Part shown: positions 1 through 35,155 of the stretch, one piece after another
How positions within the stretch are numbered: the first letter of the stretch is position 1
Layout of the letters: each line of letters starts with the position of its first letter
Origin: a virus
Lineage: Duplodnaviria; Caudoviricetes
Reading direction: 5' to 3' (one strand)
IMG/VR virus record: IMGVR_UViG_3300011339_000762
Coordinates: 1 to 35,155 of that record
Length of the DNA: 35,155 nt
The notes under the pieces: model-generated
The model's input: only the letters and a program-made list of their open reading frames with translations
The model's database searches: none
Told to the model about the DNA's origin: nothing
Made by a program: the position numbers and the translations under genes

Positions 1-211
1 TGCTGTTGTACTTGTTTTATGACAGCACTACCAATTTTCACAAGCAGTTGCTAAAAAATGAGCGAAATTTTAGAGATTCTGTATTGCAAAGTATTGTATC
101 TTTGCAGAAAGATCGTGAGAAGTTAACTGATGAGATTGATACCTTAGAAAAAGTGCTATCCGATCAGACTGAGGATGTAAAGAAGCAGATTAGAAACATC
201 AAAATAAATAT
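1..211 (+). repeat. Terminal direct repeat copy 1 (circular assembly overlap)
   Basis: 1-211 matches 34945-35155 except at positions 65, 151 and 193. Confidence 0.97.
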
Positions 212-290
212 CAATGTACCACCTGCACCGCCAATACCTTATCACAGCCTTAGCGATTCTGCTTTGGTTGCCAGGGTTCTCGCAAATTAA
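6..290 (+). CDS. 3' part of the i-spanin/Rz-like protein (true start 34890)
   Basis: Coiled-coil then Pro-rich tail VPPAPPIP overlapping the next gene. Confidence 0.65.
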   Translation: MYLFYDSTTNFHKQLLKNERNFRDSVLQSIVSLQKDREKLTDEIDTLEKVLSDQTEDVKKQIRNIKININVPPAPPIPYHSLSDSALVARVLAN

Positions 291-651
291 GCCACATCCC
301 GATGGATTTATTGTCACTCGAACCTTTATGGAGTTGGTTGCTTCACGTTTTGACAGCTTGAAGCACTATAAGGCAGTAGTAAAAGAATCTGAGATTGTCC
401 TGGACAGCTGTTATTCTACTTTGAGCAAATACCAAAGACTGAATATGATGCAGGATAGAAGATTGCAGACAATGGAACTTGAGATATCGGGTTATAAGCA
501 GCTAATGGAAAGCTGTAATCGGGATGCCATTGTACACAAAGACATACAGAAAAAACTAACAAAAGAGATTCGCAGAAAAAAGACCTGGAAGATTATTGGC
601 ATCAGTACCAGTACGGGATTTTTAGCAGCACTAATCTTATTAGCACTATGA
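214..651 (+). CDS. Exported coiled-coil protein with C-terminal TM helix; possible spanin partner
   Basis: Signal-like N-terminus (ITALAILLWLPGFSQ), coiled-coil middle, basic patch plus hydrophobic C-terminus; starts inside the preceding gene. Confidence 0.6.
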   Translation: MYHLHRQYLITALAILLWLPGFSQIKPHPDGFIVTRTFMELVASRFDSLKHYKAVVKESEIVLDSCYSTLSKYQRLNMMQDRRLQTMELEISGYKQLMESCNRDAIVHKDIQKKLTKEIRRKKTWKIIGISTSTGFLAALILLAL

Positions 652-902
652 AAAACAAAGCTTACAACATTCCCGAAGAGCATAGGGAAGAACTTATTCA
701 ATTAAAGGATTGGATGTTGGAACTACCAAGAGGATTACCGCAAGGTGATGACCGTACAAGGTATCTATTTGAGATTTACAACGAATATCTCTTCACATCC
801 AATGTCATTATGGAAGACAACTGCTCATCATGCAGAGGTAAAGTATTCCGCAAGGTAATGGATGCAATTGAAACCTATGAATTTTATGGAATACATGGAT
901 AA
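648..902 (+). CDS. Hypothetical protein with CxxC (CSSC)
   Basis: ATGA-coupled to the upstream gene. Confidence 0.7.
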   Translation: MKNKAYNIPEEHREELIQLKDWMLELPRGLPQGDDRTRYLFEIYNEYLFTSNVIMEDNCSSCRGKVFRKVMDAIETYEFYGIHG

Positions 903-1167
903 TATTAAGAGCGAGTTTGCCAAAAGACTGGCAGAGCGTTTAGAGCAGATGGATAACATAACTCCTGAAACGTTATCTGATATGCTTATCGAATCGGGCA
1001 TCGTTTCTGAGCGTAGAGTTTTGCAGTATTGTGCCATCTGCGAGTTTTACGATAACATAGGGACCAAAACAAAAACGCAGACAATAAAAGAACTGTCTGC
1101 GAAATATTGTATCTCTGAGCGGATCCTGGTTGAACTTACAGGTCGGGAGCGGAGGTTTTTAGTTTAA
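862..1167 (+). CDS. Hypothetical protein with C-terminal HTH (Mor-like regulator possible)
   Basis: TIKELSAKYCISERIL resembles an HTH; start uncertain (862 or 877). Confidence 0.55.
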   Translation: MQLKPMNFMEYMDNIKSEFAKRLAERLEQMDNITPETLSDMLIESGIVSERRVLQYCAICEFYDNIGTKTKTQTIKELSAKYCISERILVELTGRERRFLV

Positions 1168-1900
1168 GTTTTTTGAGTGCCCTTTGGTGAAGGTATTTAA
1201 CTCCTTGCTGTGACATATTTAACTCAGTTGCCAGTTCCTGCCATGTTTTTGGAAAGGGAACAAGATAAACCTGGTGAATGATGTGCTGTTCCTTGTATGA
1301 CAGCTGTTCCATCAGTATTTTGATACGGTCTGCCATATCTTTGTTCTCATAGTAGTCCAAAAAGTTATCATCAGAAGCATATTGCTTTTCGTATTCATCA
1401 TCGTCTCCAATCTTTTCATCCATTGACTCTGTTGATGGCTTGTGAATAAAGTTTCTATAAACGCTATCGGTAATCTTTAGTTTATCTTTGATTTCCTCTT
1501 CTGAGTGGGTGTCAATTAGTTCAAGTATCTTTCTGTTGAAAATATTCTGTTGCTCCGATATTCTGATAACATTCCGAGTGTTACGAAGGTAAGACATTAT
1601 GGCTTGCTGAATATACCATACAGCATAAGAGATAAACTTGAAGCCTTTGGTTGCATCGTATCTCTCAGATGCCTTAATCAATCCAATCATTCCTTCCTGG
1701 ATTAAGTCTTTAAGGTCACTTGCTTTTCCTCCGTATTGCTTTGCGACACTTACAACAAAAAGCATACTATGTTTGACAAGTTGTTCGGGTGTTGCTGTAA
1801 CTTCCTGCTCAGGTGTGAGTGGTTTATACTTTGCAGCTTCAGTTAAAAAGTTCTGAATGTTGTGCTGTGTGAACGATTTTTCTATTTGTATTGGTCTCAT
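1136..1900 (-). CDS. Sigma-70 family RNA polymerase sigma factor (primary-sigma-like, no region 1.1)
   Basis: Region 1.2 (KYKPLTPEQE), region 2 (DLIQEGMIGLIKASERYDATKGFKFISYAVWYIQQAI), region 4 HTH ending ALKKLK. Confidence 0.93.
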   Translation of the reverse strand: MRPIQIEKSFTQHNIQNFLTEAAKYKPLTPEQEVTATPEQLVKHSMLFVVSVAKQYGGKASDLKDLIQEGMIGLIKASERYDATKGFKFISYAVWYIQQAIMSYLRNTRNVIRISEQQNIFNRKILELIDTHSEEEIKDKLKITDSVYRNFIHKPSTESMDEKIGDDDEYEKQYASDDNFLDYYENKDMADRIKILMEQLSYKEQHIIHQVYLVPFPKTWQELATELNMSQQGVKYLHQRALKKLKLKTSAPDL

Positions 1901-2436
1901 CTGTCGTACTTGTCAAGGTCATAAGTTTCAATTATATTTATAAGTGCTGTGGCATAGTGAGGAGCGGTGGCATATCCTGCTTTCTTCAATCCTCTTGCCC
2001 ATCGTTTATAGTCAGTTCGTTTAAGTTTTGTGAGATGTCGGTATCTGGTAGAAACTAACAGCTTTGAGTGGTCACGATACGATCTCCAAGCTGACTTGTA
2101 AACAACAAACCTATCGGTCGGAGTATCATCACGGAACACAGCGTATTTTTCTTTCCTGCTGCGATGCCATTTCATTCCGAAGTGGTTGTTGTGTTTTCTG
2201 CTTAGGTCAGATCGGCCCGAGTTACTTTCGATGATACCCTGAGCCAAGGTTATGCTAACTGGAATGTTGTATAGTTCTGCTTCACGCTGTGCAGTCTTTA
2301 AAAAGCGTTTGATGTATTTTTCAACATGAGCAGGTTTTTGTTTGGCAGGTCTTCCAGATGGTGGGTTGCCTGGCGTTGCAAGTTTAAATGACAGCAATAG
2401 TGCTGCGAGTACGGTAACGATTAGAATGTTTCTCAT
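1897..2436 (-). CDS. GH73 glucosaminidase/muramidase (FlgJ-like) with signal peptide
   Basis: IPVSITLAQGIIES, NNHFGMK, WARGLKKAGYATAPHYA motifs; hydrophobic N-terminus. Confidence 0.92.
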   Translation of the reverse strand: MRNILIVTVLAALLLSFKLATPGNPPSGRPAKQKPAHVEKYIKRFLKTAQREAELYNIPVSITLAQGIIESNSGRSDLSRKHNNHFGMKWHRSRKEKYAVFRDDTPTDRFVVYKSAWRSYRDHSKLLVSTRYRHLTKLKRTDYKRWARGLKKAGYATAPHYATALINIIETYDLDKYDR

Positions 2437-2442
2437 TGGTAG

Positions 2443-2607
2443 TTAATTTTGATTGTTATAGTTTTGGTCTGATGCCTGGATGAGTTGTTCAGTTTCGATA
2501 TCATAGGCATTGATAAAGTCTGCCAGGGTAAGTTTTTGTTTTCGGTCCATGTACATACGGAATAAAAACTCAACTGCTGTTTCTACTTCTTCATGTTCTT
2601 CGTTCAT
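2443..2607 (-). CDS. Small hypothetical protein (54 aa, TAVE-motif), not in ORF track
   Basis: MNEEHEEVETAVEFLFRMYMD...; ATG overlaps the upstream stop, fills the gap exactly, resembles 3204..3413. Confidence 0.75.
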   Translation of the reverse strand: MNEEHEEVETAVEFLFRMYMDRKQKLTLADFINAYDIETEQLIQASDQNYNNQN

Positions 2608-2972
2608 ATAAATGGTTTGATTAAATTAAATACTTGCCTTGTTTCGTTTTCGGCATAAGTTACTATTTGTTCTTCATGTTCTAAATTCCAATTGTAAACT
2701 ATCATTGCAGCATGAAACATTTCATGGTTAATAAGCAAGGTAGTTTCTAAATCATCCGTACAGCGAGATAAATTTATAAACACAAAGAACTTGTCTGAGT
2801 TTGGATAATAATTGCACCATCCTGCAATGTAAGCATCTTCAGTAGTATTTTGGTGTAGCATGCAGCTTTTATAGTTTAAGCCATGCAGTTCCATTTCACC
2901 TAAGTGCCAAAATATCATGCAAGGATTATAGCTTAGCAAAAGCGTGTAATTAGGTCGCGTTATTTCAATCAT
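2604..2972 (-). CDS. Hypothetical protein with HExxH motif (zincin-like)
   Basis: LINHEMFH followed by a downstream EHEE. Confidence 0.7.
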   Translation of the reverse strand: MIEITRPNYTLLLSYNPCMIFWHLGEMELHGLNYKSCMLHQNTTEDAYIAGWCNYYPNSDKFFVFINLSRCTDDLETTLLINHEMFHAAMIVYNWNLEHEEQIVTYAENETRQVFNLIKPFI

Positions 2973-2987
2973 AATATTTAGTTTTTG

Positions 2988-3087
2988 TAGTCAGGACAAG
3001 GATTCGAACCTGTATATCTGGTACCCATTTTTACCGTTAGGTGTTAAACCCACTGACTTGTGCGTCTACCAATTCCGCCACCTGACT
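2988..3087 (-). tRNA. tRNA-Leu-like element with aberrant anticodon/variable region (pseudo-tRNA or tRNA mimic)
   Basis: Acceptor AGTCAGG/CCTGACT, Leu-type D arm GCGGAATTGGTAGACGC, T loop GGTTCGAATCC, discriminator A, no CCA; the 47-nt centre does not form a normal anticodon arm. Confidence 0.8.
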
Positions 3088-3203
3088 TTAAAATACGCGT
3101 TTTTGAATTATCCCTTGAACGCTAACAATGCCAACATACGATTTGGAATACCTATGTATTATCTTCGGTCCATGCAGGTGCACCTGCAGAGGGCTAATTT
3201 TTT

Positions 3204-3413
3204 TTATAAAACATTTATATCTATTTTTCCTGCTTCTAATCTTTCAGCTATCCACCTTGCAGTGTCATCGTGTCCAAGTTCGTGATATAAAATATTTAAA
3301 ACTATTTGCTTTTTCTGTTGCTTTTCCATTTCGAGGGCGTGTTTAATTTCTTCTTTCCAAGTTTCCGTATGTTCGCCAAATATCTGCTGAACTAAATATT
3401 CTACTGCTGTCAT
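3204..3413 (-). CDS. Hypothetical protein (TAVEYL...ALEMEKQQ type)
   Basis: ATGA-coupled ORF within the minus-strand operon. Confidence 0.8.
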   Translation of the reverse strand: MTAVEYLVQQIFGEHTETWKEEIKHALEMEKQQKKQIVLNILYHELGHDDTARWIAERLEAGKIDINVL

Positions 3414-3577
3414 TTCAAAGGTTTTATTTCCGTAATGGAGTCGTCAACAAAAAAGATTTTCAATGTGTCAGCACCGTTGAAATCCTGCTCAGGTGCTTTG
3501 TATTCCTGCTTCATCTCGCAGCGTAATAGTTGCCATACCAAGATTGACAAAACTATTACTGCTAAAATGTCCCTCAT
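3410..3577 (-). CDS. Small membrane/exported protein (55 aa), not in ORF track
   Basis: MRDILAVIVLSILVWQLLRC...; ATGA overlaps with both neighbours. Confidence 0.75.
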   Translation of the reverse strand: MRDILAVIVLSILVWQLLRCEMKQEYKAPEQDFNGADTLKIFFVDDSITEIKPLK

Positions 3578-3888
3578 GACTTTGGAACAAAGTTTTTGAG
3601 CTGCTTTACCTCTTGTCTGGTCCTCCTACAGATAAAAGCGTCTTTGTGCGCCCTTTGCCAGGTAGCAATCATGTAGTCAGCCTCCATCTCAGTTTCGTAA
3701 ACAAAAAGGATCCTGTAATATTCGCCAGCCTGTTCTACCTTTGCAGAGTCCAAAGTGCACATTGCGAGGTGCTCCGCTCTGATGTACTGCGGAGTGCGAG
3801 TAGAAAGGATTTGGATGCAGTAAACGGTGTCAGTTTGTTGAGCTGCTGCGCTGAATGACAGCATAAGGATAAAAAATAAAGTTCTCAT
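3574..3888 (-). CDS. Secreted protein, SPOR-domain-like (true start 3888)
   Basis: Signal peptide MRTLFFILMLSFSAAAQ; YCIQI...YYRIL...EA...DAFI pattern resembles SPOR; the track's 4014 start overlaps the upstream gene. Confidence 0.65.
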   Translation of the reverse strand: MRTLFFILMLSFSAAAQQTDTVYCIQILSTRTPQYIRAEHLAMCTLDSAKVEQAGEYYRILFVYETEMEADYMIATWQRAHKDAFICRRTRQEVKQLKNFVPKS

Positions 3889-3913
3889 GTTGTTGGTAGT
3901 TTTAAAAAGTGAT

Positions 3914-4369
3914 TTATTTAAGTTGTTCGATTTTTCTGATGGCCCAGTTGATACCTTCATCTCCGCCCCAGGCATCCCACATAAGGCCTCCGCATCCTTC
4001 TTCGTATGAAACATTTTTGTTCTGTGCGTGTCTTACGAAGGCTGCCATACGTTTTACTGTTGTGAGGCTTATTGGTTCACGTTTAGCCAGTTGATTGGCT
4101 CGCATCCATCCTACAAGAGTGCCACAGTCATTCTTATTTCCGTTCTGTTCCTTCCAATCCAATGCACGTTTGGCATTGTCACTTGCTGCTTGTGGGTAGT
4201 CGGTGTAGCTATCTTCGTTAACTGGAGCAGATTTTTTGTTTTCGAACTTGACAGCACAGATGGCATATCGTTGTGACTGATCATAGTCGGCAATCATATT
4301 CTCATCCGACATACAGCGTTCAATGAACTTGTCGAATGATTCTCCAGGATTAGGTGTTGGAATGGGCAT
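3914..4369 (-). CDS. Conserved-looking hypothetical phage protein
   Basis: Two modules: PIPTPNPGESFDKFIERCM and SYTDYPQAA...CGTLVGW.RANQLA...LMWDAWGG. Confidence 0.8.
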   Translation of the reverse strand: MPIPTPNPGESFDKFIERCMSDENMIADYDQSQRYAICAVKFENKKSAPVNEDSYTDYPQAASDNAKRALDWKEQNGNKNDCGTLVGWMRANQLAKREPISLTTVKRMAAFVRHAQNKNVSYEEGCGGLMWDAWGGDEGINWAIRKIEQLK

Positions 4370-4643
4370 AGATTAGTAAATTTGGAACGTATTTGATAAT
4401 TGATGAGTAAATCTCATCTTGATTAACTTGTAATATCTCATGTCTTGATACAAAATTATAATTCATTCCGATAACTCCAAAATAAACATCGAACTTTTCG
4501 GGATTTATTTTGCATCTGTGGACATAAACTTTGTTTGTATTTGCACCTGCTAACCAGGTATGACCAATGATCAGAAGGTTGTCGCTGACCTGTACTGTCT
4601 CAACGAAGAAATGTTTTCTGTAAATTGCTGCTAAATCTCTCAT
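4350..4643 (-). CDS. Hypothetical protein, first gene of the leftward early operon
   Basis: ATG preceded by AACTACCA box and promoter. Confidence 0.75.
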   Translation of the reverse strand: MRDLAAIYRKHFFVETVQVSDNLLIIGHTWLAGANTNKVYVHRCKINPEKFDVYFGVIGMNYNFVSRHEILQVNQDEIYSSIIKYVPNLLIYAHSNT

Positions 4644-4682
4644 GATGGTAGTTTTTTGATGTGTTATAAATCGATTGCATTA

Positions 4683-4712
4683 CAAAAGTAGTAATAATAT
4701 TTTATTACACAA
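4683..4712 (-). promoter_or_regulatory. Bacteroidetes-type promoter (TTG-N19-TACTTTTG) with 18-bp operator in the spacer
   Basis: -7 box at 4683-4690, TTG at 4710-4712, GTAATAATATTTTATTAC at 4691-4708. Confidence 0.8.
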
Positions 4713-4784
4713 ATATAAAAGACATTTTTTTGCACTAAAATGATAATATTTTTCTATTATAATTGTGCAAATTCATTTTTTGAT

Positions 4785-5930
4785 ATGTATAAATTCAAAG
4801 CAGAAGCAGCTGAAATGACGATTAACGGTGAGATTGACGCTTTTTATGGCGAAAATCTTCGTTACATTGACTATGACCTGCAAGATGCAAAAGATATAAA
4901 GATTTTTCTGAACTCAGGTGGCGGACAAGTTACCGAGGGTTTTGCCATTGCTGACCGTTTACGCAGGCACGGACAAAACAACAATGTTTCTGTGACCGTT
5001 TGTGGCCTCTGTGCATCCATTGCAACAATGATTCACGCAGCAGGCAGTACAGGCAGCAGAAAGATGACAGCCAATTCTTTCTATATGATACATAACACCG
5101 CTGTCTTTGCGGAGGGCGGATCTAAGACACTTCGCAGTTTAGCCGATACACTTGATTCAATGTCAGACCGTATTGCTGAAAACTATGTTGATGTTATCGA
5201 ATCCAATAGCAAGCTGATAAATGGTACCCGTGAGCAGACCAAAGCGCAGGTTATTCAATGGATGGATAAAGAAACGTGGTTCTCAGCTCAACAGGCTTAT
5301 GAGGTCGGCCTCATAGATGGTATTGAGTCAGCCTCAACATATATTACTCCTGAGTCCGCTCCGAGTATCAAAAATCAAATTCGTAACTGTGTAAATGTTC
5401 CTACTGAACTTATGGCAGAACTTGACAATAACATCACAGCTGAAGAAAAATCTTTCTTCACAAAATTCTTGGCGTTTTTGGGTTTTGCGCCAAAGCCTGC
5501 TGTTGCAGAAGAAAAACCCGAAGAAATAATTCAAAACAATATTCAAAACATTGAAACAATGACTGAAGAACAAATGATCGAAGCTCTTAAGGCTGCTGGA
5601 TATACAGTTGAACTCGAAGCACCTGAAGAGGAAGTAATGGTCGAAGAAGAAAAAACAATGACACATGAAGAAATGATGTCTGCACTTGAAGCTAAAGGCA
5701 TTAAAGTTAAAAAAGCTGAAGCCGAAGCTGTAAGCAATGAAATCAAAGCACTTCGTGAGGAAATTGCTCGCATCAAACAAGGCGAGAAGAAACCACAGGT
5801 TACTGCCAAAACAGAATCAAACGAAAATCTTAGCCGTAGAGAACGTGCATTGAAGAAATTCTCAGACAAAAACGAAGGAATGCTCGTTAATGCTGCGAAA
5901 TCTATCAAAAGCAAGTTGAACGGAGAATAA
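4785..5930 (+). CDS. ClpP-like (S14) head maturation protease with acidic scaffold-like C-terminus
   Basis: LNSGGG, GLCASIAT, YMIHN, ETWFSAQQAYEVGLID motifs; likely start ATG 4785. Confidence 0.92.
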   Translation: MYKFKAEAAEMTINGEIDAFYGENLRYIDYDLQDAKDIKIFLNSGGGQVTEGFAIADRLRRHGQNNNVSVTVCGLCASIATMIHAAGSTGSRKMTANSFYMIHNTAVFAEGGSKTLRSLADTLDSMSDRIAENYVDVIESNSKLINGTREQTKAQVIQWMDKETWFSAQQAYEVGLIDGIESASTYITPESAPSIKNQIRNCVNVPTELMAELDNNITAEEKSFFTKFLAFLGFAPKPAVAEEKPEEIIQNNIQNIETMTEEQMIEALKAAGYTVELEAPEEEVMVEEEKTMTHEEMMSALEAKGIKVKKAEAEAVSNEIKALREEIARIKQGEKKPQVTAKTESNENLSRRERALKKFSDKNEGMLVNAAKSIKSKLNGE

Positions 5931-5963
5931 TTTTATCTTAAAACAAATCCAAAAAATATAAAA

Positions 5964-6665
5964 ATGGAGAAGAATTTCAAAAAGGCTGCCGTAAATCCGT
6001 TTGTTAAAGCAAACAGCGGTGGTATTATCCTTAAAGGAATGAACGTAGGTTATAGCACAGAAGCTCCTACATTCAACGTAGTTATCGCTGCTGGTGGTAA
6101 CTCAGCAACTTTCACACTTAACTCAGCTAACTTGGCTCAGTTTGAGTTCGTACGTTACAACATCACAGATTCAGCTGGCAATGGTAACGGTGCTGTTTAT
6201 GCTTCAGGTACTGAAACTTTGAACATCACTACTGTTTCTAAAGCTTACAACGGTATCGGTCCTGATGCTTCAATCGAGATTGTTTACAAGTTGGTAGGAC
6301 AAGAGCAAGTGCTTTCTTACAGCATCAATCTTGATTCTGCTTCTTTGGTTGCAGGTGTAACTGTAAACACAGCTGCTGCTCTTGACAGCGATGCAAGAGG
6401 TGCTTACTTGGTAATCGATGGAGTATCTTACAGCAGCGGTGCAACTGAAACAACTGTTGACATAGTTGATGCCATCGGTCTTGTTGGTTTCACTCTTGAA
6501 GCTAAGGTAAACAATCAAACCAATACTGGTGTAGTTGGTGCTGATGGTTCAGTAACAATCGTTGTAGATGGTGCGCTCAGTTCAGGTACTTATGTAGTAA
6601 CTGTTAAAGTTACCAATGCTGGTCCTGAATACGGTAGCTTCCAAACAGCTTCATTAACAGTTTAA
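5964..6665 (+). CDS. Structural protein, probable head decoration (beta-rich/Ig-like)
   Basis: Between protease and capsid; G/A/T/V-rich with highly-expressed-type codon usage. Confidence 0.6.
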   Translation: MEKNFKKAAVNPFVKANSGGIILKGMNVGYSTEAPTFNVVIAAGGNSATFTLNSANLAQFEFVRYNITDSAGNGNGAVYASGTETLNITTVSKAYNGIGPDASIEIVYKLVGQEQVLSYSINLDSASLVAGVTVNTAAALDSDARGAYLVIDGVSYSSGATETTVDIVDAIGLVGFTLEAKVNNQTNTGVVGADGSVTIVVDGALSSGTYVVTVKVTNAGPEYGSFQTASLTV

Positions 6666-6693
6666 TCTTTTCACTCAAAACAAAATTTCGAAA

Positions 6694-7689
6694 ATGGAAT
6701 CTTTAAATATCAAATTGAATGCGCAGGATGCTATCGACATCATGTTCGAACCTGTGTTCATTGACAAAGATATGATGAGCGACTTTGCCATCGTTAAAAA
6801 TCTTTATGCAGGAGAATACAAAATCGGTCTTCTCGGTGCAATGAAAAACGTAACTGGTAAGCTCCAGGCTTGTTCACCTAAATACAAAGGTGTAAGCAAC
6901 ATGAGCGAGCGTACTTTGGTTGCTCAGTATGTTGAGGCTGGTACAAAAATGTGTTATGAGGAGTTCATCAATACTCACTATGACCTACTTGCTCCGCTTT
7001 ACACTACTGCCAAAGGTAATCCTGATTTAACTATCCTTCTTAACTTGCTTACTAAGCAGTTAGGTGATGGTATCAAATCTGACGTACAACGTGTTGCTTG
7101 GTTCGGTGATGTTGCTTCTGCTGATGACAATCTCAACTGGGCAGATGGTATCTTCAAATACCTTGACCAATTGGTTTTGGCTAACACAGTTGGTGCTTAC
7201 ACTAACTCAAATCAAGGTACTACCTTGACAAACCAACAGGCTTATGAGCTTCTTCAGGATGTTGTGAACGCTGCTCCTGCTGCTCTTAAAACTATGCCTG
7301 CATCTGAGAAGATTATTCACATCAACGGTCTTCTTTGGGATCAGGTTCTAACTTACCTTGAAGACAATGCAGTAAGTAATGGTTTCATCAAAGTATTCGA
7401 AGATGATTTGAACAAAATCGTAGGTACTTACAGAGGCATCAAAATCAAGGCTCATTACGAGTGGGATGAAATCTCTCAGGAGTATTTCGGATTGACTGAC
7501 CAGAACAAAGTTGTTTACACTCACAAGTCAAACATCGTTGTAGGTACTGACCTTAGACCTGATGCAACTGGTGGAGCTTCTTTCTTCAAAGTTTATCAGA
7601 ATCCTGAAACTGACGAAATCACTCTTCGTGCTAAGTTTGTGTTCAACACCAACTATGTATGGCCTGAGTTGTTCTCAGTAGGTCTATAA
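6694..7689 (+). CDS. Major capsid protein (putative)
   Basis: 331 aa downstream of the protease; AWFGD...DGIFK and NIVVGTD patterns; followed by a terminator. Confidence 0.82.
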   Translation: MESLNIKLNAQDAIDIMFEPVFIDKDMMSDFAIVKNLYAGEYKIGLLGAMKNVTGKLQACSPKYKGVSNMSERTLVAQYVEAGTKMCYEEFINTHYDLLAPLYTTAKGNPDLTILLNLLTKQLGDGIKSDVQRVAWFGDVASADDNLNWADGIFKYLDQLVLANTVGAYTNSNQGTTLTNQQAYELLQDVVNAAPAALKTMPASEKIIHINGLLWDQVLTYLEDNAVSNGFIKVFEDDLNKIVGTYRGIKIKAHYEWDEISQEYFGLTDQNKVVYTHKSNIVVGTDLRPDATGGASFFKVYQNPETDEITLRAKFVFNTNYVWPELFSVGL

Positions 7690-7698
7690 GAATGAATA

Positions 7699-7725
7699 AG
7701 GGCAGTTTAACCGCTGCCCTATTTT
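7699..7725 (+). terminator. Intrinsic terminator after capsid gene
   Basis: AGGGCAG-N8-CTGCCCT followed by ATTTT. Confidence 0.7.
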
Positions 7726-7750
7726 AAAATTTAATAATTCAAAAAATATT

Positions 7751-8290
7751 ATGGCAATTACTTCAGGTTTAACTACTAATTGCGCAAAATCTTGTGCAGG
7801 TGGTGTTAAAAGACTTTGGATAGCAAATTTCGAAGACGTAGATTCTATCACTTTTGATGGTACTGAGCAAATCACAGGCATTACTATGGTTGCTACAAAG
7901 GTATTCTACGAAATAGAATTAAAGCGTAACAGCAAATCATTCACAGAGCAGTTCAATGTTTCTGATGATGGTTGTAACAACTCACTCACACAAACATTCA
8001 GCGGTAACGGTCAATGCCGTGACCAGGATACAAGAAACTTCTTGGTATCTGCTGCAAAACAATCTTGCTGCGGTATCATCGTTGCTCACGAAGAAAACAA
8101 CGGACAAGTAGTAGTTTGGGGATTCTTCTCTGATCTCAATGCTCGTCTTGGTGCAGGTACTCAAATCACTACTGGTACTAACTTGACTGACCCATCTCAA
8201 ATCACTTTGGAGCTTATCTGTGATACAATCGTAGATGGTGCTGCTACTGTGTTCACTCCTGGTGCTGCTGGTATCATCGCACTTACTTAG
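7751..8290 (+). CDS. Major tail tube protein (putative)
   Basis: 179 aa, C...GGVKRLWIANF and IIVAHEENNG..VWG pattern; own terminator. Confidence 0.72.
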   Translation: MAITSGLTTNCAKSCAGGVKRLWIANFEDVDSITFDGTEQITGITMVATKVFYEIELKRNSKSFTEQFNVSDDGCNNSLTQTFSGNGQCRDQDTRNFLVSAAKQSCCGIIVAHEENNGQVVVWGFFSDLNARLGAGTQITTGTNLTDPSQITLELICDTIVDGAATVFTPGAAGIIALT

Positions 8291-8341
8291 TCTTAGCGTT
8301 TTTCATACGGTTTTTGGTTAAATTAGGAGGTATCCAAATCT

Positions 8342-8367
8342 AAGGCGGTGTAAAAGCCGCCTTTTTT
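8342..8367 (+). terminator. Intrinsic terminator after tail tube gene
   Basis: AAGGCGG-N8-CCGCCTT followed by T run. Confidence 0.85.
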
Positions 8368-8380
8368 AAAATGTTAAGCT

Positions 8381-8626
8381 ATGATAAAAGTTAAAGACTA
8401 TTGCAAAGACTATAATGTACCATTCAAGGGTAAAACTCTTGGTACATTGGAAGGTGATGACCTTAAAAAATACATCAAAGCATACCTGGACAGCAAATAT
8501 CCTGAACAGCTTCTTAAATATTTTGAAAATACAATGCAGGAATTAAAGGATTTTACCTTAGATTTACCTGCTAAGAAAATCAAAAAACCAAAATCAGAAG
8601 CTGAACAGACAGAAAGCGAAGAGTAA
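8381..8626 (+). CDS. Hypothetical protein
   Basis: TAATG-coupled to the portal gene. Confidence 0.75.
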   Translation: MIKVKDYCKDYNVPFKGKTLGTLEGDDLKKYIKAYLDSKYPEQLLKYFENTMQELKDFTLDLPAKKIKKPKSEAEQTESEE

Positions 8627-10131
8627 TGAGTAAGAAAAACAAGCCAAGTAATTTATTTAGTATGCAAATAGGACAGCCTGCGGATCAGATTGTGCTGCCT
8701 AAAGACTTGTACTACGAAAATTCAGACCCGACAAGAGCGTTGTTTGGCCTGTTTGACTATCTTCCATTTGTCCGTGAGGGTGAACTGGAGCAGATTATTG
8801 CTCTGATTAATAATTCTCCAACAGCTAAGTCAATCTGTAATAAGGTTGCCTATTTTACTGTTGGTGAAGGCTTCTATATTCGAAAGGAAAAATCAGTCCT
8901 CGGTGAAAAATCAGCACAGATTCTAACACCAGAACAGAAATCAAAACTTTGGGCAATCCTAAGCAGGCAGAATAGTGATGGTGAAACGATATTGGATGTG
9001 TGTAAGAAAGCTGCGTTTGATTATACTGCAATTGGTAATGCCTTCACTCAGCTCGATGTGGTACAGGGTTTTGTTTTCGCTTCACATCAGAATATTAACT
9101 TTGTTCGACCATTCCGCAGCACCGACCTTAAAACCCGTTTTTTTGGCGTATCTGCCGATTGGGCCATACTACCTTATGCAGGAAGAAGCAGAGGATATGA
9201 GAAATTTGAATTGAGTAGTGTTCCTGCAACAGTAAAAGATATTGCAGCATATCCAAGATGGACCGATGAACTTGACAGCTTACTTGAGTCAGAATATGGT
9301 CAAGGTGCTAATCTGGCAGAGTTGTACGGCTATGACAAGTCTTCAATGTTGCAGCTCAAGCAATATAGTCCGCTGATGTATCAATGGGGTGTACCAAACT
9401 GGATTGGTGCGAAACACTTTGTAGAACTTGAATACCGTATTGCTAAGTTTAACGTATCAAAATTCCGTAACGGTCTGACAACATCAGGACTTTTGCAACT
9501 CTTTGGTGACCTTACTCCTGAACAGCAGAAAGATTACCAGGAAGCCTTTATGCAGAAGATGACCGATACAGGCAATGACTTTAAAGTAATCTTCCAAATC
9601 CTTGAAAATCCTGACTTGAAAGCTAACTGGGTACCATTTGAGCAGTCTTATAGTGGTTACTTTATGGAGCTTTCCAATATTGCCAAGGACAGAATCGCAA
9701 CTGGCTTTGAAATTCCACTAAGTTTAGTGCAGGCAACACCAGGACAGCTTGGTAATAACCAACAAATCCGTGCTGAGTTCGAAATCTTGTATAGAACAAA
9801 GATTTATGATATGCAGCAAGCCATCCTCAGAGGCATTGTGAAGCCATATTTGGATACGGTTGCAGAAACGGAAGGGATTGAGTTTTTAAAGGGCGTAGAA
9901 CTTGATTTTATTAACATCGTACCGGTATCGTTTGCAGGTGACCTGGAAGTGAATATGTTGCTCACCAAAACTGAAGGAAGAGAAATCCTTGGTTATGGCC
10001 CGACATTGGAACCTGCTATCAAAGAAGAGCAGATACAGACCGAAGCAGAAGCAGAAGTACAAGCCGAAGAGCAACAGCCACAAAACATTTTAGCTAAAAT
10101 CAAAAACTTATTAGGATGGCGCAATTCATAA
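8626..10131 (+). CDS. Portal protein
   Basis: 501 aa; NSPTA, DYTAIGNAF, WGVPNW, FRNGLTTSG, IATGFEIP..L portal-type motifs. Confidence 0.85.
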   Translation: MSKKNKPSNLFSMQIGQPADQIVLPKDLYYENSDPTRALFGLFDYLPFVREGELEQIIALINNSPTAKSICNKVAYFTVGEGFYIRKEKSVLGEKSAQILTPEQKSKLWAILSRQNSDGETILDVCKKAAFDYTAIGNAFTQLDVVQGFVFASHQNINFVRPFRSTDLKTRFFGVSADWAILPYAGRSRGYEKFELSSVPATVKDIAAYPRWTDELDSLLESEYGQGANLAELYGYDKSSMLQLKQYSPLMYQWGVPNWIGAKHFVELEYRIAKFNVSKFRNGLTTSGLLQLFGDLTPEQQKDYQEAFMQKMTDTGNDFKVIFQILENPDLKANWVPFEQSYSGYFMELSNIAKDRIATGFEIPLSLVQATPGQLGNNQQIRAEFEILYRTKIYDMQQAILRGIVKPYLDTVAETEGIEFLKGVELDFINIVPVSFAGDLEVNMLLTKTEGREILGYGPTLEPAIKEEQIQTEAEAEVQAEEQQPQNILAKIKNLLGWRNS

Positions 10132-10682
10132 AACCATTGGAAGTTGTTCGTGGTGGTTATATTCGCATCACTCCGACAGATACACAGTTCGACCCTAACT
10201 TACTTGCACCATTCGTGGACAATGCAGAACGCAGATATGTTCGCAATCTTATTGGTGCAGCGTTCTTCAACCAACTGAAAGCAAACAGAACAGTAAATAT
10301 TATCAACTACAATCCTGTATTTGGTGCAATTGAACCTGCATTCACAGACACAGACCTTGAAAATCTGTTCCTGAATGGTAAGCTCTTCGACTTGCTTGGT
10401 TTTGCAGTCCTGGAAGAATCTTTGAGTTTTGCGCATTTCAAAATTACATCGGCAGGTGTCCAGGTTACACAGGCAAATTTTGCCACAGCTGCAACAGGAA
10501 ATGATATGCGTTACTTGAAAGATACAATAAAAGACAAGATACAATTTTTGCAACAAGAAGTTATTACGTATCTTTGCGACAACAGCGCATTATATGTACC
10601 ATTCGACTTTGTTCCAGAAGGTAAATGCCCGAGCTGCAAACCTAAAAACAAAAACATTTCAACATTTCCAATAATCTACTAA
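10116..10682 (+). CDS. Head-tail adaptor/connector (putative)
   Basis: Follows portal; helical, LAPFVDNAERRYVRNLIG...FF..L pattern. Confidence 0.6.
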   Translation: MAQFIKPLEVVRGGYIRITPTDTQFDPNLLAPFVDNAERRYVRNLIGAAFFNQLKANRTVNIINYNPVFGAIEPAFTDTDLENLFLNGKLFDLLGFAVLEESLSFAHFKITSAGVQVTQANFATAATGNDMRYLKDTIKDKIQFLQQEVITYLCDNSALYVPFDFVPEGKCPSCKPKNKNISTFPIIY

Positions 10683-10686
10683 TAAA

Positions 10687-12423
10687 ATGATGAAGCAATT
10701 CGCAGAAATAAAAATTTATGAACTCGGTGGCGGTGTAGCTTTCGAGGAAGTAAGTGAATCAGTTCCTTTCCTGGTATTGCCAAAAGGACAGTCAACAATT
10801 AAATCTTGGGGTGCATCAGGTTTCTTATTCGAAAATATTGTGACAGGAGATGTTATTGCCTTCGTTGCAGAATACGATGATGTCTTAGATAGCACAGGAA
10901 CACCATACGGAGTTGACCAGTTAGCAGTTTTTGCTGCGCTTGGCGGTTTTTTTTTTGATTTAGGAGGCGGATCTCAAGACCTTGCAAGTGTTTTAAGTAA
11001 TGGCAATACAACTGGACCTGAAGACATAATTTTTGACGAGTTTTTTGGCTTGGCTTTTGACAATAACTCTCGATTAAGAGAGGGCACGGTCGACGCTGGT
11101 CTTGGCGGTGCAAAAGGTATTGCTCAGATATGTGCTGTTGGCTACGAGTTGAAGTGGGAAGCAGGTCGCTTATATGTTATGGGCAGCTCAGGAAATACAA
11201 TCCGCTGGTCATTGTACAATTTTAATGTCACTCCTGCGGTAACAGATGACAATACAAAAGGATATGCAGTTGGCAGTCTTTGGAGCTTAGATAGTGGAGC
11301 GGTTTATCTTTGTTCAGATGCTTCAACAGGAGCAGCTGTTTGGACTTTACAATCGAATGCAGTACCAACTTTGTCTCAGGTTTTAGCCTCAGGAAAATCA
11401 GCAGGCAATTCTGAAATAACCGACTTAGATAAACTTGATTTTAATACAGCACCAGCAGGAACAGCAGGCGAAGGGCAAATGGTTTGGAATGATACCTTAG
11501 GCACTTTAAACTTAGGTCTTAAAGGTGGCAACACTATTTCTAATTTAGGGCAGCATCTTCATGCAAGGGTAGTTAATAAAGTTACTCCAAATCAAACGCT
11601 AACAAAAGCAGGGTATAAAGCTGTAAAAGTATCGGGCGCACAAGGTCAAAGGCTTGCAGTTGCATTTGCACAAGGAAACAACGATGCAAATAGTGCAGAT
11701 ACAATTGGTTTGGTATGCGAAACAATAGCCACAAATCAGGAAGGTTTTATTGTTTGCGTAGGTCAACTTGAAGGCATCAATACAACTGGTTCACTACAAG
11801 GCGAAACTTGGGCTGATGGTGATGTTCTTTACCTCAGTCCGACCACAGCAGGTGCAATAACCAATATCAAACCAACTGGAGCAGGACACATTGTTATTAT
11901 CGGATATGTTGAATATAGTCACGCTATAAATGGCAAAATTTATGTCAAGGTAATGAATGGGTGGGAGTTAGATGAGTTGCACGATGTATCAATAAATTCG
12001 CTTACGCTGGCAAATAAAGATATTTTGCAGTATAACTCAAGTACAGCGTTATGGGAGAATAAAAAACAACCTATCGAAATTCAGTTAGCTGCATCGGACG
12101 AAACAACAGCATTAACAACAGGAACAGCAAAGGTTACATTTAGGCTGCCAGTTGCATTTACTTTGACAGCTGTTCGTGCTTCGCTTACAACAGCACAAGC
12201 AAGCGGTTCAATTTTTACGGTTGACATCAATCAAGGCGGTTCATCTGTTTTAGGTACTAAGCTAACGATTGACAATACAGAAAAAACAAGTACAACAGCT
12301 GCAACGGCTGCAACTATTACGACATCAGCACTAACGGACGATGCAGAAATAACAATCGACATAGACCAAATCGGGAACGGTACTGCAACAGGTCTTAAAA
12401 TAACACTAATCGGAACAAGATGA
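10687..12423 (+). CDS. Tail fibre / receptor-binding structural protein (mosaic)
   Basis: G/T/A-rich modules; repeated linker L.SVL..G...G (QDLASVLSNGNTTG, PTLSQVLASGKSAG). Confidence 0.7.
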   Translation: MMKQFAEIKIYELGGGVAFEEVSESVPFLVLPKGQSTIKSWGASGFLFENIVTGDVIAFVAEYDDVLDSTGTPYGVDQLAVFAALGGFFFDLGGGSQDLASVLSNGNTTGPEDIIFDEFFGLAFDNNSRLREGTVDAGLGGAKGIAQICAVGYELKWEAGRLYVMGSSGNTIRWSLYNFNVTPAVTDDNTKGYAVGSLWSLDSGAVYLCSDASTGAAVWTLQSNAVPTLSQVLASGKSAGNSEITDLDKLDFNTAPAGTAGEGQMVWNDTLGTLNLGLKGGNTISNLGQHLHARVVNKVTPNQTLTKAGYKAVKVSGAQGQRLAVAFAQGNNDANSADTIGLVCETIATNQEGFIVCVGQLEGINTTGSLQGETWADGDVLYLSPTTAGAITNIKPTGAGHIVIIGYVEYSHAINGKIYVKVMNGWELDELHDVSINSLTLANKDILQYNSSTALWENKKQPIEIQLAASDETTALTTGTAKVTFRLPVAFTLTAVRASLTTAQASGSIFTVDINQGGSSVLGTKLTIDNTEKTSTTAATAATITTSALTDDAEITIDIDQIGNGTATGLKITLIGTR

Positions 12424-13214
12424 TAATAAATCCATACGCTTTCGGGCAAAGTTATGACCCCGATGCACAAGCATTTTTTACAGCAAGTGGTTTAACAGGT
12501 GCGACAAATCTAACAGCCATTAACAATTTAGTTGTGGCGTTGAAAGGCTTTGGCATTTGGACAAAGATGAAAGCTATTTATCCAATGATTGGTGGAACAG
12601 CTGCATTGCATAAATGGAATTTAAAAGACCCACAAGGTACTAATGCAGCGTTTAGATTGGTGTTTAGTGGTGGATGGACTCATAGCAGTACAGGAGCCAA
12701 GCCAAATGGAGTTAATGGTTATGCAGATACATTTTTAACACCAAGTACAAGCTTATTACAGAACAGTACTCACATTTCATATTACAGTAGAACGCAAAGC
12801 AATAACACAGAAGTTGAAATTGGTTCTTCAACTGGATTAAATGCAACAGATAACAAAGCTTTATTAGAAATTAGAACAAGCGGAGTTACTTATTATAATA
12901 TAAATGGTCAAAGTACATACATTACTTATTCTGATGTAGATAGTAGAGCTTTTTATATTGGAAATCGTACTGCATCAAATGTAGTAAATGGTTGGAGAAA
13001 TAGTACAAAAGTTGCAACAGGAACAACTGCAAGTACTGGATTAAGTACAAGAACTTTTTATTTGGGAGCTTTTGGTTCACAAGCCGCAGGACAATTTTTT
13101 TCTACAAAAGAGTGCGCTTTTTCTTCTATTGGTGACGGATTAACAGATACCGAAGCCGCTAATTTTTACACAGCAGTTCAAAATTATAACACCACGTTAA
13201 GCCGCCAAGTATGA
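12420..13214 (+). CDS. Tail-fibre-associated beta-sandwich (LamG/ConA-like) protein
   Basis: ATGA-coupled; T/S/G-rich, C-terminal GLTDTEAANFY pattern. Confidence 0.55.
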   Translation: MIINPYAFGQSYDPDAQAFFTASGLTGATNLTAINNLVVALKGFGIWTKMKAIYPMIGGTAALHKWNLKDPQGTNAAFRLVFSGGWTHSSTGAKPNGVNGYADTFLTPSTSLLQNSTHISYYSRTQSNNTEVEIGSSTGLNATDNKALLEIRTSGVTYYNINGQSTYITYSDVDSRAFYIGNRTASNVVNGWRNSTKVATGTTASTGLSTRTFYLGAFGSQAAGQFFSTKECAFSSIGDGLTDTEAANFYTAVQNYNTTLSRQV

Positions 13215-13432
13215 CACAAGTAGAACTTTTAACAGAATCACAAAAAGACTTATTAGTTGGTCAATTATACGACGAGGATAGCTATTTTAACCCTATTCAG
13301 GATATAAATGATAATTGGATTATCAGCACCGAAGAAATGGAATTTTGCGTCAATCCTGAGTTTATGTGGGTAAAAGACCTTCCGCTTATCGACTATAAAC
13401 CGAAACCTTCACCACCATTCCCTCCATTGTAA
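13211..13432 (+). CDS. Small fibre-associated protein
   Basis: ATGA-coupled; paralogous to the N-terminus of the next gene. Confidence 0.75.
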   Translation: MTQVELLTESQKDLLVGQLYDEDSYFNPIQDINDNWIISTEEMEFCVNPEFMWVKDLPLIDYKPKPSPPFPPL

Positions 13433-13953
13433 TGCGCAAGACTAAGGTCGGACTTTTATCGGAGGAGGAGAAGGAAGCGCTCGAGGGGCAACGATACGCA
13501 AAGGGGAAGTATTTTACGCCAGTACAAGATGAGGACGGATTTTGGGTACTACCTTTGGACCAGATCAGAAAAAATAAAAATATTGACTTTTGGTGGGTTT
13601 TATACCTGCCGCAAATAGATTATAAACCTAAAAAAATGGACAAATCAGTCATTCCAGATTTTATGGCTCTTTCGGGGCTCTTTTTATTCACCGGTGCGGA
13701 GGTATCTGTCGAGGGCGCAATATTTGAGATTATATCCAAATTTGGCGTGGTTGCCGTGCTTTGGTTCTGGCTCAAAGAAATGAAGGAGCAAATGAAAGAC
13801 CAGGTGAAAGGATTCAATGAAGAAACCGAGAAACTGCGCAATGAACATAAAAATACGATGCATGAGATTAGTGAGATTCACAAAGAGCACAAAGAATCCT
13901 TGACTGAACAGCTGAAAGCAAAAGATGATATCATCAAACAGCTGCAAAAATAA
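13432..13953 (+). CDS. Fusion: paralog of 13211..13432 plus holin-like membrane domain (internal ATG 13636)
   Basis: First 68 aa align by eye with the previous gene; then hydrophobic segments and a charged coiled-coil tail. Confidence 0.6.
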   Translation: MRKTKVGLLSEEEKEALEGQRYAKGKYFTPVQDEDGFWVLPLDQIRKNKNIDFWWVLYLPQIDYKPKKMDKSVIPDFMALSGLFLFTGAEVSVEGAIFEIISKFGVVAVLWFWLKEMKEQMKDQVKGFNEETEKLRNEHKNTMHEISEIHKEHKESLTEQLKAKDDIIKQLQK

Positions 13954-13984
13954 AAACAGCTGCACGGTATTTCCGAACAGCTGC
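13952..13984 (-). terminator. Intrinsic terminator after ssb (convergent junction)
   Basis: Minus strand GCAGCTG...CAGCTGT then TTTT. Confidence 0.7.
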
Positions 13985-14008
13985 CAACTTTCAATAATCA
14001 CTATAAAA

Positions 14009-14503
14009 CTAAAACGGTAATTCTGCCTCATCAGCATCACCTGGTACCTCAGCTCTGAGTTGTGCCAGTTGCTCTGTTGTTAGATTGAACTTATCTTGTA
14101 TCTGTGCCATTGTCAGCTCACCTTTTTTAACTTTTATCTTCATCGCCACCATTTGTCCGTTGGTGGGTTCAGGCAGCGTTGGTGTAGGTTCGGACTGCTC
14201 AGTCTGTTTTTCTCCTTTAGAATTGATTTTACGAGCATAAGAAGCAATAATATCGGTGTAGTACTTCCCTTCATGCTCACGATATTCGACTTTTCCTTCT
14301 AAATACACCACATCACCTTTGTCAGCCTTAAACTCTTTGAACAATGTGCAGCGATGCCATTGGGTTTTCTCCTGCCATTCTCCGCTCTTATCCTTGTAGC
14401 TTTCTGATGTAGCCACAGAAAGATTGGTGAGCTTATCACCAGACTTTGTGTCTTTGATTTCTATTTGACCGATGCGCCCGATCAGCGTTAATTTGTTTAC
14501 CAT
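14009..14503 (-). CDS. ssb: Single-stranded DNA-binding protein
   Basis: MVNKLTLIGRIG, SVATSESYKDKSGEWQEKTQWHRC, KGDVVYLEGK, acidic tail ending ELPF; start 14503. Confidence 0.95.
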   Translation of the reverse strand: MVNKLTLIGRIGQIEIKDTKSGDKLTNLSVATSESYKDKSGEWQEKTQWHRCTLFKEFKADKGDVVYLEGKVEYREHEGKYYTDIIASYARKINSKGEKQTEQSEPTPTLPEPTNGQMVAMKIKVKKGELTMAQIQDKFNLTTEQLAQLRAEVPGDADEAELPF

Positions 14504-14504
14504 T

Positions 14505-14633
14505 TCAATCGTTTTTTGGTTCGTGATATTTATATTTGTTTCTTCTTTTCGGTGGTATGTAACCAACTTTCTCTGTCAACAGCAACAGGCCGAGACCTGT
14601 GCTGAGACAAAATATTGCAATTGCTAAAACCAT
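14505..14633 (-). CDS. Small membrane protein (42 aa), not in ORF track
   Basis: MVLAIAIFCLSTGLGLLLLTEKVGYIPPKRRNK...; fills the gap exactly. Confidence 0.65.
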   Translation of the reverse strand: MVLAIAIFCLSTGLGLLLLTEKVGYIPPKRRNKYKYHEPKND

Positions 14634-14941
14634 ATTGACTCCTCCGTATCGTTTTCATAAGCTTCAGATAGTTCCTCGCAGAAATATCGGTCAAGTTCTT
14701 TTGCAGACTTCTCAAAAATGATAGCTGCCTGGTCAATGGTGACACTTTTATTGTAGTCTTCGATGTAGATGTCAGTCAGTTCAAAATATCCTCCTAAATC
14801 GGGTTCTAATTGACAGCCATAAGAATCTCTGCTGCCCATTTCAGGTTCAACATAGTAACCTGAGATTTGAACGTAAACTTCGTTTGTCGGAAAGTTGTCG
14901 CACTCCATAAAGAGTCCTGTGGTGAAAATTGCGTTTGTCAT
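14624..14941 (-). CDS. Acidic hypothetical protein
   Basis: ATG with AACTACCA box and upstream promoter. Confidence 0.8.
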   Translation of the reverse strand: MTNAIFTTGLFMECDNFPTNEVYVQISGYYVEPEMGSRDSYGCQLEPDLGGYFELTDIYIEDYNKSVTIDQAAIIFEKSAKELDRYFCEELSEAYENDTEESIWF

Positions 14942-14974
14942 AACTTGGTAGTTTTAAATGATTAAATAATAGCA

Positions 14975-14997
14975 CAAAGATAATATTATTTTATTAC
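14975..14997 (-). promoter_or_regulatory. Promoter -7 box TATCTTTG overlapped by operator variant
   Basis: CAAAGATA at 14975-14982; ATAATATTATTTTATTAC at 14980-14997. Confidence 0.72.
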
Positions 14998-15007
14998 ATT
15001 GTATCTT

Positions 15008-16726
15008 TTACAGAATATTTTTTAAATTTATTTGCACACATCTTCCAATTAACCCTGAACTGAATCGGGTAGTGTTCCGTTTTGCTGCTCCTGGATGCCT
15101 TGTTAAGACCGTTCCGTAACTGACTGCCCAAGGTGTGCGACTGAGAACCTGCTTAACAAATACTGAGGTGTTCAAAATAAGCAGATATTTTTCTTTCTGT
15201 TCCTCAACTACTCGCAAACCAAGCCTCTGAAGCCTTTCATCTGCTGCATCTTGCTTAATTTTTGCCTGTGGATTATATTCTGAAGCATATTCTACCAACT
15301 CACCAACAGTAACAGTACCAATGAAATCTCCTTCAATCCTTGTTTCGTGCTGTAAAATAGTCTGAAGGCATCTTTGCTCATCAGTTAGGTCTTCTTTGTC
15401 CTCAAGGATCCCTTTATAATGCAATATTATACCAACTTCATTCAATGCTGTTTCAGGTTCAACGACATCATCGTTCCAGGTATGCCACCATCCACCAAGC
15501 AATGCTCCGTATTGGTCACCAAGAGCACGATCACCGACAAGTCCCGACACAGCTTCCGTAAAAATGTAAATACTTTTTAGCATGTTCGGTAACAAATTCA
15601 CCATTCGTGCAATAAAGCGTAAGCCAAAGTCACCAGTAATGGTTTCCTTCTTACTTTTATTCAGTTCCTTAAACTTATCCTGGTTGCTGTGCTTTGCAAG
15701 TTCAAAGATTGTGAACCTTCTCTTGTCGCTGTCATTTACCAACTGCGGATTGATTGATACCATCAGGAAGCAACTGCGAACAAAATAGTCCGTTGCTTTT
15801 CCATCCTTGCCACCTTTCGGAATAGCAGGACTCTTCTCAGAACTTCCTGCCCTGGCAAGTGCAATAACTTCCTGCATCCTTCGAGCTGCATTCTCATCAT
15901 TGCCCTCCGATTCATCAATGGTAACTGGCATAGCATCAGAATTGAGCTTCTGCCTGATCGCTGCCTCCGTTGCTGCTGTTCCCTGAGCATTGATACAAAA
16001 GTCAGACAGTACAGGATGAATAATCTGTTCCAAAACATATGTCTTTCCATTTCCTCTTGGGCCAGTAATCCAGCAATGAGGTCTCCAGGATAGCGCACCA
16101 CAAACAGGAGCAATGGCTAACCATCCTGCAAGTAACTTACCATCAGCTTCAGTATTCCAGTTCAGTCTTGAAAGTAATCTTGTCAGTTTGGCACATTCAA
16201 ACTTATCCATCGGAGTTTCAATCGGGATGCGGATATTCTTTCTCATCTCATAGGTATAATCCGTATCAATACTGCCAAGGTTATACCTAATCTTCTCGCT
16301 GAGTAACTGCATACCGGTATGGAAGATGATTCTGTCGCTTTCCTTCCAGGCTCCTCGCCCTCTTATGCTCTGTAAATCGAAATATCCTACTGCATTACAC
16401 ATTGTAATCAGGTAGTCTGCAATAAATTCGCTCTTATCAAAACATTCGTTTTGCCAAAACTCTATCGGTGCGAGCTGAACAACATGCTGCTTGGTAAACT
16501 TCGATGTGCTGAATGCCAAAATTGCATTGCTCAGCTTCGAGTAAAAGTAGAATCTCTGAAATCTGCTTTCAGAATCCCATCCTAATGGTTTAAAATAACC
16601 ACCGACAAATCCTCTTTGGTCTGTTGTTGGTGTGTTGCCTGGTGCTGCTTGTGCTTTTGGTTTGCGCTTTGATTTTTTTGGTTCTTCCTGATCGGATTCC
16701 CAATTGATTGGTGGTAGTTTTTTCAT
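15008..16726 (-). CDS. P-loop replicative helicase/origin-binding ATPase of the primase-helicase type, with no recognisable primase domain
   Basis: Walker A GPRGNGKT, Walker B PVTIDESE, SIN...SDKRRF sensor/Arg finger; IRGRGAW motif. Confidence 0.8.
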   Translation of the reverse strand: MKKLPPINWESDQEEPKKSKRKPKAQAAPGNTPTTDQRGFVGGYFKPLGWDSESRFQRFYFYSKLSNAILAFSTSKFTKQHVVQLAPIEFWQNECFDKSEFIADYLITMCNAVGYFDLQSIRGRGAWKESDRIIFHTGMQLLSEKIRYNLGSIDTDYTYEMRKNIRIPIETPMDKFECAKLTRLLSRLNWNTEADGKLLAGWLAIAPVCGALSWRPHCWITGPRGNGKTYVLEQIIHPVLSDFCINAQGTAATEAAIRQKLNSDAMPVTIDESEGNDENAARRMQEVIALARAGSSEKSPAIPKGGKDGKATDYFVRSCFLMVSINPQLVNDSDKRRFTIFELAKHSNQDKFKELNKSKKETITGDFGLRFIARMVNLLPNMLKSIYIFTEAVSGLVGDRALGDQYGALLGGWWHTWNDDVVEPETALNEVGIILHYKGILEDKEDLTDEQRCLQTILQHETRIEGDFIGTVTVGELVEYASEYNPQAKIKQDAADERLQRLGLRVVEEQKEKYLLILNTSVFVKQVLSRTPWAVSYGTVLTRHPGAAKRNTTRFSSGLIGRCVQINLKNIL

Positions 16727-17088
16727 TGCTTAGATTTTAATCCGTATTTTTCCTCTTGATATTCCATAAACTCATTGGCTCTTTGGATGCTTTCTGCCCT
16801 GGCAGCTTCCTTCCCATACAAGCCTTGAACCTTTCTGATGCTCATATCACATCTCGTTTCAAGTTTAAGGGTGTGCAAGGTAGGAGAAACAGTTGGAACT
16901 TCCAAAAAAATTGTCTCAGATTCTGTATTTTTTAGTTCTTCAATAAGTTCATTCAATACTGATAGCTGTCTTTCTTTCTTCTCACGATAGGCTTTTTTGG
17001 TAACTTCATCTTTTAAGAATCCATCCATATATTTTGCCTCGCTGATTAGCTCCTGAATGACTTTTTGTGCTTGCTCGATGCTGTTCAT
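16723..17088 (-). CDS. Hypothetical protein
   Basis: ATGA-type coupling at the 5' end, overlap with helicase start at the 3' end. Confidence 0.75.
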   Translation of the reverse strand: MNSIEQAQKVIQELISEAKYMDGFLKDEVTKKAYREKKERQLSVLNELIEELKNTESETIFLEVPTVSPTLHTLKLETRCDMSIRKVQGLYGKEAARAESIQRANEFMEYQEEKYGLKSKQ

Positions 17089-17501
17089 ATTCTTTCAATT
17101 TTTGCAATGCCGCCTGCATTGTTTACGTTCTTAATAAAGTTTTTCTGCTCATTACTTACTCTGCCAGTCTTTGTCTTGACTTCGACTGCCGTGAAGACTG
17201 CTACCTTAGTACCTACCATTTCGGGAGTGATTGTTATCTCAGTCCATCCAATCAAATCGGAACTACCTTTGCACAATCCGAACTCAACGAAGCGAGGGTA
17301 CAACAAAACTCTGTCACCACTGATACTTCCCATCTGTCCCTGGTATGCTGTACCGACATTGTTACGGAATAGCACTCCTTTACGCGCGTGAGCTGCTCTT
17401 ATTCTGTCATAGTGGGTTTGTTCTTTCATAGCATATTTGTCTAAAAAATCATCTAAATAATCATTTATAACTTTTGGATTTCTATACACAGGAGTACTCA
17501 T
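17085..17501 (-). CDS. VRR-NUC domain nuclease (PD-(D/E)XK)
   Basis: LFRNNVG, GSSDLIG, AVEVKTKTGRVSNEQKNF...AGGIA. Confidence 0.9.
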   Translation of the reverse strand: MSTPVYRNPKVINDYLDDFLDKYAMKEQTHYDRIRAAHARKGVLFRNNVGTAYQGQMGSISGDRVLLYPRFVEFGLCKGSSDLIGWTEITITPEMVGTKVAVFTAVEVKTKTGRVSNEQKNFIKNVNNAGGIAKIERI

Positions 17502-17944
17502 AGCTTCCGAAATTTTTCAAGGTACTTCAATGTCGAAGGATTCTGATATCCTGATGGACCACCATTCCACATCCTTGCAAGTTCTTCATACGTTGGATAT
17601 CTGCCATTACGCTGAGCAAAGGTATGCGAGTGAACTCCCATCGTTGCCCAAAAAACGTGCTCTGCCTTTGTGCTGTCAAACATATCAGCGTGAGTATATC
17701 CAAGCAAGTCAATCAGTCCGCTGCCCTTTACGCAAATCTGATGTATCTGATATCTGCCATAAGCTCTGCCACCATCACCAATAATCGAATCCAAGTTGTT
17801 GGTCTCAATCTGTCCAATCTTTGCCTGGAACTGACTGTCACAAGTATCACGGTAAATGATAACCGTTTCAGTTACAATCCTTGTTTCGGGTTTTTGACAG
17901 CCTAATCCAAGAGAAAAGGCTGCTAAGATAAATATTTTTTTCAT
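17498..17944 (-). CDS. Lipoprotein with lysozyme-like (destabilase/i-type-like) domain
   Basis: Lipobox LGLG-C; IETN...GDGGRAYGRYQI and ARMWNGGP motifs. Confidence 0.75.
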   Translation of the reverse strand: MKKIFILAAFSLGLGCQKPETRIVTETVIIYRDTCDSQFQAKIGQIETNNLDSIIGDGGRAYGRYQIHQICVKGSGLIDLLGYTHADMFDSTKAEHVFWATMGVHSHTFAQRNGRYPTYEELARMWNGGPSGYQNPSTLKYLEKFRKL

Positions 17945-17960
17945 AATTATAATTTTTAAT

Positions 17961-18048
17961 TACCTGCGGCATCGGATCGAACGATGCTTAAAACTCTGAA
18001 CATTCGCATTGATTGAGTTTTGTTTTTCGCCACATAAACTACACAGGA
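17961..18048 (-). ncRNA. tRNA-like cloverleaf with an 18-nt loop in place of the anticodon loop
   Basis: CCTGTG/CGCAGG acceptor, TA, GTTT/AAAC D stem with GG in loop, AAAACTC/GAGTTTT stem, GCATCG-TTCGATC-CGATGC T arm; fills an intergenic gap. Confidence 0.75.
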
Positions 18049-18053
18049 TTCGT

Positions 18054-18284
18054 TTAAGTAATCTGTTTTTTCTCTACTGGGATGAAGCCAGTACCAGTAC
18101 CTTCAGTTCCCATCATTTTCAAAAAATCAATCTCTACCTTCGCAGAGCTGACAATTACACTTGCAAGATTCGCAATGGCTTCTGCTTTCTGCGTTTCAAC
18201 CTCTGTATCTGCATCTTTGTCCATCAATTTTTCAATCTGCTCAAATAGCAGGTTTCTCAAATCCTCAATTTTATTTCGTGCCAT
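18054..18284 (-). CDS. Hypothetical phage protein (partner of the HNH gene)
   Basis: NKIEDLRNLLFEQIEKL...KAEAIANLASVIVSSAKVE pattern; overlaps HNH stop. Confidence 0.8.
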   Translation of the reverse strand: MARNKIEDLRNLLFEQIEKLMDKDADTEVETQKAEAIANLASVIVSSAKVEIDFLKMMGTEGTGTGFIPVEKKQIT

Positions 18285-18891
18285 GTTTTTTTCTGATTGT
18301 TCTTTTAAGTTTTTGTAATGCCCTCATAGTCTTCTTTAACTCTTCGGGATATCTGTGCATCGTGTTTCGCCTCATGTTTTCTGCCATTGTCACCAGTTCC
18401 ATATTATCAAGAGAATAGTTCTCCTTATTTCGGTCTTTGATGCGCAGATAAAATCCTTTTGGTATTGGGCCGTTGGCTTCCTCCCATATCAATCGGTGTT
18501 TTCGAATCCATTTTCTGTGCGCAACTTTTACCAGTACATATCCTTCCTTGTCCAGTCTTGTATCTCCTTCGTTCTTCGTATTGTGCGGCAAATTACCTTT
18601 TTTGAAACTTGTAACATTGGCACTCATGTAACCTTTTACATTTTTATTCCAGGCATCTTGACCTTTTTTGTATCTTGTTGCAGCACCGTACTTCCTTAAT
18701 CTATCAGCTTCTAAACTGAGAAGGTAGTCAATAAACTCCTGAGTTTTTTTGATGCCGTGAGTATTCGCCTGGCTATAAACAGAACATGCTGACCTGTTCA
18801 ATATATTGCACAATTCTTCTGTACGAGTATGAGGATACAACTCACGCAATATCCTCATCTCATCCTCAGTCCATTTACGCTTCATGTTCAT
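18271..18891 (-). CDS. HNH endonuclease family protein with N-terminal HTH
   Basis: WTEDEMRIL N-terminus; KHRLIWEEANGPIPKG...KDRNKEN..LDNMELV..AENMRRN; start 18891 or 18885. Confidence 0.85.
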   Translation of the reverse strand: MNMKRKWTEDEMRILRELYPHTRTEELCNILNRSACSVYSQANTHGIKKTQEFIDYLLSLEADRLRKYGAATRYKKGQDAWNKNVKGYMSANVTSFKKGNLPHNTKNEGDTRLDKEGYVLVKVAHRKWIRKHRLIWEEANGPIPKGFYLRIKDRNKENYSLDNMELVTMAENMRRNTMHRYPEELKKTMRALQKLKRTIRKKHGTK

Positions 18892-19078
18892 CCTTGGCTT
18901 TTTTAAGGTAGTGCACAGCTTCTGCAATGATAACTTTGAGGCTGCCTAACTGTGCGTGTGCTTTGTACTCTTTGTCAACACAAACCATGTCAGCAGTTTC
19001 ACTTGAGCGTTCCATTGCGGTTTCAAGTTGTTTCAATGCCTGCTCGATGCAGAACTCAACAAATGTGTCATTTTTCAT
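18875..19078 (-). CDS. Hypothetical protein
   Basis: ATG with AACTACAA box variant and upstream promoter. Confidence 0.75.
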   Translation of the reverse strand: MKNDTFVEFCIEQALKQLETAMERSSETADMVCVDKEYKAHAQLGSLKVIIAEAVHYLKKAKDEHEA

Positions 19079-19119
19079 AACTTTTGTAGTTTTAATATGT
19101 GATTAATTGATTACGGTTG

Positions 19120-19146
19120 TAAAGGTAAGTAATAATATTTTATTAC
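19120..19146 (-). promoter_or_regulatory. Promoter -7 box variant TACCTTTA plus perfect operator copy
   Basis: TAAAGGTA at 19120-19127; GTAATAATATTTTATTAC at 19129-19146, identical to 4691-4708. Confidence 0.75.
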
Positions 19147-20753
19147 GTTGTACTTTTAATAAGATTTTTTTTCTTATATTTTAAAAATAATTTCCATAAT
19201 GGCAATAAAGCATCGCTAATGTGTGATTCTGTAAGATGTATGGTATTTATTCCATATTCTTCATTTAATAATTTTTTATACACTAAATATAAATTTTTAT
19301 TATGGAAATCATCTCCTTTAAAAATTCTTTTCAATTGTTCTATCATTGAATTTGCTTTTTTTACAATATTGCCTAAATGATAATAATATACCCACCAATC
19401 TTTATTTCCGAATATTTCTTTTTTAATCCATAATTCTTCAAAATATTTAAAACAAATATCATTATTTACTTTCTGCTCCTTTCTGTTCAGCAGCTCTTCC
19501 AGGGTGGTGGTATCTTTTACTGCGATGCCTTGTACTATTTTCAGCTCACGTTTTTTCTTCTCATTAACCAGTCCGCATTTCGGGCAGCACTCTTCTGACT
19601 TCTCATACACAAAGTAGCAGCTTTCACAAAAATAATATTCATCATACTTCTCTTCCTCTTGCTTCTTCTTTTTGCGTTTCTTCTTTATTCCTTCCAATGA
19701 CCAATCTCTTGGCATCAATGGGTGCTTATGTCTGCCGATGTTACCAACGTGATCAAGTATGATGCACTTCTCTTTGCCCTCACAAGGTCTTAATCCTCTT
19801 CCTACAATCTGTAAGTATAATGCCATCGACATGGTTGGTCTACATAAACCTACAACAGCCACAGCAGGTATATCTGTGCCCTCGCTTATCAAGTCGCAAA
19901 ATGTTACAACATTGATTGATCTGTCAGCAAGTCCTTTGAATATCCGCTCAATATCTTCATCTTTCAGCTCACCATGAACTGCTTCAGAGGTATATCCTGC
20001 TTCCCGAAACTTATCAGCCAACTTTTTGGACTCCGCAATACTGATGCAACTGTAAATCGCTGGCTCACTAGGTGCGAGTTTTGTGTACTCCTTTACAGCA
20101 TCACCAACTAAACCCGATTGCTCAATCAGCTTGTCAAGTTCGTTTTTATTATATTCTCCGTGCTTGTCGAGCTTCACATTCTCCAATCCTTTAAGATTCT
20201 TGAAAGTATAATAATCAGGCATCACCAGGTTGCCCATCTTCACCAGTTCAGCAGGTGTAGGACCCAATATCATATCCTGGAAGATATCTCCAAGTCCTTG
20301 CCCATCTGTTCTGATTGGTGTGGCTGTTACTCCAAGGGTATAGACTTCGGAGTAATGATCCAGGATTGTTTTCCAAGTTCCTGCATTACTATGGTGGGCC
20401 TCATCCACAATAATCAAATCAGGTACTGGTACATCAGCCAATCTGTTCTTCAAAGTCTGAACGCTGCAAATCTGTGCTGGCAAGTAGTACTGCTTAGAAT
20501 ACCCACCTGCAATAATGCCGTGACGAAGATTATACTTCTTGCATCGCTCAGAGATCTGCCGCACCAGGTTCTTTTTATGCACCAGGAAGAACACAGTCTT
20601 ACCTTTTGCCATAGCCGTTTCTGCTATGTAAATAAAGGTCTCGGTTTTTCCTCCGCCTGTTGGTAGTACGTACAGCACTCTTTTGTTCTTTTTGAGGCTG
20701 TTACGGATGCCTTGTACACCATCTTCCTGATATAGCCTAAGAGTTACGCTCAT
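19143..20753 (-). CDS. SF2 DEAD/DEAH-box helicase with C-terminal zinc ribbon
   Basis: LPTGGGKT, DEAHH, TATP, SEGTD, QIVGRGLR, CESC...CPKC; likely start 20753. Confidence 0.93.
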   Translation of the reverse strand: MSVTLRLYQEDGVQGIRNSLKKNKRVLYVLPTGGGKTETFIYIAETAMAKGKTVFFLVHKKNLVRQISERCKKYNLRHGIIAGGYSKQYYLPAQICSVQTLKNRLADVPVPDLIIVDEAHHSNAGTWKTILDHYSEVYTLGVTATPIRTDGQGLGDIFQDMILGPTPAELVKMGNLVMPDYYTFKNLKGLENVKLDKHGEYNKNELDKLIEQSGLVGDAVKEYTKLAPSEPAIYSCISIAESKKLADKFREAGYTSEAVHGELKDEDIERIFKGLADRSINVVTFCDLISEGTDIPAVAVVGLCRPTMSMALYLQIVGRGLRPCEGKEKCIILDHVGNIGRHKHPLMPRDWSLEGIKKKRKKKKQEEEKYDEYYFCESCYFVYEKSEECCPKCGLVNEKKKRELKIVQGIAVKDTTTLEELLNRKEQKVNNDICFKYFEELWIKKEIFGNKDWWVYYYHLGNIVKKANSMIEQLKRIFKGDDFHNKNLYLVYKKLLNEEYGINTIHLTESHISDALLPLWKLFLKYKKKNLIKSTT

Positions 20754-20949
20754 CGATATATTTTTTAAGGTTAGCATCTTCTTGTTTTCCAAGCTCATCA
20801 TTTATGCGCTCTAAGTACATCAATGTTTGTGGCTCAGTCCTGGACCATTTGTCCAATGTTTGTTTGTGGATGCCTGTTCTGCGGCACAGCTCACGGATGC
20901 TGATACCTGCACGATCTGCTCGCTCTTTGATTTTTTGGTAAGTTTTCAT
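20737..20949 (-). CDS. Cro/CI-like XRE HTH regulator
   Basis: GISIRELCRRTGIHKQTLDKW; first gene from the divergent promoter. Confidence 0.85.
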   Translation of the reverse strand: MKTYQKIKERADRAGISIRELCRRTGIHKQTLDKWSRTEPQTLMYLERINDELGKQEDANLKKYIDERNS

Positions 20950-20988
20950 TTTTTTTTAAGATTTTTGAAAAAATATTGTTTAATAGTG

Positions 20989-21016
20989 CAAATGTAATAA
21001 AATTTTATTATCTTTG
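20989..21016. promoter_or_regulatory. Back-to-back promoters (TACATTTG on -, TATCTTTG on +) bridged by one operator
   Basis: CAAATGTA at 20989-20996; TATCTTTG at 21009-21016; GTAATAAAATTTTATTAT at 20994-21011. Confidence 0.8.
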
Positions 21017-21053
21017 TGTAACAATTCGTTAAAATTTTAAAAAATAACTACCA

Positions 21054-21812
21054 ATGACAAACAAACAGTATCACTCAATGGTCGAGTATCTGAGCAAATC
21101 TTCACTCGATCAACTCCACAAATCACCTGCTCACTTCCAGGCTTACATTCAAGGTGAGAAAAAAGAACCAACAGCATCAATGATCTTTGGCAGCCTTGTT
21201 CATTCTGTGATGTTCGACCAGGATGACTTTGCTATCATGCCATCATGTGACCGCAGAACTAAGGAAGGCAAAATGTTGTACGAGGCATTCCTTGAAACAG
21301 CAGAAGGTAAGGAACTGATTGTTACCGCTGAGCAGCATGAACAGGCATTACTTATCACTCAGTCAGTTGCCAAGCATCCTAAGGCAGCAGCACTCCTTTC
21401 TGAAGGTGTTGCAGAGAAACCTGTATTCGGTCAACTCGGTGGTATGCCTGCAAAGTGCAAACCTGATTTTCTCAATACCAAGTTTAACGTACTGGTTGAC
21501 CTGAAAACCACTAACGATGCCAGTCCTACTGAGTTCGCCAAGTCTGTTTGGAACTTCCGCTATCATGTTCAGGCAGCTATGTACATGGACTTGACCAATG
21601 CAAAAAGATTTTTCTTCATTGCTGTTGAGAAAGAAGCTCCATTCAATTGCGAAATCTACGAACTCGATGAAGAGTCCATCGCCATCGGAAGAGCAGAATA
21701 TCTCGCAGATATCGAAACCTACAAAAAATGCCTGAAAACTGACAACTGGCATGGTTACACAGAAGAAGCTGCAATTCATGTTATCGGTTTACCTGCTTGG
21801 GCAAAAAAATAA
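21054..21812 (+). CDS. RecE-like PD-(D/E)XK exonuclease (DUF3799-like)
   Basis: LSKSSL, FGSLVH, KCKPD, VDLKTT, YHVQAAMY, FIAVEKEAP. Confidence 0.9.
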   Translation: MTNKQYHSMVEYLSKSSLDQLHKSPAHFQAYIQGEKKEPTASMIFGSLVHSVMFDQDDFAIMPSCDRRTKEGKMLYEAFLETAEGKELIVTAEQHEQALLITQSVAKHPKAAALLSEGVAEKPVFGQLGGMPAKCKPDFLNTKFNVLVDLKTTNDASPTEFAKSVWNFRYHVQAAMYMDLTNAKRFFFIAVEKEAPFNCEIYELDEESIAIGRAEYLADIETYKKCLKTDNWHGYTEEAAIHVIGLPAWAKK

Positions 21813-21838
21813 TTCTTAATCTTTAAATAACTACCACA

Positions 21839-22366
21839 ATGTCAAACATCACAAAACTTCCAACATTCCAGGATCTGATTACAGATACACAGGAATCTTT
21901 AAAGCAAAATGCCTTAACTGTACTACTGAATCAAGATCCTCCTAAGGCTTGGCTTGTAACACATCCGATGATAAAGGGGTATAATTACATGCCAATTGAG
22001 AAAATTGAGTACCTTTTAACACGAATTTTTACAAAATGGTCTGTTGAGGTAAAATCTGTTCAAATCCTCGCAAACAGCGTGTGCGTCACGGTTAGACTCT
22101 TTGTAACAAACCCGATTACCGGAGAAACAGAATGGCAAGATGGTATTGGTGCTGCTCCGATACAAACAGACAAGGGAAGTGGCGCAACTGATTGGAACTC
22201 AGTCAAAACGGATGGAGTTCAGAAGGCTGCACCAGCTGCTGAAAGTTACGCAATAAAAGACGCAGCGGAGAAATTTGGTAAGATTTTCGGGCGTGATGTG
22301 AGCAGAAAAACAACGATGGATTACAACTCGTTACTTAAAAAAAGCGATTTTAACGACCAAGTTTAG
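21839..22366 (+). CDS. Single-strand annealing protein (Rad52/Sak-like)
   Basis: Follows the exonuclease; WQDGIGA...AAESYAIKDAAEKFGKIFGRD. Confidence 0.75.
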   Translation: MSNITKLPTFQDLITDTQESLKQNALTVLLNQDPPKAWLVTHPMIKGYNYMPIEKIEYLLTRIFTKWSVEVKSVQILANSVCVTVRLFVTNPITGETEWQDGIGAAPIQTDKGSGATDWNSVKTDGVQKAAPAAESYAIKDAAEKFGKIFGRDVSRKTTMDYNSLLKKSDFNDQV

Positions 22367-22385
22367 TGTGTTAATAGTTTGTGTT

Positions 22386-22418
22386 AGAGTGCCTTATGTC
22401 TGGGCACTCTTTTTTTTT
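22386..22418 (+). terminator. Intrinsic terminator of the recombination operon
   Basis: AGAGTGCC-N9-GGCACTCT followed by T8. Confidence 0.9.
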
Positions 22419-22423
22419 GCCCA

Positions 22424-22641
22424 TGTAACAACTTTTTTAACGTGTTACAATTTTGATACAGATAACTAATTGATATTCAATTCATGTAACAATGTAACGC
22501 TTGTAACGGGAAAATACATTCATTATGAGGAACACTATTATACTATTATATATACATACATAATACATGTTACATCTGTTACATTGTTACAATATAGTAG
22601 TAGTGGGTGTTCTGATGTAACAAAAATGTAACGCTTGTAAC
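22424..22641. repeat. TGTAAC iteron cluster around an AT-rich spacer; putative replication origin
   Basis: TGTAAC at 22424, 22485, 22493, 22502, 22616, 22627, 22636; inverted TGTTACA at 22443, 22568, 22577, 22585. Confidence 0.8.
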
Positions 22642-22666
22642 ACTTCACTTTTTCAAAAAAAAAACA

Positions 22667-22674
22667 TATTTTTG
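22667..22674 (+). promoter_or_regulatory. -7 box TATTTTTG for the structured RNA / terminase operon
   Basis: Matches TAnnTTTG; no well-spaced -33 TTG seen. Confidence 0.55.
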
Positions 22675-22675
22675 C

Positions 22676-22772
22676 AGTGCTTTGTAAGCAGGTTTTTAGT
22701 TTGTCTCTCGGGGAAGGTTATTGGTAGTTTCCTTCCCCATTTTAAAAATCTTCGTTTTAAGGCACTTTTTTT
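22676..22772 (+). ncRNA. Candidate structured sRNA/leader with loop antisense to AACTACCA boxes
   Basis: GGGGAAGG-TTATTGGTAGTTT-CCTTCCCC hairpin (22710-22738); ends AGTGCTTT/AAGGCACT can pair and are followed by a T run. Confidence 0.6.
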
Positions 22773-22872
22773 ATGCGAGTGGTATATTGATACCAAAAAA
22801 GAAAGAAAATTGATTGTAGGTACTAAAGAATGAGAAGTAAGGCTATAAGCACCATTAAAAAAATGAATTAAA

Positions 22873-23229
22873 ATGGCTTTATTTGAAAAAGGACATAAAC
22901 TGGCAACTGGTAGACCGAAAGGTAGCCTAAACAAAACCACAGCCGAAACAAAATCCTTCCTGGCAAGGATAGCAAATAAGCTCGGTGAGCATATCGAGGA
23001 AGACCTCGAAATGATGGAACCTAAGGACCGAGTTAAGATTTGGCTTGAGCTTCAGGAATACCTAATACCAAAACTCAGCCGTACCGAGATAACTGGCGAA
23101 GATGGTGGAATGATAGAGATAAAACAAACACTAAAACTGGAGAACCTTGGCCTTGATCAACTTAGAGAACTTGAACGAATTGCTGAACTTGCAGCGGATC
23201 CGACAACTTATAGCAGCGAAGGATTTTAA
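22873..23229 (+). CDS. terS: Terminase small subunit
   Basis: FEKGH...GRPKGSLNK N-terminus, RTEITGEDGG; directly before terL. Confidence 0.85.
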   Translation: MALFEKGHKLATGRPKGSLNKTTAETKSFLARIANKLGEHIEEDLEMMEPKDRVKIWLELQEYLIPKLSRTEITGEDGGMIEIKQTLKLENLGLDQLRELERIAELAADPTTYSSEGF

Positions 23230-24589
23230 ACGATTCGTTAAGCATACCAAACCTGACTACCAATTCTCCTGGCATCACAATCTGCTGATTGAGTATCTTC
23301 AAAAGTTTGCAGAAGGCAAAATCAAAAAATTGATGGTATTTATGCCTCCGCAACACGGAAAGTCCGAGCTCACATCGAGAAGGCTTCCTGCATATCTGCT
23401 TGGCATCAATCCGAAACTAAAGATTGTCGGTTGCTCATATTCTGCTGACCTAAGTCGAAGTTTTAATCGTGATGTACAGCGCATTATGGATGATGATGTT
23501 TACATCGATGTCTTCCCAAACACCAGGCTAAACTCTTCCAACATCCGTACATCTGCCAAAGGTTCTTTCCTGCGCAATGCCGACATCTTTGAGATCGTTG
23601 AGAATGTTGGTTTCTATAAGTCCGTTGGTGTTGGTGGTTCTCTTACTGGTACGCCAGTAGATGTCGGCATCATCGATGACCCAGTTAAGGATGTTGTTGA
23701 GGCAAACAGTATGACATACCGAGCAAGGGTTTGGGATTGGTACAATGGTGTTTTCTCTACTCGTCTGCACAATAACTCACAAGTCTTAATTACTCAAACC
23801 CGATGGCACGAAGATGATTTATCGGGCCGAATCTTAAAGCAGAAGGATGCACACGAATGGACAGTCTTAACGCTTCCAGGTATCTTGATGACAGCGGACA
23901 AAAGGCAAGATGACCCGAGAAACATTGGTGAGGCTTTATGGCCCGAAAGACACAGCCTTGAAAAACTGCAAAAGTTCCAGGACAATTCTCCGAGATTGTT
24001 CCAAGCTATGTATCAGCAAGACCCGAAACCTTTCGAAGGTGGTTTGGTGTATCCAAAATGGAATGCCATTGACGAGGCTGAGTACAGACAGATTGGCATT
24101 GAGCCGATTTACGGACTTGACTTTGGTTACAGCACCAGTCCTGCGGCATTCGTTGAGATTAAGTTGGATATGCTGACCCGAAAGATTTACATCAAGCAGC
24201 TGATATACAAGCGAGGGATGGGAATCGATGAACTTGGTGCCGAGATAAACAGAACGATACAGACGAGCAGAGGCAAGATTATTGCAGATTCTGCTGACCC
24301 TATTTTGATTGACCATCTTCGAGGCAAGCACCGATTGAACGTACACAAGGCTGACAAGGGCAAGGACTCGATAAGCTACGGCATCTCAGCCATCAATGAG
24401 TTTGAGTTGGTGGTTACCAAGGAAAGCAAGGATGTTGCAATTGAACTTTCGAACTATCGATACAAAGAGGATGCCGATGGTAATCCATTGGATGAAGCGA
24501 TAAAAGAATTTGACCATAGTTTGGATGCTATGCGCTATGCAGTAACATCTGTAATCTCAAAGAAAAACAACAAATTTATATTATTATGA
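23147..24589 (+). CDS. terL: Terminase large subunit
   Basis: MPPQHGKS Walker A, IIDDP Walker B, TRWHEDDL, GLDFG, ADSA, DHSLDAMRY nuclease motifs; TTG start uncertain. Confidence 0.96.
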   Translation: MALINLENLNELLNLQRIRQLIAAKDFKRFVKHTKPDYQFSWHHNLLIEYLQKFAEGKIKKLMVFMPPQHGKSELTSRRLPAYLLGINPKLKIVGCSYSADLSRSFNRDVQRIMDDDVYIDVFPNTRLNSSNIRTSAKGSFLRNADIFEIVENVGFYKSVGVGGSLTGTPVDVGIIDDPVKDVVEANSMTYRARVWDWYNGVFSTRLHNNSQVLITQTRWHEDDLSGRILKQKDAHEWTVLTLPGILMTADKRQDDPRNIGEALWPERHSLEKLQKFQDNSPRLFQAMYQQDPKPFEGGLVYPKWNAIDEAEYRQIGIEPIYGLDFGYSTSPAAFVEIKLDMLTRKIYIKQLIYKRGMGIDELGAEINRTIQTSRGKIIADSADPILIDHLRGKHRLNVHKADKGKDSISYGISAINEFELVVTKESKDVAIELSNYRYKEDADGNPLDEAIKEFDHSLDAMRYAVTSVISKKNNKFILL

Positions 24590-24828
24590 TTAACGCTAAG
24601 GACATGAAAACACATCTCGACCTGATGATTGGTGAGGTGGAAGAGAAAACAGAAAAATGGAGTTTGCAGACAAGGCAGCTGCTCAACAACTTGGTTGCAG
24701 CTCGAAGGATATGTGAGCGAATCATCACGGACCAATCCATCCTGGACAAGCAAGGGAAGGAATTTTTTGAGCATCAAATACCTGCACAGAAGAAACAGAT
24801 TAAAATCAGTAAACCAAAAGCGAAATGA
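24586..24828 (+). CDS. Hypothetical protein
   Basis: ATGA-coupled on both sides. Confidence 0.75.
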   Translation: MINAKDMKTHLDLMIGEVEEKTEKWSLQTRQLLNNLVAARRICERIITDQSILDKQGKEFFEHQIPAQKKQIKISKPKAK

Positions 24829-25454
24829 TTGACATCAAGATTGAAGGCATCAAATACCAACTGCCGAAACTGAGCGAAATCAATATCAATCGATTGATCG
24901 AGTATCTTGAGTTCCTTGATGACAACGAACCTGGTGAGGATGCACAGCCAAAGGAATGGTTAATGTTCTATGCCAAGTACATTGCTTTTTGGACTGGTGC
25001 CGATGAGAAGCTTGTACGCAGATGTAAGGTTGAAGACATTGCAGGAGTTTTCGGTGTACATCAGAAATATTTATCACCAAGTGAAAATACTACATTTAAT
25101 TGCTTTGAATTGTTGGGAGAAATATATTATCTTCCGCAGCGATTTATGCAAGAGAGTACAATTGAGGACTTTGCAGAGGCGAGTGAGTATGAGAAGCAGT
25201 TAGCTGATGTTCTGAATGGCCAGTACAAAGTATTGCCAAAAGTAGCAGCGGTTATCTGCCGAAAGGAGGGTGAGAGTTTTGACGATTACAAGGTTGAAGA
25301 GCGAGCGGAGTTATTTGAAAGTAAGATGAATGCCGATGACTTGTTCCAGGTAGGTTTTTTTTTGCAGAGACAAAGCGAGAAATTGCAGAAAGATTTGCAA
25401 ATCTATACAACGAGCCAGACGCTCGCAGCCTTAAAGCAGGAGTTAAAGACTTAA
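24825..25454 (+). CDS. Tail assembly chaperone-like protein (gpG analogue)
   Basis: Acidic helical protein, ERAELF...VGFF ending at slippery GGT TTT TTT. Confidence 0.65.
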   Translation: MIDIKIEGIKYQLPKLSEININRLIEYLEFLDDNEPGEDAQPKEWLMFYAKYIAFWTGADEKLVRRCKVEDIAGVFGVHQKYLSPSENTTFNCFELLGEIYYLPQRFMQESTIEDFAEASEYEKQLADVLNGQYKVLPKVAAVICRKEGESFDDYKVEERAELFESKMNADDLFQVGFFLQRQSEKLQKDLQIYTTSQTLAALKQELKT

Positions 25455-25612
25455 TTGAACCTTACGGATGGTTTGCGACATTTGTAACCTTGGCAGGTGG
25501 AGATATCCTGAAGATAAAAGAAGCTGCAAAGCTACCGTTATACACAGCGTTCTCCTTTCTGAGTCTTAAATCTGCGCAGAATGAATATGAATCAAATATG
25601 ATGAAACAATGA
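25361..25612 (+). CDS. -1 frameshift extension of 24825 gene (gpGT analogue, ~262 aa fusion), not in ORF track
   Basis: -1 frame open for 83 codons from the T9 run to TGA overlapping ATG 25609; YGWFATFVTLAGGDILKIKEAAKLPLYTAFSFL. Confidence 0.75.
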   Translation, partial: FAETKREIAERFANLYNEPDARSLKAGVKDLIEPYGWFATFVTLAGGDILKIKEAAKLPLYTAFSFLSLKSAQNEYESNMMKQ

Positions 25613-26448
25613 CAATAACACAACTATCCAACTTATTCAATCTGATTGTTCAGAACGATGCTGATTACCGTTTCTATCATTACGGATTTCCATCGGATAT
25701 GAATATCAACATAGGTAACAACTACGATCCGTTATCTGATACAGGTCGTTTATTTCCGTATGTGTTATTGTTGCCTCCGATTTTAAACAGTCGGGCGATG
25801 GAGAACAACACAGCTGCGATTTATGATACTTACCAGGTTGAGTTTCTGATTACAGATACCTATGCCTACGAGCAAGGAGTGCTGACCTACAAGATTGACA
25901 CAACGATTGAGTTGGAGCAGACCTTGCAGATACTTGCAAAGAAGCTGATTCAGTATTTGTTGGACTATTCTGCTGTATCAAATCCACCTTTCAATGTTGG
26001 TGATTATCGCATTGAATTTGACCCATACCGATTCACGGCTGATACTCGCAGCATCAGGGTAACATTGGACTTGGTTGTTCCTGCTATTTGCGATGACCAG
26101 AGTTTAGACATATCATTTTTACCTGTTGACATAGAAAATATTGCCACAGCTGATGAAGAGAATCAACAAGCTAATGAAGTTGCACCAGTTAATGTAGTCG
26201 CACCAGTTGCATCAGGTAATAATATAGTAGGTCAAACGCTATCAGTAACGAATGGAACGTGGGCTGGAACTTTACCAATTACGTATTCTTATCAATGGAA
26301 AAGAGATTTTATTGATATTTTAGGTGCAACAAATTCTACATACACAACAGTTTTAGCTGATTCAGGAGAAAAAATAAGATGTATAGTAACAGCTACAAAC
26401 ATAGTAGGCTCAGCAAGTGCATCAAGCAATAGTATTATAATTGTATAA
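25609..26448 (+). CDS. Tail terminator/neck-like protein with C-terminal Ig-like domain
   Basis: FPYVLL, IEFDPYRF core; APVASG...VGQTLSVTNGTW...YSYQWKR...IRCIVTATN Ig-like motif. Confidence 0.6.
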   Translation: MTITQLSNLFNLIVQNDADYRFYHYGFPSDMNINIGNNYDPLSDTGRLFPYVLLLPPILNSRAMENNTAAIYDTYQVEFLITDTYAYEQGVLTYKIDTTIELEQTLQILAKKLIQYLLDYSAVSNPPFNVGDYRIEFDPYRFTADTRSIRVTLDLVVPAICDDQSLDISFLPVDIENIATADEENQQANEVAPVNVVAPVASGNNIVGQTLSVTNGTWAGTLPITYSYQWKRDFIDILGATNSTYTTVLADSGEKIRCIVTATNIVGSASASSNSIIIV

Positions 26449-26482
26449 ATGAAACCTAAACAACGAACTTGCCCACAGATAT

Positions 26483-26980
26483 ATGGAAGCCAACGAACTA
26501 CTGAACAATCTTGCGGAACTACTCAAAGAAGAGATGAGGCAGCAGTTAAAAATTGCGAACCATATTATGACAGGAGATTTGGTCGAAAGCATCGAAAGCC
26601 GAATACTGAGTACGATCGAAGGAAGAAAGATTGAGATTTGGTTGAATAGCTATGGCATAGCGTTGGACCAGGGCGTTCCTCCTGATAGGATTCCATTTAC
26701 AGAGCCATCGGGAAGAGGTGGAAGAAGTAAGTACATTGAAGGGTTGCAGAGATTTGCGCAGTTAAAGTTAGGTGTTACGGATAACAGAAAGAGTTTAGGC
26801 ATAGCGTTTGCGATTGCCCGAAAGCATAAGAAAGTCGGCATGCCAGTTAAAGGCCCGACACATTTTATTCAGAAGACATTGGATGCCACAGAGGATGACA
26901 TAATAAGATTTGCAGAGGATTGGTCGGAGGCAATATTCCAAGCGAAAATTGATAGCATAATTGAAAACATAAGAGCATGA
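26483..26980 (+). CDS. Tail completion/neck protein (HK97 gp10-like)
   Basis: TGDLVESI, YGIALDQG, IAFAIARK...G..PTHFI. Confidence 0.7.
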   Translation: MEANELLNNLAELLKEEMRQQLKIANHIMTGDLVESIESRILSTIEGRKIEIWLNSYGIALDQGVPPDRIPFTEPSGRGGRSKYIEGLQRFAQLKLGVTDNRKSLGIAFAIARKHKKVGMPVKGPTHFIQKTLDATEDDIIRFAEDWSEAIFQAKIDSIIENIRA

Positions 26981-27264
26981 CAGAGAAAAGATTTTTACTA
27001 ACACTCCTGAGCAGCGCAGACAGCGAGTTATTGACAAACGATTACCAAGATGCCATTGATTTGCAAGGTGGTGATCAAGTTGCATTCTCCTTGGCTGTTG
27101 CTGCCTATGTGAGTTTTATCGTACCCGCATCACTTGTATCTGCTTACAATGCAGCGAATCAAGCGAAGAAAGAGAAGATGGCTGAAATTTGTCAGCTGAC
27201 ATTTGCGAGTGGTCAGGACTTTGACACTTATTACACTACGCTTTACAATGAAATATATCCGTAA
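26977..27264 (+). CDS. Hypothetical structural-module protein
   Basis: Coupled on both sides. Confidence 0.75.
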   Translation: MTEKRFLLTLLSSADSELLTNDYQDAIDLQGGDQVAFSLAVAAYVSFIVPASLVSAYNAANQAKKEKMAEICQLTFASGQDFDTYYTTLYNEIYP

Positions 27265-28511
27265 TGGCAGTCATAACATCACCGACTTATAATCCGACAT
27301 CAGCATATAGGCCAGTAGTTTGGCAAGTGATGTACACTACCTTTCCGCCTGATGTGATTACCAACTGCAAGTTCACGATTACAACTGCAGGTGGTACGAT
27401 TATCATTGCTGAGGGTAGAGTAGCACCATACCAGGCAGTTCCGAGTTTAACTCCGCCTGCATTGGAATATTACTTTTATGTCGATGTGCAGCAGTACATA
27501 CAAAGATACTTGACAAAGAGAAGCAGACGTTCTATGTTTGGTGATTTGAATGCCGATACCAGGGTAAATAATACTGATAGCTTTTTGGAGTTTGAGGTAT
27601 CATTCAAGTACGAGTACAGAAACAACGCCACAGGAAAGATTGAGGTTTATCCTGCAACTGATTACAGCGGATTGCAGTATGCCTGTATCACCACAAGACA
27701 GAATGGTGAGGATATGAGCCTGGATGATTTTATTGGTGTGCCATTGGTTACAACTGCAAAGAGATTTTTAACCAATAGTCCGACAAGCAGAAAAATACAG
27801 CAAGACGAAAATATATTCCTTTCGTTTTTGGGACAATGGAATCAGATTAGGATTGAAACCTTTGACAGCACAGGTACGCTGATAAATACAACATATCTTG
27901 CAACATTGGGTGGACTGCCCGATGAGATGCACACCATTGGAGTAGGAAAGCCACAGTTACAGGTAATACCTGCTGCAACATATTTTGCTTCTGTTGCTCC
28001 TGACTTTACTGGTGCAGCATCTTACACGATTACAGCTGGCTTAGGTGTTCCGCTTTTTTCAGGGATGTTATTCTTTATCAACTCTGATGTGCATACCTAT
28101 ACCTTTGACGATTTATGTCCGAAGCAGTTGAGCTTGTATTGGTTAAATTCCTTAGGTGGTGTAGATAACTACGATTTCACGTTCACCGAACTTGCTATTG
28201 GTGTCACATCGGAGTTATTTCAAAAGCCATTGAACTGGCCACATACGCAGGATGATTACGGTAGAGCGAGAACGAACATCACAGCGAGCAAAGCATATCG
28301 ATGCATTAAGCTTGTAACCAATGTCGAGATGGCTTGGTTAAAAGATTTGTTCTACTCGGTTGAGGTGTACGTTGTGAATCCGAATGATAGCAGCGAATAT
28401 TGGAGATGTTGGATATCTGACCAGGATATTATTGAGAAAAAGAATCCTGGATTGTTTACGATTGAGTTTACATTGAACCTATCACAAGATATAATCACCC
28501 ACAGAATATGA
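27264..28511 (+). CDS. Tail structural protein (distal-tail-like)
   Basis: C-terminal YWLNSLGGVDNYDF...WLKDLFYSVEVY pattern. Confidence 0.65.
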   Translation: MAVITSPTYNPTSAYRPVVWQVMYTTFPPDVITNCKFTITTAGGTIIIAEGRVAPYQAVPSLTPPALEYYFYVDVQQYIQRYLTKRSRRSMFGDLNADTRVNNTDSFLEFEVSFKYEYRNNATGKIEVYPATDYSGLQYACITTRQNGEDMSLDDFIGVPLVTTAKRFLTNSPTSRKIQQDENIFLSFLGQWNQIRIETFDSTGTLINTTYLATLGGLPDEMHTIGVGKPQLQVIPAATYFASVAPDFTGAASYTITAGLGVPLFSGMLFFINSDVHTYTFDDLCPKQLSLYWLNSLGGVDNYDFTFTELAIGVTSELFQKPLNWPHTQDDYGRARTNITASKAYRCIKLVTNVEMAWLKDLFYSVEVYVVNPNDSSEYWRCWISDQDIIEKKNPGLFTIEFTLNLSQDIITHRI

Positions 28512-28834
28512 CATTGGATTACGCAGCATACAGTAAACTTGAAGACACTATTTGGACATCGACAAATGGTAGTGCTTATGGCAATGAAATTACTTTGAAT
28601 TTTAGCGAGATTATTACTTTCGGAGCTGTAACTTTGTACAAAGATTACAAGTTGATTGCTTGCGAGTACCAGGTGAAGCGAAGCAAGATGGTTGGATATC
28701 TGTATGTTCCTGAAAGTTTAATGACCAAGTTTATTTTTGGCAATACAGAAAAGCAAAACAGCAGCTTCGATATTACTGATGGTAAGCTGACAATTTATTC
28801 CAAGGATCCTGATGTTTATATGAGCTATGTATAG
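28508..28834 (+). CDS. Hypothetical protein
   Basis: Overlaps both neighbours. Confidence 0.7.
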   Translation: MTLDYAAYSKLEDTIWTSTNGSAYGNEITLNFSEIITFGAVTLYKDYKLIACEYQVKRSKMVGYLYVPESLMTKFIFGNTEKQNSSFDITDGKLTIYSKDPDVYMSYV

Positions 28835-30962
28835 GAGATTAACAATTGATGGAACGGTAGTGGATTTGCCACAGAGCGGATTGACTTATTCACTTGTTTA
28901 TGAGGTGGATGAGGAAGGATTTGTATCGGGTGCATATTCGAAGCGAGGGATTGAGCTACCAAGCACAGGGGTAAATGATGCCTTGTTCAATGACTGGTAC
29001 GCAGCAGGAACAGCAAATGAAACAACAGCTGCAACATTGAAGCCATTTGTTTTCGAGGATGGTGGTGTTCAGATTCTTTCAGGGCAAGCTTCTTTACAAT
29101 CGGGAGTGCTGATGTCAGACCGTTACAGATTCAAGGGCAGAAACTACAAGATTGAGCTTTACGGTACGAATGCTGATTGGACTATCAGAATGAAAGATAT
29201 CAGAATCCGTGATTTAGATTTTCCTTCGATTGTTTACGATACGGCAGCAGTCATAGCAGGTTGGGGTAGTACTTACGATTCAGGTGATTATCATGGTTTC
29301 ACGCTGATTAAATGGAAGGAATGGAACAATGCAGGTCAAGTTGGCATTGATGAGTTTACTCCGTTTCTGTTCATCCGTTCAATATTGCAGAAGGCATTTG
29401 ATACGATTGGTTACACTATCTCAAGTCAGTTCTTAAACAGCGATGTTTTTAAAAGGCTAATATTGCCATTACCGATGCCTGAAAGATATCCTGAAGAGTT
29501 TAGTGCGGACTATATCAATGTCAGTTTAGAAGAACCTGGAACGACAACTGGAAGCACAGGTGTGACCTATGTATTTCCGAACTATTCACAGCCGAACTTA
29601 GCAACACCGTACAATACTGGAACTGGATATTATGTTGTGCCCTTTACAGGTTACTATCAGATATCTGTATCGGCAAATGTAACAAGTGCATCTGGAACTT
29701 GGAATGCTCAGATAGGTGCTTGTATAAATGGAGCTCCTATTTATTTCAATAACCAAGCAATATTTTTTGGAAGTATTATTAGTCCTGTATCAGGTAATCT
29801 TTCTGCTAACTTAATCTATCTTGTTGGGTATTTTACTGCAGGAGATACAATAAGTTTGCTGCATAACTTTGGTGGTACTGACCCGACCAATGTTTATGCC
29901 TTCTCGATGAACATCGTTGGCGAGGCTGAATTTGCTTTCGGTTCGATACTGGCATTCAAATATCTTGTAAAGGATTGGAAGGTAGTAGATATGATTAAGG
30001 GATTGCAACATATGTTCAATCTTAGATTTGAAGCAAACCCACAAGCACAGCAAATAGTTATTGAACCTGCTGACCCATATCTTTACAGGCAAGATAATGC
30101 TCCGACAAGCATACCATTGGAGTTGAGGGATGGCTTTTACGCTATTCCGACAATAGATTCTACACAAGGATTGGATTTAGAACTTGGTGCCGAGTTGTTT
30201 AACGTGAACGATGTACCAAAAACAACAATATTTGAATACATAACAGATGGAGAAACGGAATCGCAGAGGGAACTTAACGAACCGATTAAGATATTTGGTT
30301 CACAATATGTACTTCCACAGGATAGATTCAACGAAGTTATTGAGCAGAGGGAAAATCCGTTCTTTGCAAAGACGATACATACCAATGATTCATCAATCCA
30401 AGGAACAACAGCCTTAGGATCGTTGCAGATTCCGCTGATTTACCCACAAAATTATCAGTTAGACCCGACAGCAACTGAAATAAATGCAGACATACAGCCA
30501 AGGATATTGTATTTTGTAGGATTCAGAGGACTACCATCGGATTCAAACGTAAAATATGACTTTACAGGTGGTGTTGAACTTGCTCCTCCGCTAAGTTTTA
30601 TGGTAAAATATAATAATCCCTTAGATTTTAGCCTTAGTTTTGCGAATGAATATTACTTAGGGCAGAAAGCAGTAGGTTTGTTCGAAGCATTTTGGATGCA
30701 GGAGTATGCCAGGAAGCGCATCGGGAAGAGATTGGAGGCATATTACTTTTGGGATTTGTTAAGCATCAATGCTTTGTCCTTCCGAAACAAGATGCTGATT
30801 GATGGATTGGAGTGGGTACTGCAAAAGATTGATGGTTACAGCGCACAATCTGACAGCAGCACAAAGACTTGGTTGATATTGGAACAAGGCCCAACAGATG
30901 ATGATGTATTATCGACAACATTTAGTAACATAATAGGAATTGTAAACCCATTAGGAGCATGA
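28827..30962 (+). CDS. Tail tip / baseplate hub-like protein
   Basis: 711 aa; YSK..ELPST..N..LF N-terminus, DMIKGLQHMFNL..IVIEP, internal beta-sandwich insert. Confidence 0.65.
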   Translation: MYRRLTIDGTVVDLPQSGLTYSLVYEVDEEGFVSGAYSKRGIELPSTGVNDALFNDWYAAGTANETTAATLKPFVFEDGGVQILSGQASLQSGVLMSDRYRFKGRNYKIELYGTNADWTIRMKDIRIRDLDFPSIVYDTAAVIAGWGSTYDSGDYHGFTLIKWKEWNNAGQVGIDEFTPFLFIRSILQKAFDTIGYTISSQFLNSDVFKRLILPLPMPERYPEEFSADYINVSLEEPGTTTGSTGVTYVFPNYSQPNLATPYNTGTGYYVVPFTGYYQISVSANVTSASGTWNAQIGACINGAPIYFNNQAIFFGSIISPVSGNLSANLIYLVGYFTAGDTISLLHNFGGTDPTNVYAFSMNIVGEAEFAFGSILAFKYLVKDWKVVDMIKGLQHMFNLRFEANPQAQQIVIEPADPYLYRQDNAPTSIPLELRDGFYAIPTIDSTQGLDLELGAELFNVNDVPKTTIFEYITDGETESQRELNEPIKIFGSQYVLPQDRFNEVIEQRENPFFAKTIHTNDSSIQGTTALGSLQIPLIYPQNYQLDPTATEINADIQPRILYFVGFRGLPSDSNVKYDFTGGVELAPPLSFMVKYNNPLDFSLSFANEYYLGQKAVGLFEAFWMQEYARKRIGKRLEAYYFWDLLSINALSFRNKMLIDGLEWVLQKIDGYSAQSDSSTKTWLILEQGPTDDDVLSTTFSNIIGIVNPLGA

Positions 30963-31585
30963 TAAACTTTCAAAAAATACTTAAAGACCGAGGATATTAC
31001 CAGGGTGCTATCGATGGCATTGTCGGGCCGCTTACACTTGCAGCAACAAAGGCTTGGATAGATGCCGAGATGAATATCAGAGGTTGGGTAAAACCAGTTA
31101 ACGATCTCGTATGGATTAGAACAGACCAAAGCTTCGACAACAAGTTTTCGGACTATGTTGTCAGATTCAACAACAGAATTGCCGACATGATTATGCCATG
31201 TTCAACTACTCCTGGTGATTACATCGTATTCAATCCGCTCACGGTTGGTGGTATAACTGGAAGTGCAGTTGCCTGCGAACAGCAAGTAATAGCAAGTCAT
31301 AAGTTCGTAACTGCTCCTGATTGGAAACATCTGTGGCTGAATGCACCATACTTTTTCCAGGCAGGTGCAATTGATATTTGGAGGGATAACACTAAGGACA
31401 GAAAGCTCGACAAAACGGTTAAGACTCGTGGTTGGTATGGAATAAACTTTCATAGAGGTGGCATAGGTCATGCAGTAGATACCTGGTCAGCAGGATGTCT
31501 TGTTGTTCCCGATGTTAGATGGTTTGAGGCAATAAAGATTTTCCAAAATAACCAATTGATTAACTTTACACTAATAGAACTATAA
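30959..31585 (+). CDS. Endolysin-like: PG-binding domain plus YkuD/L,D-transpeptidase-like His...Cys domain
   Basis: QKILKDRGYYQGAIDGIVGPLT (PG_binding_1); TTPG, GINFHR...WSAGCLV. Confidence 0.75.
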   Translation: MINFQKILKDRGYYQGAIDGIVGPLTLAATKAWIDAEMNIRGWVKPVNDLVWIRTDQSFDNKFSDYVVRFNNRIADMIMPCSTTPGDYIVFNPLTVGGITGSAVACEQQVIASHKFVTAPDWKHLWLNAPYFFQAGAIDIWRDNTKDRKLDKTVKTRGWYGINFHRGGIGHAVDTWSAGCLVVPDVRWFEAIKIFQNNQLINFTLIEL

Positions 31586-34500
31586 TGGCAAAACAAATAG
31601 TACTAAGCATTGAGATTGATGGCTTATCGGACATAACAAAACAAGTTGTCGGTCTTGAGCAGCAGCTTGAAAGTCTGAATGCAGAATTAAAAAATACTGA
31701 GAAGGGCAGCGATGAATACATCAAGCTTCGCAATGCAGTTGCAGTAACCAAGGAAGAACTGAGCAAAGCAAAGAAGGAGCAGAAGGATTTTGTTAAGTCT
31801 GCTGAAGCGACAAAGCAAGCAGAAGGAAGTTACTATCAGTTGAACCAACAGCTTGTTGACCTTCGAAAGGCTTATAAAAATCTGTCAGCTGCTGAGCGTG
31901 ATTCTGCCAAAGGTCAGGAAATGAAAATGAAGATTCAGGAACTTGATACTGAACTTAAAAAGATTGATGGGCAGATTGGGCAGTTCCAAAGAAATGTCGG
32001 TAACTATCCGAAGACCTTTGCGCTGATAAACCGTTCACTAATGCGGACCATACCAGGGTTCGAAGCATTCTCCGAACAGCTAAGGGATAGTGAAGGTAGA
32101 ATGAATCTTTTCGGTAAGGCTTTAATCGGTGGTTTTGTAGCATTTCAAGCAGCAAAGTTTATCGGTCAAGCCATTAAGAGACTCGATGAGTTCATAACTA
32201 AGATTGAAGAAACAAAAACAACTGTTGCAGAGTTTTCGGGTGCTTATGGTGCAGACCTTGATAGTATCACGGCCAGTACAACAGCACTTGCTGAGACATT
32301 TGATGTAGATGCAAAGACGATATCTGAAGCAGCTGCAAAGTTAAGCAGTCAGTTAGGTATTGGATTTGAGGAAGCACTTGATAAACTTGGCGGTGTATTG
32401 GTTGAAGGTGGTATGGATGCCAATGAATACTTGAATACTATTTCGGAATATCCTTCAAGTTTTAAAGATGCTACTGGTGCAGTTACTGACTTTTCGGAGA
32501 AGAACAAAAACTTACTTGCAACAAATAAAGAACTTGCAGCAAGCCAGGTTGAAGTTGCCAATAAACTTTCGGGCGTAAGGGATACGTTTAAAACAACAGG
32601 TAAGCAGATTGAAACAGGATTGTTCCTGGTGTTGGCAAAGCTGATTGAAATCTTCAGACCAGTTGGCCAGGCGTTTTATAGCTTAGGTCAAGCGTTTGCT
32701 CCACTAATAAAATTATTTAAGTTTGGCGGTGAAGAATCATCTTCTTTTACAAAAATAATTGAGGTGCTTTTGTTCCCGATTCAAATGCTCGCTAATCAGT
32801 TAGTAATTATTGCTGATGGAATTTCATGGATGATTAAGGGATTTGTTGACTTTATAAATCAGTCACCATTTTTAAAATCAATATTTGAAACAATAGGAAA
32901 CTTAATCGGACGAGTTTATGATGGATTGATAAACTTACCATCTGTCTTTTCAGGTGTTGTCGCTGCATTGAAACAACTCGGTACTAACTTTGTAAACTTT
33001 TTCCAAACATTGTACCTTGATGCTCAGATTGCAGCAAAAAGGATTCAAGGAGCATTCGGTGCCAATGTTCAAGCTGCCATTGATGATTTGAGAAAACAGC
33101 GTGATGCGGTGAATGCTGATAGCATGACCATGTTTGAAGCATTCAACAAGGCATACAATGAAAGCAAAAAGAAAGCTGATGAGCAGCGTGAGAAGGATGC
33201 CAAAGCAGCAGCAGCAAGAGTTAAGAAAGTTGATGTTGAAGCACAAAACGCACAACGCCAAGCAGCAGCAGAAGCAGCTAAAAAACTTGCTGAGGATCGT
33301 AAGAAATATGCTGAGGATGAAGAAAAACAAGCAAGAGCAAGAGCAGCGTTATTACTTGAACTGAATGTCAGACTCCAGGAAGAACTTGTTAAAAACATCA
33401 AGGACAACAGAGAACGTGAGTTGAAAGAACTTGAGTTAAGTACTCAGGCTCAACTTGATGCACTCAAAAAACAATACGATGAGTTAAAGCTCGCACAGCA
33501 AGAGCGTGAGAAAGAACTTGCAGCGACATTTGGCAAAGCATCTAAAGAACTTTTAAAAGCACAAGAGGAGAATGCAAAACAACTTGAGGAAGTCAAAAAA
33601 GTACAGGCACAGATTGAAGCTCAGATTGAGCAGAACAAGGTCAATAAGCAGAAGGAGATTAACGATACGTATCGCAAGGAAGAGATTGAGGATGCAGAAA
33701 AGAACATCGAGAAGCTGAAAGAACTGCGAGACAGACAGATGTTTGATGAACTCAGCTACATTGATGAGGTGAACAATATGCGTGAACTCGCAAACGAAGA
33801 AACGCTGAATAAACTCTTGATGAATGAGAAAGATGCCAAAAAACGTGAGGCATTGATTCGTATTGCTGAAGAAAAGAAACTACTCGCTGAGATTGAAAAA
33901 ATTAAAATACAGCAGCGTGCGGTTGACGATCAAGAAGCATTTTTGAAAGACCAGGCTGCCAAAGGTGTGCAGATTAAGCAAGAGGAGTTCGATGCAGTAA
34001 ACAAGGCAAGGCAGGAACTAAACACAAAACTTTCTAAGGCTGAGTTGGATTATAAGGACAAGGTTAAAAAGAATGGTGAAGAAATCAAAGATGAAAGGAT
34101 AAAGCAGCTTGAAGAAATTGCAAAATATATTCAACAAGGTCTTCAGTTTATTGACCAAATCTTATCTGTTATCAATGCCAGGGCAGAGAAGCAAGTTGAG
34201 GACCAGTTGAATCGCAGTAGTCAAAGGCAGGAGAAGCTGAATGAAGAACTTGAAAACGCCACAGGATTGCGCAAGCAGTTCCTTCAGCAGCAGTTGGATA
34301 ATGAGATTGAGAATGAAAAGAAACTTGCAGCAGAGCAGGAAAGAATACAGCTACAAGCTGCAAAGAGGTCTAAGGCATTGGCAATTATTCAGTCCATCAT
34401 CAACACAGCATTGGCAGTATCGACAGCATTCATTAAAGGTGGTCCAGTTGCTGCATTATTGGCAGGTGTTGCAGGTGCTGCTCAAACAGCTATAATTGCA

Positions 34501-34893
34501 GCACAGCCATTAGCGGATGGTGGTGCCGTTACTCCTGTTGCCTTACCTGATAGTGGTGGCAAGGTTGTAGGTGTGCAGAACATACCACAGACAAGCAAAG
34601 GTGACAATGTATTAGTTGCTGCAAGGGTAGGAGAAACCTTCCTAAATGCCAAACAAACAAAGATGTTAAGACCAGTACTGAGTGCTGCGAGGATACCAGG
34701 CTTTGCTGATGGTGGTTTGCTTGGTGCGCCAAATGTCGGTGGCATAGGTAATAGCACACTAAGAGCGTTTAATGACCGTACTGCTGCAATAAGTGGTCAA
34801 GTAATGGATAGCAAAGTATATTTGGTAACAGATGAGCTGCACAGAGATACAAGAGAAGGTGAGCGCATCAGAAAAAAGGTAACGCTACGATGA
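31585..34893 (+). CDS. Tail tape measure protein
   Basis: 1102 aa helical/coiled-coil; GSYYQL...RNVGNY N-terminus, amphipathic repeats, IINTALAV...AQPLADGG and GFADGG C-terminus. Confidence 0.92.
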   Translation: MAKQIVLSIEIDGLSDITKQVVGLEQQLESLNAELKNTEKGSDEYIKLRNAVAVTKEELSKAKKEQKDFVKSAEATKQAEGSYYQLNQQLVDLRKAYKNLSAAERDSAKGQEMKMKIQELDTELKKIDGQIGQFQRNVGNYPKTFALINRSLMRTIPGFEAFSEQLRDSEGRMNLFGKALIGGFVAFQAAKFIGQAIKRLDEFITKIEETKTTVAEFSGAYGADLDSITASTTALAETFDVDAKTISEAAAKLSSQLGIGFEEALDKLGGVLVEGGMDANEYLNTISEYPSSFKDATGAVTDFSEKNKNLLATNKELAASQVEVANKLSGVRDTFKTTGKQIETGLFLVLAKLIEIFRPVGQAFYSLGQAFAPLIKLFKFGGEESSSFTKIIEVLLFPIQMLANQLVIIADGISWMIKGFVDFINQSPFLKSIFETIGNLIGRVYDGLINLPSVFSGVVAALKQLGTNFVNFFQTLYLDAQIAAKRIQGAFGANVQAAIDDLRKQRDAVNADSMTMFEAFNKAYNESKKKADEQREKDAKAAAARVKKVDVEAQNAQRQAAAEAAKKLAEDRKKYAEDEEKQARARAALLLELNVRLQEELVKNIKDNRERELKELELSTQAQLDALKKQYDELKLAQQEREKELAATFGKASKELLKAQEENAKQLEEVKKVQAQIEAQIEQNKVNKQKEINDTYRKEEIEDAEKNIEKLKELRDRQMFDELSYIDEVNNMRELANEETLNKLLMNEKDAKKREALIRIAEEKKLLAEIEKIKIQQRAVDDQEAFLKDQAAKGVQIKQEEFDAVNKARQELNTKLSKAELDYKDKVKKNGEEIKDERIKQLEEIAKYIQQGLQFIDQILSVINARAEKQVEDQLNRSSQRQEKLNEELENATGLRKQFLQQQLDNEIENEKKLAAEQERIQLQAAKRSKALAIIQSIINTALAVSTAFIKGGPVAALLAGVAGAAQTAIIAAQPLADGGAVTPVALPDSGGKVVGVQNIPQTSKGDNVLVAARVGETFLNAKQTKMLRPVLSAARIPGFADGGLLGAPNVGGIGNSTLRAFNDRTAAISGQVMDSKVYLVTDELHRDTREGERIRKKVTLR

Positions 34894-35155
34894 AAAACAA
34901 TATAATTTTACTGCTCATTTTAGTTTTTGTAAGTTTGGTTGGTGTGCTGTTGTACTTGTTTTATGACAGCACTACCAATTTTCACAAGCAGTTGCTAAAA
35001 AATGAGCGCAATTTTAGAGATTCTGTATTGCAAAGTATTGTATCTTTGCAGAAAGATCGTGAGAAGTTAACTGATGAGATTGATACCTTAGAAACAGTGC
35101 TATCCGATCAGACTGAGGATGTAAAGAAGCAGATTAAAAACATCAAAATAAATAT
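34890..35155 (+). CDS. 5' part of an N-terminally membrane-anchored coiled-coil protein (i-spanin/Rz-like); continues across the junction to 290 (~114 aa joined)
   Basis: ATG at 34890 overlaps the tape-measure stop (ATGA); MKNNIILLLILVFVSLVGVLLYLFYD is one TM helix, in frame with ORF 6..290. Confidence 0.7.
   Translation, partial: MKNNIILLLILVFVSLVGVLLYLFYDSTTNFHKQLLKNERNFRDSVLQSIVSLQKDREKLTDEIDTLETVLSDQTEDVKKQIKNIKIN
34945..35155 (+). repeat. Terminal direct repeat copy 2
   Basis: Matches 1-211 with 3 substitutions (35009, 35095, 35137). Confidence 0.97.

Follow-up and report, generated by a model that had tools for sequence, protein, structure and literature searches.

The window, i.e. 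the whole stretch of 35,155 nucleotides analyzed here (IMGVR_UViG_3300011339_000762, positions 1 to 35,155), is a complete circular phage genome of 34.9 kb, whose terminal 211 bases are the same at both ends. Among its products are a sigma-70-type factor (1136..1900, minus strand; regions 2 and 4 recognized by domain match), a GH73 glucosaminidase, SSB, primase, helicase, an HTH protein, a PD-(D/E)XK exonuclease, a Rad52/Sak-like protein, terminase, and virion genes. The stop codon of the GH73 gene (2436) overlaps the start of the sigma-70 gene (1900). The 48 window proteins compared with PHROGs and the 29 compared with Pfam included no member of an integrase, resolvase, or partition family, and none of genomes G001-G004 is classed as a provirus. 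The promoter -7 consensus of Bacteroidota is TAnnTTTG. Boxes of this type, together with leaders that are A-rich and devoid of Shine-Dalgarno motifs, indicate a host in the Bacteroidota; GTDB genomes, scanned twice, yielded neither a relative nor a host genome. A tract at 22423-22645, with GTTACA/TGTAAC repeats in both orientations and an AT-rich core, is conserved in the closest group of phages (family A, described below) and in L017-L027 and is likely the replication origin.

Upstream of the TerS-TerL genes lies the -7 box TATTTTTG (22667..22674, plus strand), read exactly where the original prediction had placed the promoter of a master antisense RNA and assigned by the TAnnTTTG consensus. 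Its context, ACA-TWTTTTTGCA, is common to this promoter and that of the head-protease/capsid operon near 4724. It is the only box of such type found upstream of TerS-TerL and may double as the terminase-operon promoter; the promoter sequence CATAWWTTTGCA is present in all 14 family-A sequences. The candidate small RNA (RNA A; 22680..22772, plus strand, with tentative ends) is about 90 nt long and could serve at the same time as the terminase-operon leader. Only chance-type ORFs overlap 22667-22772, and indels among the relatives, whose segments measure 99, 103, 104, 106, 107, or 111 nt, break any frame; therefore the segment is non-coding.

This segment (22667-22772) folds at -31.7 kcal/mol (z -5.53), and none of 200 shuffled sequences was equally stable. 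The core hairpin (22710..22738, plus strand), which agrees in all its parts with the one proposed before, has a G-C-rich stem of 8 bp, GGGGAAGG (22710-22717) and CCTTCCCC (22731-22738), and a 13-nt anti-box loop UUAUUGGUAGUUU (TTATTGGTAGTTT at 22718-22730). The core stem is formed in 11 of 11 single-sequence folds. A lower variable stem, AGGUUUUUAG/UUAAAAAUCU (22690..22751, plus strand), lengthens the hairpin; some form of it appears in 9 of the 11 folds, and it is absent from the alignment consensus. The loop had been described as exposed, which is true of its GGU (unpaired probability 1.0), whereas AUU and AGU are partly closed by a 3-bp helix (0.14-0.5), the opening of which is predicted to cost only 1.4 kcal/mol. 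The basal stem AGTGCTTT/AAGGCACT, also part of the original prediction, was rejected, as its pairing is complete in the window alone, 1 of 11 aligned sequences: the position reads AAGACACT in nine of them, and five have an unrelated 5' arm. Relatives without the hairpin also have the 3' arm AAGGCACT (22759-22766, with the U run behind it ending at 22772), which is therefore probably an element of its own. The U run is conserved in the alignment, and a terminator scan did not call the RNA A hairpin. Overlapping this end, the motif TTTAAGRCACTTTT upstream of TerS (22756-22772) recurs in phages that lack the hairpin and have a different TerS, and is probably an independent element. An Rfam scan of 20500-24000 returned no family at the hairpin, even with E values up to 10, and no gathering-level match was obtained in the six loci scanned.

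The octamer AACTACCA (box A), to which the loop is complementary, occurs nine times in the window against 1.33 expected, a count that none of 100 shuffles reached. Six copies lie directly upstream of start codons, within 13 nt. Of the other three, one occupies +7..+14 of a gene, another is the minus-strand reading of the loop, and the third, at 721, is inside a gene and far from any start. When all 49 start regions were ranked by net pairing energies that include opening costs, the seven box genes took ranks 1-7 (-12.4 to -8.5 kcal/mol), in agreement with the regulon proposed earlier. The best site (21046..21053, plus strand; -12.4 kcal/mol net, rank 1/49) precedes the ATG of the PD-(D/E)XK exonuclease gene (21054), whose leader is predicted to form a 12-bp duplex with the loop over the AUG. 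Others precede the GH73 glucosaminidase gene 2436 (2437..2444, minus strand; -11.1 kcal/mol, rank 2), the 104-aa gene 3888 (3894..3901, minus strand; -10.0 kcal/mol, rank 3), gene 4643, the first of a leftward operon (4646..4653, minus strand; -9.4 kcal/mol), gene 14941, the first of an operon including SSB (14946..14953, minus strand; -9.2 kcal/mol), and the Rad52/Sak-like annealing-protein gene 21839 (21829..21836, plus strand; -8.5 kcal/mol). The intragenic copy (16712..16719, minus strand; -9.2 kcal/mol) falls on Lys-Leu-Pro codons of the primase-type gene 16726 and may be kept by coding constraint.

Contiguous pairing of 10 nt for 21054, 2436, 14941, and 3888, 9 nt for 4643, 8 nt for 21839, and 7 nt for 19078 was reproduced on the leaders. 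The 9-nt length of the coding-region site also stood, but the gene had been mistaken for a DEAD-box helicase and is the primase-type gene at 16726 (phrog_35358). A degenerate box, AACTACAA, precedes 19078 (19084..19091, minus strand; -4.5 kcal/mol, rank 12/49), and the orthologous leaders of G001-G003 carry the full box. As stated before, the HTH repressor gene is without a box; the claim that late genes lack the site does not hold, since 10687 has a weak G-U-containing one (-7.1 kcal/mol net, rank 8 of 49 start regions). The loop pairs over at least 7 nt with 7 of the 47 automatically called start regions of the window and with 9 of 1235 from unrelated phages of similar composition (p about 2e-7 to 1e-7). 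A blind scan drawn from 148 non-redundant loci (646 hairpin/strand tests) gave 11 matches below 1e-4, with 0.065 expected; ten of these are family A and one is L107.

Family A consists of 14 TerS loci, 13 of them with upstream DNA, and the hairpin and box are kept in all 13, the stem being preserved as predicted; L117-L119 and L121 contain additional RNA A copies. Eleven family-A sequences keep UUGGUAGUU and AACTACCA leaders. Within the family one stem pair has G-U variants in 4 of 11 sequences, the stem tolerates an extra pair, and two-sided changes are few. In L012 and L013, which are identical here, the loop reads UUGUAGUUUAU, a stem A-U pair has changed to C-G, and three leaders, whose boxes have lost a C, read actacaATG or aaactactATG. 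The L012 loop ranks four orthologous genes first of 29, at about -7 kcal/mol only, and the window's loop does at least as well on the L012 leaders (-6.6 to -10.4 kcal/mol). A second stretch of L012, located toward the 5' end, reaches -11 to -14 in pairing, at a predicted opening cost of 7 kcal/mol, and the primase-gene box A is retained despite the changed loop. Loop/box covariation within family A is thus equivocal in this case; RNAalifold mis-registered L012 on alignment A4, so that the pair counts from it understate covariation.

Four further genomes, G005-G008 (G007 rated complete, the others at 68-80%), have no RNA A, and the start regions matching its loop number 0/38, 0/32, 0/60, and 1/45, respectively. 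The exonuclease, Sak, primase, and helicase of G005-G007 are 55-74% identical to those of the window, and the exonuclease and Sak leaders contain box A in 4/4 family-A genomes and in none of these three. Relatives that keep box A therefore keep a complementary loop, and those without the RNA are without box A, as the original prediction implied. The scan for relatives by exonuclease returned one locus. Four sequencing runs with small shares of such phages, probably DNA, yielded contigs of relatives, and no RNA data set was among the runs listed. Nine loci of relatives without RNA A (L018:10925-10995, plus strand, L017, and L021-L027) have a different promoter box and a two-hairpin unit of about 65 nt before the repeat tract, composed of GCGG..CCGC, AACCGCTG..CAGCGGTT, and a U tail. 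In G007, a hairpin with a U tail (L289:4983-5020, plus strand) has the loop UUUUUGAAGUU, which matches 3/59 starts over 9 nt (p 3e-4), and the G007 group may have its own tag system.

A different box, AAACCTTATT (box B), is found at 9/57 genes of G010 and 7/57 of G011, members of family B (G009-G011), in which the terminase and capsid proteins are 56% and 27% identical to those of the window. Box B was seen first and its complement was then sought in the family-B intergenic DNA, where the element carrying the anti-box ranks 1 in G011 and 3 in G009 and G010. This element, RNA B (about 115 nt; L324:9989-10125, minus strand; L318:1945-2058, plus strand; L319-L323, L325, and L326), consists of a TATATTTG box, a 5' hairpin, the linker CAUAAAAUAAGGUUU (anti-box), a 3' hairpin, and a U tail. 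It is present in nine loci, each with at least two ACCTTAT leaders, pairs over up to 15 nt across the AUG, and lies away from the terminase genes. RNA B has no common words with RNA A beyond 7 nt and gave only sub-threshold matches to Rfam families. Its hairpin loops are mutually complementary, and among eight aligned sequences three pairs changed on both sides (0/500 shuffles, a figure inflated by the relatedness of the sequences); hence RNA B behaves as a structured RNA, and the loops are candidates for a kissing loop or pseudoknot. The accessibility of its anti-box is uncertain because standard folding pairs it weakly with the U tail. Two other assignments in this family were discarded: the anti-box as the start region of an antisense gene, the ORFs there being of 5-15 codons, and the G-rich hairpins of G009-G011 as RNA A homologues, since their loops mismatch box B and they stand behind a structural gene; they were treated as ordinary terminators. 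The G009 contig (L293:1000-3000 and the end of L294) has an identical structural gene set at both ends with differing sequences and is possibly a strain-mixed assembly.

The 3888 gene, 76% identical between the window and family B, has orthologues whose leaders contain box A in 4/4 family-A genomes, box B in 3/3 family-B genomes, and neither in 4/4 others (G005-G008). The GH73 leaders follow this pattern in part: they contain box A in 2/4 family-A and box B in 2/3 family-B genomes, with cross-matches of 8 nt to seed B in G001 of family A and of 7 nt to seed A in G007. A third box/anti-box pair (CAGACATGA, family C) was chosen post hoc. Its terminator-like hairpin (L075:8184-8229, L071:4581-4626, and L157:5839-5871, all plus strand) has the loop U(A/G)UUUUCAUGUCU(G/U)G, complementary to acagacATG leaders, and a U tail, and is situated upstream of the terminase region. 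In L075, 5 of 15 genes pair at -11.6 to -17 and the next one at -6.5. The first blind scan was run without G-U pairs and missed family C, which is not significant after blind-scan correction (1.6e-4 x 646); a search with its stem pattern retrieved 33 loci, three of them family C.

Matches of at least 9 nt to seed A occur in 4/47 of its own start regions (window) versus 0/736, to seed B in 8/57 (G010) versus 4/780, and to seed C in 3/15 (L075) versus 3/918, so that the seed-by-genome matrix is block-diagonal for the three families. The co-variation of loop and box that had been put forward as the decisive comparison is observed between families, where tag and anti-tag are replaced together, and is the equivocal one of L012 within family A. 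The independent families number two to three, not dozens.

A conserved promoter is found on the plus strand of RNA A and no conserved box on the minus strand; a plus-strand RNA is also favored because the stem G-U would be A-C on the other strand. The promoter had been called late, and it does have the ACA signature of the capsid-operon promoter, unlike the early promoters. In five promoters of early type the box is preceded by TTAT or TTAC, with a TAATAAAATTTTATTA-like element lying upstream. Near-palindromes of this kind, at 20993-21009, 19127-19145, 14982-15000, and 4690-4710 of the window, are candidates for an operator of the HTH protein or an extended promoter element. In G001 both the RNA A and the head-protease/capsid promoters contain ACATATTTTTGCAC, and in family B the TATATTTG of RNA B matches boxes before the head protease and lysin. 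Because the RNA A promoter resembles that of the capsid operon, late expression is suggested for RNA A, with the phage sigma-70-type factor a candidate activator of the late-type promoter, a role that we infer, like the early and late labels of the genes themselves, which come from promoter class and gene identity. Behind four of the five early-type promoters the first gene bears a tag (a weak one for 19078 in the window), the HTH gene being the one early-type unit without a box.

That the RNA and the box interact by pairing appears highly probable from the sequences. We further consider it fairly probable that a late antisense RNA of about 90 nt shuts off early-gene translation through the AACUACCA tag. 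In the proposed mechanism, plus-strand transcription from TATTTTTG, timed late as for the capsid-operon promoter, would give either a short transcript or, at the 5' end of the terminase mRNA, a stable leader. Pairing would nucleate at the open GGU of the loop and extend to 8-12 bp at positions -14 to +14, and the duplex at the start region would exclude the 30S subunit. Bacteroidota ribosomes are reported to ignore the Shine-Dalgarno sequence and to need unstructured, A-rich start regions (PMC7797042); 30S exclusion is therefore plausible, since adenines upstream and little structure favor initiation. A duplex of 10-12 bp over the AUG would probably prevent it, and the predicted coverage of the AUG in families A, B, and C fits translational blocking. 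A single RNA would lower expression of recombination, replication, and sigma genes alike, because the first gene behind most early-type promoters is tagged and the tagged GH73 gene overlaps the sigma start; through the latter overlap repression could feed back on late transcription.

The same base-pairing repressor could instead be constitutive in a carrier or plasmid-like state and provide c4-like immunity or superinfection exclusion, the tags being immunity groups. The fit of its promoter box to the host-type TAnnTTTG consensus, the HTH repressor gene as the only early-type unit without the box, and the difference of tags between families are in line with this, and the c4 RNA is described as a regulator of P1 antirepressor expression (PMC8201110). 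Given, however, that the scanned proteins include no integrase, resolvase, or partition family, that G001-G004 are not classed as proviruses, and that the promoter context of RNA A is that of the capsid operon, we regard it as unlikely. The hairpin could also be a terminase-leader attenuator, with early mRNA tags that bind its loop and alter read-through into the late genes: the family-A hairpin stands between the only upstream promoter box and TerS, and the family-C and G015 hairpins, which have U tails, are upstream of the terminase region. Yet strand invasion is unsupported because no tag extends its complementarity into the stem arms, the tags follow start codons and not promoters, and RNA B, away from the terminase genes, has its own U tail, all of which makes an attenuator quite improbable. 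The pairing may also be real with another outcome, either a boost of translation by a stand-in anti-Shine-Dalgarno adaptor or guidance of mRNA processing or stabilization. Several boxes are indeed at -14 to -3, near Shine-Dalgarno spacing, and host ribosomes do not use their own anti-Shine-Dalgarno (PMC7797042); but in three families the AUG lies within the strongest duplexes, the primase-gene site is intragenic, and a late-type promoter is ill-suited to an activator of early genes, and we consider such outcomes rather remote.

The boxes might, on the other hand, be sites of an RNA- or DNA-binding protein, with the hairpin, as DNA or minus-strand RNA, serving as a decoy or autoregulatory site, a CsrB-like sponge in the original prediction. 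Sponges of the CsrB/RsmY type present the mRNA motif repeatedly, in multiple loops of a single molecule. This segment contains a single motif copy and has no Rfam match, its G-U pairs would be A-C mismatches on the minus strand and weak in DNA, and in families B and C it is the anti-box strand that has the U tails. The TerS leader of G002-G004 does contain a TAnnTTT(G/A) box on the minus strand, which is missing in the window and G001. Although a protein repressor of T4, RegA, binds AU-rich start regions (PMC3014915), the G-U pairs and the polarity of promoter and U run disfavor the sponge, which we judge very unlikely. Finally, an ordinary hairpin loop could match the A-rich bias of start regions by chance, as AACTA-like words are common in AT-rich leaders and the weaker candidates, L065 and the G004 loop, are not significant; with p ~1e-7 for the window against the start regions of other phages and with family-specific tag swaps, a chance match is scarcely credible.

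Late shut-off by loop pairing, the reading that we prefer, has partial precedents. The c4 RNA pairs through short loop-borne sequences, and changes in the RNA or target define immunity. Known from P1 and P7 (RF01695), c4 is an antisense RNA by which a phage regulates its own mRNA in trans (PMC8201110, PMC2864571), and RNA A would likewise be phage-encoded and is predicted to act in trans on its own mRNAs. However, c4 controls one operon (icd-ant) in phages of Proteobacteria, whereas the RNA A tag marks 6-8 dispersed genes in at least four transcription units. The c4 model had no match up to E 10 in 20500-24000, and no antirepressor family was found among the scanned window proteins, the box sites being at six to eight other genes. 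The sar RNA of P22 and OOP and aQ of lambda also block translation or stability of phage mRNA by pairing, but each is described as acting on one gene and as encoded opposite to it or proposed to act in cis (PMC12197685), whereas RNA A, with a seed of 8-12 nt, has sites as far as 20 kb from its own gene. In Yfr1 and Yfr10 one short conserved unpaired motif pairs with many mRNAs; it is located between two stems in Yfr1, similar to family B, and in a stem loop in Yfr10, similar to family A (PMC6778093). These RNAs are host chromosomal, with metabolic targets and a UCCU-containing motif different from that of RNA A (PMC6778093), and neither RNA A nor RNA B had an Rfam match to the Yfr1/Yfr10 family.

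In T4, RegB and RegA inactivate many early mRNAs via a shared start-region motif and ease the early-to-late transition (PMC3014915). Both are proteins, of which RegB is made early and cuts GGAG (PMC3014915), whereas the tag reader here is a predicted RNA; in the proposed mechanism RNA A would be the RNA counterpart of RegB/RegA shut-off. By analogy, RNA A would work like a Yfr10 doing the job of RegB, and it is a member of no named family. Unusually conserved motifs upstream of some starts (SAS) have been described in Cluster K mycobacteriophages and Cluster EF Microbacterium phages; these are purine-rich, of 13 bp (e.g. GGGAAAGGACCCC), and extended-Shine-Dalgarno-like, which box A, AACTACCA, is not, and no complementary phage RNA is named for them in the available text (PMC7302621). 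Phage antisense RNAs in the accessible part of one review have either a single phage gene or host genes as targets (PMC12197685). In the openly accessible literature that was covered, we found no description of such a circuit, and as judged by its sequence RNA A is a putative novel variation on trans-acting antisense control.

Early shut-off by phages is only partly understood even in T4, where the known motif-based route consists of the proteins RegB and RegA. Many phages may possibly switch from early to late by an RNA master regulator and a private start-region tag, re-keyed in each lineage, although we lean slightly towards doubt on so general a rule. If it is true, the differing scaffolds (plain hairpin in A, kissing loop in B, terminator loop in C) would mean repeated invention of an undescribed class, and a gene moving between phages would be re-tagged to the resident RNA. 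Dispersed own genes addressed via a co-evolving tag would then form an RNA layer in phage timing, which would offer an explanation for orphan start-associated motifs, a simple rule to predict regulons from sequence, and a natural source of orthogonal RNA/tag pairs for controlling translation in Bacteroidota, where initiation proceeds without Shine-Dalgarno.

Several weaker cases were noted in other genomes. No box/anti-box pair was present in five of five cultured Bacteroidota phages (KJ018210, OK632025, MN812239, NC_011222, and MN929097). In G017 (L306:9530-19401), a record 65% complete, TGTATTTA is found in 4/26 start regions, with no complement in 20 of 23 kb read. The loops of L065 and G004 were rejected as anti-boxes, not being significant in the cross test; that of L065 (5424-5450, minus strand), UUCCAUUUGGUU versus aaccaATGGAA, has weak statistics, and a search with its stem pattern retrieved 118 loci, mostly unrelated, that served as background. 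Moderate statistics were obtained for candidates in G015 (L302:7790-7830, minus strand), with the loop CGUUGUUGUGAAU versus TTCACAAC at -25..-15, and in G016 (L107:16229-16264, plus strand), with the loop GCAAUCGUUGU versus caacgATG. Hairpins with pyrimidine-rich, anti-Shine-Dalgarno-like loops were also observed in unrelated phages, at L164:680-720 (minus strand) and L176:10856-10886 (plus strand), with p of 2e-4 and 6e-3, respectively, before correction.
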